From NCBI GenBank assembly GCA_951406725.2, contig OX597824.1, positions 34,100,001 to 34,164,000 of the forward strand: 64,000 nt of DNA, in the 5' to 3' direction. The notes under the pieces were generated by a model. That model ran no database searches and was not told the origin of the DNA. It worked only from the letters and a program-made list of their open reading frames with translations. Source of the stretch: Octopus vulgaris. Its lineage: Eukaryota. Shown here one piece after another: positions 1-64,000 of the stretch. The translations under genes and the position numbers were made by a program. Every line of letters begins with the position of its first letter. Position 1 is the first letter of the stretch.

Positions 1-230
1 TGTCATAGGCCCCAAAAAGTTTTAATCTCTTGCCTAGTGTGAGCCCAGAGTAATATCATATCTTCTCCACTATTTCAGTATTACATGTCAAAGTGAATAA
101 TATCTATCTATTTTAATGTCAGATATTTTCACTTTAATACTGAAACTATTAAAGTGAAACTATTATTTCACATATATACAGGCATACATACATACATATA
201 TACACCCATACACACACACAGAGATACATA

Positions 231-545
231 GGTGCAGGTGTGGCTGTGTGGTAAGAAACTTGGTTCCAAAATACATGGTCCTGGGTTCTGTCCCACTGTG
301 TGGTGACTTGTCATGTGTCTTCTGCTTTAGCCTCAGACCAACCAAAGAGTGGATTTCGTAGACAGAAACTGAAAGAAATCAATCGTATATATATGTAAGT
401 GTATGTGTGTATCTTTGTCTCAGTGTTTCTCCCTCATCACTGCTTCACAGCTGCTGTTCGTTTATTTACATCTCCATAACTTACTGGTTTGACAAGAAGA
501 AACTGATAGAATAAGTACCAGGCTTATCAAAATAATAAAAAAACA
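231..545 (+). mobile_element. tRNA-derived SINE (family A), diverged copy
   Basis: Head GGTGCAGGTGTGGCTGTGTGGTAAG with an A-box-like motif and B-box-like GGTTCTGTCCC. The body (ACAGAAACTGAAAGAA...GATAGAATAAGTACCAGG) is shared with the copies at 8821, 31309, 32486 and 34790. Confidence 0.75.
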
Positions 546-712
546 CTTGGCAGTGTCTCTTATTTTTGTTTGCCCACTCAGTTGTATCTATCAATTTATC
601 TTTTTTTTGTGTGTGTATGTGTGTGTGTATGTATATATGTGCAGACATCAGTATATATATAATACACTCACACACACATATATATACATGTATGTGTATG
701 TGCATATTCATA

Positions 713-1635
713 TCTATTATATAAATGTCAATGTCTTTATGTGTGTTTGTGTGTTACTTATACATTCGAAAACTATTGCACCGATCCTAATGAAATTTGG
801 AACAAAAAATCCAAGCCTAGATAGAAGGGTAATCCTGTGTGTTTCATACAATTTCATGGAGCAAAATTACTGAATGGATCCTTATGATATTTGGATGAGT
901 GACTGGTTATTCAAAGACATTTATAGATTGTAAATTTATTCTATCCTGTTACCTATCAGTATAGTGGTCAGTTGCAAACTCCAGAGGTGACACTTTCATT
1001 TCTCCTTAGCCCTCATGTCACACAATTGTTAATGTTTATTTGAATTGGGTCATGCCCTTCCAATTGCTATAGATCCATAATGCATCTTACGGCTGTGCTT
1101 GTCATCTGTATGGTGAGGAATCCTACATTGAGAGTGGTACCAACTAGGGTAGGATAGCTGACTGTTTATTGTGATCATTTGTCTTTTGGTTTCCTGTAGC
1201 TTTGCTCTCTTTTACAAACCCAGTGAACATACATATATTTCCTATTTCAAACAAGTTCAAACAATAGATATAAGACCCAAGTTAAAAAGATTCTTAACAA
1301 TTCAACTTCTCTGATTGACATTAAGACACCCACACCCAATAGGGGCCTTAATCCCACATTTTAGAGCTCCATGACCTCCATTTTTCAGGAGCAAAATCCT
1401 TTTAACATGTTCCATAAGACTGAAATTTTGGAATCTGCACATAAAGATAAGTAGTATGGGATACATGTATCATGAATAGAATTTTTTTTAGGGTGTGTAA
1501 AGAGGGAAAGAACCCTCATCTACAATTTTGATGAAATTCAAATGATAGGTATTCCAGTTCATTAGAGAAAATATAACAGAAAAGTCTAATTCTTCAATTG
1601 CATGTAACACGGGCAACGCCAGGTATCTCTGCTAG
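713..1635 (+). mobile_element. Probable non-autonomous Helitron-like element
   Basis: Starts A|TCTATTATATAAA and ends CACGGGCAACGCCAGGTATCTCTG-CTAG|T. The 3' end resembles that of the element at 39621-39975. The interior was not verified. Confidence 0.45.
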
Positions 1636-2587
1636 TAGCAAATAATTTTCATATTTTTTCTCTCTTACAATATTATTTAGAATAACTATTTTAAAGCTAT
1701 GAAGATTTTTAAGTATGAGCTGTTCTAGTTTGTGTTGCTCTGCTTCATTTCACAGTGTTTCTACTACAGGAAGATGAAGCAAGTCAGTAATTATCTTTCT
1801 ATTTATTCTTCTTTCTCAAACATTCCACTCTACTTTGTCACTCAAGCATACTTGCACTCTAAACTATGCCACATGGTCAAAACCAATGACTACAACTTTC
1901 TTCTTAGTTGCTCTCCTTATTTTATTCACTTTTATTTTTTTTTATCTGCTGGTCTGAATTAGAAGACTAATGCTGACATCCTCTTCCATATTTCTCATAT
2001 CAGATGAGTCAACTGATACAAACAATGCTTACTATTAATTCCTGAAGGTCAGCTGTTGGTGAGGGAAGAAGGATAAAGAGACTAATTCCAGAAAAGCAGG
2101 GTTTACAAAACAAAGATTTGACAATATGCTTTGATGAGAAGTTGGTGCTTGAGTAAGTTTAGATAGAATGGTTTAGTATTGGTAGGTTTCACACCTGTGC
2201 AGTATGTGATCTACATGCCATTGTGATCTACAGCAACTTAAATCTAGACTAGCTTGTGATCTACATACAAAATTCTCACAAATAACCTGTGTGTAAAATT
2301 CTTTTGCTCTTATCAAAATTCTCTCAAATAATCTGTGTGTAAAATTCTTTTGCTCTCATCATGACTTTTTTCAATGGGCTCAGGACTAAAAGTGCTTAAA
2401 TCATGAAAGTTTTTTAGGTTTATATACCAAACCAACCAGAAGTCGAGTGAATAGATGAATTTTAAATGTAAATCAAAAACTCGGTGTAGATCACAAACTA
2501 TACCATTCTATATTTAAGAGATGAGGAATTATGTACATTATTTACATTTACATTCGACAGATATTTGTCCTCATCTTGTTTGTTGTT

Positions 2588-2633
2588 AACACAACGTTTC
2601 GGCTGATATACCCTCCAGCCTTCTTCAGGTGTC
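2588..2633 (-). ncRNA. Minimal type I hammerhead ribozyme (Penelope-like element type)
   Basis: Minus strand reads GACAC-CUGAAGA-A-GGCUG-gaggguauau-CAGCC-GAAA-CG-UU^-GUGUU. Stem I is GACAC/GUGUU, stem II is GGCUG/CAGCC, and stem III is the palindrome AACGUU. Confidence 0.8.
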
Positions 2634-2682
2634 TTGGGGGAAATTTCGAACCTGGGTTCTCATTCCTAAGGTATTTTTCAAT

Positions 2683-3232
<550 letters not shown>

Positions 3233-3281
3233 CATCGAAAAATACCTTAGGAATGAGAACCCAGGTTCGAAATTTCCCCAA

Positions 3282-3327
3282 GGCATCTGAAGAAGGCTGA
3301 AGCATATTTCAACCGAAGCGTTGTGTT
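3282..3327 (+). ncRNA. Degenerate minimal hammerhead (right arm of fold-back)
   Basis: GGCAU-CUGAAGA-A-GGCUGAAGCAUAUUUCAACC-GAAG-CGUU-GUGUU. GAAA is mutated to GAAG and stem II has a mismatch. Confidence 0.6.
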
Positions 3328-4027
3328 AACAACAAACAAGATGAGTACAAATATCCATCGAATGTAAATAATGTACAAACTATACCATTTGAATTAATGT
3401 AGATCACAAGCTATACCAGAAACATGTATGTAGATTATATACTACACCTGAACCCATTTCCTTTTGTCTTGTCTGTTTGACTATCTCCATTTCTCCTTCC
3501 TATCTCTGTCTCTTTATCTCCCCATCTCTCTCTATTGTCTGTCTAGTCACACATGTGCTTTTCCCAGACTATTCTTTTTCTTCTCTCCAGACCGTTCTCT
3601 TTCCTCTTTCTGACAAAAGCCATGCTAGAAATGTCACCTTGCCCTCTTTTTCCCTTTTTAAACTGAGTGTCAACTTAATACATTCACTGAATCATGCCTT
3701 TGATTTTTTTTTAGTTTTTGTTTAGTTTTTTTTCCATTTTTGTATTTGGTTTGCAAGATCCTTTAAATGAGTTCATGTGTTGAAGCATATTTTATTGTAT
3801 CTGGGCAGAGTCATTCTCATTTAGTGCCTTATTAATTTAACACACTCTCCGATTTCCACTCATTTACTTACCTATTTTCACTAAAATTTTCGTTGCAACT
3901 TGCAACCTTTTCCATAGTTGTTGATTTTTTATTTTTTATTTGCCTATATATATGTATATATATGTATGTATGTATATATATATATATATATATATATCTG
4001 TAAAATAATATGTGACAATTATTCAAT

Positions 4028-4099
4028 AGCCAGGATAAAACTCTGAGTTTCGGATGCTGAAATGGAAATTCACAACACCATCTCTTCGGTTATCTGGCC
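4028..4099 (-). ncRNA. Type I hammerhead motif with CCGAAGA core, in a short element flanked by (TA)n
   Basis: Minus strand reads GGCCAGAUAA-CCGAAGA-GAUG...CAUC-C-GAAA-CUCAGAGU-U^-UUAUC-C-UGGCU. Homologous to 38231-38302. Confidence 0.65.
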
Positions 4100-4230
4100 A
4101 TCTGAAAAACGCTATGAAAAAAAACCATTATATATATATATATATATATATACACATACACATACACAGATGCACACACACACATATGTATACTTACATA
4201 CACATGCACACACGTGAATGCACATACACA

Positions 4231-4269
<39 letters not shown>

Positions 4270-4602
4270 CTACATATAACTGGGAATGTATGTCTCTCTG
4301 TCTGTCTATCTGTGTGTCCATATGTGTGCATCACTAAAACTCAAGGACTACCCCACCGATTTAATTCAAATTTTACACGTGCTTTACTTAGGGTCGATGC
4401 AGTGTCATGGGCCCAAAAAATTTTCGACTTCTTGCCTAATGCAAGCCCAGGGCAATCTCTTATCTCTTACACGAATTCAGTATTACGTGTCAAAAGTGAA
4501 ACAATAACATCTCTGTTGTAATGTGAGATAATTCTTTAACTATGTATATATATTAGTTTCATTATTACTTTCATTATGATATATTTATGTATGTACATAT
4601 AC

Positions 4603-4638
<36 letters not shown>

Positions 4639-4701
4639 ACAAAGACAGGTGGTGTAGACAACAAACAGATGGCTTAGTATAATGCTTGAGAAGTGAAAAA
4701 G

Positions 4702-4739
4702 TCTTTAATGTTTCGAGCCTACGATCTTCCACAGAAAGG
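4702..4739 (-). ncRNA. Degenerate minimal hammerhead (same family as 26969-27006)
   Basis: Minus strand reads CCUUU-CUGUGGA-A-GAUC-GUAG-GCUC-GAAA-CA-UU-AAAGA. Flanks 4634-4780 are homologous to 26925-27085 in inverted orientation. Confidence 0.5.
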
Positions 4740-4865
4740 AACACAGAAAGAAACAAGGAGAGAAAATAAAGAATGTGTAGTGACTAGTGATCTATCATGG
4801 CGAATGCCAGAGTGAGGGTTACACAGGAGAGCAAGGGAGAAGAGGAGATAATAAAGTAGTGGTGA

Positions 4866-4907
4866 TGTATTTATATTTATGTGTATATATATATGTTTGT
4901 GTATATA

Positions 4908-4953
<46 letters not shown>

Positions 4954-4957
4954 CATG

Positions 4958-4988
<31 letters not shown>

Positions 4989-5093
4989 GTATATTTATGT
5001 ATATATATGTGTATATATATGCATATGTATGTATATATGTGTCCATATATATATGTATATATGTGTACATATATATATATATGTATATATTTC

Positions 5094-5187
<94 letters not shown>

Positions 5188-5400
5188 CATATGTACATAT
5201 ATATATGTATTTATATATATATAGATATAAATATATCAATGTATATATATCTAAATATATATATATATATATATACATACATATATATATATTGTGGTGT
5301 CCTGTACTCACATATATATATTTATATATGCATGTATATATACATGTAGATGTAGGTATGTACATATATGTATGTATGTATGCATATATTTTATTTATTA
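4866..5400. repeat. (TA)n/(TG)n compound microsatellite
   Basis: Directly visible. It is the source of the YI/VC repeat ORFs. Confidence 0.97.
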
Positions 5401-5464
5401 CATTATTGTATGACTGAGCGCCCTCACGTTGTTTCGTTTCATTTCTTTCCTTTCTCCCAGTATG

Positions 5465-5495
<31 letters not shown>

Positions 5496-5580
5496 GTAGG
5501 TCCCGGGTTGAGTCGGGGTTAACCACAGTAAATAAGATACTCAATACATTGCAGAGTAAATTAATATATTTTATAGAAGG

Positions 5581-5631
5581 AGCTTCTACAGAACTAGTAC
5601 TGTTTCATTCAAATGAAATCATCAGGAAGCT
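5581..5631 (-). ncRNA. Type I hammerhead ribozyme (left arm)
   Basis: Minus strand reads AGCUUC-CUGAUGA-U-UUC-AUUU-GAA-U-GAAA-CAG-UACUAGUU-CUG-UA^-GAAGCU. Confidence 0.8.
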
Positions 5632-5678
5632 TCCTGATGATTTCATTTGAATGAAACAGTACTAGTCCTGTAGAAGCT
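5628..5678 (+). ncRNA. Type I hammerhead ribozyme (right arm)
   Basis: AGCUUC-CUGAUGA-U-UUC-AUUU-GAA-U-GAAA-CAG-UACUAGUC-CUG-UA^-GAAGCU. Stem I is AGCUUC/GAAGCU, stem III is ACAG/CUGU, and the predicted GUA cut is after 5672. Confidence 0.8.
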
Positions 5679-5689
5679 CCTTCTATAAA

Positions 5690-5745
<56 letters not shown>

Positions 5746-5748
5746 CAT

Positions 5749-6165
5749 AGGTGCATGAGTGGCTGTGTGGTAAGTAGCTTGCTTACATGGTTTTGAGTTC
5801 AGTCCCACTGTGTGACACCTTGGGCAAGTGACACCTTGGGCCGATCAAAGCCTTTTGAGTTGATTTGGTCAGTGAATTTTGTTAACTGAAACTGAAAGAA
5901 GTCTGTCCTCGAAATCAAATTCGATGACTGGCATTCGTGCTAGTGAAGCGCTAAGAGTACCATACAAGTGAGATCATTGCCAGAGCACCAGCTGGCCTCC
6001 ATGCCGATGGCACATAAAAAAAAACACCATTCAAGCGTGATCGTTACCTACATTGCCTTACTGACACTTGTGCTGGTGGCACGTGAAAAAAATTTCGAGC
6101 GAGGTCGTTGCCAGTACCACCTGACACCCAATTGACTGAAATAAGTAACAGAGTAAAAGAGTAAT
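5749..6165 (+). mobile_element. tRNA-headed SINE (chimeric body)
   Basis: Family A head (GTGGCTGTGTGGTAAG...GAGTTCAGTCCCACTG) and tail (GACTGAAATAAGTAACAGAGTAAAAGAG). Confidence 0.65.
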
Positions 6166-6317
6166 ATGTGTGTGTGTGTGTGTGTGTATGTATATATATA
6201 TATATATGCCAGCAATACCTCGACTGGCTTCCGTGCCGGTGGCACATAAAATACACCAATTCGACCGTGGCCGTTGCCAGCCTCGCCTGGCACCTGTGCA
6301 CCCACTACACTCACCCA

Positions 6318-6821
6318 TATGCAAATGGTCATGAATGATAGTTTCCACAGACCCAGTACTAATCTTGACCTGATGGGCTATTTGGCTAATTGTTATGCGT
6401 TGATCTTCCAAAATGGCAGCTTCAACTTGACGGACAGATGCCTCATCAATTGCAGAAGGGAGGGGGCGACGAGATCTGGGAGCTGTTTCCACAGAGTTCC
6501 GACCATGTTTGAATTCATGATGCCAGCGTTTTACAAGGTCATATGATGGGGCATCATCACCATAAGTTACTTTCATTTCATCAAAAGTCTCCTGTGGTGT
6601 GCGTCCTTTCAAATACAAAAACCAGATCACTGCTCGACACTCAACAGGCTCCATTTCACACTTGACTCAGTTCAAATACCTGTAAATCAGAAACCACAAT
6701 CAGTTTAGAGCTGTAATTTGCCGCTTAATCGATGGAGATATACATAATTGCACATGCAAAATTTCAGCTAGATCAAACAACTGCAAGTGGGTCAGGGGGA
6801 TTAGTTATTGAACGTCCCTCG
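6318..6821 (-). mobile_element. Mariner (Tc1/mariner) 5' remnant with transposase N-terminal HTH
   Basis: ORF from 6654 reads MEPVECRAVIWFLYLKGRTPQETFDEMKVTYGDDAPSYDLVKRW...PRSRRP...VETIIHDHLHM. The terminus TA|CGAGGG is at 6816-6823. It is truncated by SINE sequence before the DD34D domain. Confidence 0.88.
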
Positions 6822-8820
6822 TATAAGACAAATGAAGTGAAATGGTTCCCTTTCAAGCATTATTACTGAATTATTGAAGTCAGATTATCATTAATAATGG
6901 TTATCATGGCTTTAGAGATGCAGGGACTGGAGAGTCATAATTTGTAGGGATAGGATAATACAATTGTATACTTCTATGATTCCAGACAGATTCATAGAAC
7001 CAGAAAATTACTTTTGGAAGGCATTCTTTGAGAATAATCAGTAGTGTTTCAGATATTCTGAGGATTTATAAAAACCAAGAGAGTAAAATGTTTCTGAAGA
7101 AATTAAATGTTGAGCTAATGTAAAAAAGAAATGAGAAATAGATAAAAATTTATTTATGTTGAGTGTGTAATTGAATGCAAAACAGTTACCAAAATTATGG
7201 CTCTGGCAGGCAAGGTGCTGCAAGTAAAACATATCGAGATTGATTTGAAGAAGAAAATGAGTTTCTCAAAATTTTAGGAAGAATTTGGTTAGGGTTGAGA
7301 AGTTTCAGTTGTGAAGAGAGAATTTTTTTAGCATTGATAAAAACTTTTTTCTCTTCCTACTTAACTTTTTCTGATAAAGATAAAAGATTGAAGAATTGTA
7401 CCTCTCATAATCTGAAAATATCTGTCTTTCATGTTTAGAGAGATTCCATTGTGGTAAGTTTGATTTATGGTTTTTGAAAGAGTAAGAGAGACAAATGTAT
7501 CAGCATCCTTTGATGTCCACTTTTCATGTTGGTATGGGTTGGACAATCTGACAGGAGTTGGCACCAAATACCAATGTCTGCATTGGCATAGTTTCTAGAG
7601 CTGGATGCTCTTCCTAATGCCAACCACTTTACAGAGTGTATTGGATGTTTTTTATATGACACTGGTACTAGTGAGGTCTCCAAGTAACTTGGAAGACAAG
7701 CATCCACCTCAACTAAAGAGAGGTGGGGTGTAGTATTGTGGGAAGTGGCTTAATGCTAGGTGATGAGGGGCTAAAAGTATGATATAGAGACATGAGCAAA
7801 TGTCTTGCTAAAGGGGAGATATGTGGCTACCCCAGTTAGAAAAGAGAAAAGATAATGGTGAAGATGTGCCTCAAGTGATGCAAGTAATAAAAAGTTGTTT
7901 GTTACAATAATCACAATTCTATCAAATTCACATAAGCACCAAGGTCAGGAGGGTCTACTAAAAGCATCCAACAGGACACCATTCTTTTTATAACTATCTA
8001 CAGATATTTTAATAACCAATAATTTCTCTGGTGAGGTCAGTATCAGAAAAAAAATCTGAGATAATTGGCCATTCAGAAACTGGTTGTTTGGAGTTTATTG
8101 TCAATGAACAGAATAAAATAACTGAGTTTAAAAACTAATAAAACATTTTTGCTGCCGCTTTCTTCTTTTTATTCTTAGTTGATGTGATATCTGATAGGGT
8201 TACTGCTTATCTAGAACCTCTGCTTTTATTTCATTGCCATGAAGAGCCTACCAGGAGGTAATCTTCAAACAGCACTAACTTTGACATTTTTAGCAACAAC
8301 TTATAGTGAAAAAAAAATTACTATAATCATGTAAGATATAATCAATGTAAAATTATCTTAGAATAGTCACAAAACAACTAATGTAACAGATTTGAAACTA
8401 ACCAAGTCTGTTGGAGAACTTTTCTAGAAATATGCAAAATCTAAGTAGAAAAATAAGAAGTAGGTATTCTAAATGATAACAAACCCAAAGCACTCAGCGC
8501 TACTACTTTAGAATATAAAACAAGCTTCTTACCTTAATCACCTCAGTCTTTCAAGGACAGCCTTACTTATTACTGAAAGTACAAGGAAAAAGTCATTTAA
8601 AATTGAAGGCATTTAAAACCTTATAAAAGTATTTGTTCTTAATATTGGCACTGATATTTACAAAGAAAACTAATCAAGTTTCTAAGACAAAGCTGAGATT
8701 TTAAAATATGACATTTTTTCATACAAATTTATTCATTCAAACCTTTTTATTCAATTCTTTGACAATGGCATACCAGGGACTGAAGAGGCTCATGATGTTA
8801 AGTCCTTGTGGAGATATGTA

Positions 8821-8991
8821 GGCGCAGGAGTGGCTGTGTGGTAAGTAGCTTGTTTACCAACCACATGGTTCTGGGTTCAGTCCCACTGCGTGGCACCTTG
8901 GGCAAGTGTCTTCTACTATAGCCTTGGGCCAACCAAAGCCTTGTGAGTGGATTTGGTAGACGGAAACTGAAAGAAGCCCGTCTTATATATG

Positions 8992-9026
<35 letters not shown>

Positions 9027-9244
9027 TTGTGTGTCTGTGTTTGTCCCCCTAGCATTGCTTGACAACTGATGCTGGTGTGTTTATGTCCCTGTTACTTAGC
9101 GGTTCGGCAAAACAGACCGATAGAATAAGTACTGGGCTTACAAAAGAATAAGTCCTGGGGTCGAGTTGCTCGATTAAAGTCGGTACTCCAGCATGGCTGC
9201 AGTCAAATGACTGAAACAAGTAAAAGAGTAAAAGAATAAAGAGT
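8821..9244 (+). mobile_element. tRNA-derived SINE (family A), near full length
   Basis: GGCGCAGGAGTGGCTGTGTGG A-box, GGTTCAGTCCC B-box, internal (TA)/(TG) tract and GTAAAAGA-repeat tail. Highly similar to 32486-32893 and 34790-35207. Confidence 0.9.
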
Positions 9245-9404
9245 ATATCTTGGGGATTTCAGAAAACCATATCTGCACAATTATATAACATCATCAACTC
9301 CTAGACATTATCATCTTGAGCCCAGTGATTCATAAGGCTGGTTACCTGGTTTCTATGGTTAAGAAAAAAAAAAACTGGTAAAGTTACCTTCTTGAATCAT
9401 GCTG

Positions 9405-9828
9405 ATTCATAAGGGCCAGTTTCTGAGTTTCCCGGCATATAAATTCTCCACTTGGATGGGACACCAGTCTGTCGCAGGATTACTCATTTTTACCAGCTGA
9501 GTGGACTAGAGCAATGTGTAAATGAAGTGTTTTGCTCAAGAACACATGTTGCCTAGTTCAGGAATCGAAACCAAAATCTTATGATCATGAGTCCAACACC
9601 CCTAACCACTAAGCCATGTGCCTCCACCTGGTCTCCATGACATATAAGTAACCAAAATCATAACAATCCATCTGATGGAACGACGGTCATTTACAGCTGA
9701 GTGAAATGGAGCAACATGAAATGAAGTGTTTTGTTCAAGAACACAACACAATGCCCAGTCTAGGAATTGAAACTGCAATCTTCTGATCATGAGTGTAACA
9801 CCTTAACCACTAGGCCACACACTTCATT
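9405..9828 (-). mobile_element. Two adjacent copies of a second tRNA-derived SINE family
   Basis: Repeated AATGAAGTGTTTTG(C/T)TCAAGAACAC...GATCATGAGT...TAACCACTA(A/G)GCCA. The minus strand gives A-box TGGCTTAGTGG and B-box GTTTCGATTCC. Confidence 0.7.
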
Positions 9829-10483
9829 GAAGTATAGACAGTGTATTGAAAATCTAAAAAGTACTATGTCAAGGGACAGCATCTATATGGTTGTTTAATC
9901 TGGTAGAAATAGTAGCCAAATCTCTCTCAAATTACACTTTGCTGTCTTAAACAAAGAAAGACACATAAAACAATGTAGTCCAAGACAGTCTATATTATTT
10001 TTTTTTTTAAATAGAGTAATTATGGTTGAAATATCTTTCATAAATTAGCAGGATCAGGCCTGACCTGGAGATAAACACTACCACCACACACACAACAACA
10101 ACAATACCAACAACAGTTTCCTTGTAGTAAATATCATGAAACATAGACTAGTCACTATTTTTGTTTATTCCTCTTATGACATTTTGTTGTGAGCCCATTG
10201 TTAACTGGTCAGATAATGTGATTCTTGTACAAATAGTACAATACATAGATGAATGTTAATAATGGAATTCAGTTAGTGTATCATTGTTCATTAACAACAT
10301 GTCATATTGCTATTGTAACCTATGGCTGTGTGGTTAAGAAGGTCAGTCAGTTTGCAATGATGTAGTTTAGGGCTCAGTGTCTTCTACTATAGTCCTATGC
10401 CAACCAATGCCTTATGAGAGAATATGGCAAATGAGAACTCTACAGAAGCCCATAATATATGTCTGTCTGTGCATGCATATAAG

Positions 10484-10517
<34 letters not shown>

Positions 10518-10665
10518 TGGGTTGTTGTTGTTGTTGTTGTGATTGTCTCTACCATCACTTGACAACCAGTGTTATTTTGTTTATACCCCTGCAACTTTGT
10601 GGTTTAGCAAAAGCAACTGATAGAATTAGTAGCAGGCTTAAAAAGCATAAGAACTGAAGTTAATT

Positions 10666-10783
10666 TACATTATTTACATTATTTACATTCAACGGATATT
10701 TGTCCTCATCTTGTTTGTTGTTGACACAACATTTTGGCTGATATACCCTCCAGCCTTCTTCAGGTGTCTTGGGGAAATTTCAA
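10666..10783 (-). mobile_element. Solo degenerate arm of the 2532-3377 HHR element
   Basis: Nearly identical to 2535-2650, but CGAAACG has decayed to CAAAATG on the minus strand (CpG-type changes). Confidence 0.8.
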
Positions 10784-12010
10784 AGTACACTGGGCAGTTG
10801 TCCGATGGGGTGCTGACCTATGTATTACAGTGGCTTGCTGTTAATAAATAAAAACTATATGGGCCTGTAATGCTGCTACAACGGTCCTGATTTACAGTAC
10901 TATATCTGTTACAGTATCAAAATAGAATTCATTTAACTTTGCACTTATAAATTCAATCCCACATTCCAATGTATTCAACCAGCAAATGTTTACGTGCCTC
11001 AATTTTCACCCAATATATTTGCTTGGATATATTTTCTCTGGGATCTCAAAAATATGAAGCTACTGAAGCAACAATGTTTGAATTTTTTTTTATCAAAGAT
11101 TACTAGGTAAAAAAATCGATTTTCTGTTTATTTTTATAAAAAATTTGCCTTGTCATCAAGTTGTCGGAAGGACAAGCTGTGGATTAAACATAAAATAAAA
11201 TACAACAAAAATAAAATAAAACAAAAACAAAATAGAACAACAAAAATATGGATTACAGAGAAAATGAAATCAGTTACACAAAATATAAAATAGAAAAAAT
11301 ATGTTGAAAGTCATAATGACATAGAAACACAATTTTTTTCCAATATTGGTGTCCATAAACAGTAGTTGTATAAAGCAAATTCAGTTTGTTTATGACTTGG
11401 TTTTTTTTTTTTTTCAATGACTTAGTCACCTCTGTGACTAATAAGTGAATGGAGACTTCAGAATGAAGACCTATCTTGAACTCTACTAAAAATATTAATG
11501 GGCCTGGAGGTAGAGCTAAACCAAGAATAGGAATAATTCAAACAAGCTTCCACACAGTTCCTTTTTTAAAATTCAACTAACAAGACTTTGGCTGATGTGA
11601 GCCTAAAACAGAAGGAACATCCAGGCAAATTACTATAGAGTAGCATTCACACAGCTCCAAAACAAATTTCTTCATCACACAACCATACCTTCGCTCATTT
11701 GAAGAAAAGATTTTCTTTTGTTTCTCTTGCATTAAGTTTTTTCAATATGTTGGTTCAAATATATGATTATTATACAAAAAAGATGGTAGATCTACGTTGA
11801 ACATTGCTACATTTGGGCTAGTTATTTCAGAGTAATGTTGTTCAAAGTATCACTGTCTATTTAAAAACCTAACTAAGAAGGAAAAATTAAATATGTTCAT
11901 TCTATGCATGCCTTTTTTTACCTTGTTCCTTAATTTAAAATTTAAATATCTAATCCCTCCAGATACTATAGAGAAATGACTATCTCCCTTGTATTAACTA
12001 TCCACTAAGG

Positions 12011-12295
12011 TAGTGCTTCTCAAACTATCTGATGTAGCATACGAATAGTTTTTTTTTTTTCCAATGTGCAGGGGACCAGTAATATTTCTTAGTAATATTA
12101 ATTTATACCAGAAACTATATATAATGAATATCATATAAGTTGACAATTTTTTTTATCTTATATTTATTTTGTGAACAAATAATACAATATTACACAAGTA
12201 TTTTATAATGTTCCTTTCTGGAAACTCGTCGCATACCAGCAGCTGATGGCTCGTGGACTGGCACCGGTCTGTGGACCCTACTTTGAGTAGAACTG
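12011..12295. mobile_element. hAT-like MITE
   Basis: Imperfect TIRs TAGTGCTTCTCAAA / TTTGAGTAGAACTG. The 8-bp flanks CACTAAGG and CACTAGGG fit an 8-bp TSD. Confidence 0.7.
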
Positions 12296-12576
12296 CACTA
12301 GGGGACACCACATATATGTTCAATATCATATTTAATAAATAATTTTTTAATTATCTGTTTGTTACTTTGAGGATTACATGTCCCAGATCAGCTATGATTG
12401 AGCAAATTTAAGACCTGTATTTAATGGAGGTGTTTTTTATCAACTGTTACAATCGACATTGCTTTTTATCCTTCCAGATTCAATAAAATAAGTACCAGTC
12501 AAGTACTGGAGTTGATCTAATCAACTATATTCACCTCTAAAATTGCTCTATGTCAAAAATTGACCTTATCTCATTT

Positions 12577-13125
12577 CATCATCATCATCATCGTTTAACG
12601 TCCGTTTTCCATGCTAGCATGGGTTGGACAGTTCAACTGGGGTCTGGGAAGCCAGGAGGCTGCGCCAGGCCCAGTCTGATCTGGTAGTGTTTCTACAGCT
12701 AGATGCCCTTCCTAACGCCAACCACTCTGAGAGTGTAGTGGGTGCTTTTTATGTGCCACCTGCACAGGTGCCAGACGAGGCTGGCGACGGCCACAATTTG
12801 ATGGTGCTTTTTACATGCCACTGGCACGGAGGCCAGTCGGGGCTGTGCTGGCAACGGCCACGTTCGGACGGTTCTTTTACGTGCCACCGGCACTGGTATC
12901 TCAGCTACAATTTCCATTGATGTTGAAAGATTTCGATTTTCACTTGCCTCAACAGGTCTTCACAAGTAGGGTTTATGTCACAAGAAGGAACAGTATGCAT
13001 AAGTGGGCTGGCTACGTCCCAGGTAGAGGCCACGGGTTATGGTCTCACTTGTCCTGCCGGGTCTTCCCACGCACAGCATACTTCCAAAGGTCTCGGTCTC
13101 TGGTCATTTCCTCGGTGAGACCTTT
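12577..13125 (-). mobile_element. SINE/non-autonomous retroposon with (GAT)n tail (family B)
   Basis: (CAT)n-CGTTTAACGTCCGTTTTCCATGCTAGCATGGGTTGG...GATGCCCTTCCTAACGCCAACCAC. Related copies lie at about 7500, 13200, 14601, 17837, 19910, 34050, 47810, 49540, 50480, 57030 and 61845. Confidence 0.8.
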
Positions 13126-14600
13126 GAATATTGAAGACCAATCTCAAGACACTGACGCTTACAAAGATGACTAAGGATAGAGATATCTGGCATATTGCTA
13201 CACTCAAGAAGACCCAGCCAACACAGCAGAATTGATACCAGTGCTGGTGCCACATAAAAAAGCTCCAAGTACACACTGCAGAGTGTGTGGCATTAGGAAG
13301 GACATCCAGCAGTAGAAACCATGCAAGAACAGACAATGGAGCCTGGTGTAGCCCCTTGCCTTACCAGCTCTGGTCAAACCATCCCACCCATGCCAGCATG
13401 GAAAATGGATGTTAAATAATGATGATAATGTCATTGTTGTTGGTTGATCCTCATTATAAATGCTTATACAAATCAATCATAGTAGCTAATCATTAATTAA
13501 TGATAGTGGGATGTGCATAATTAGAGGTTAATATAAAGACCCAAATATTTGTTGCAATCAATCCAATTTTAGGACAAACAATGGAAAAACTAACATTTCT
13601 CTGCTTATTTTTGTCACATTTTTCACTAAAAAATGTTGCATGGAATAATCCCTTTGACCAATTCCTTATGGGTGGAACACAATAATGCTTTTCAAATATA
13701 AAGTTAGTCACATATAAAATAAGTAGCTCTTTAAATCTGGCCTAAACAAGTCTAAACAAAAAAAAGATAGCCTTGGGATATGAACCACAAATAGGATCTC
13801 TTCAAGTAGTGTGCATATAGAACATAGCAACAGCAGCAGCAACAGTAGTAATAGTGGTGGTTGGTGGTATTATTATTTAGTTTTGACAGTTTATAATGCA
13901 AATTTTCAAACAACAAAATTTGTTTACAATAAACTGTTTGCCAACATTCAGATCTTGATACGTAAAAGTAATTTTTGTGTGACAAACTACGTTAATATTG
14001 TTAAACATTACAAAACATAACCAATTTATTTGATAAAATAAATATTTAAATAGACATTGAGCTCTTTAAATAGAGTTGAAGGGAAAAGCTGACTGATAAA
14101 CATTTGCACAATTAAATTTCTAGTTTAGTAATTTTAATTCGATTAGTTTAAGAAGAGTATAATCAAACCATTTATCCAATTGTCTTCTATTCCTGGGAGG
14201 GTTGTAGGGGTCCCTTCTCCATTGAGTATCTCCCATCAGAAGCAGTTGTCATTAGACTTTCCACCTGGATTCCCAAATGTGACCAAGTGAGACTGGATAT
14301 TATCTAACCATTTCATTCTTAGTCTACCCCTACGTCTCTTGCTATTTGATTTGGCCTGAAGAAGATATCTTGTGTTTCTTTCCTGAGGTATTCTAATACC
14401 ATATCCTTAGTACTGGAACTGTGACCTGTCAATATGGAGAAGCAGCAGCTTGACCTGGAGAGACCCACTAATTTCCAAGTTATGCAACCTGTCAAATAAC
14501 GTTGCCCCAGAGACCCTTTGCAGAAACCCCATTTCAGCTGCTTCTATTCACATTCATGCTCTTTCAGTCATCACCCAACATTTATGACTACAGGTGAGGA

Positions 14601-15150
14601 TCATCATCATCATCATTGTCGTTTAATGTCCGCTTTCCATGCTAGCATGGGTTGGCTGAGGGCTGGTGAAACAGATGGCTGCACCAGGCTTCAATCTTGA
14701 TCTGGCAGAGTTTCTACAGCTGGATGCCCTTCCTAATGCCAACCACTCTGAGAGTATAGTGGGTGCTTTTACGTGCCACTGGCACAGGGCCAGTCAGGCG
14801 GCACTGGCAATGACCTCGCTTGAATCTTTTACACATGCCACCGACACAGGTGCCAATAAGGTGATGCTGGTAATGATCCTACTCGAATGGTGTTTTTTAC
14901 ATGCCAACGGCATGGAAACCAGATAGCTGCTCTGGCAACAATCACGCTCGGATGGTGCTCTTAATACCCTACTAGTAAAGGGCTCGAGTGCCAGTAGTGT
15001 GAAGCTGGTAATGATCCTGCTCGAATGGTGCCTTTTAAGTGCCACTGGCACGGAAGCTGGTTAGCCACTCTATCACACTTGTATGGTGCTTTTTGCACCC
15101 CAATATCACAGATACCAGTCATCGAATTTGATTTTGATTTTGATTTTTGA
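14601..15150 (-). mobile_element. Family B retroposon copy with internal ~60-bp subrepeats
   Basis: Same tail as 12577, with repeated (CTCGAA)TGGTG(C/T)TTTT..(A/G)TGCCA units. Confidence 0.75.
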
Positions 15151-15449
15151 TTTATGATAGGCATGCAAATTGAAATGAAGACAGCAAGTTTGGATTTCTT
15201 ACCAACATTTCTTCTGTGTATTGAATGCTAGAACTGGTGCAATACTGTGCCAGCAGTTGCAATTCTCACATCCAATTCAGCCTCCTGCTTCCCACTTGTC
15301 TCAGTCGTGTTCCACTAACATACAGAGTACAAAAAACTTTTTAAATTTCATTTTATTAACTTGCTCTGAAGGTAGAGGAAGTGAACATGGCTTTCCAGAC
15401 TCTCTAAGACTAGTTACATGGAGTTTTGGATTCTTACATTTTCTTACTG

Positions 15450-15506
<57 letters not shown>

Positions 15507-15629
15507 ATGATGATATATCTATATATATATATATATAGGAAGTTAATTATTTAGCTGGTCATTGAGTGGCCAATGGTTTCATATCCTTAAAGTGCTTAGC
15601 CTTATAGACTATTTCATCAGACTCCAATG

Positions 15630-15800
15630 GCTAGACAGACGGACAGACAGATAAATAGACAGATAGATAGATAGACAGACAGATAGACAGACAGAGGCAG
15701 ATAGACAAACAGACAGACAGGCAGATAGACAGACAGGCAGATAGACAGACAAACAAAAAGACAGACAGGTAAACAGATAGATAGATAGATAGTTAGCTAA

Positions 15801-15861
<61 letters not shown>

Positions 15862-15862
15862 C
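15630..15862. repeat. (AGAC)n/(AGAT)n tetranucleotide microsatellite
   Basis: Directly visible. Confidence 0.95.
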
Positions 15863-16782
15863 AAGCAGATTTTTAAATTGCCATCACTTGGTATAAAACC
15901 ACCTCCATCAATGCTACATCCCCACTCAGTTAAGAGCCTTGTCATGCAAGTTAACTTGATGACCTTTCTGGTGCTGGCGTCATGTAAAAAGTACCCAGAA
16001 CAACAGAGATTTTTAATCTATTAGTCCATTAACAGCTCTTGAAATAGCTTCTCTATCTTGTCATCAGAATACAGTGACTGTTTTACATTGTATTTTTTGC
16101 ATATTTTGCGATAGGTTGCCAAGAATCATGAAATACTGTTATAACTGACATTTTCTCATGATGTTAGCATGGATTTATTACAAGAAGCCATCAAAGCAGT
16201 ACACAAAATAAAATTAGATAGAGAAAACATTAGTTGACACTACTACACTGCTGACTGAACCACACTGCATTCTAATGGACCACATAAATGCAAACGTTGA
16301 CTAACTGAAAAATTCCATATATTGCAGTAACTAGTAATATCTCGCAATAGGAAATCCAAAAGATTATCCAGCTGTTACCAGTAGCAGATATGTCTTCTGG
16401 AAAAGGAACGATTCAAACCAAATGAAATAGATACACGTAATTCAAATCCTATCAATCTCACTGAACGGCTTCTTGTGCTAATGAATATAGATTCGGATCG
16501 GATTACCTGTCTTATATCTTATATGTCAGCAGTTCACTCTATTTTCTCACAGTCTACAACAGTCTCAATCTCTTGTTACCTGTATTGAACCAATAATAAT
16601 CAACTTTATTAATGTTATACAATTGTATATATATATATATATATATATATACAAGCAAAATAATTGAGATTCAGATGAATTAGGTGCCTAAGTCGAAGCC
16701 CCAAAAATTAGTGCAGTATTAACCATACAACTTCAAAATAAGGTGAATAAAATCAAAATAAGCAACAGGATATCCAGAGGTG

Positions 16783-16870
16783 ATGCAGTACGACCATTTC
16801 AAATGGCTCCATTTAATTGAACAATGCAATCATTACATCAATTTAAATACAGGGCTATCCTCAGCTGCAT
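16783..16870 (-). ncRNA. Type I hammerhead motif with long stem II
   Basis: Minus strand reads AUGCAG-CUGAGGA-(~57-nt insert containing AUUU..AAUUGA/UCAAUU..AAAU pairing)-GAAA-UGGUCG-UA^-CUGCAU. Stem I AUGCAG/CUGCAU is perfect. Confidence 0.6.
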
Positions 16871-17074
16871 AAATAAATAAACAGAATATATTTAATCAGT
16901 CGGATATATTTGTATAATTTTACTTAAATCCTCTAAGAGGGTAAGAAGACAAAGTCCATGCTTGATTTGAGGTCTTCCACTACCAAACCTCATTATAGCC
17001 AGTTACTTTATACTACTTCAAAATAATCATGACAAGTTTTATGACTATAACCATTATGATTCTGTCATAAAAAA

Positions 17075-17270
17075 AAAACTCCTGAATTTGGTGAGATCCA
17101 GGCCATGATTGAAAATGATCCCGCCAAGTCAATCAGGTCCATCGCCAAGGACATGGCAGTGTCTTAGTTTCTTATCAGGTAGGTATGAGAAAAACTAAAA
17201 ATGTTCAGTATTCCTCATACAAGATAAGAAAGGGCCAATTTTTGTCCCAAGCCATCAAGGACATGAAGAA
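17075..17270 (+). mobile_element. Tc1/mariner-superfamily transposase remnant
   Basis: Translates approximately as EIQAMIENDPAKSIRSIAKDMAVS...YSSYKIRKGQFLSQAIKD (HTH-like), with stops or frameshifts. Confidence 0.55.
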
Positions 17271-17836
17271 AGACTACACTACGGTGGTGATGATGGTGAT
17301 GATGGTGATGATGATGACGATGATGATGATGACAACGATGATGATGACGACGATGAGAGGGGGGAAGGGGAGAGATAAGAGGAGGGGAGGAGGTGACATA
17401 GGAGGATATATGGCTGGCTTCCACTCAGTCTCTGTTTATCAAATTCCTACTCACATGATATTGGTCAACCCAAGACTTCCCCAAGGAGCCACAAGGTGAG
17501 AATAAACCCAGAGCTATGTGGCTTGAAAGGGACTTTTAATCATGCCTGCAGTGAAGAACGGACATAAATGATGATGAGGAGGAGGAGGAGGAGGATGCAG
17601 TTGTCTGACAGAAGAGATATTAATCAATTGAACAAGGGAACATTTTAGAAGTTTCTAGAACAATATCCTTAAAGGGAAAGTCTTAAATTATAAAATATCT
17701 GAATTAACTATTCTAGAAAATATAAGATATAGGCAGGTCTGTCTATACTCTCTATATGTATATGTGTATCTATGAGTATACTTTTATATGTGTATTGTAT
17801 TTGTACCAGAAAATTAGAGTATATATGTACATGTGC

Positions 17837-18235
17837 ATTGGCTCTGGTGCTGGTGGCATGTAAAAACACCAACCAATCATGACCAATGCCAGTACCCACT
17901 GACTGGTTCCTGTGCTGATAGCACATGAAAAGCACCATCCAAACGTGATTGTTGCTAGACCTGCCTTATTGGCTTCTGTGCTGGTGGTACAAAAAAAGCA
18001 CCCACAACACTCTTGATGTGGTTGGCGTTAGGAAGGGCATCCAGCAGTAGAAACCCTGCCAGACCAGAATGGAGCCTGATGCAGCCACTGGCTCTTCAAA
18101 CCTCAGTCAGACCGTCCAACCCATGCCAAAATGGAAAACGGACATTAATTGATGATAATGATGATGGTGGTGGTGGTGGTGGTGGTGGTGGTGGTGATGA
18201 TGATGGTGATGATGATGATGATGATGATGATGATT
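17837..18235 (+). mobile_element. Family B retroposon copy
   Basis: GTGGTTGGCGTTAGGAAGGGCATCCAG...CCGTCCAACCCATGCC...GGAAAACGGAC followed by a (GAT/GGT)n tail. Confidence 0.75.
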
Positions 18236-18956
18236 GGTGTGTTCTTTTGAGGTATCTTGAATGTGTATATATATAAATGCATATACAGGTGTGTATTTAT
18301 GTGTATTCATGAGTACATTCTTTTGAGGTATGTTGAGTGTGTATATATGTATATGCATATTCAGGAATCTGGTTTTTTTGAGTTATGTTTGTATATAATC
18401 ATACTTACTACTGAAGATAAACAATTTCCTCTTTTTTTTTTCTTTCTGTTCATTCAAAATTTCAAAATGTATGCCTAACCTGAATGCCTGTGAATATGAG
18501 TGCATGGGTGTGTCCATATTTGAGAATAATTATTTACAGGTGGAATTGCTCTTTGTTCTCTTCTACTTCCTTAATTTACTCTTTTCTTTCTTTCTTTTTG
18601 TTTTGGTTGAAGCCTTGGATCTTTTAGCTTCCTCTTCAATCCCAGCTTTGTTCATTTAGCACCCTTGATGCCTGACTTTCTGATACCACTTCTATTTTTG
18701 ATTATACCCCTCATCTCCACATCACTTTTTTAAATGTAATTTCTTCCTCATTTACTAACCTGTCACTCATGTTTTATTTTCCTTAATCTCAGACATAGAG
18801 CAAGGCTTGAAACATTAATTCTACATTTCTAGAGGCAAATGAATTCATCATTCTTTTCTACTGACCAGTCAATTTTCAATACAATTTCTTCATATTTGCC
18901 CTAGACTAAAAATAGCACCTGTTGAACCATGTTGAGTTAACTAGGAAACCTCTACA

Positions 18957-19227
18957 TTACTCTTTTACTCTTTTACTTGTTTCAGTCATTTGACCGTAGC
19001 CATGCTGGAGCACCACCTTTAGTCAAGCAAATTGACCCCAGGACTTATTCTTTGTAAGCCTAGTATTTATTCTATTGGTCTGTTTTGCCGAACCGCTAAG
19101 TTATGGGGATGTAAACACACCAGCATTGGTTGTCAAGCAATGTTGGGGGGACAAACACAGACACACAAACATATACACACACAGCCATGTGGTTGGTAAG
19201 CAAGCTACTTACCACACAGCCACTCCT
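18957..19227 (-). mobile_element. Family A SINE, internally deleted
   Basis: Reverse complement of the tail and head of 8821-9244, with the middle missing. Confidence 0.8.
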
Positions 19228-20635
19228 ATACAAATTTTTCATAAACCAAACCCTGTTATATTAGATAAGGAAAGCACATATTGGATAATGCATTCCTATA
19301 TGCCCCTCAAACAATGGATTATCTTAGGTAATAGGTCTATTGATCAGGCTTTGCCTGAGGGTAGTCAAGAATAACCACCTCCTTTCTTACCAACAATACA
19401 AAGTAATACCAAATAAAACTAACCATCCCACTCAACAACAGAATTATGTTGTGCCACGCACAGGAGTGGCATACACACCTCTATACAACATACACATCTT
19501 TACATAACGATCCTATCAACATCCCTGTCACTCATAAAATACAACATAAAATATATATAGATATATTACATACTATGAGTTGTATATACACCTCTATAAC
19601 ATTCCCACAACACACAAAATACATGGAATACAATGCATAAAAATACATTAAAATGCCATTTAGTAGGAGTTGTGTAGCCATCTCTATAACATTCACTTCA
19701 CACATTAAATATATTATCAAGAAAACAATTTGGTCAACACATAAACACTTGTTATATACAAATAATAAACTAGATCAGTGGCAGAAAGCCTTCTTAGCCC
19801 AGCATTTTATAAATTAAATTACCTTAATAATCCTGCTATTTGAAGGGTATACTGTGGATACATATATTTGAATTATAAGTGAATCACACACACACACACT
19901 AGCATTTAGTGTCAGTTTTCCATGCTGACTTTGACAGAAGTTAGCAAGCTGGAAAGCTGCACCAGGCTCCAGTTGTCTGTTTTGATATGGTATCTACAAC
20001 TGGATACCCTTACTAATGCCAACCACTTCACAGAGTGTACTGAAAGCTTTTTATGTCATGTTAGCATGGGTGTTTTTTACATGGTGTACTTTTTATGTGG
20101 CACCAGTACAGGCGATTTTTGTGGACAAGTTTTTAACAAAAAGAAATAGCAGGAAAACTTTTTTCAAAGTCCACCATAGGTCACTATGGAATACCTATGG
20201 TGTGGCACTACTTACATACGAATTCTAGATTACACCATCACAGTGTCAGACCTACCACAGGGGCCTAATATTTTCACAACAAACTACAAAATATACAAAA
20301 ATAGTGCTCTTCATATAATTACAGGTTAAAATCTCTATCAGCTACATGAAATGAGTAAAAAATTACTGGAACAAAATTACAAAAAACTCTAACCCACATG
20401 ACAGCCAAACAACTGCTTCAACAACAGGGACTATTTGTTGTACAAAAGATTGTTGTTGTAGATTGGAACAGGTTTTAAACTTTTGTATGGTTGTTTTAAT
20501 GTCCTCCTTCTACACACTTGCATGGGTTGGATGGAATTAATGAGGCAGATTTTTTTTGTAACTGGATGCACTTCCAGTCACCAACTGCCACCTGTTTCTA
20601 TACAAGGTAATATTTGCCTATGGCCAAACATATTC

Positions 20636-20697
20636 TCATAGAATACTTTCAGAATATCCTCCTCCATGACTGAATAGGTCACCTAGGTAGCAGAAAC
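20636..20697 (-). mobile_element. Short RTE-type LINE remnant
   Basis: Minus strand encodes FCYLGDLFSHGGGYSESI, the F.YLG motif of non-LTR reverse transcriptases. A similar degenerate motif is at ~25010. Confidence 0.5.
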
Positions 20698-20919
20698 CGT
20701 CGTGTTTGTGTATGTGTATGTGCATGAGTAAAAATAACCTTAGTAGTAACCTTCTCGAGTCATACTGACTCATAAGAAGAACCGTCCCAAAAGGGCAATT
20801 TGGGAAACCGTCGTGTTTGTGTATGTGTATGTGCATGAGTAAAAATAACCTTAGTAGTAACCTTCTCGAGTCATACTGACTCATAAGAAGAACCGTCCCA
20901 AAAGGGCAATTTGGGAAAC
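20693..20919 (+). repeat. Exact 111-bp tandem duplication at the LINE 5' junction
   Basis: GAAACCGTCGTG...GGGCAATTTGG begins at both 20693 and 20804. Confidence 0.93.
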
Positions 20920-22885
20920 TTCAGCGGTCCGACTTGCCAGGAGGGAACGTCGGACTGCTGAACGGGAATACAGGTTGCATAAATCAGACACCAACAGGAA
21001 GAAGCGGAATAAATCCTCCAACCATCTCAAGCAAGTGACAAAAAAAGCAGTGCTTGAATTTGAACAGTGCATAGCAGCCAATCCTGACAGCAAGGTTTTC
21101 TGGAAATATGTGCACTCAAAGCAGAGACCTCACTCTCCAGTGGGCCCTCTTCGCAACCCTCACACAAACCAGATCACTGACGACCCCAAGGAATGCGCAG
21201 AACTCATTGCCGAGTGCTATGCAAACATATTCACTGTTGAAAGTCAAAATGTACCATCTTCACCATCACTAACAGCAAACTCCATAACAACTATGGAATT
21301 TACACCTGCAATGCTGCGACGTCACCTTCAAAATAAGCGCAACTATGCCTCCCCTGGTCTCGATGGAGTTACATACCTGCTTCTCAAGCATGGCAGGCAC
21401 TTCCTTTTACACCAGCTTTCTATTTTCTTCCAGTACTGTCTCAACAATGGTGCTACTCCGGAGCAGTGGAAAACTGCCAGTGTCATTCCTCTGTTCAAAA
21501 AGGGCGACCGCACATCACCTGTCAACTATCGCCCAGTCAGTCTCACTAGCTGTATTGCAAAACTGATGGAATCGTGTGTCAGAGAAACACTCTGGAACTT
21601 CTGGAGCTCTCACAGTCTCATCCGACCCTCACAATATGGATTTGTCCCTAACTCCAGCTGCAGTGACCAGCTTGTCGAGTTCCTTGAGGACATTACTCAG
21701 ATTACTGACAGTGGCTCATGGGTGGATGTTGTCTACCTTGACTTTGCTAAGGCTTTCAACTCTGTGCCACACAAAAGGCTTATGGTGAAACTCTCTGCAA
21801 TGGGTGTGGGGGATGACCTTTTTAACTGGTTGAAATCCTTCATCCTCAGCCGAAAGGAGGTAGTCACAGTTCTAGGACAGCACTCTACACCATATGAGAT
21901 GTCATCGGGTGTACCACAGGGATCTGTCCTTGGCCCCCTCTTGTTTGTGGCATACATTAACGACATAGATGCCAATTTAAAGAATGCCACAGTATTGAAA
22001 TATGCAGACGACATCAAGCTGTACCTTGAAATCAAGAGGACAGATCCTGATGTCTACAACTCTTTCCTGCAATCAGACCTAGACACAATGCAGCAATGGA
22101 TCACAGACTGGCAACTGAAACTGGCTGTGGACAAGTGTACCACCATGCATTTTGGGAGAAAAAACCCTGCGTTCACATACTCCCTCCACAACACTGATAT
22201 CAAGAAATCCTCTTGCGAGCGTGACCTAGGCATCACTGTCAGCAGTGATTTGCGTTGGTCAAAGCATATCTCTAAGATTGTCAGGAAGGCCGAGGGTGTC
22301 TTGGCATCACTCAGCAGGTCTTTTGTTAGCCGCTCTCCAGCCATCTATTTAAAACTGTATACAGCTATGGTACGACCACACTTGGAATTTGCATCATCAG
22401 TTTGGAACCCCTATCTTGCACAGAACATTGACCTCCTGGAATCTGTCCAGAGACGTGCAACCAAACGCATACCCTCCATCAGACACCTACCATATTCTGA
22501 GCGCCTTGTTTCCCTGGGCATGGATTCACTGAAGCTCCGGCGTTTGGCGACGGACTTGGTAAACACCCACAAAGTTATCAACCACCTCACCAACAACAAC
22601 ACTGAACACCTTTTTGATCTCCATGTGTCTAACACACGTGGACATGCCTACAAAGTCAGAAAACAATACAGCTCCCATGACTTTCGGAAACATTTTTTCA
22701 CGCTCAGAGTTGCTGAAGCATGGAATAAACTGCCTGCGTCAGTTGTTGACTGCCATGACACTGCATCTTTTAAGGCCCTCATGCTTTCCGAAATCCGCCG
22801 AAACTTCACCTGATTATATATACACTTTAGATGAGTTGTAGTGCACCTGAGCACTGTACACAATTATTATTATTATTATTATTAT
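20880..22885 (+). mobile_element. 5'-truncated CR1-group LINE
   Basis: RT ORF, short 3' UTR with hairpin AGTGC-ACCTGA-GCACT, and a (TTA)n tail at ~22863-22885. No endonuclease domain or ORF1 is present. Confidence 0.9.
20975..22813 (+). CDS. Non-LTR retrotransposon ORF2 reverse transcriptase (N-truncated, uninterrupted)
   Basis: Motifs SPGLDG, PLFKKGD, NYRPVSLTS, QYGF, YLDFAKAF, SGVPQGSVLGPLLF, YADD, RDLGI, VRPHLE, NTRGH..K and FFT.RV...WN.LP are typical of CR1-group RT. The frame stays open upstream to ~20882 (HKKNRPKRAIW) and has no true ATG start. Confidence 0.93.
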   Translation: MHKSDTNRKKRNKSSNHLKQVTKKAVLEFEQCIAANPDSKVFWKYVHSKQRPHSPVGPLRNPHTNQITDDPKECAELIAECYANIFTVESQNVPSSPSLTANSITTMEFTPAMLRRHLQNKRNYASPGLDGVTYLLLKHGRHFLLHQLSIFFQYCLNNGATPEQWKTASVIPLFKKGDRTSPVNYRPVSLTSCIAKLMESCVRETLWNFWSSHSLIRPSQYGFVPNSSCSDQLVEFLEDITQITDSGSWVDVVYLDFAKAFNSVPHKRLMVKLSAMGVGDDLFNWLKSFILSRKEVVTVLGQHSTPYEMSSGVPQGSVLGPLLFVAYINDIDANLKNATVLKYADDIKLYLEIKRTDPDVYNSFLQSDLDTMQQWITDWQLKLAVDKCTTMHFGRKNPAFTYSLHNTDIKKSSCERDLGITVSSDLRWSKHISKIVRKAEGVLASLSRSFVSRSPAIYLKLYTAMVRPHLEFASSVWNPYLAQNIDLLESVQRRATKRIPSIRHLPYSERLVSLGMDSLKLRRLATDLVNTHKVINHLTNNNTEHLFDLHVSNTRGHAYKVRKQYSSHDFRKHFFTLRVAEAWNKLPASVVDCHDTASFKALMLSEIRRNFT

Positions 22886-23199
22886 AAGGGCTGGTTTCCT
22901 GATTTCATGGCATATACGTTTCCCACCCAAATGGGACACTGGTCCAATTGCAGGATTACTTATTTTTGCCAGCTGAATGGATTGGAGCAACATGAAATAC
23001 AGTGTTTTGCTTCATTCTCTGTGTGTGCGTGTGTGTGTGTATGTGCGTATGTGTATGTGTGTGTGCATGTGTGTGTGTGTGTACATGCTCATGCATGTAT
23101 ATAATTATGTACATGATCCATGTCCCACTGTTTATGATGGAAGACAATCCAGTCATGACCATCTGTCTTTTTCTTTTTGTATATCTAAGATTGTTATTG

Positions 23200-23425
23200 T
23201 CCAGTGTGGTGGTGGTGGTGACTGAGGTGGTGATGGTGGTCATGATGGTGTTGGTAATACTCTTACTATCACCTGTGCCAATACCACAACCACCACCACC
23301 ACCACCACCACCAACACCAACACTATCACCAACACTACCACCACAACCACCAACACCAATACTATTACTGTTTGTTGCTGCTGCTGCTGCTGCTGCTTCT
23401 ACATCTGCTACTACCACAACAACAA
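23200..23425. repeat. GGT/CAC/GCT trinucleotide low-complexity tract
   Basis: Directly visible. Confidence 0.85.
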
Positions 23426-24899
23426 AGTACTAAATTTGTTGAAGTCCACTTAAAGCTGTGATAGCAGTAGCACTTAATTACGTATGAGTAGTAACTTAAT
23501 TATATAATTATATATATCATCAGCAGCAGCAGCATCATAATCATACATCCACTTTACATGCTAGCATGAGTTAGATGGGTTCTCAAGTTATTTCTTAAAG
23601 TGGACCACTGTTCTTATTGGTTTGAAATTTTGGCACAAAGCCAGCAGTTTCAGGCTAAGTTGATTACAGTGATCCCAGTGCTCAACTGGTACTTACTTTA
23701 TCAACTCTGAAAGGATGAAAGACAAAGTCAACCTTAGTGGAATTTGAACTCTGAATGCAAAGACAAATGAAATGCTGCTCAGCTGTTTGCCTAGTGTGCT
23801 AACTGTTCTGCCAGCTTGCTGCCTTTAGACTCTGCTCTTATTGACTGATGTTGCTACATGACATTTTGACTTTGTTTCTACAGCTTGATGCTCATCCTGT
23901 CACTGACAACTGTACAAAATGTACTGGGTGTATTTTCCCATGACCCCCAACATGAGAGAGATTGAATAATCCTAAACAAAACAAGACTAATGGGACCTCA
24001 CTGTAATACTTTCTCTGCTCATATGAAACCACCTTACAGTGTGTACTGGGTACATTTTACATGGCACCACCACTAAAAAGACAGTCCTGCCTTACCACTG
24101 AGTGAGTTAGAAGGAGAATGGTGGGTGGGTGGGTAATACCATTGTAGCAACCAACCCAGGATACAGAGTGCCTTGTACACAGTGAATGTATATAATATTC
24201 ATTAACCCTACATGTTCAGATTAAGGAGGATAATAGGAGGTGGAGTAGTGAGAGTAGGATGGCCAGACACAGGTGGCTGAGACTAGGAAATAGGAACATA
24301 TGTTTAAGTATAAAGAAGATTCAATACTCTAAGGTGTGTTGATTTTCTCAGATGACTGAGAATGGGTGTTGGAAAGAAAGAGATAGTCAAATGACATCGG
24401 AAGGACCTGAATAGCTGGGAGGGTTGAAGGAGTAAGAATATGATGGGAAAAAGGCAGGAATATATGGGATTTTACTCAGGAGAGGAGGGAGTGACAACAG
24501 TAGCAGTGAACAAATGTAAGAGTGAGTGATGAGATAAAGACAAGTATAGGTAATAAGTGGCAACAGAGATGGTCCAAAGGTGGGGGAGAGAGGGGGGTTT
24601 GTTAATGGTATAGCAGAGAGAAATATAGTGTATTGGCTAAAAGGATACAGGTAGTGTAAGGCTGATGAAATAGTCCACATAACTAAATCTTTCAGAGATT
24701 TAGAGAGAAGATTTCTAATGTGGAACAGAAACTTAAAACCAAATCTTTGAAGACAAATGTTTTAATTATCAGGAAAGAAAACAAAATACTATGAACATCT
24801 GAGAAGCAGTCAATGTGTAGAAAGGTAGGAATTCCACATGTTGTAGGCATTGTAAACTATTGTTGTATAAATATCATAGTGGAATCACAGGCAGAATGA

Positions 24900-25510
24900 C
24901 AAGGTGGGAACCCTTTGTATATAACAGATGTCAAAGAGTAATTAACAGTCAGAGCACTCATCAAATAAATTATTGTTTCAAATGCTCAGAAGGTTCCATA
25001 GATATAACTGATAGCTTCCCTTACTTAGTTGACAGCTCCAGAAGTATAGCAGACAGAATAAGAACAGGAGTGGTAAAAGTTTAGAAAGCTACTAACTCTG
25101 CAGCCAACAAAGGGATTCTCTCTGTGAGTGAAGGATGGGTTAAATCACACTGGTATATAAAGTACACTATTGTATGGTTGAGCAATTAAGATCTTGAATG
25201 TGGAGATATGAGAAGGCTGGAGCAAAATAAGATGAGCGTTCTCTCCTGGATGTTAAATGATGGAGTGCAGAAAAGTCAAGGGGAAAACTAGATACATGAG
25301 TAATTACATGTTATGTGTAAGGAGACTTTTACTCTAACATGAACATGTGATATGTATGGAGATTGAGAATGGGTTAAAAAAACTGTCAAGTGATCTGATT
25401 CAAAGGAACTTGTGAAAGAGAGAGGAAGAAGTAGTGAGGGCTGAACTTATGATGCTGAACTTTACAAAGATGCTGAGTAATCACAAGTGGTGAGATGTTC
25501 TGGAGAAGGC
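24900..25510 (+). mobile_element. Highly decayed RTE-like LINE 3' remnant
   Basis: DSFPYLVD...SIADRIRTG resembles the F.YLG...RI...W region of RTE ORF2. Many stops. Confidence 0.45.
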
Positions 25511-25661
25511 TCATCCAGTAAGCATGAAAAATAAAACAGATGTAAAACTGATGATGGCAATATATGTAGTATATATATAAATATGAACTATCATATGTAT
25601 ATGTGAGGGATGTGTGTGTGCACATATGTATATGCACACACGCATATATATATATACACAC

Positions 25662-26424
25662 ACAAAGGGATACCCAAAAGTAAACGGAAACATTCTCTGT
25701 GGGACAAGCCCATTGTAGTTCAAACTTCCACTGCTAGAAGCTACTTGATGTGACCCTGTGGCATCAGTATGCATCTAGTGGTGTCATACTGCCATGTAGT
25801 GTGTCTTTGTTTTGCAGTGCTCCTCTCCTGTCTGTTGATTTTTGCAATGGCTGAAGTGAAGGAACAGTGTGCTTCTATGAAATTCTGTTTTCTACTGGAG
25901 AAAACAGTGGCCAAAACAGTTGTCATGCTTCAAACAGCTTACAAGGACGCTCCTATGACCAAAACACAAGTTTATGAGTGGTTTCCACACTTTAGGAATG
26001 GTTACTTGAAGACTAACCTCATTCAGGATGACTGTCGACCTCCCAAATGAATGAAAGCATCATGAAAATCCATAAACTGATCTTGGAGGTCTGTCATTGA
26101 ACAATTGACGAAATGGTTGGTTATGGCTGGTGTATCCTGGAGCTCCTGCCAACGAATTTTGAGAGAGGAATTGCAAATCAAAAGAGTTGCAGCAAAATTT
26201 GTGCCTCTCTTGCTCATGGAAGATCAAAGGTAGTCATGACTGAATGTATTGTGAACTGACAGAACAGTTGGAAGTTTATCCAGACCTCATTTTTGAAGGC
26301 CATCACTGATGAAGAAAGCTGGTGCTACAGATTTGCTGATATTGAAGAGGTGAAGAAAATAAAAACGACAGAGGCATTAAAAAGCATCACTTCACAAGTG
26401 ATGTATATATGTATGTATATACAT

Positions 26425-26476
<52 letters not shown>

Positions 26477-27436
26477 CTAATACACACACCAACTAATACA
26501 TACTAATACGTACTAATACATACCAGTACATACTAATACTTACACCAACCCTATACATACACACGTCCAGACCCCGCATACGCACTTATACTCTCTCACA
26601 CACACACACACACACCTATACATACCAATACGTACTAATACATACTAATACATACTAATACATACACCAACCCCATACATACGCACGTCCAGACCAATCT
26701 TACGCACTAATACTCTCTCATACACACACACACCCTTATACATACTAATACATACACCAACCCTATACATACACACATCCAGACCCCTCCCACGCACTTT
26801 TAGCTGGTCCCTCAACCCTTTTATCAACCCTATTATCTCCCCTTATTTCGCTCGCGTCTCATGTTTGATCTTTGACCTCTGGCCGAAATCAGATTGCCAT
26901 GTTGATTCGTTAGCTACTGCACGCATTTTTTTTCTCTCCTTCTTTCTGTGTTTTTCTCTCTCTGTGTATCTTTCTGTTGAAGAGCGTAGGCTCGAAACGT
27001 TAAAGACTTGTTTTATTTATATTTCCTGAGTGCCATACTAATACAATTGTTCGTTTGTTTTCCACCTGCCTTTGTCTTTTGTTTATTTTCATAAAGCTTC
27101 CCGTTATATATATACATGTGTGTATGAGTGTGTGTGTGTTTGTGTGTATGCATAGTCAAACCATCCAACCCATGCCAGCATGGAAAGAGGACATTAAACG
27201 ATGATGATGATGATGATATATATATGTATATCAAATATATGCATATATATGTATGTATATATATATATATATATATATATGTTCTAGCACTGCTTCAAAT
27301 AGTGGAAAATGCTCATGGACCAAATGCATTGCTTCAAATGGAGAATTCCGTGAAGGTGATAAGAGTGTAAACATATAAAACTAAGTGAAGAAAATAATAG
27401 TACAAAATTCCAGTTTCCCTTGGGTAACCCCTCATA
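25662..27436 (+). mobile_element. Decayed mariner with both TIRs, interrupted by nested insertions
   Basis: MAEVKEQCASMKFCFLLEKT...YEWF from 25847, AKFVP.LL, ITDEESWCY, and C-terminal WTKCIASNGEF at ~27315. The TIR-like ends are AGGGATACCCAAAAGTAAACGGAA and TTCCAGTTTCCCTTGGGTAACCCCTCATA. Confidence 0.8.
26969..27006 (+). ncRNA. Minimal type I hammerhead with CUGUUGA core variant
   Basis: UCUUU-CUGUUGA-A-GAGC-GUAG-GCUC-GAAA-CG-UU^-AAAGA. All three stems are intact and stem III is the palindrome AACGUU. Confidence 0.7.
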
Positions 27437-27660
27437 CATTTGTATAATGCTTCCATTCTTTATATGTGTAACTTTCTCAGTCATTAGCATAAAAAAATTA
27501 ATTGCTCCACAATGAAACCCATTGCCACCATCACCACCACCACTGCCAGTACAAGTAATTATACAATCAAATGTTTTATGAAGTAGTTATTAAAATTAAT
27601 TGCTCTGAGGCATTGGCTAACACATAAAATGCAAATGGTAATTATGTATCTAGGTAAGCA

Positions 27661-27715
<55 letters not shown>

Positions 27716-27769
27716 GTATGTATGTATAAATATATATATATATGTATGTATAAATATATATATGCATAA

Positions 27770-27802
<33 letters not shown>

Positions 27803-27979
27803 AATATATATGTGTGTGTGTGTGTATAAAAATATATATATATTTATATATATATGTGTGTGTGTGCATGTGTGTATAAATATATATATATATGTAGGTC
27901 CCGGGTTGATTCGGGGTTAACCACAGTAAATAAGGTACTCAATACATAGCAGAGTAAAATTAATTTATTATATAGAAGG

Positions 27980-28030
27980 AGCTTCTACAGGACTAGAACT
28001 GTTTCATTCAAGAGAAATCTTCAGGAAGCT
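27980..28030 (-). ncRNA. Type I hammerhead ribozyme (left arm, copy 2)
   Basis: Minus strand is identical to 28027-28077. Confidence 0.8.
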
Positions 28031-28077
28031 TCCTGAAGATTTCTCTTGAATGAAACAGTTCTAGTCCTGTAGAAGCT
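28027..28077 (+). ncRNA. Type I hammerhead ribozyme (right arm, copy 2)
   Basis: AGCUUC-CUGAAGA-U-UUC-UCUU-GAA-U-GAAA-CAG-UUCUAGUC-CUG-UA^-GAAGCU. Predicted cut after 28071. Confidence 0.8.
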
Positions 28078-28093
28078 CCTTCTATATAATAAA

Positions 28094-28141
<48 letters not shown>

Positions 28142-28178
28142 CATACATACATACATATATATATACATGTGTGTATGA

Positions 28179-28209
<31 letters not shown>

Positions 28210-28313
28210 CATAGTCAAACCATCCAACCCATGCCAGCATGGAAAGCGGACATTAAACGATGATGAGGATGATGATATATATATGTATATCAAATATATG
28301 CATATATATGTAT

Positions 28314-28371
<58 letters not shown>

Positions 28372-28572
28372 CAATAATAATTCTCTAAAAGGGATATAGA
28401 CAGTAACTGCTCGATAACATAAGGGACTAAAGCCATCTGAATATGGCTAGGGACAGGGCAGGGTGGTGGGGGTGTTACTGTTGCATTTAGCCCCAGGCGA
28501 ACATCGACGTCACCAGAAAGGCTCGACACCGTCACGGTGCCCTAAACCTGCAAAGGGAGGTAATTCCCCGAT

Positions 28573-28646
28573 GAAGCGGAAACCACACACGGACCATGGT
28601 TTCAAGGTGTATTGCCTATCATCGGCGTGTGGTAGGCCTCCGCTTC
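28573..28646 (-). ncRNA. Type I hammerhead ribozyme, unit 1
   Basis: Minus strand reads GAAGCGGA-GGCCUAC-CACACG-CCGAUGA-U-AGG-CAAUACA-CCU-U-GAAA-CCAUGG-UC^-CGUGUG-UGGUU-UCCGCUUC. Stem III is the palindrome ACCAUGGU and the predicted cut is between 28592 and 28591. Confidence 0.8.
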
Positions 28647-28932
28647 CTCGACGAATTCTCACTCTGCAGGATTTTCTTATATAGATTTTCAAGCAAAATA
28701 CATTTGCTGATTTCGAAAATCTGTTCGAAAGCAATAATAATTCTCTAAAAGGGATATAGACAGTAACTGCTCGATAACATAAGGGACTAAAGCCATCTGA
28801 ATATGGCTAGGGACAGGGCAGGGTGGTGGGGGTGTTACTGTTGCATTTAGCCCCAGGCGAACATCGACGTCACCAGAAAGGCTCGACACCGTCACGGTGC
28901 CCTAAACCTGCAAAGGGAGGTAATTCCCCGAT

Positions 28933-29008
28933 GAAGCGGAAACCACACACACGGACCATGGTTTCAAGGTGTATTGCCTATCATCGGCGTGTGGTAGGCC
29001 TCCGCTTC
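28933..29008 (-). ncRNA. Type I hammerhead ribozyme, unit 2
   Basis: As unit 1, with two extra nt in the stem I 3' strand. Predicted cut between 28954 and 28953. Confidence 0.8.
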
Positions 29009-29294
29009 CTCGACGAATTCTCACTCTGCAGGATTTTCTTATATAGATTTTCAAGCAAAATACATTTGCTGATTTCGAAAATCTGTTCGAAAGCAATAAT
29101 AATTCTCTAAAAGGGATATAGACAGTAACTGCTCGATAACATAAGGGACTAAAGCCATCTGAATATGGCTAGGGACAGGGCAGGGTGGTGGGGGTGTTAC
29201 TGTTGCATTTAGCCCCAGGCGAACATCGACGTCACCAGAAAGGCTCGACACCGTCACGGTGCCCTAAACCTGCAAAGGGAGGTAATTCCCCGAT

Positions 29295-29368
29295 GAAGCG
29301 GAAACCACACACGGACCATGGTTTCAAGGTGTATTGCCTATCATCGGCGTGTGGTAGGCCTCCGCTTC
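29295..29368 (-). ncRNA. Type I hammerhead ribozyme, unit 3
   Basis: Identical to unit 1. Predicted cut between 29314 and 29313. Confidence 0.8.
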
Positions 29369-29487
29369 CTCGACGAATTCTCACTCTGCAGGATTTTCTT
29401 ATATAGATTTTCAAGCAAAATACATTTGCTGATTTCGAAAATCTGTTCGAAAGCAATAATAATTCTCTAAAAGGGATATAGACAGTA

Positions 29488-29523
<36 letters not shown>

Positions 29524-29879
29524 ATGTATATATATATATATGTATATATAAATTAAGAAATGGAATCAAATGCAGGTGTTATTCAAATCATTTATACTTC
29601 CAACATATGTTTCAAAGAAAGCATTGATACCATTCCGGAGGGAATAAAAAAGGCAAAAACATACCTTTACTTCTTATAAGTAATTTCTACCAATCTATAA
29701 CTTTCAACCTTTAACTGTCTTCTTACATTTCATTTCCACTACATATATCTATTTCCATGTTTTTAAGCTTCATTCCCATTCATCTATTACACTATATTTC
29801 TCCACTCTTAATTTTCTGTTAATTTCTTTCTTTCTCCTCCTTCCCTAAATTACCTTTGACATTAAATCTATTAACGTTT

Positions 29880-30465
29880 TCTTAAAAAAATAGCTTGCCA
29901 GCGTTCCCCTTCATCATATACACGGTAATTCTTTCCTCTTGTTCTGCTTGGTATCCGTGTATCTATTAAGGACGACATCGGTCACTCACTGGTTGAGTTG
30001 GTTTACAGCACCCTGCTGGCCCTGCCTGAGCAGACGATCACTCCAGTTCCTCCAAGGGATATTCCTGATCCCACATTTTATGTACATCATCTCCGTACAC
30101 TTATGTCCCATATTTCTCCTAACACACCCCATTCACAGAAGACTGATACATATGTCCCCTCAGACATTAACAAATGGAAGTATGTTTTTATCTAGAACAA
30201 TGGAATACCATCACAAATCTGTCCACCGTATTCTGGACCCTACAGGGTACTACAGAGAAGGAAAAAATACTTCATTGTTAGCATGAATGGCAAGCCAAAT
30301 ACTGTTAGTATCAATCAACTTAACAAAGCTATCATCGAACCCGATTCCTCATCACCATCGTCAACTCTGTACCAAACTGACACAGTCTCATCAACACCTC
30401 CCACAAGTACCCCCAACATCTTCACAGCAAACTCGAACAAGAAGTGGGCAAAGAGTCCGCTGGTC
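29880..30465 (+). mobile_element. Ty3/Gypsy LTR-retrotransposon integrase C-terminal remnant
   Basis: Across frames it reads PLVLLGIRVSIKDDIGHSLVELVYSTLLALP, YVP.D.....YVFI, TVSINQL and TRSGQRV, matching the LLG.R...AELVYG..L.LP / VS.D.LK / TRSGR motifs of Gypsy pol ends. Stops and frameshifts are present. Confidence 0.75.
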
Positions 30466-30563
30466 AGCAAAATACATACAAGTTTTCTATTTCAAAAATA
30501 TTCCAGGTTAGTGATTTGCAGGTACCAATGCCTTAATTTCTACATGAACAGCTACAAAACTTA

Positions 30564-30938
30564 TCTCTATATATATAAACGGCAAAATGTCTGTGTGTGT
30601 GTGCGTGCGTGTTCTTTATAAAAATCCACAATTTTTCAGTTAGAGGGCTCGCACTTTCTATGGTTATGCAAAACCATCCAAGGGTGGTCGTGAACATCTT
30701 CACATTTCCCCAGTCACCCCGCAAAGCCATTAAAAAAATCAATAGAAGTGACTTTTTTGTGAATTTTGTATCCAAAACCCAATCGAAATGCCCGAAACTT
30801 GATATGCCAATTGAAAGCTTGCTAGCTGTATGTGTTTGGTTGGAGATTTGGACAGTACTTGCATGTATGTGCGCACGCACGCAGATGTATTTGCATGCAC
30901 TAGCACTATGGCCCAGCATTGCTGGGTCATAGTGCTAG
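30564..30938 (+). mobile_element. Non-autonomous Helitron
   Basis: 5' A|TC, subterminal hairpin GCCCAGCA-TTGCTGGGT, 3' CTAG|T and no TSD. A second copy is at 39976-40372. Confidence 0.8.
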
Positions 30939-31308
30939 TTTATTTATATTTTTCTTTCCACTGAACTCCACAAGGACTATACTTGTAACACTTACATTGC
31001 ATTAATTCAAATTCCTGTTTCTCATATTAAATTGAAATTGATTCTGCTTGCATTCTATCAGACTCAAATGAACTGAACATTGCAAAATCGTTAGCATACT
31101 GGACAAAGAGCGTGCTCTGCTTGATGTATTTCTCTACATTCTGAGTTCAATTTTCACTGAAGATGACTTTGTCTTTTGTCCTTTCAGAATCAACAAAATA
31201 AGTTCCAGTCAAGAACAGATGCCAATGTAATTGACTTCCACCTCCTCTCAAAAAACTGTTGGCCCTGTTCCAAAATTTGAAACCGTTATTTACCATAATC
31301 TATTTATA

Positions 31309-31748
31309 GGCACAGGCATGGTTGGGTGGTAAGAAGCTTGCTTCCCAACCATATGGTTCTGGGTTCAGTCCCACTGTGTAGTGCCTTGGCCAAGTGCCTT
31401 ATATTATAACCTTAGGCTGACCAAAGCCTTGCAAGTGGATTTTGTAGGCAGAAAGTGAAAAGAGGCCTAGTATGTGTGTGTGTGTGTGTGTGTGTGTGCA
31501 TGCATGCGCAGATGTGTGCATGCATGTGTGTCTATCTTTATGGCTGTGTTTGTCCCTGACCACTGCTCGACAACCAGTGCTGGTGTGTTTATATCCCTGT
31601 AACTTAGCAGTTCAGCAAAAGAGGCTGAAAAATAAGTACCAGGCTTAAAAAAACAAAAAATATGTAGTGGGGTCGATTCATTTGATTAAAAATCCGGACA
31701 TGGCTGCAGTTTAATGACTGAAATGTGAAGAAGATAAAAGATAAAAGA
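31309..31748 (+). mobile_element. Family A SINE, diverged
   Basis: GGCACAGGCATGGTTGGGTGGTAAG...GGTTCAGTCCCACTG...GATAAAA-repeat tail. Confidence 0.8.
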
Positions 31749-32423
31749 ATTCTATATAATTTCTCATCAAATAAATCAAAAGTGCAGGAGATTATACACC
31801 GTTCTTTTCACTTGGACAGTGGTTAAATAAAAATTTGATCTTGATCCTCTTTCTACATTTTTTCTCTAATAATTTAAAACCCCAGCAGTCATCATTGCAG
31901 AGGAAAAGTCTTTTCTGAGACAATACTCAACACTGCTAATGTATTAAGCATTCTACATAGATATAAATGGTGATCGTTCATGTTGTATACAGTCTAGATC
32001 ACCTCAGTCTATGATGACTACAAACATTAATTCTGTCATACTGAGTCAATTGTCACCTAAGTTAATAACAGTTTCTGAGAAGTGACAAGAGTATTTTGAG
32101 AAGCATTCAGTCAACAGGTGCAACAGATTAACAACTTTAGTGTTTTATAAAATATATATTGTGATAAATCTAATTAATAGTTATACCTAGTATTTTACAG
32201 GACCTTGGTAAGTAGAGATCAGAATGACCTGAAGATATTGGCGTCAGTATAGAATGATATCATGAAGTAAATAGGAACTACAAAGTTGAAATGCAGAATA
32301 GTGTTGGAAAACAAAATATTTGATGGAATATCCTGCTTTTTATTCAAGAAATCATTGATCAGATTATGGAAGCTAAAATTATTTGGTAATCAAGAATAAA
32401 ATTTACCTTCAAGTTACATCAAA

Positions 32424-32643
32424 GGAGTGGCTGTGTGGTAAGTAGCTTGTTTACCAACCACATGGTTCCAAGTTCAGTCCCACTAGGAGTGGCTGTGTGG
32501 TAAGTTTACCAACCACATGCTTCCGGGTTCAGTCCCACTGTGTGACACCTTGGGCAAGTGTCTTCTACTATAGCCTCGGACCAACCAAAGCCTTGTGAGT
32601 GGATTTGGTAGACGGAAACTGAAAGAAGCCCGTCGTATATATG

Positions 32644-32674
<31 letters not shown>

Positions 32675-32893
32675 ATGTTTGTGTGTCTGTGTTTGTCCCC
32701 CTAGCATTGCTTGACAACCAATGCTGGTGTGTTTATGTCCCCGTTACTTAGCGGTTCAGCAAAAGAGACCGATAGAATAAGTACTGGGCTTACAGAAGAA
32801 TGAGTCCGGGGATCGAGTTGCTCGATTAAAGGCGATGCTCCAGCATGGCCGCAGTCAAATGACTGAAACAAGTAAAAGCATAAAAGAGTAAGA
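32424..32893 (+). mobile_element. Family A SINE with duplicated head
   Basis: The head GGAGTGGCTGTGTGGTAAG occurs at 32424 and again at 32486, followed by the full body and tail. Confidence 0.88.
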
Positions 32894-33584
32894 GTATAAG
32901 CATATGAAAGCCATGTTAAAAAAGTTGTATGTATGGGATAGAGAGATAGAAAAAGTAAAAAGAGTCTGTTTAGTAATGAGGTCAACAGAGGGGCCAGCAG
33001 CAGAAACCAAAGAGACTAAAAGTGAGTGGGTTATTAAACAATGAATTAAGGACATGGGAAAATTGCTGGAGTTTCAGGGAAAGTTGCTGCTGAAGTATTG
33101 AAGATACCACTACACATGAAATGGTCTCAGCCATTTTAATATTATTGAATATTTAACTGAAATACCACCACTTTCACCACCACCACCGCCGCCACCACTA
33201 CCCACCACCCCACCACCTCCACCACCAGAATCACTAAGCCTGTAACGAAAAAATAGTTACAGCGCACATAAAGATCACGCCCTATTTCCCATTGTCAAAT
33301 TTTACCTGTGACTACCTTTCAAGCCAATTTCATTTTCAATAATGACTACCTCCCTGTGTAAGGCAGTTGAGTCATCAGTCTACTTTATGGACTGGTTGTA
33401 GCACTTCATTACACTTTCATGCAATCACACCAGGGTGGGGATACACTCTGTTTAGATTAAGTGGCCTACACTTTTCTCTTTAATCATAAATTAAAAAAGA
33501 TGACTGGAATACCTTTCATTGTATGATTGCTCAGTTAAATCTAAACTGGACTAAGCAGAAAGGATATGCTACATGTCAAAAATG

Positions 33585-34790
33585 TAGCGAGCTAGCGGAA
33601 TTATTAGCATGCTGGACAAAATGTTTTGTGGCATTTCGTCCATCTCTGCATTCTCCTTGCAAATTTCAAGCCTTGTAATTATAGTAGAAGGGACCCACCC
33701 ATGCCAGCATGGAAGGCAGACGTTAAACAATGATGGCACACCAGACAAAATGCTTAGTGAGATTTCGTTCATCTCTGCATTCTGAGTTCAAATTTGGTCA
33801 TGGTTGACTTTGCCTTTTGATAAAATAACTACCAGTTGAACATTGGGGATCAATGTAATCAACTAGACCCCTCCTTGCAAATTTCAAGCCTTGTAATTAC
33901 AGTAGAAAGGACCCACCCATGCCAGCATGATGGCAATAATGATGATGATGATGACAGTGAGCTAGCGGAATTGTTAGCGCATCTGATGAAATGCTAAGCA
34001 ACAAAATTGCTGGACTTGTGGTGCCAAAAAATAATATTACAAAATATCATCTGGCACCTGTGCCAGTGGCACATAAAAAGCACCCACTACACTCATGGAG
34101 TGGTTGGCGTTAGGAAGGGCATCCAGTTTTAGAAACACTGCCAGATCAGACTGGGCCTGGTGCAGCCTTCTGGCTTTCCAGACCCCAGTTGAACCGTCCA
34201 ACCCATGCTAGCATGAAAAGCGGATGGTAAACGATGATGATGATGATGATGATATTAAAGCAGTGAGTTGGCAGAATTGTTACCACACCAGACAAAGTGC
34301 TCAGTGACATTTCGTTCATCTCTGCATTCTGAGTTCAAATTTGGTCAAGGTTGACTTTGCCTTTCGATAAAATAACTACCAGTTGAACATTGGGGATCAA
34401 TGTAATCAACTAGAACCCCTCCTTGCAAATTTCAAGCCTTGTAATTACAGTAGAAAGGACCCACCCATGTCAGCATGATGGCAATAATGATGATGATGAC
34501 AGTGAGCTAGCGGAATTGTTAGCGCATCTGATGAAATGCTAAGCAGCAAAATTGTTGGACTTTTGGTACCAAAAAATAATATTACAAAATATAGTAAAGC
34601 AGTAAGTTGGCAGAATTGTTACCACAGCGGACAAAATGCTTAGTGACATTTCTTCCAGCATCACATTCTGTGTTCAAATTCTGAGGTCAGCTTTACTTTT
34701 CATCCTTTTGTGGGGTCAATAAAATAAATACCAGTTGAGAGTTGGGATTGATGTAATTCACTTACCCCTCCCTACAAATTGCTGGCCTTA
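33585..34790 (+). mobile_element. Cluster of third-family SINE copies, locally duplicated and interrupted by a family B copy at ~34050-34252
   Basis: Repeated GAGCTAGCGGAATT.TTAGC...GAGTTCAAAT...GTTGACTTTGCCTTT blocks. 33735-34045 is duplicated at ~34280-34590. Confidence 0.65.
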
Positions 34791-34989
34791 CTTTTTTTTT
34801 ACTTTTTTACTTGTTTCAGTAATTTGACTGTGGCCATGCTGGAGCACCGCCTTTAGTCGAGTAAATCGACCCCCAGGACATATTCTTTGTAAGAAAAATA
34901 CTTATTCTATCGGTCTCTTTTATTGAACCGCTAAGTTATGGGGACATAAACACACCAGCATCGGTTGTCAAGTGATGTTAGGGGGGACA

Positions 34990-35029
<40 letters not shown>

Positions 35030-35207
35030 CACACATATATACGACGGGCTTCTTTCAGTTTCCGTCAACCAAATCCACTCACAAGGCTTTGGTCGGCCCG
35101 AGGCTGTAGTAGAAGGCACATGCCCAAGGTGCCACGCAGTGGGACTGAACCACCCGGAAGCATGTGGTTGGTAAGCTAGCTACTAACCACACAGCCACTC
35201 CTGCGCC
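34790..35207 (-). mobile_element. Family A SINE, full length
   Basis: Reverse complement of 8821-9244. Confidence 0.9.
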
Positions 35208-36185
35208 TTGTGCTAAAATATGAAACCAATATTAGTACTAATGAAACCAATATTACTACAATCTTATTTTATAGAAACAGAAGCTGATCTCTGTCTGTCT
35301 GTCTGTCTGTTCATCATAGCATCTATGTAGGTCATAGGTTCTCAAAACGGGCACTACTGCCTCCGGTGGGCATTGAGACGGTCCAGGTGGACGCTGGTGC
35401 TTAAGGGGGTGGGGGAAGGGAGTAGAGAAAAGGAGGCATTGGGAGGACAGCAGTGAATTGGGGGACGCTATAAATTTATTATAATATTATATACAAATTA
35501 TATATTATATTAAATATCAAATGATTCACAGTATATATAAATTAGTAAAATATAAAATATTTATATATAAAAATGGGGGTAGAGCACTGAGGGCTTTATG
35601 TGGCCATATGGGAGGTGTGGTCCCAAAACGTTTCAGAACCTCAGATGTAGATAGAGGGTAGAAGACGAGTTAACTCCTGTCACAATGTATATTTAAAAGG
35701 AGGGGAAAAGAGAAGAAGAAAAGTTGTTGTTGTTGAAAGAGAAATACAGTGAGAGAGGGGGAGAGTGTGAAAGATTGCTAGACAGGTAGTGTTGTCATGT
35801 CAGCATGGCAAGTTTTGACTAAAAACATAGGAATTTTAAGTGCAAGTCTGTAAACACAATGCAACACAAACTTTAGAAAAATAATTATTTATATATATAT
35901 ATATATAAATTTTTACTAATATTTGACAAGATGAAATTCATTATCGAAACTGATAATATTCCATATTTTCTTTATATAATATTTAAATCATTTTATTAAA
36001 TACTTTCTAAATTGAAATGTCTTACATTTACATCTGTGCTATTTCCACCTCCATCTTATATATATATATATACTGCAAATTTAGGATGAATACTTGATAA
36101 GTGTAAGCACCTTTATATGCCAACTAGTGGCAGAAGTGAGAGGGAATATATCAAATAAAATCAAAAACAGAACACAAAGGATGCC

Positions 36186-36276
36186 GCAGTACATGTGTTA
36201 CAAGCTTTATAAATGACCTGTTCTTACATCAGTGTATAATAGATATAAAAGATGGTTTAAAGCTCTCTTCAGCCAC
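36186..36276 (-). ncRNA. Degenerate hammerhead with long stem II
   Basis: Minus strand reads GUGG-CUGAAGA-GAGCUUUA...UAAAGCUU-GUAA-CACAUG-UA-CUGC. GAAA is mutated to GUAA. Architecture and flank resemble 16783-16870. Confidence 0.45.
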
Positions 36277-36485
36277 ATGCATTATTATTCCAAAGAGTTA
36301 CATCACACTATAAAAAATATGAAAAGTACATGTAGTGTTACCCATAATAATAGGTATATCATATCTCCCTGAGAAAGTGTATTTGTAAAATTTCATAACT
36401 AAATAGGCGTGTAGGGGATCATTGGATTTCGAAAATCTGTCCATACTGTATCACCAGTATCTTTCTTTGCAAATTACTTTATATT

Positions 36486-36766
36486 TACTGATTAAACTTG
36501 TTATCAATTTTACCCTTTAAAATGAATTTAGATCAGACATATATCAGACATTGCATACTGTATAAATTCAAAAGGGGTTCTTCAGTAATGAAAGAGGTAA
36601 AAAATATTCATTCCACTAATTTGATATGAAGCTTTAACTGTCCAGACATGCCAAAGATGATTTAGCCAGTTAGGCTCAGGAAATATTTCTCTTGTAGATT
36701 TTCCTTGCTATGGATAAGTAATATGCAATCAATACTGAGATTCTGAAGACTGTAGTTGAAGAAAAT
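36486..36766 (+). mobile_element. Duplicated fragment of a mariner transposase 5' region
   Basis: Direct repeat of ~37205-37484. It encodes MNLDQTYIRHCILYKFKRG...TCQR.F...GSGN.SL.D (Mos1-like N-terminus). Confidence 0.75.
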
Positions 36767-37083
36767 ACATATAGTTATTTTTTTTTGGTTGTTTGTGTGT
36801 GTGTGTTTCTGTATATCTTTCAACATGTAGACAGCACCACACAGACTCTAAAAAAAGACTTTCATTATAATGATAGGTTATTGTTGTTGACGAGAGAGAA
36901 ATACAATGAGAGAAGTGGAGGGAGAGGAAGAGAGAGGGCAAGAGAGTGACAGATAGAATTAAAATGAGTTTCAAGAAAAAAATAAGATCATTGTAGTAGG
37001 CTTCTGTTGGAGGGTCTGTTTCATCTTGACAGGGTCATTACCTGGCAGCATAGCGACAGATAAAGACGAGTATATACAATAAC

Positions 37084-37800
37084 TATTAGATTGGAAAGTA
37101 AGTCCTGTCACATTTTCAACATGGTCATTTTCAGGGAACTTTTTCAATACATTAATTTTACAATCTGATGATCTAATTTCTTTCTTTGCAGATTAATTTA
37201 TATTTAGTGATTAAACTTGTTATAAATTTTACCCTTTAATATGAATTTAGATTAGACCTATATCAAACATTGCATACTGTATAAATTCAAAAAGGGTTCT
37301 TCAGTAATGGAAGAGGTAAAAAATATTCGTTCCACTAATTTGATATGAAGCTTTAACTGTCCAGACATGCCAAAGATGATTTAGCAAGTTAGGCTCAGGA
37401 AATATTTCTCTTGTAGATTTTCCCTGCTATGGATAAGTAATATGCAATCAATACTGAGATTCTGAAGACTGTAGTTGAAGAAAATCCAAAGCAAACTGCA
37501 TGAGAATTGGAAAAACTCTTCAATTCAAGTCACACTTCAATCATGAAACATTTTCATTAATTAGGAAAAAAGTCTAAATCTGGTCTGTGAGTCCCTCATC
37601 ATCTGACTGTTTCTCAGCTTAATTAAAGATTTGCCCTCTGCTCATCAATGACTTGCTACTGAACTTTCCATGGGTAGAATCATCACAAGTGATGAAAAGT
37701 GAGTTCCCTATAATCAGAGCCAATAAAAATGAAAATAGTTAGGACACAATGCAAAAGGAGAGTCCATCCCCAAATCAGGTTTAAAATGAGTTTGAGTGAT
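37084..37800 (+). mobile_element. Decayed Mos1-like mariner
   Basis: TA-TTAGATTGG terminus, HTH region, KSGL*VPHHL (WVPHEL motif) and RIITSDEK*V. Confidence 0.75.
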
Positions 37801-37887
37801 TTGTATCAAATCCTGAAGAATTTTATGTATGAGAGATCTACAATTTGCAAATATATGGAATTATGTTATCAATAATGAGAGGAAATA

Positions 37888-38212
37888 TTATGAGGGTAAG
37901 TCATTAAAAGTAATGCCATTTTGTTTAGGACAGGTATATTTACCAACACAGGAACATGTATCATACATCAAAAGGAAGCTGGTCCTCTGTGGATCACATC
38001 CCTACTTCTCAACATAGTCACCATTTCTCTCAATAGCAATGTTCTACCTTCGAATGAGAGCATGTATCCCTGCCCTGTAAAATTCTGTTGACTGTTCTTT
38101 GAGCCACTTCTTCACTACAGTTTTCATTTCCTCATCACTAGAATAATGTTTGCCTCTCAAACCCTCTTTCATGGGGCTGAAGAGATGATAGTCTGAAGGC
38201 GCTAAATCTGTA
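37888..38212 (-). mobile_element. Mariner 3' remnant
   Basis: DLAPSDYHLFSPMKEGLRGKHY...WLKEQSTEFYRAGIHALIRR (YSPDLAPSD motif), with a TA-TGAGGG terminus at 37888. Confidence 0.88.
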
Positions 38213-38230
38213 AATGCTATTTTTTCCGAT

Positions 38231-38302
38231 AGCCAGATAACTGAAGAGATGGCGGCGTGGATTTCCACCCCAACATCCGAAACTCAGAGTTTTATCATGG
38301 CT
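38231..38302 (+). ncRNA. Type I hammerhead ribozyme
   Basis: AGCCA-GAUAA-CUGAAGA-GAUG-(..GUGGA-UU-UCCAC..)-CAUC-C-GAAA-CUCAGAG-UU^-UUAUC-A-UGGCU. Stem I is 10 bp with a single bulge and stem III is near-palindromic (ACUC-A-GAGU). Confidence 0.75.
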
Positions 38303-39290
38303 ACAGAATAATTGTCTCATACTACATTTACAGATATATGTATGTATGTAAGTATTTATGCTTATATCTCAATATGGTATGATTTGTTTGACTAAAAACC
38401 TATGAAGGCAGCGTTCCAGCAAAATTGCAGTCCTATAACCAAAATAAGTAAAAGATAAAAGTTAAAGAGATAGTAGTTGGAATGAGAAAAATCATAAATT
38501 TGATATATTTGCTACAGTTCAATAATCGTAAGGAAAATTGGATTTTCCTTACAATTTGTAAAAACTTTTCAGTTGAAAAGTCTCTCCTGATATGATAATC
38601 CAAAATCTTCACACACAACAATAACTACCAACTCAAAGTACTTCAGTATTCACAAGATATTTTCCTCCCTTAATTCACTCCTTAACTCAAAGCCTGATCA
38701 TTTAGGGTACTCTACTTGTTTTGCCAAAACATTAATACTGTGTCCCATTTAAATATACCTTCATTTTGATCTACTTCATTATTTCCCAGTTATCATCTCT
38801 ATCTCTTATTATAAAAGGCAGATTTTATCTGCCTCCCTTTGTCAGTTATAGAAATCTACAATATAGGATTTCTTCAATTACAATTTACCTAGCATTTTTA
38901 AGAGTAGAATGCATCGGGTTTTGCCAGGTCCAGTTTTTAAAATTTAAACTCCAATTAAGCAAAATTTACAGAAAACTCACATTCTGGTGTGTATGTCAAA
39001 TGCTTTTCTTAGTCTGGTTTACAGCACACGCAAACGCACACACGCAAACGCACACACACAGTGTGCAACGAATAAAGTGAAACTAGATGTAATATTTGTT
39101 TCTGTCTATCACGCTGATAGATACATGAGTAAAATGTATGGCAAGCTAACAGATAAGAGTGAGTGAAAATGTTCTTGGAAGAGAGTAAATAGCGACAGAG
39201 TGATTTGAGGAAGACTAAACTGAAAGTATGAAACAGTGTTTATGTATAAACAGACAACACTTATATATAGTTATAAATGTATGCATCCGT

Positions 39291-39620
39291 TTAACCCTTT
39301 CATTACCAAACCGCCCGAATTTACCTATTCATATTTAAATGAGAATATCAGAGTAAATCTCTTTAGTACATTCGTGAAAACACGTATTATACTTCGTAAA
39401 CACTTCAAATACAGTTTTGTACAAAAATCGAAGTGTAATTTTAATTCCGTGAATTATGGGAGATTTTTTTCCGAAATTTGTTCCTATTGTGTTTTCAAAA
39501 TTTGTAATTCTGACAAAAAATGGATACGAATTTCATTATATCAAGCAACGAGTCAGAATTCGAAGGATTTTCTACTGAAGACCTTCATAAATCTAACTCT
39601 ATGACTGAAAAAAAAAAGCA
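39291..39620 (+). mobile_element. piggyBac-like 5' fragment
   Basis: TTAA|CCCTTTCATTACC terminus followed by the acidic N-terminal peptide MDTNFIISSNESEFEGFSTED. It is cut off by a Helitron. Confidence 0.55.
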
Positions 39621-39975
39621 TCTTTATATAAGAGTGAAGTTGTGTGTCTGTCTCCTACGATTTAGATTCGTAACTACTCCCACATTTTGCGGTGCAGTTT
39701 AACCAAAAGCGGGTATCTTATAGTCGTGATTCATATCGAGCCCTTCTGGGTATTAGCGCGCGTCTTTCCATTTTAATGCATTTTTTCGCTTTTATATAAG
39801 GGAAGTAACTCTCTAAAAATATCTACGATGTGTCAACGATTTAAAAAAAAAATTTACCTTAATTCTTTTTCAATTTTTAATGCATTTTTTTGCTATTTTT
39901 TGGCTATAACTCTCTAAAAATGCTTATATAGTTATTTCCCTTACAAACCCGAGCAACGCCGGGCGATACTGCTAG
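39621..39975 (+). mobile_element. Non-autonomous Helitron
   Basis: A|TCTTTATATAA start, hairpin CCCGAGC-AAC-GCCGGG and CTAG end. Confidence 0.75.
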
Positions 39976-40372
39976 TCTCTTATTATAATATATATATAAA
40001 CGGCAAAATGTCTGTGTGTGTGTCCTTTATACAAATCCACAATTTTTCAGTTAGAGGGCTCGCACTTTCTATGCTCATTCAAAATTGTCCAAGGGTGGTC
40101 GTGCACATTTTTACATTTCCCCAGTCACTTCGCAAACCCATTCAAAAATCTATAGAAGTGACTTTTTTGTGAATTTTCTATCCAAAACCCAATCAAAATG
40201 CCCGAAACTTGATACGCCAATTGAATGCCAGCTAGCTGTATGTGATTGGTCGGAGATTTGGACAGTACTCGCCTGTATGTGCGCACGCACACAGCTGTAT
40301 ATGCACACAGCTGTATATGCATGCACTAGCACACAGCTGTATATGCATGCACTAGCCAGGTCATAGTGCTAG
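39976..40372 (+). mobile_element. Non-autonomous Helitron (same family as 30564-30938)
   Basis: High similarity to 30564-30938 and ends GGTCATAGTGCTAG|T. The hairpin is partly deleted. Confidence 0.8.
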
Positions 40373-42379
40373 TAAAGTGCATTTCCCTATCATTTTAGTA
40401 TCTTTTCACCATCTGGAAGCCTGGCAGCAGAAATCTTATAGAGAATCAATAAGATTTCTGCTGCCAAACAAAATCCTCACACCTGAAAGATGATCTTCCT
40501 CATTATATTAATTTTTACTATCAACTGTGCTCTAATTTTTCCCTTGAACACAACTAATGCTAATAAGTTCTCACCTGAAAAAGTTTTTAGGATCACACTG
40601 TTCTCTTTTACTGTTTCTTTTTTATTTCTCATGGCACTGTTATAAAATTAGCCTTCCTTCATTTTAAGAATTATTATTCAGTCTATTTTTGTTAATAACT
40701 GTTGACCTCTTTTAATGACACAACTTCATAAACAATGTTATCATCAAGATAGTTTGATTCCTATAAAAGCCTAATGTACTTGAATTTACTCTTTCAAGAT
40801 TCTCTATTTGTAAACAAGTCATCTTCATATGGTCTGCTTCCTTACATTCTCTGTGCATTTCATTTCTATAGAAACAGTCACTAGTGTCCTGTCTCTTCTT
40901 TGCTCATTTTCAGTACTTATAGCAGTTATTGTTGTTGTTGTGTAGTGTAGGTCAGCTCTAATTCATCAGACCCATGATCTAATAGATTTACCCAGGAGAG
41001 TTAAACCAGTGTTGCTGTTAGCAAGTGTTGAATGTTTGATGAAAAAAGATGAGCAAAGAGAGATGCAGTTCTGAAGAAGAAGAGTAATAGCTATGATTGA
41101 CAGATATGGAAGGGTTGATTAAAACAGGAGTTAGGTAGAGCAATCTACAGCTAGTTTATTGTTTTTAAAGAATCATCAGCTGAGAGAAAAAGCACAGGTT
41201 TTGACAGTGAGGTCGTAATTGTAATATTTTAATGAGCTGGAGCCAAAAAATTTAAACAGATTGCTTTGATGTACTTATGAAATCAAAAACATTTGTCTGC
41301 TTGGAGACAGTGCATATGTAGTGGTGGGAGACGTTGGCTTAATGATGTGAGTCTAAGAAGGATTCATTGATTGTATGCGAAAGGAAAACGGTGGTAAATT
41401 GGACAACAAATATACTGACTTTGTCTGCATGACTGGGTCATCTGAGTCAAGGAACATGAGACAGAATGATTCTTCGAAGTTAGTTTCAATATTTTGCTAA
41501 TGATCAGAAAGCATAACTACAATCTTAAAGAAAGTGACCAAAGAAGTTTTTTTTTTTAAATCCCCCTTCTTTTGCTGAGGATATTCAATGGCAGATGGAC
41601 ACATCCAAATTGGTAATAATTTTTTTTCCGGGGGCTCAAGAACGCCTTTAATAATATTATTTTTATCGATTTATTTTATTTATTGCTTGTACAGCTGCAG
41701 TTCAGCTGTGTATAAACCACTTCAAAGATTACAGGATTAGATTTCAGTTGCATGGGAGATATCGAGAAATACACTTAGAATGAGTTTCCATGCCCCTCCT
41801 CCCATAATTTAATGTTTTAGAAACCTTGAAATATATATTTGCTGCAATCAGCAGCCCACACAGAATTGGTAGCAAACCCATTAATTAGCTAACTTACAAT
41901 AATCAGGGATCGTAAAGTAGAGAATATTGTGCAGTAGGATGGATGATGAAGAAGAGTGAACTTCAGTGACAGGGCAATCGTCTCTCACGAAAAAATTGAA
42001 ACATGTCAGGACCGAAATATTTTTAGTTAGTATGCTTCTAACACATAACTTAGAGGAATGCTACAGAATTAGCCAACATGCGTCATATAAGTGAAAATAA
42101 AATGTAACAGAAATAAATTTATACTTTCATAAATATTGATATAATTGTGTAAATCTTCCTCGAATTATAATCAAGAGATAATTATACGTGGATAAACTGT
42201 CACTTTTTGTATGCCATCTAATATGAATAAGAAAAGATCATAATTGCAATTTCACAGATAAAAAGTATATACTACGTTTTGTATATATTAAAGTAAATTA
42301 ATATTCCCTGTGGGGGAAGGAAAATATATTTTGGTATAGACTATTGTAAATTTAAGTGGGTAAATGCTAAAAGATTTGC

Positions 42380-42710
42380 CCGGAATCTCTTCTATAAAAT
42401 AACTTCGTTTCTTGTTGTTCTTCAGACAAGCCAGAAGACTTTGTCAAACTTTCCTCTTAATTGCGTTATTCCTCTCACTATCACCTACTTGCCTCTTTCC
42501 TTTCCTCCTCCTCCTACACGGCTTCCGAATCTCTGTCACGTGATCATCTCCGGTGAATTCTGCATAAATTAAATATGGCACATAGCATGGTGATGGATGG
42601 TTAAATCTGCTCGGGTATTTGAGCTTTAACCTTTGGGGATTAAAAAGCTCATTTCGCATCAACTTTTTGTTAAAGTTGTTTCATTTGCGGTGGGGGCCTT
42701 TTCTTAGAGA
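42380..42710 (+). promoter_or_regulatory. Probable BicD promoter/5' UTR region
   Basis: Repeat-free sequence upstream of the ATG with a pyrimidine tract (42492-42515), CTTCCG and E-box GTCACGTGAT (42535-42544). The TSS cannot be determined from sequence. Confidence 0.4.
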
Positions 42711-42968
42711 ATGTCTGAGACTGAAGCTAGTGATACTAGTTGCTGTCCTGCTCAACAGCCCCTCAATTTGTCCGCATTGAGCAAAGATGAGCTGAAGGGC
42801 GAAGTCGAGAGGCTACATGCCGAGCTTGCCGAAACGACCCAGCAGAAATTACAAGCAGCCCAGTACGGTCTCGATGTCTTAGAAGAAAAACAGAGTTTAC
42901 AGCATCAATACGAAGATTTAGAATCTCTTTATGATGCCACTAAAAACGAGTTGGAGTGTGCTAAGGCA
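42711..42968 (+). CDS. BicD: Bicaudal D, coding exon 1 (86 codons)
   Basis: ELKGEVERLHAELAETTQQKLQAAQYGLDVLEEKQSL contains the CC1 box AAxYG of BicD dynein adaptors. A phase-0 donor GTATGT is at 42969. Confidence 0.93.
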
Positions 42969-45900
42969 GTATGTATTTCTTTTACGAATTTTCGTAATTT
43001 CTCTTCAATGTTAACAATACTTAATTGCTATATCATTATTTCAATTGTTTTCGTCTGTTCATAGAAATTTTGCTACGGCTTCCCAGTATTAGTTATTTTT
43101 AGTAGCTACTACTATGCGTACTTGTTACAGCTGTAAAAAAAATATACAGCAAGATAGAAACAGATACTAATTAAAATAACGAAGAACCTGCCATTACAAT
43201 AGATTAACAATATATTTTACTATAACTCAAACCTTTAATATTCTTGTCCCATTATTAATAGTTATCCTTCACTCCTTTCGGAGGGACTCATTTAATGTAG
43301 CTGTGCTTAAATGTTTATTTCTGTTTTTATATTTTTAACACATCTCATTAAATAATTAGCAATCAATCTATGTAACAAACATTTGAGTTAATTTGAAAGT
43401 GATATAAATTTGATAATTTAACACGTGCGTTTATATGAATAAGTAAAGAAAAAAATCTACCCCGTTAAAATATGTGGGGGTGGAACCCCTCCTAAATTCA
43501 TTTCATAATATCCAATATAGTGCCTTGTTTTTTTAGGGGTGTTTTTTTTAATATTAGAACTGGGGAGTCGGTTATATGAGTTAGCAACGAGGGTACTTGA
43601 TTCATATACCGAATATTTAATTAATATTATTTGTATACGTTATTTTGATTAAGGAAAAATAATTAAATCAGATTTTTTCTTTTTACGGTATTAGTACCAG
43701 CAGACACCAGCCTGATGAGTAACTATTCTAACTTTATTTCGGTGCCAGACCATCAAGGCCTGACGTGTCCATAGTAGGCGTGTAGTTAAATAATGACTAT
43801 GGTAAAAATAAAAATGGTTCCTCTAAACTTGTGTAGCTAATCTTTTAGAGAGAACGTTTTGTAGTGCTGATTTTTATTTTAGTTCCTGGGCCCGATACAG
43901 GTACATATTAAAAGTATTCTATTTTTATCCTCTTCTGTGGGGTGCGGTCGTCTATATCGGACACTCATCAGTACATTATATATACATATATGTATATATG
44001 TGCGTGTGTGTCTGTTTTCATAAGAATTATTTCTTCTAGTTACATCTCAGTTGTTCTAATTTTTCGTCATAGCTTCTTTTTGCTACTTAATATTATTCGT
44101 CAGCTTTTATTTTTGTGCTTTTGGAGATGCCCTATTTTTACTTCGTCTAATTTCTTTCTCATTTGAGAAATTTTTCAAGACCTAATTTAATACTGTAAAA
44201 AAATAACGGGTTCAAATGATCTCAATTCCTTAACTGTATTTGTTGTTATATATAAACTTTGGTGTAAGTTCTGTCGATTCTTTTCTAAACTTCATCATTG
44301 TATTTCTCTAATCATGGTGTCTTTAATATTACTCAACGGAAAGTGGGCCGGTAGAGTAATAGTATATATATTTAGATAACTTCGTATAAAGCTGGTTGCA
44401 CTAAGAATTATTCACTGCTTGCTACAGTACTATAAAGAGAGGTTATTTTCATCTCTCAAGTCTATAATTAAAAACGAAATGTTGCGATTTGTACCTGCAT
44501 GCTTGACACATGCAAACAGACTTTCATTACTGTCGAATGTCACTCACTTTTTTTGGTGATGCAAGAACAATTGACTTTAGCTTAACATTTTTACTGTGCG
44601 TGTGTATTTAACTGTCCATCGGTAATTATATTATTTGCGGACATCTTGAATGTTTTCCCCTAAAATTAAATGTTGATATCAAATGTCAGAATATCGGATA
44701 TGAAATGTCCGTAAGGTGTATAGCATCTTATTTATTTCAGTGTAAATAGATATGAGAATGATGTTTGTTTTTAAGACATTTTCCTTGTCAAACAAACAAC
44801 TGTATTCTTTGAAGTTTCTGCTGATGAATAGAACATTTTCATTTGCTAAATATTTTTTAATACTAAAGATTATAATTTAAAGGTCTTTGAATGTAAAACC
44901 ATATGACAAATGTTATTTTTTTTGTTTTTCTTTAAATAACTGTTTTCATTTCCTTTTAAAATGACAGCCACTGATAGAAATAGGACTAGTGTTTTCCCTC
45001 TGTCCCCTCCCTCCTCACGAAGAATTCTCATACTACTCTCTTAACCGAGATTCTTACTAATGCTTTGAACTACTGAGAAGTAGAACTGATTTAATATTTG
45101 ACGGTTCAAATACCCAAATCCCTTAGCTCTAAATATTCTGTAAACTAATTATTAAAATATTCTCTTGCTGCCATTTTCTATTAATGACAATCTATATAAG
45201 GTGTGGGTGCACCTTTAAGGTATGTGCCACTCGCCTTCAAATTGAAAACCCACGTTGATGACACTATTGAGATCTTTCAGGAATCGAAAAAAGAATAATT
45301 TGGGGAAATGGCTTTTCTAGGAGTATAAAAAGGCCTTTTTTTTTTAAATGTCATCTGAAATAGAAAATTGCACAATTGAAAAATAAATTAATATTAGGTG
45401 CCTAAAATATATTTAATCTGAAATTAACTAAAAGAAGCGATTCCTTTTTCCTGAGGTCTCAACCTTATCTGACAGGTATCTCCATTTTAATCACTGATTT
45501 AGACAAAATTGAAATAATGTATAGTTCTATTGTCAGCCATTCAAACGTTCTGTGTTTATTACATAGGTGTGTAAATAGAATGTGCCTCGCTTTCCGAAAG
45601 ACATTTGCAACTTCAAAATTGTATTATTCTCACACTGTAAAAACAGTTTCTCATATTGGTACAAACCCACACTTTTGTAGAGGTACAGTATAGTTCATAG
45701 AATTATCCCGACATATTTATTTTGCCAATATACAGCTATCAGTCTCTGCACCCGTCGAAGTGTCCGAGCACTGTTTTAATCAAATTCTCACATTTCATAC
45801 CTAATTTTTACTATATCAGTCCCCTACTAAAACGAGACCTTGAAAGTAAATTTAGTTTGATATTAATAGCAATTAAAAATCAACAGCAGTGTTGTTTATG

Positions 45901-47093
45901 TTGACATATTTTAATTAAAAATAAAATTTGGATTTCTGGAAAGATATGACAGCTGTTTTAAATATGAACCATTTATGTTTATACATATTTTATTTGCATT
46001 CTTTTTTAGCTTGTAATTATTCATTGTTTGCTTTGTGACCCATTCTCTTCATTACTGGTGGAACTAGTTAGACCTGAATAAGTCGCTTTTTTCTTTTTAT
46101 GTCAGTGTCCAGAATTTTTAACTCTATTTCTTTTTTAATTTTGCAACTATTAGTGTGGGGAAAAGTCGTTATTTTCAAACCTGGCGTAATTTTCAGCTAA
46201 TTAGTAATAAATTTATTTCAATTTTAAGATTATGAAATAAAACCTTAAAAAAAAAAGTAAACTAAAAGTACTGAAAAGTTTCAGAATATTTAGGTATTAT
46301 TAAAAATGACATGGGTTCAAATTTTCTTGAAGAACCATTTAAAACGTTTTAGAAAGTTAATATTCCTTGCAAACAGAATCAACCTTTAAATTGCCTTGAC
46401 CAGCATTTTCAGACATAACTCTCTCTGAGATGCAGCGTTGAGTATATCCATGAAAAAAAAAAATCACTAATTTTATCTGGTCCCTAAATTATTAAATTCT
46501 TGGCGTAAGAAAACCATTTGGTTTCGTTTTTGATGTCAGAGCAACTTTGTCCAGTATGTGATTGCCATCAGCTGAGACTTTTAGCTTCTAGTTAAAGGTT
46601 CACTTTGACCTGAATATTTTAGAATTTGAAATTATAGACCTTAAATGCTTTCTTCATTTTGGCAAATGGTTGTGTTGTCAAACTGTATTTATCTGAATAA
46701 AGCTGTTCTTGTATGTGATTCTTTGTTTAAAAGCTTTATTTCATTGAATAACCAAGCTCTGACATTAAACTGGTATCTACCTTAATGCAGGTGTAGCATA
46801 TAATGAAATCTCAGTTTGAATTATTCAATTCGTTTAATTCTTTTCATTATTTGGTCAATAATTCAAAGCTTCATGGATTTGATTCTCTATTTTGTTTCTA
46901 TCAGTTTCTATCATTCATCTGCAATGAGCCAGTATATTCTGTTAACCTTGAAAAATTGCTATTGTATTATTTCCTGCTTAAGATATAAATTCTGTTGTTG
47001 CAGTCCACTTTTTTTTTCAACATACCAAACTGGAACCTCATTCATTGCACATTTTATTGATGTTTGTATTTGTCTGCACATCAAAGAAGACAT

Positions 47094-47699
47094 CTTCTAA
47101 ATGTCTGATCATTCAAGATGCCTTCTAAATGTCTGATCATTCAAGATGCCTTCTAAATGTCTGATCATTCAAGATGCCTTCTAAATGTCTGATCATTCAA
47201 GATGCCTTCTAAGTGTCTGATCATTCAAGATGCCTTCTAAGTGTCTGATCATTCAAGATGCCTTCTAAGTGTCTGATCATTCAAGATGCCTTCTAAGTGT
47301 CTGATCATTCAAGATGCCTTCTAAGTGTCTGATCATTCAAGATGCCTTCTAAGTGTCTGATCATTCAAGATGCCTTCTAAGTGTCTGATCATTCAAGATG
47401 CCTTCTAAGTGTCTGATCATTCAAGATGCCTTCTAAGTGTCTGATCATTCAAGATGCCTTCTAAATGTCTGATCATTCAAGATGCCTTCTAAATGTCTGA
47501 TCATTCAAGATGCCTTCTAAATGTCTGATCATTCAAGATGCCTTCTAAATGTCTGATCATTCAAGATGCCTTCTAAATGTCTGATCATTCAAGATGCCTT
47601 CTAAATGTCTGATCATTCAAGATGCCTTCTAAATGTCTGATCATTCAAGATGCCTTCTAAATGTCTGATCATTCAAGATGCCTTCTAAATGTCTGATCA
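47094..47699. repeat. 28-bp minisatellite, ~22 units, in BicD intron 1
   Basis: Unit TTCTAA(A/G)TGTCTGATCATTCAAGATGCC, head-to-tail with no spacers. Confidence 0.97.
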
Positions 47700-50600
47700 A
47701 TCCAAAGCAGGTTATTCAAATATGCACTAACTTTTTAAACAGTAGACATCATCAAAGTGAATATCTTAAGGCATTTTTCAGTGAAATTATAAATCTGTTA
47801 TTGGTGTTATGAAGGGCATCCAGCCATAAAAACGATGTCAAAACACGGAAGCATGGCACAGGCTCCTGCTCAGCCAGCTCCTATCAAACCGTTAAAACCC
47901 ATGCCAGCCTGGAAGGAGGATGTTAAACAATAACAATAAGCATGATCTATATACAGGTCGCCATCCTTTGTTTAGGCCATGTGTGCACTGTACAAATTTT
48001 GGTTTTATTCCAACATGTCAGGTATCTGGTATATTGTTTACATTCTGTAACTTCTAATACCAATCAGTTCCCTATGACACCTTATATTTGACTGACTTAT
48101 TTTTTCAATGACTTAAATGAATTTTCTAATTTTTAAAAATCCCTCTTGATATACCAAGTAAACTGTTTATTACATTGTCTACATGACTGTGTTATCCAAA
48201 ACAACATTCATAAATTCCAGTTGTGAGAATGCACCAACATGATATTTGAGATCACTTTATATAATATATTTCATAATCAAATGACATAAGGCTCATTTTA
48301 AAATATATACAAATGTTACTTTCAGTAAAACAATTTTTGTATTAAAAATCCTAATGGTCTAAGTTCTGAGATCAGTTTCCAACCAAGCAGAAAGTATATT
48401 TTTCAAGTATCTTGTTTCCTTTAAGGTTAATTCTTTTAGAAAATATAATACAAGATGGTTTTTTTTGTAAAACTATTCTTCATTAGTATTTTTTTTTATA
48501 ACCTCATAAATCTTAATTGGTGACTTTTAAACTAATCCGATTTATTCCCCAACCTCTTTTTTTAAACTCCCTGTGCAACTGATACATTTGAGACCTGTAG
48601 CAACATGTAATCTACTGATCAATATATTTTCCAATTGTGATTGCCAAGGCCAGGAAAACAGTCTTAGCTACTAAATGAACTGGTGATATACTCTTTGTCT
48701 ACCCCAACCCACCCCAAGTCAATTCATTAGTCTTTAGCACACTTAGTTTGATTCCCATTTTTGATAATTCCAAATTTTTTAAGGATTTTCATTTACTTTC
48801 AACAATTATAGTGCCAATACATATATCAATGTCATTTCCAACATGTACAGTTGCTCTTTGAAACCCAGTGTGGAAGACATAACCACCTTAACAAACCCAT
48901 TGATGTATTTATTGTAACTCCAACACATTTCTATCTGATGATGTGACAGCCTTAAATCTAATTTAGTAAAATTATACATATCTGAAAGAGCTCAAAGGAG
49001 AGAGCTATTTATTCCTGACAAAAACCTTTTCTAAACGACATTAGTATCCTTAACTCCATTTAACTGTTTCAAATTCATAAAAATGAGCTGCCTTGTGTAA
49101 TTTATGAGAATACCTTTGAATCCAGATTTTTATGTTGTGATAAGTCTAATGCTTTCAACAAGAAGCAATACCTTTTGATGAGTAGCTAATGACATTATCA
49201 CAGATCTTATGCTGATAAAATATTTCCATTTCAAGTTTTGCCATTACCAAAATTATCTGTGTGGTCATAATTCCTGATATTGATATAAACAGATGTTCTA
49301 TGTTTTTACTATTGATGTCCAAAGTTTCATATTGCTGTAGCAAAGTATCATCAGTTTGTATTATATTGGTCATCAAGTGAGTGTGTTTACATTAAGCACC
49401 ATTATTAATTGTCATATTGTATTTATCCCAACCATAGTTGCTGCACACGGTTCTTTACATTCAAAAGCTTTACCCAGCTGCATAGCCAAACTCAGTCTTA
49501 ATCAGCATGTAAAATACATGCAGTGCTAAGGGGTCTTGTCTTGCAAACTACTTGGTTACCTCACTGGTGACAGTGACATGAAAAAGTACTTAGTACAGTA
49601 CTCAGTACACTGTAAAGTGTTTAGTGTTAGGAGGGGCGTCCAACTAGTTACAGAAACTGAAATCTGCGATTGGAACTTGACACAGTCTTCTGATCTATTG
49701 AATCTTGTCAAACCTTCCAACCCATACCAAGCATGGAATATGGACACTCAAAGATGATCACAATTTGGAAACATTTAAAGTAGAAAAAGCAATGTTAAGA
49801 TTGCAATGTTGCATGCAGTTCCTTTCTAATGTAAATAGTTTTCAATGTTTCATTTTCTTAAGGTAATGAGCTGGCAGAACCATTAGCATGCTGAGCAAAA
49901 TACTTAGTGGCATTTCATCCATCTTTACATTCTGCATTCAAATTCTGTCAAGGTTGACTTCGCCTTTCATCCTTTCAGGATCGATTAAATAATAATTTGA
50001 AAACTGGGGTCGATGTAATCAATTTACCCCTCTCCTGAAACTACTGGCCTTGTGCCAAAGCATAAAACCAATATATTTAATCTTTTTGTCTATGGATAAC
50101 AATAACCACTAGCAGTTGAGTTAAACATCTAAATAGTCATCACTATTTTGATCTGTCCCATTTTCAGTTAACTAATTTTGGACACTTCATGAATTTTATA
50201 TTGTTTCATGGAATATATCTACTGGTTTTAGCCGACACTACGTATAAACCTTTGTTTTGTTTTCATGGAAGAAAAAGTATCAGCTGAACTTCAGTCCTCC
50301 ATTGAGATTTCATAAGCAACCACATATTCACTGTGACTCTATGAAGGCACAACTTATAAATCCAATATACATAAGAGCTTAAATAAATTGCTTTGCTTGT
50401 AAAATGCTAAAGTAGAGTAAAGCATCAAAAGAAAATGTTAGCACATAAATAATATTAATTGAACTGACTTAGTTGCTGATGTAGTCATAATTTAACATCA
50501 ATTCTCCATGCTGGCATGGGTTGGATGGTTTGCCAAGAGCTGGTACAAGCTAGAGGGCTGTGCCAAGTTCTATTATCTGTTTTGGTATGGTTTCTCTGGC

Positions 50601-51065
50601 TGGATGCTCTTCTAACACAACCACTTTACAATGTGTATTGAATGAATATTTTTGTGGCACCAACAGTGTCACTAAGTAATGGCCCCTCAACTGGGAAGAG
50701 TTGTATTGAGGGAGTGGCTTTGTACCAGTTGATGAGGTAAAAACAATAAGTGAGATAGATGGGTTTCTTGCTGTAGAGATACAGTTGAATAAGGGAGATG
50801 GAGATAGAGGAGTTGTGTATATGTATTAGTATATCCCCTCAAAGTACAGTGGTAAAGGATTGGACTGGTGATGGAGATAGGAGAAAATTATGTAAATAGA
50901 GTTATTGTTAGATGTAAGGGCATTGGGCCCAACACAAATCAGATATTAAAATTGTCACCTTTGATTGTGTTTCAGGAACATTTGTTAATTTTAAACTTTG
51001 AACTGTTAATTCCCATTTTTATATACAAAATGACTTTCATTTAACTTTTTGTTTTTTCTTTTTAG

Positions 51066-53318
51066 GCTTTGAGTAAACATCAATCCACTTACAGAAAGCA
51101 ACATGAAGTGGGTATACGACATGAAGAACGATTTCTTCAGGAGACCCTTTCTTTGGAAGACCAGTACCGGGGTACCATTGGTGAGCTTGAAACTGAGCTT
51201 AAATCTATCAAAGCTGCTTATGATCGCATCACATGTGAAAATGAGCGGCTCAATGCATTGGTTAATGAGAGTCAGCAACAAATGGAAGCTTTAGAACTTC
51301 AACGTAAACAACTGAGAAATGAAATAAAAGAATATAAGGTTCGAGAAAATCGTAACCTTGCTGATTATGCTGAACTGGAGGATGAAAATATAAACCTTCA
51401 GAAACAGTTGTCTCAGTTGCGACAAAGTCAGGTGGACTATGAAGCTTTAAAACATGAAAAAAGAGCTCTTCAAGAGGAAACAGATGATTTAAATACAGAG
51501 TTAGAGGAAACGAAAAATCTTAAAAAAATTATAGAAAGAAATCTTGAAGAGGCTCTGAATTCTCTCCAGCAAGAAAGAGAGCAAAAACACATGTTAAAGA
51601 AGGAGCTTGATCACCATTTAACACGTGAGTCTATGTTCAATTTAAGTAATTTGGCTCACATTGGTGGCTTGAGTGATGGACTTAAATTTAGCAATAACCA
51701 TGATCTTAATCTTAACAGTAGTCATCGAGAAACTAATGATGATGAAAGTGAATCTCAAGATCACCCTGCACTTAAGCGATTAGAAGCAGACTTTGTACAA
51801 CCTCAAAAAGAAAGTATTATTCCTAAGCCTGCCCCAGCCAGTGTTAATGATTTACTTAGTGAAATCCATATGACTGAAGTACAGAAATTACAGCAGCTAC
51901 TTGACCAGAGTGAGAGTGAGAAAATGGAACTTCAGAAAGGTTTGGATGAAGCTCAAAAGATAATGCAAGATACTCAGAAAGATCTTGTTGAACAGAAAGA
52001 ACGGGCTGCTCAACTGAAGTCACACATGAGTGCAATAGCAAATATTAGTGAAGCCGATATTACTTTATCTGAAGGAGAACTTACTGAAGAAGATATTGCT
52101 GAGATTCAGAATGAAACTGACCAAGAAAAGAAAGAACTTCTGCTCTTAAAGCATAACTACAGAATTAACGAAAAGAATTATACTGCAGCCTTGAAACAAA
52201 TTAGTAATTTGCAAGCAGAAATTTCTTGTCTTCAAGAAAGAATACAAATCGCTGACAGTAACAAATCAATTGATCCTGAGGTGAAGGAGAAATTATCTAG
52301 CCTTAATGAAACTGTCATGGAATATGAAGAAACAATAAAAAGTTTACAGAAGGAACTGTCTGGAATGACTGACTCGGCAGACAGTGCCCAAGGTAAACTG
52401 AGTGTTACCCAAGATCAATTGGTTCATATTACAGAGGAGATGGCTCAGCTCTATCACTTGGTTTGTGAAGTCAATGGTGAGCTACCAAGCAGAGTTATGC
52501 TTGATCATGCCAAAAGTGCAGCACAGATGTCTCGACCAGATAATGTACGAGAAGGAAGTGAGGAGAAAGCTGAAGCCTCTCAAAAGACGAATGAAGTAAA
52601 TAATGTAGAAAATGCTGAAACTGGTTCACAAGCTCAAAAGAAAACAAAAGACCTTGTCAGCCAGGATTTGAAGGGAGCAGGAGATCCTACCTCTTGTGGA
52701 AAGTTAGTCGAAACTGTTTTGGACCAAATAAAGTATTTGAGGCGTGCTGTTGACCATCTGCTAGTGACTAGGCAGCGAGAGAGTGGAGATAATGAAAACA
52801 CTGATGTTAAAGAACTACAAGAACAGATAGTGAAACTGAAAGCTATGTTATCAACCAAACGTGAACAAATTGCTACTTTACGTAGTGTATTAAAAGCAAA
52901 TAAATCCACTGCTGAGATCGCCTTAGCTAATTTGAAACAGAAGTATGAGAATGAGAAAGTAATAGTAACAGACACTATGATGAAGTTAAGAAATGAACTG
53001 AAGGCACTTAAAGAAGATGCTGCAACATTTGCTTCCTTACGTGCCATGTTTGCGCAGCGCTGTGATGAGTATGTGACTCAGCTTGATGAAATGCAAAGGC
53101 AGCTTGTTGCTGCAGAGGAGGAGAAAAAGACTTTAAATTCCTTACTTCGTATGGCGATACAACAAAAATTAGTACTAACACAGCGGTTGGAAGATTTGGA
53201 ATTTGACCGAGAGCGCCGTAACATGCGAAGGCAGGGCCGTAGCAAGATTGGTCCCACCAAAGTAAGTTACTACGCTCCATATGAAGAATTTGGTCGAAGG
53301 CAAAAGAGAGACTATTAA
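51066..53318 (+). CDS. BicD: Bicaudal D, coding exon 2 (to stop TAA; alternative donor after 53261)
   Basis: A polypyrimidine tract and TTTAG acceptor precede 51066 in phase 0. Motifs include DYAELEDENINLQKQ, DLLSEI, QLYHLVCEVNGELPSRVMLDH and the conserved cargo-binding end LSTKREQIATLRSVLKANKSTAEIALANLKQKY...LKEDAATFASLRAMFAQRC...LNSLLRMAIQQKLVLTQRLEDLE. The joined product is 836 aa. Confidence 0.95.
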   Translation, partial: ALSKHQSTYRKQHEVGIRHEERFLQETLSLEDQYRGTIGELETELKSIKAAYDRITCENERLNALVNESQQQMEALELQRKQLRNEIKEYKVRENRNLADYAELEDENINLQKQLSQLRQSQVDYEALKHEKRALQEETDDLNTELEETKNLKKIIERNLEEALNSLQQEREQKHMLKKELDHHLTRESMFNLSNLAHIGGLSDGLKFSNNHDLNLNSSHRETNDDESESQDHPALKRLEADFVQPQKESIIPKPAPASVNDLLSEIHMTEVQKLQQLLDQSESEKMELQKGLDEAQKIMQDTQKDLVEQKERAAQLKSHMSAIANISEADITLSEGELTEEDIAEIQNETDQEKKELLLLKHNYRINEKNYTAALKQISNLQAEISCLQERIQIADSNKSIDPEVKEKLSSLNETVMEYEETIKSLQKELSGMTDSADSAQGKLSVTQDQLVHITEEMAQLYHLVCEVNGELPSRVMLDHAKSAAQMSRPDNVREGSEEKAEASQKTNEVNNVENAETGSQAQKKTKDLVSQDLKGAGDPTSCGKLVETVLDQIKYLRRAVDHLLVTRQRESGDNENTDVKELQEQIVKLKAMLSTKREQIATLRSVLKANKSTAEIALANLKQKYENEKVIVTDTMMKLRNELKALKEDAATFASLRAMFAQRCDEYVTQLDEMQRQLVAAEEEKKTLNSLLRMAIQQKLVLTQRLEDLEFDRERRNMRRQGRSKIGPTKVSYYAPYEEFGRRQKRDY

Positions 53319-56300
53319 ACTAGGTGACTAGTCCTGTGGACCCGGAGAACCGGGTAAGTCAGGGGGGCTAATGTGCTTACCTAAATGGGGAATGCAGCTG
53401 CTATCATTAATCTTTCCCTGCTTTGTTCTCTTTGATGTGTTTCCCTATTTCTTAAACATATCTAAATATTTCTGGGTGAATGGGTATACATGCATGCTTG
53501 TATATGTAATGTTTGAAGCTAGTCACTTTATTTTTTACACAAATCCATTATTCAGCTGGTCAGCAATTTAAGTTTTACCTTTAATTTCTGTTATGTGGTG
53601 GTATTTTTTGAATGCTTTTTTGGATGTTATGTTTCGAATAAGAAAAAATTTAGTTGGTACTTTGATATTTTGGTGATTATATTTTTCCTTGTAGAAGTGA
53701 AGGAATATGTTCTGTTAGAATTAAAATTGGTCCAAAATAGGATGTCTTGAGAGAAATGTAGCTGGAACATGGATAATTTTTCCTTGAATAACACAAGGTT
53801 TCTGAACAAAGTGTGCTTATAAGTAAAAGCTAGTAAAAGGTTGACTGTAGTGATATAAGGCACTTGAGAATTTGAAGACAATAAAAAGTTGCAGATTTTC
53901 AAGGAAAGCTTCTGAGATGTCAGAATATTAGAATAGATTAATAGTGCATTAGTTTCTTAGTTAATCATTTATTTCTTCAAATAGTTTAGAAACGTTATTC
54001 TCACTGACTAATATACCAGCTTGAATAACTTTTCAGAGATATCTGGACATGACCTAAGAGGTTCTCAACTAAAGTTAAATCGTACTTTATTCATGTGGTT
54101 TAATAAACGATTATACTGTAAAATTGATCAGTCTCAAAACTGCTTCAGAACATTTTGGGATTCAACCATTATCCTTCACTGAATATATCATCTTCCCTGA
54201 CTTTACATCCAAGTTTTTCAGCAGTTTTTATTCAGTGTCTAACACCATGTTTTTAAAATCATAAATCTGAGTTAGAATGTTCTTTGAGACTCAGCTAATC
54301 AGGCTATGAAGGGAGAAGAATATTACAATAAAGCTACAAGATAGTGTAACTTTAGATAATAGAAGTGTACTCAGCTGAATACAAATAGATTAACAAATTG
54401 ATCCTCATAGATTTAAGAACTACAAAAAGAATTTGGCTGTTGAATGTGTTGCTTTAAAAAAACAACTTCAATATGAATGAACTGTCTGCTGCCATCTCAT
54501 TCCATTTATCTATCTCATCCTGCCTCTCACTGCATCCAACATATTGTCTCCTGTTATGCTCCTTGCCTTTTAACACAAAAAAAAATCTTTTTTTATAACA
54601 TATTCCATGTTTTAGAGGGGTTTTTCCCCAAAAACTTAAATTGTGTCTAGTTGGTATTTATCCTCCGGACACTTCAAATTATTTTTTTAAAATCATCTGA
54701 TATGAGGTACTTAGGAAGGTTGAGAGTAGCAATTGGAGAGTAATAACACTTTGGGTATGTTTCAGTGTGTGTGTGGGGGGGGTTAATTTGGCAGGGATAT
54801 TATGTGTGAATTTATAAAGGAACACTATCAAAATTATTAGCAAAATATATGCAGGGCTAAGCTGGTTATCAACATATAATATGCTAACGATAGCTATTGG
54901 TTGATGTTAATTTGGTGTAAGCTTTGGTTTGGATGTGTAGTAATGAAATCTTACAATAGAGGGATCAGTCATAGAAATATTAGCCCTCACAAATTCTCCA
55001 GTCTTGTGGCAGATTTATATGGAAAAACAGGTAATGTCATTATTATATTGACAGTTATATTCCTTTTGTATTAAAAAAAAGTGGTAGGGGTCTGCAGTTG
55101 GATTCCCTTCTAACATTGCCAAATGTTTCCACCTCCCCACCCTCAAGTTATTACAAGAAAGTTATACAAGAAATTTACTTCCAGTTTCTGATTTATTCCA
55201 GTTTTTAATCGATTCACTTTTGGATTTATAATTAAGAACCAGTGTTTTAAATTTGCTTAAAAGTCCTCTTCTGCAGTCTATCAGATAATGTTTTCACAAG
55301 TGTCCTTTTTTTTTTTTTTTTTTTTTTTCTTCATATGTACAGCTTATCTGGGCCAGTCATTGCTTTTATGCTCTCTCTCTCTCTCTCTCACACATACATA
55401 TATAATGAAAGAGAGAGAGAATCGCTTTTATTTACTTCAAAAATTTAACTGGATTTCAAAACAAAGTTTAGTCATTGGGCTGAGCTCAAAGTATTTCTAA
55501 TAGTTGAACCATAATTTAAATGCATCTGTTTTAATCTCCCATACATTACACTTCATCAAGGGATATTCTATAATATTCAATGTGGTGGGATTCTAACTTT
55601 TAGTCAGTATATTATAAAACTCAGATCAGATTTATGATTAAAGAAGCAGTTTTAAGAATGTTAGGCGTTAAACAAATGACAATTTTTGAAAAACTTAGAT
55701 GCATTGTTAGGAAAGGTAGCATTTAGTGAGGATTAAGTCCAGAATATTGTAAGACAACTTAGATGTATGAATTTGCATTAAGCAAGCTCATTATATGAAA
55801 AAGAATTTATTAATAAAAGTATAAATGTACTTAAATCAAACCTTATGAAGTCCAGGTAAATTATTTTTCTAGTGAAAGTAACAATAATTATTGAATTTTA
55901 TTCAATGAAGAATTTAAATTTTCAGTGTGTACAGATAGTTTACTCTCTCTACAGTGTTAATCTTGTCCATTCTTGAAGATTCCTTGGTGTAGGAACTATT
56001 ATAGCCTATACCAAGTACTATGGAGAAGTTACCAACATGAATAATCTAATTTGTTCAGATAGTTTACTGCAAGTCTTTTCCAGGTGATATACCAGTTAAT
56101 GATTTTGGAGGTAGTGAGATATATATATATGCTGTAGAAGAATCTTACTAAGGGTTTTACTTATATATATGCTATAGAAGAATCTTACTAAGGGTTTTAC
56201 TTATTTGATGGACATACTATATGAATCAACTTAAAGAAGTATAGTGTTATAATTCTGAAACCTGGAACTGAATTCAGACTATTTACAAGAATTAGAGAAG

Positions 56301-58877
56301 TTTGAAGACGTTAGGTATTGCAAAGAGCTTGTGCTAAGTGTTGACCAAACTTCATCTCTCACCAACATAGAAAAATTGAAAATTTAAACATTTTGAAAGT
56401 GAACCCCTCTTCTATAAACACCTTATCTATAGACTAGGCTACTTAAAATATTGTAAATTATTGGAATTTAATGGTTGGTCAATATAAGGCTTGTATTGGA
56501 GTTTTCTATTTCTTTTCTGTTAATTTTCTATGCTTGCATTGGTAGCATGGTTTTTCACCAATCTTCATGTAAGTGTGATTACATACTCCTGCATCTAACT
56601 GACTCCTGCATCTTTTTATAGGGTGGGCTACAATGCCTGTAATTATAAGTTATTTGGTCATCTGGTCAGGAGTTCAGCACTTGACCTTCACAGCCATTAT
56701 CTCAATATTGGATTTGATCATGCTATTTCTTAAGTCTTGGAGAAGCATTTTCAAAAATCATGTACATGAGGGACAGCATTCGTAACGTGTTTAGCCTCTG
56801 GTAATCTGGGGGCAATGAAAGGAACACTCTCTGGTGATTGTTAGGCTAGAACAGTGACATGTAATACTTGGTATCTGGGTGAACATAGGACTGAGTGATG
56901 TTGGAGAGTGGTTTTGAGTACAGTGTGGAATGCAAAACGATGCCTAGTAAGTGTGATAGCTTTACATGGCAATATGACGTAGTTATCTTGAAGAGTGATA
57001 GTTCAGAAAGTTCTGCAAAATTTGTGAAGAACATGCTGGTGGCATGTAAAGAATGCCAGTCAAGCATGACTGATACCAGTGCCACCTGACTGGCACTTAA
57101 AAAGCACCCACTACACTCGGAGTGGTTGGCATTAGGAAGTGCGTCCAGCTGTAGAAACTTTGTCACATCGAATTGGAGCCTGGTGCAGCCTCTGGGCTTG
57201 CTGCTACTCAATGAAAACTGTTCAATCCATGCCAGCATGGAAAGTGGATGTTAAATAATGATGTTGGCATGAAAAAAGAAGACTCGCTTGCAATTCACTA
57301 TCTTAGACAGCTTATTTATATAGCTATCTCACAGGCATTGCATAGTTTGTGAGTTCCTTGAAATATTGTAGGCCATTTACTTCAACTCTACAGCTACACA
57401 AGCCGTTTTGAGGTTTGAAAGTTTTGGGCCTTTTCTGAAAGAGTATCACCTGCTCAGCAGTCTCATTCAGAATATAATCAGCAGAGCACTAACTTGAAGG
57501 CCTATAGTGTTATATTCTTCAATGAATTTAAATCTAAGGGGTTTCATACTGGAGCATCAATGCAATTCTTGTTTCTCCTTAATCCTCTTTCAAGATGGCT
57601 TCCAATCTGTTCTGAGCACATTTTATGCTTACCTCTGCTGGAGAGCTATATAAACAGCCTGGCAACTTACACAAGAGTTGTTGCCCCCTGCTTCTGTGTT
57701 CTTGTCGGTATATGGTGAAGAAAAGGTGAAAAAAGAACAGGTCCTGAATTTTTATATTCACTCTTCTTTGTGAACATGTCAAAACCAAAAGACTAACATG
57801 TGCAAAATGTTTACAAAGATAAACAATTTCTTGTTAAGACATAAGTATCATCATTAAAGTCCTTGTAAATACTGTCTGAAAATACAAATAGATTTACATT
57901 GGATAAATGTAATCATTGCTGGATGTGAAATAGTCAACAACTGCTTGTGATGGTTGCAAGATATACTGTTTGTAGTCCTGACAAATATTCCAGTTGGAAT
58001 CAAATGTTGGCATACACTCAGGAAATATGTTCACTGCAACAGGACAAGCGTTTATGGATTCTATTCTTATAAAGAATCCATTTTAATTTATTGGCTACCA
58101 TTTCATAAATACTCTTTACACAGCAATGTTTTGGCAATGCTTACATTTGCATAAGTTAATTCATTTGTTGTAGCTAAAACCATTAGTTTTGATAGAATAC
58201 ATTGTTTTCATAAAGTATTAACATTTTTTTTGTCAGTAATTAAGTAAAGGTTATTGTCATATATGTAATTGTCAAATAGATTAAGTTCTGACAGGAAGGT
58301 AATGGCCACAATTTAGACCTTTTAAATAACTTTGAAGTCAGTTTCAACTAAGATTTCTTTACTGACCCTGGTTCAGTCCGACAAAATTATTGAAGAAAAT
58401 GAGTGTTTAGTAACATGGTAAACAGGTCTCAACCAAGACCAATTGTCTCATTGGACATCATATCGGTGTTGATATACATGTTTGTGTATACACACACATG
58501 GGCTAAGGTGTTAAGTGGTTTGCTTGTCAACCACATTTTAGAATCAGTCCTACTTCATGGGACTTTGGCCTCTGACTAACCAAATCCTTGTGAGTCAAAG
58601 AAGTTCATATGTGTGTGTGTGTGTTGTCTTCATATAGCATGATAGTGAATGCATATCCTTGTTGCATAAACTATCATTCATGTCCAATGTAGTAATGAAA
58701 ACCTCTGATCAGTGGGAAATGTTACCTTGCTTGGAAACAAGTGAGGGTTAGTGACAGGAAGGGCATCCTGCTATAGGAAATCTGCCTCAGTAAACTTGAC
58801 CTGAGCCATGAAAGCATGGAAAAGTAGGCATTAAAACAGGATTAGACACACACACACACCTCATACATATCATTTTG

Positions 58878-59065
58878 TTTCCTGGAAGAACTGTCTGAAA
58901 CATTGAATTTTTCCACACACCAGGACAAATTCACTGAACTTTTTACAATTTTATTAAATAATGTAGGTCTTGCCAATGTAGACCCAACATCAGTCTGTTT
59001 TGGTTCTACTTGATTGTATGTATCTGTATAGATGTTTATGTGTTTGGATTGATAAGTGGAAGCAG

Positions 59066-59110
<45 letters not shown>

Positions 59111-59300
59111 TGCTTATATACATATCCTGTCAACGTTTCCCCGAAGAAGAACTGTCTAAAACATTGAATTTTTCCATTCACCAGGACAAATTCACTGAAT
59201 TTCTATCAATTTTATTAAATAATATAGGCCTTGCCATGGGTTCTATTTAATTGTATGTATCTGTGTAGATGTGTTTGGATTGATAAGTGGAAGCAGGTGT
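58878..59300 (+). repeat. Two tandem diverged copies of a ~170-200-bp element with decayed minimal HHR
   Basis: GAAGAACTGTCT(G/A)AAACATTGAATTTTTCCA...GGATTGATAAGTGGAAGCAGGTGT occurs at ~58885 and ~59146. Confidence 0.7.
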
Positions 59301-60380
59301 ATGTACATGTAAGTATGCATTTATGTGGATGTATGTGCACACACGGTATGTGTGTGTGATACAGGTGCTTGTATGTATTTATACATGTGTGTGTATAAGA
59401 TATGCCAATTAGTTAAATTTACAGTCGAAATACGCTGCTGTTTTTTTTTTGTTTTTTTTGTTTACAAACATACTGTGCATCTTGTATTCTGTGTGTGCAT
59501 ACATACACATGCACAGACACACATATGTGAATATATAGTTGAATCTCAAAAACTCCACTAAAATGTTCTAAACAGTCACATTTGAAGTGTGAAGAGTATA
59601 TTGATGACTGCATGTCATTAAAATAGGGTAGTAAGCATAGTCTTCATTGAAACATGTTAGTTATTCGGATTGGTGGCACGAGTACTTTTTTTTTTTTTTT
59701 ACACAAATTATATTAAAAAATTTTTTTATGCAACTATGATCGTATTTGGTAGTATAATTGAACCTTTTAACTTGTACCTTAATTCTTTGCTTCATTGTTC
59801 TATCATCTAGTCTGTTAACTGCATTAGATCAGTTTATGGAATACTTTTGCTAGTCTTATAGATGGATGTAGTTGAGTACAACCTTTCCCTCTGCAAAAGC
59901 AGATGTTATCCTCCTCTTCTTTATCATCTAACACTAACAACTTTTCTACATTATCTAAGCTGGTTTCCCTTACCTTCCCCGTGTTCAACACTTGCAAATA
60001 CAGATTCAAAATAACCAAGCCCAGTCTTGGATACTAACAGTCTTATTGCATGAGAAACTGTTAATCAAAACATCCTATTTTTTTTATCTATTTTCATGAG
60101 AGAATATAAAAATACCATATTTACTAGGGTTTCAGAATCTGAAAGGTTTTAGGTGAAGTGATTAAAATAATCAATAAACTAAAGGCGTTAATGATTCAAC
60201 TGATCAACTGGTGATATAATTTTATTTAATTACATGTATATAATTAACCATCTGCAGCTGCTTGGCATTAAACACTCATTCAAACACACACACACAAGTA
60301 AGCACATAGGTGCAAAACAAAAGTGAAGACAACAGTACTCGAATACCAAAGGTAGAGTAATGAACTGTTTTAATAAAACC

Positions 60381-60499
60381 GAAAAAAAAATCTTCACAAA
60401 CTATTACTCAGTCTCACTGATAATACTGAATCCAGTATTATCATAAGTGTCTAATAAATGGTCACATGAAACTCTGAGTAAGTTTGTGAAGATTTTTTC
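60381..60499. repeat. Imperfect inverted repeat with nested hairpin
   Basis: AAAAAATCTTCACAAACT-A-TTACTCAG / CTGAGTAA-GTTTGTGAAGATTTTTT enclose TGATAATACTG-AATC-CAGTATTATCA. Confidence 0.7.
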
Positions 60500-63400
60500 A
60501 GCATTAAGAGATATGGTATATCTATTTGCATTCATTTACTTTTTTTTTTTGCATGTTTATATATATTTTTTATATATTGTATTCACCAGAATGAAGATTG
60601 CACTTTATTTCAGCCCTTCAGTTAAAGAAAAAAAGAATCTTTAAAATATTTTGGAGTTGCACTTGAGTGACTTCATCCAAGAGTTTGTGTTCAAACTGAA
60701 GCACTTGTATTGTCATGAGAAACCTTTTAAAACACATACACCTTCCTATATTAAAGGCTTTTGTTTCATTTTGTAATACTATTTGTATTAAGTTTCTGTA
60801 TTTTATCTTGCATCAGTAACCTGGTCACTTGATGTTTTATTACAACCATATCAGTGATCAGGTCATCAATGTTTGACAAAAGAGACTTGATGGTATTTAA
60901 TATTACAAAATGAAACAAATCTGAATAAAGAATTTATCTGGTTTTCATGATTAACTAAATGCAGTTGTTTCTAATATAATTTAACTTCTGAATAAGCTGA
61001 ATGTTATTTAGGTAACATTTATTTTAGGATGATCATAGAATCTTGCAAAGAATTTTTGTTTTCAATATTTTAACTTTTATTTGTATTTCTTTTTCTTTTA
61101 TGATTGTCTATAATTATTGAAAATATTGGCATATTTTATTTATTTAAAAATTAAACAACCTTCATATTTTCCATATGATTTCTCTCTTTAAAAAAATATT
61201 AATTTGGTAATTTATCTCCTCTATACATTCTATCATAAATACAGTGCAATGATTGTGACACTGATTCCAAATTATTTCTTTTAAGAAATGTGTTAAGGCA
61301 GTACTAGATTGAGTTTGAAACTAGAAGTTTCATGTTAAAAATTATTACTGTATACTACTATAATACTGGCCAGCAACTTTTATGAATAATAGTATTTTGA
61401 GGTTGATCTAAAGCAGGCTCAAATGTTTATAAGCTTTCAATTCTGATTCAATGGTTTGCACCGGTTCTATTACTATAAAACTATAATAGCATACTTCCGG
61501 GAGTCAACAGGAAATGAGCAAAATTCTTTTAGTTGGATGTAAATTAATTGCCGTTCCTTCTCTCTCTCTCTCTCTCTCTTTCAATGCATTGAACTTGTCA
61601 TACAACAATTGAATGTAATTATTTTTCTCAGAAATGAGACTGATTGAAGAAATCAGATTAGGATTTTCAAACACTGGAAATATTTTGTATTCTGCTTTGA
61701 ATTTGTGCTACCTACATTATAACGTATCAGGAGAGAATATTTAGTTTATACATTGTAGTTGCTTAACTTAGAATACTATATTACAAAATCCTGTTGTATT
61801 TAAGCTTATATTTTTAGGTTTGGTTTAATGTGAAATCTTCATTTAACTTCAGTTTTCCTTGCTAGCATGGGTTGAATGGTTTGAGAGGAGCTGGCAAGTC
61901 CAGGAGCTGCACCAGGTTCCACAGTCTCTTTTGACATGGTTTCTACAGCCAGATGCCTTTCCTCACACCAGCCACTTTATAGTGTATTGGCTGCTTTTTA
62001 TGTATTACCAGCAGGATATATAAATTTTAGATCCATGCTTTCAAATTTGTAGCATAATTTATTACAGCTAAATGTCTCAAGCATGTTGGCTAGTAGGTAC
62101 TGCATTTGATGGTTTTTGAGATCCTTTTTCTCAAAGAAAATGTCTCCAAAAAAAAAAAAGTCTCCAAAAAAAAACAACCCCACCTATAGAGAAGCTGGGC
62201 CTATACTTCAGGCTTTAATGCTCTAAAACATTTAACTCCTGAGTAAGTGCTACTGAAATTGGGATGTCTAATATGCTCTTGCATTTTTTAAGCCATCAAA
62301 TACAATTAATTTTAAGTTACCCTGCCCTCATCCCATAGTTAAATGAACTTCAGCAAACCAATGTGAAAATGTTTAGATATCACCACCACCATTGCCACTC
62401 TTTTTCTACCATGTCTATATACATCAGTTTCTTTAGATTTACAGTTGAAACATTAACACTTATAATTCAATGAAGTAACCAGGGTTATTTTATTTCGGGC
62501 CTCTTTACAACATAGACTACAGGGTTGTTAGCTGTGATTGAAGGCTCCCATGGTTTGCTTTTAAAACATTTTTGTATTTTAGTCATTGGCATGGTTGGAT
62601 CTAGGTGTCCGTATTATTTTGATCATTCATTGTATCCTCAGTCAGCTATCAGGAATTAATTTTAGGAAAATATTTCACTTGCCAAATATCACTACTTGGA
62701 AGGAATATTTCTAAAATAAAGTAAGCTGAAATTACATTTGTTGTGTAGTTTTAATATTTCATGTTTTTTCCCCCTTCATATCTTAATATTTCTATACTTT
62801 TTCACCAATCATTTCACTCTTGTAGGACCATTCATTATCAAGATAAATTTGTCAGTCTGTTGACTCATTCTTTCACTGTTATGTTTATAAATTATTAGTA
62901 TGCTTAGTAATAATTGTGTGTCTATTTGTCTTATCTATTTTCTGCATGTTACTGCACAAGCCTGCTGCACCTCCCCAGTCCCCAAATAGTAATGGTGTGT
63001 TCTCCTTGAATATCATTGGTGTCCACAGGACTAGTATTTTTTTTTCTTTCTCAATTTACTGAAGTCTATTTATCAATTGTTTGTTCATTATCTCCATTCT
63101 AATTATGAGGATTTAAATTTATGTTGTGTAATGTCTGAATATTATTGTCATTGAGATCATATCCAAACCATCTACCATAAGCATTTTCTTTGAAGGAATT
63201 TTCTTTTTCTAGGCAGATTTCTCTACCATAATCAGTGTTTCTCATTTCATCTTTATATCCTGAGCTCTTCCAAACACCATTTTTTTTTTTTGTTTTTGTT
63301 TGTTGTATATTTGACAGATGTTAGAATGTGCTGGTGGTTGATTAGTACAAGTGACATTTTCAATGTTTTGTACTATTAATATTTTGAGGTAAGCTAGCCC

Positions 63401-64000
63401 AGAAACTGTGCTGCTCAAGTCTCATCATCATTTCACTTGTGTTCCATGTAAAATAAATGACAATCATCATGGATTCATTCTTCACCTGTAATGTATATGA
63501 ATATTAAGTTATTTGACATATCAATCCCTTGCATGTCATATGAAAATCAGGACTTTTAATAAATATAACTTAAATAGTCTAAGACACTCTTATAGAATAA
63601 CTTTTCCAACTATTAACCTCACCTTGAGAAAGGTTGTTGAAAAGAATATTTGTCAAGTTTCAATATTTCGCTGTTATCAGGTGTCTTATTCTTGAGCATG
63701 TATGTATTACCAAAGTGGATTAGAACTAGGAACTTCAATCTTTAAATTGAGTAATAACATTTATTCACTAGGCCACTGATGCATACACAATTGTTATATT
63801 TTCTCATTGTTTAAATTTATCTTTCAGTAAAGTTGGCATCTAAAGGTCAGAATAGAGGAACTTTGGAAATCTTAATGAGAGGAGAAACAGCTAAGTGAGG
63901 AATGGTTGAATGCGTATGGTACAAGAAAGGAAACATATACTACTACGGAAGGAAATTTCTGTAATTGATGAAAAAAAAATGGAAACTTCTGTATATGATG

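What the first reader, a model, noticed from the sequence alone, without database searches (positions are those of the whole stretch)
27894..28094. Second twin-HHR palindrome: differences from copy 1 are mirrored in both arms and fall only at ribozyme-neutral sites
Seen: relative to 5564-5695, both arms change together at core position 7 (CUGAUGA to CUGAAGA), loop II (AUUU to UCUU), loop III (UACUAG to UUCUAG) and the distal AT end. All stem and catalytic positions are unchanged. The arms within a copy are more alike (0-1 mismatch) than the same arm between copies. Inference: (a) selection on ribozyme structure, and (b) one arm is copied from the other at each insertion (fold-back synthesis) or homogenised by arm-to-arm conversion. 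This points to a specific replication mechanism.
Basis: partly seen in the sequence, partly recalled or inferred. Interest (0 to 1): 0.85.

Follow-up and report, generated by a model that had tools for sequence, protein, structure and literature searches.

The report
Penelope retrotransposon stub, likely twin-primed
This mirror-image DNA is one of thousands of stubby back-to-back insertions of a Penelope-type jumping gene, a known pattern; the mirrored differences are inherited from different source copies, and the copies suggest that both halves are likely copied separately up to the capped start of one RNA.

Summary
The arms are 66-bp inverted repeats with 0 and 1 mismatch within copies and 6-7 between copies, at N7, loop II, loop III and the AT end.

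Both copies are minimal insertions of a Hydra-clade Penelope-like element (PLE) in (TA)n: 4,403 tail matches genome-wide and an RT/GIY-YIG ORF in long copies. Head-to-head pLTRs with a one-sided tail are published PLE features.

The mirrored changes are subfamily alleles. Arm haplotypes agree in 93 of 98 pairs (shuffled mean 20.7). Private substitutions, catalytic-core hits included, stay unmirrored, so there is no ongoing conversion.

Simple fold-back fits poorly. The tail-less arm is the longer in 15 of 47 copies, and it also occurs alone. Twin priming, as shown in vitro for another PLE, fits better; this scan noted it on other DNA.

New here: copies stop at the ribozyme's first base, with a TATA box starting 29 nt upstream, and 48 of 86 solo copies carry an extra G there. 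This suggests run-off to a capped transcription start. Cleavage is untested, and the palindromes themselves are predicted inactive.

The parts
27894..28030 (-). Tail-bearing arm: 137-nt PLE unit, from the inferred RNA start (A of AGCTTCC at 28030) through the hammerhead to the tail end (GGGACCTAC at 27894)
   Evidence: 98.5% identical to the last 137 nt of the 5,193-nt autonomous unit in L136
27894..27962 (-). One-sided 'tail' (69 nt); in tandem copies it continues into the 5'UTR and ORF; inferred to lie between two RT start sites
   Evidence: 4,403 matches to a 28-mer from it
28027..28094 (+). Tail-less inverted arm (68 nt)
   Evidence: outer end nearly fixed across loci
28027..28030 (.). Self-complementary AGCT shared by both arms: palindrome centre, the first 4 nt of the inferred RNA
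   Evidence: sequence
28027..28077 (+). Type I hammerhead motif: stem I 28027-32/28072-77, core CTGAAGA 28033-39, 3-bp stem II with U.U at 10.1/11.1, GAAAC 28052-56, 4-bp stem III, predicted cleavage after GTA at 28071
   Evidence: sequence; activity untested
27980..28030 (-). Mirror-image hammerhead motif on the minus strand
27879..27893 (.). (TA)n target, left flank
28096..28136 (.). (TA)n target, right flank
5496..5631 (-). Copy 1, tail-bearing arm (a different subfamily)
5628..5695 (+). Copy 1, tail-less inverted arm

Best explanation
The palindrome is a minimal head-to-head insertion of a Hydra-clade Penelope-like retrotransposon in a (TA)n microsatellite, and its two arms were likely made as two separate cDNAs that each ran to the inferred capped 5' end of the same RNA and were then joined. 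Shown: family identity, subfamily origin of the mirrored alleles, locus-specific junctions, and two fixed outer ends 65-69 nt apart. Inferred steps: (1) A TATA promoter in the pLTR starts the RNA at the first base of hammerhead stem I. (2) The element's GIY-YIG nicks both strands of (TA)n. (3) Each 3' end primes RT at one of two internal sites, just after the ribozyme and at the tail end. (4) When priming occurs near the RNA's 5' end, both cDNAs run off after about 68 and 137 nt, often adding a base opposite the cap. (5) The two 3' ends anneal through the self-complementary AGCT, or another microhomology, and are filled in. Priming at the downstream pLTR gives the same shape with arms of up to several kb. 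The template is uncleaved RNA. The ribozyme is constrained in source elements and is predicted to be inactive in the palindromes.
For: Family: long copies carry an ORF starting 40 nt after the tail, with RWR, DKT, YRDD, a CxCx5C linker, a C-terminal GIY-YIG-type motif, and CxxC/CxH, matching the Hydra diagnosis (PMC8557442 section 11); tandem period 5,193 nt. Per-insertion origin: divergent arm pairs with spacers from -10 nt to 9.6 kb and junctions that differ per locus. One template: 93 of 98 haplotypes concordant; locus-private changes shared by both arms in long copies L084, L086, L087 and L094. Two syntheses: of 47 short two-armed copies, the tail arm is longer in 19, the tail-less arm in 15, equal in 13; G-starting solos split 18 tailed and 18 tail-less; long copies L079, L092, L144, L193 and L135 have the tail-less arm longer. 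RNA start: 33 of 65 tail-bearing copies end within 6 nt of the A of AGCTTCC and none at the cleavage site; solos starting there are preceded by G 48, C 13, A/T 25 times, while the element's own base is T, or C in one rare variant (G vs C p=8e-6); a control start 4 nt inside gave 1 hit and no G; only 3 of 35 such solos have a G in the first 20 nt of the 3' flank, so the G is not a duplicated target base; TATAAAT lies at an invariant 29 nt in 60 of 62 long arms while the spacer varies; L236 starts (TA)n-G-AGCTTCC and runs on 1.2 kb into the ORF. Literature: the anole PLE protein nicks and extends both strands, initiates at two internal sites whose interval is the tail, and uses unprocessed RNA (PMC11167929).
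Against: Asymmetric deletion at the centre of a fold-back palindrome after insertion could also make either arm the longer and could leave tail-less solos; I could not exclude this. No RNA 5'-end data: all runs were contigs, none on record as RNA. The cap-G reading rests on recalled knowledge that RTs copy the cap, and the inside-start control had only 1 hit. 38 of 86 solos lack the G. No intact ORF was found: the L076/L136 copies are broken by a frameshift, and Pfam scored neither fragment. Whether one RNA or two RNAs from one source were used is not resolved. The in vitro data are for a Poseidon-clade element, not a Hydra.
Confidence: 0.68

Rival explanations
1. Fold-back (self-priming): one cDNA is primed at the tail end, folds back at its 3' end and copies itself as far as the AT-rich stretch, where it joins the target; later centre deletions create the asymmetries. 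The element is the same Hydra PLE.
For: Perfect arm concordance (93 of 98) and short palindromes or microhomologies at the junctions. Self-priming was proposed for PLE inverted repeats (PMC3846280 passages).
Against: The tail-less arm is longer in 15 of 47 short copies and at least 5 long ones; tail-less solos with the extra G are as common as tailed ones. A zero-spacer AGCT centre cannot form as an intramolecular hairpin. The fixed outer end is explained by a second RT start site (PMC11167929).
Confidence: 0.22
2. A pre-formed palindromic master (MITE-like DNA element or hairpin RNA) is copied whole, and its subfamilies explain the mirroring.
For: 706 loci share the exact centre 16-mer; insertion in TA repeats.
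Against: Junctions and arm lengths differ per locus within each subfamily, from overlap to 9.6 kb; the ends are not inverted repeats (one-sided tail); the sequence is the end of an RT-encoding unit.
Confidence: 0.03
3. Arm-to-arm gene conversion homogenises each palindrome after insertion.
For: A few singleton alleles are mirrored (positions 16, 18, 19, 49).
Against: 47 substitutions remain unmirrored, 12 of them in the core, and no core change is mirrored; conversion would mirror random changes too.
Confidence: 0.04
4. The palindromes are library or assembly chimeras.
For: Recurrent one-arm G losses and other single-base losses suggest consensus errors in this assembly.
Against: Fixed one-sided tail, (TA)n flanks on both sides, thousands of loci, and the junction seen in an independent public run.
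Confidence: 0.02

Closest known systems
Hydra clade of C-terminal-EN Penelope-like elements (Craig et al. 2021, PMC8557442), including Hydra-1_Obim
   Same: RWK-like and DKT motifs, CxCX5C linker, no CCHH, CxxC/CxH around the EN, canonical HHR in the pLTR, (TA)n target.
   Different: A different family from Hydra-1_Obim: its protein differs by eye and its listed HHR is unlike this one; searches of the supplement for this HHR and ORF start found nothing. The unit is 5.2 kb because of a 2.9-kb microsatellite-rich 3' region, against <3 kb described. The tail is 65-69 nt, against 30-40 nt.
Inverted-pLTR insertions of EN+ PLEs (Adineta Pen2/Pen2a, PMC3846280; Fig. 2 legend of PMC8557442; opposite-strand HHR pairs in Schistosoma, PMC4209133)
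   Same: Head-to-head inverted copy, palindrome or overlap at the junction, tail on one end only.
   Different: Here the commonest insertion is the minimal form ending at the ribozyme's first base, often with an extra G; I found no such report.
Anole Poseidon PAc in vitro (Frangieh et al. 2024, PMC11167929)
   Same: Two internal RT start sites bounding the tail, both target strands extended, AT-rich target, HHR cleavage not needed.
   Different: Another clade; its start sites lie inside the ORF, whereas here they lie upstream of it; the sections read (parts 1-2 of 4) do not explain how inverted pairs are joined.
Animal non-LTR retrozymes (Li et al. 2026, 10.64898/2026.07.22.740005)
   Same: Short non-coding type I HHR-bearing sequence related to PLE pLTRs.
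   Different: Retrozymes are head-to-tail tandem units; these copies are head-to-head stubs of an autonomous element, with no evidence that they propagate on their own.
L1 twin priming (recalled, not from a call)
   Same: Both target strands prime on the RNA and the cDNAs join by microhomology.
   Different: L1 gives an inversion without duplication; here the same RNA segment is present twice.

Membership tests
EN+ Penelope-like element | Single ORF with PLE-type RT and GIY-YIG endonuclease | tested here: met
   RT motifs (YRDD) and VY..YIG seen in two natural fragments, alike by eye to the Hydra alignment; 1,173 homologues, best 52%. Pfam scored neither fragment, and the copies read are frameshifted.
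EN+ Penelope-like element | Partial-tandem pLTRs, inverted 5'-truncated copy, one-sided tail | tested here: met
   Tandem in L076/L077/L136; inverted pairs with a one-sided tail; tail longer than the 30-40 nt described.
EN+ Penelope-like element | Type I hammerhead in the pLTR | tested here: met
   Consensus core and three stems present; U.U at 10.1/11.1; no Rfam hit.
EN+ Penelope-like element | Ribozyme self-cleavage | not testable with these tools
   No assay; 0 of 65 copies start at the predicted cleavage site.
Hydra clade | RWK motif, DKT instead of DKG, C-terminal EN | tested here: met
   RIRWRSFFF, SDKTKNIY, EN at the C-terminus; RWR rather than RWK.
Hydra clade | CxCX5C linker, CCHH absent, CxxC and CxH flanking E/N | tested here: met
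   CNCHDKTTC; CDLC..E; N..CMH; a single Cys inside the GIY-YIG core.
Hydra clade | (TA)n insertion preference | tested here: met
   TA repeat directly after the tail in all 65 sampled loci, three of them with an early C.
Hydra clade | Length under 3 kb (general, not strict) | tested here: not met
   Unit of 5,193 nt; the excess is microsatellite-rich 3' sequence.
Hydra clade | Placement in an RT tree with reference Hydra proteins | not tested
   Reference proteins were seen only as text in a supplement; no tree was built.
Non-LTR retrozyme | Head-to-tail tandem non-coding units, each with an HHR | tested here: not met
   The window copies are head-to-head, and the tandem unit encodes an ORF.
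MITE | Terminal inverted repeats and uniform structure | tested here: not met
   One-sided tail, variable junctions and lengths.

The most novel reading that the evidence does not exclude
In this family the hammerhead begins at the capped transcription start, and most genomic copies are 'strong-stop' products: two cDNAs primed from the two strands of one (TA)n cut at two fixed sites, both run off the cap of the same uncleaved RNA and are joined through the self-complementary first four bases. Thousands of copies would then map the start site, the two priming sites and the joining rule, and explain the head-to-head shape of Penelope insertions. A ribozyme 45 nt behind the cap would act as a decapping off-switch, not as the maker of the template end.
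Probability: 0.5. Interest if true: 0.62.

Novelty: new member of a known kind. Interest (0 to 1): 0.36.

Why it matters
How Penelope-like elements make their tandem and inverted insertions, and what their hammerheads do, are stated open questions (PMC8557442, PMC11167929). This family offers thousands of young 200-bp copies with fixed ends. They yield sharp predictions: a capped start at the ribozyme's first base, two priming sites 65-69 nt apart, an uncleaved template, and joining at AGCT. The palindrome itself and its mirrored differences are ordinary consequences of a known element class.

Tried and rejected
Rfam gave no hammerhead hit, only hairpin-type matches below threshold. A DNA search of the genome with the leader returned nothing, since common words are skipped; patterns were used instead.

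The 1,015-1,039-aa ORFs in L082 and L083 are nested APE-RT LINE insertions, not the element's own ORF.

Recurrent loss of one or both G's just 3' of the cleavage site: 499 arms against 8,191 intact, on either arm and rarely mirrored. I considered it as an RT footprint favouring twin priming but do not use it. It is enriched in short palindromes (23 of 180 arms against 2 of 94 long or solo arms, p=0.003) and co-occurs with other single-base losses (6 of 22 against 9 of 96 loci, p=0.034), as expected for consensus errors. No raw-read check was obtained.

Expression: no RNA holder listed; contigs cannot show starts. Nearest-neighbour distances in the 250-nt upstream window of long copies were noisy: the own arm was nearest in only some loci, so haplotype concordance was used instead of a tree. 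No covariation test, because stems are invariant within the family. Dimer folding is predicted (-27 to -30 kcal/mol) but is not evidence of activity.

Full report
OBSERVATION. Both copies exist as described. Each is a 66-bp inverted repeat centred on AG|CT, preceded by a ~69-nt one-sided leader and set in (TA)n. Arms differ by 0 (copy 2) and 1 (copy 1) within a copy and by 6-7 between copies. The between-copy changes fall at N7, loop II, loop III and the AT end, and none in the core or stems (p about 0.008 for 5 sites). The two hammerhead motifs are on opposite strands, pointing outward. A transcript through the palindrome would fold into a -100 to -109 kcal/mol hairpin, against about -7 for the ribozyme fold, so these copies are predicted to be inactive. 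Rfam has no matching family.

WHAT IT IS. The window lies in a 2.8-Gb, microsatellite-rich animal genome; octopus-like is my inference, and earlier scan notes also call it octopus. Pattern counts: 706 exact centres, 4,403 leader/tail matches, 3,423 ribozyme arms in other 5' contexts and 8,191 intact cleavage-site regions. The arms occur as divergent pairs separated by tens of bases to about 10 kb. A tandem locus (L076/L077/L136) shows the full unit of 5,193 nt: tail, ORF starting 40 nt later, a long microsatellite-rich 3' region, promoter-like sequence, hammerhead, tail. [quoted passage not shown] These are the diagnostic marks of the Hydra clade of Penelope-like elements, which insert in (TA)n and carry hammerheads (PMC8557442 section 11). 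It is not the published Hydra-1_Obim (supplement passages). The window copies match the last 137 nt of this unit on the minus strand (98.5% and 92%) and the first 68 of those nt on the plus strand; no other piece of the element is in the window.

MIRRORING. I aligned both arms of 119 two-armed loci. Of 122 pairs found, 3 were dropped as mispaired, one retained locus is present twice, and 17 loci gave no pair. Six diagnostic sites define 12 haplotypes. Arms agree in 93 of 98 complete pairs (shuffled mean 20.7, maximum 35 in 10,000); four of the five disagreements are at the outermost site next to the TA flank. Copy 2 has the commonest haplotype (31 of 98) and copy 1 a rarer one (2 of 98). Mean distance is 0.8 between arms of one locus and 2.6 between loci, with no arm-specific majority base (105 loci). 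The mirrored differences are therefore alleles of different source elements.

SELECTION AND CONVERSION. Of 10 mirrored alleles, 9 avoid the 37 core and stem positions, whereas 27 of 47 unmirrored substitutions hit them, 12 in the core (p=0.012; the one mirrored deletion in stem I was left out as part of the suspect G-loss class). So the fold is constrained in the sources, copies decay neutrally, and arms are not being homogenised.

HOW THE ARMS ARISE. I examined 65 of the first 82 tail hits on contig C1. The 16 skipped had been fetched earlier (12 long, 4 exact short palindromes) and 1 failed the script, so long copies are under-represented. Junctions differ from locus to locus and use 1-10-nt microhomologies or short fillers, which excludes a fixed palindromic master. 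Both outer ends are nearly fixed: the tail end, and a site 65-70 nt inside it (31 of 48 at one base). Among 47 short two-armed copies the tail arm extends further 5' in 19, the tail-less arm in 15, and they are equal in 13. Several long copies also have the tail-less arm longer, and tail-less solos are as frequent as tailed ones (18 and 18 among the 42 matches in the 40 loci fetched from the 48 G-starting hits; 6 others abut an inverted tail fragment). A cDNA folding back on itself cannot give the second arm sequence that the first lacks. Two separately primed cDNAs can, and this is what the anole element does in vitro: both strands nicked and extended, two internal start sites bounding the tail, ribozyme cleavage dispensable (PMC11167929, parts 1-2 of 4 read). 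Later asymmetric deletion at palindrome centres remains an alternative that I could not exclude.

WHY SO MANY STOP AT THE RIBOZYME. 33 of 65 tail arms end within 6 nt of the A of AGCTTCC and none at the predicted cleavage site. Where an arm starts at that A directly after AT-rich flank, the preceding base is G in 48, C in 13 and A/T in 25 cases, though the element's own base there is T, or C in one rare variant; 3 of the fetched G cases may be templated by an inverted fragment. A start 4 nt inside gave 1 hit and no G. The G is not a duplicated target base (3 of 35 have a G in the 3' flank). TATAAAT begins 29 nt upstream in 60 of 62 long arms, with a spacer that varies in sequence but not in length. 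One copy starts (TA)n-G-AGCTTCC and runs on into the ORF (L236). From recalled knowledge that reverse transcriptases copy the cap as an extra base, I infer that this A is the capped transcription start. The short palindromes are then run-off cDNAs whose 3' ends, AGCT, can anneal to each other. No RNA data confirm this.

KNOWN VERSUS NEW. Head-to-head pLTRs with junction palindromes and a one-sided tail, with self-priming as the proposed cause, are in PMC3846280 (passages) and PMC8557442 (abstract, passages, section 11, supplement passages). Opposite-strand hammerhead pairs from truncated PLEs are in PMC4209133 (part 1 of 4 and passages). Retrozymes were compared from 10.64898/2026.07.22.740005 (part 1 of 5 and passages; supplements not seen). 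Searches for twin priming or an untemplated cap G with Penelope, and for octopus hammerheads, gave no paper describing this (listings only). Earlier notes of this scan already read similar insertions, in this genome and others, as known PLE stubs and several as twin-primed; these are unchecked, and I had formed my reading before looking. None of the listed notes mentions a capped start.

VERDICT. A real feature and a new family member of a known kind. The cap/start-site clue is the part worth following. Interest 0.36.

Noticed in passing
G000-wide; e.g. L004, L010, L240-L255: 499 arms lack one or both G's immediately 3' of the predicted cleavage site, usually on one arm only; likely consensus error, but a structure-linked RT or repair footprint is not excluded.
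   Followed up: partly
L076:3523-3714: A short palindromic copy is inserted into a TA run inside the 3' region of a full-length copy of the same family.
   Followed up: partly
L082:4661-7780; L083:4304-7351: Two near-intact APE-RT LINE ORFs (1,039 and 1,015 aa) are nested at the centre of long inverted PLE insertions.
   Followed up: partly
L236 (G000:C15:73.77 Mb): A copy that starts at the inferred cap site and ends inside the ORF after about 1.3 kb, implying priming at an internal ORF position.
   Followed up: partly
L237 (G000:C1:151333500-151334200): A 60-bp unit from the ribozyme 3' half is repeated three times in tandem inside a short insertion.
   Followed up: no
L077:8692-9999 (-): Another ORF fragment with weak RT and GIY-YIG Pfam hits (a different PLE) lies near the tandem locus.
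   Followed up: no
window 20861-22810 (+) and 51066-53315 (+): Stop-free frames of 650 and 750 codons; the first looks LINE-like by eye, the second coiled-coil-like (possible host exon).
   Followed up: no
window 6061-6666 (-): A 202-codon frame resembling a mariner-type transposase N-terminus by eye (recalled motif).
   Followed up: no
window 28370-29488 and 46940-47827: A ~360-bp unit repeated three times just right of the finding, and a 28-bp tandem array.
   Followed up: no
window 13385, 18118, 27167, 28226, 33696, 34200, 47896, 49720, 57224: Nine copies of a 58-nt motif (CCCATGCCAGCATGGAAA followed by GAT repeats), probably 3' ends of a common SINE/LINE.
   Followed up: no
window 2628 (-) and 38241 (+): Two other CTGAAGA...GAAAC matches to a loose hammerhead core pattern; stems not checked.
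   Followed up: no
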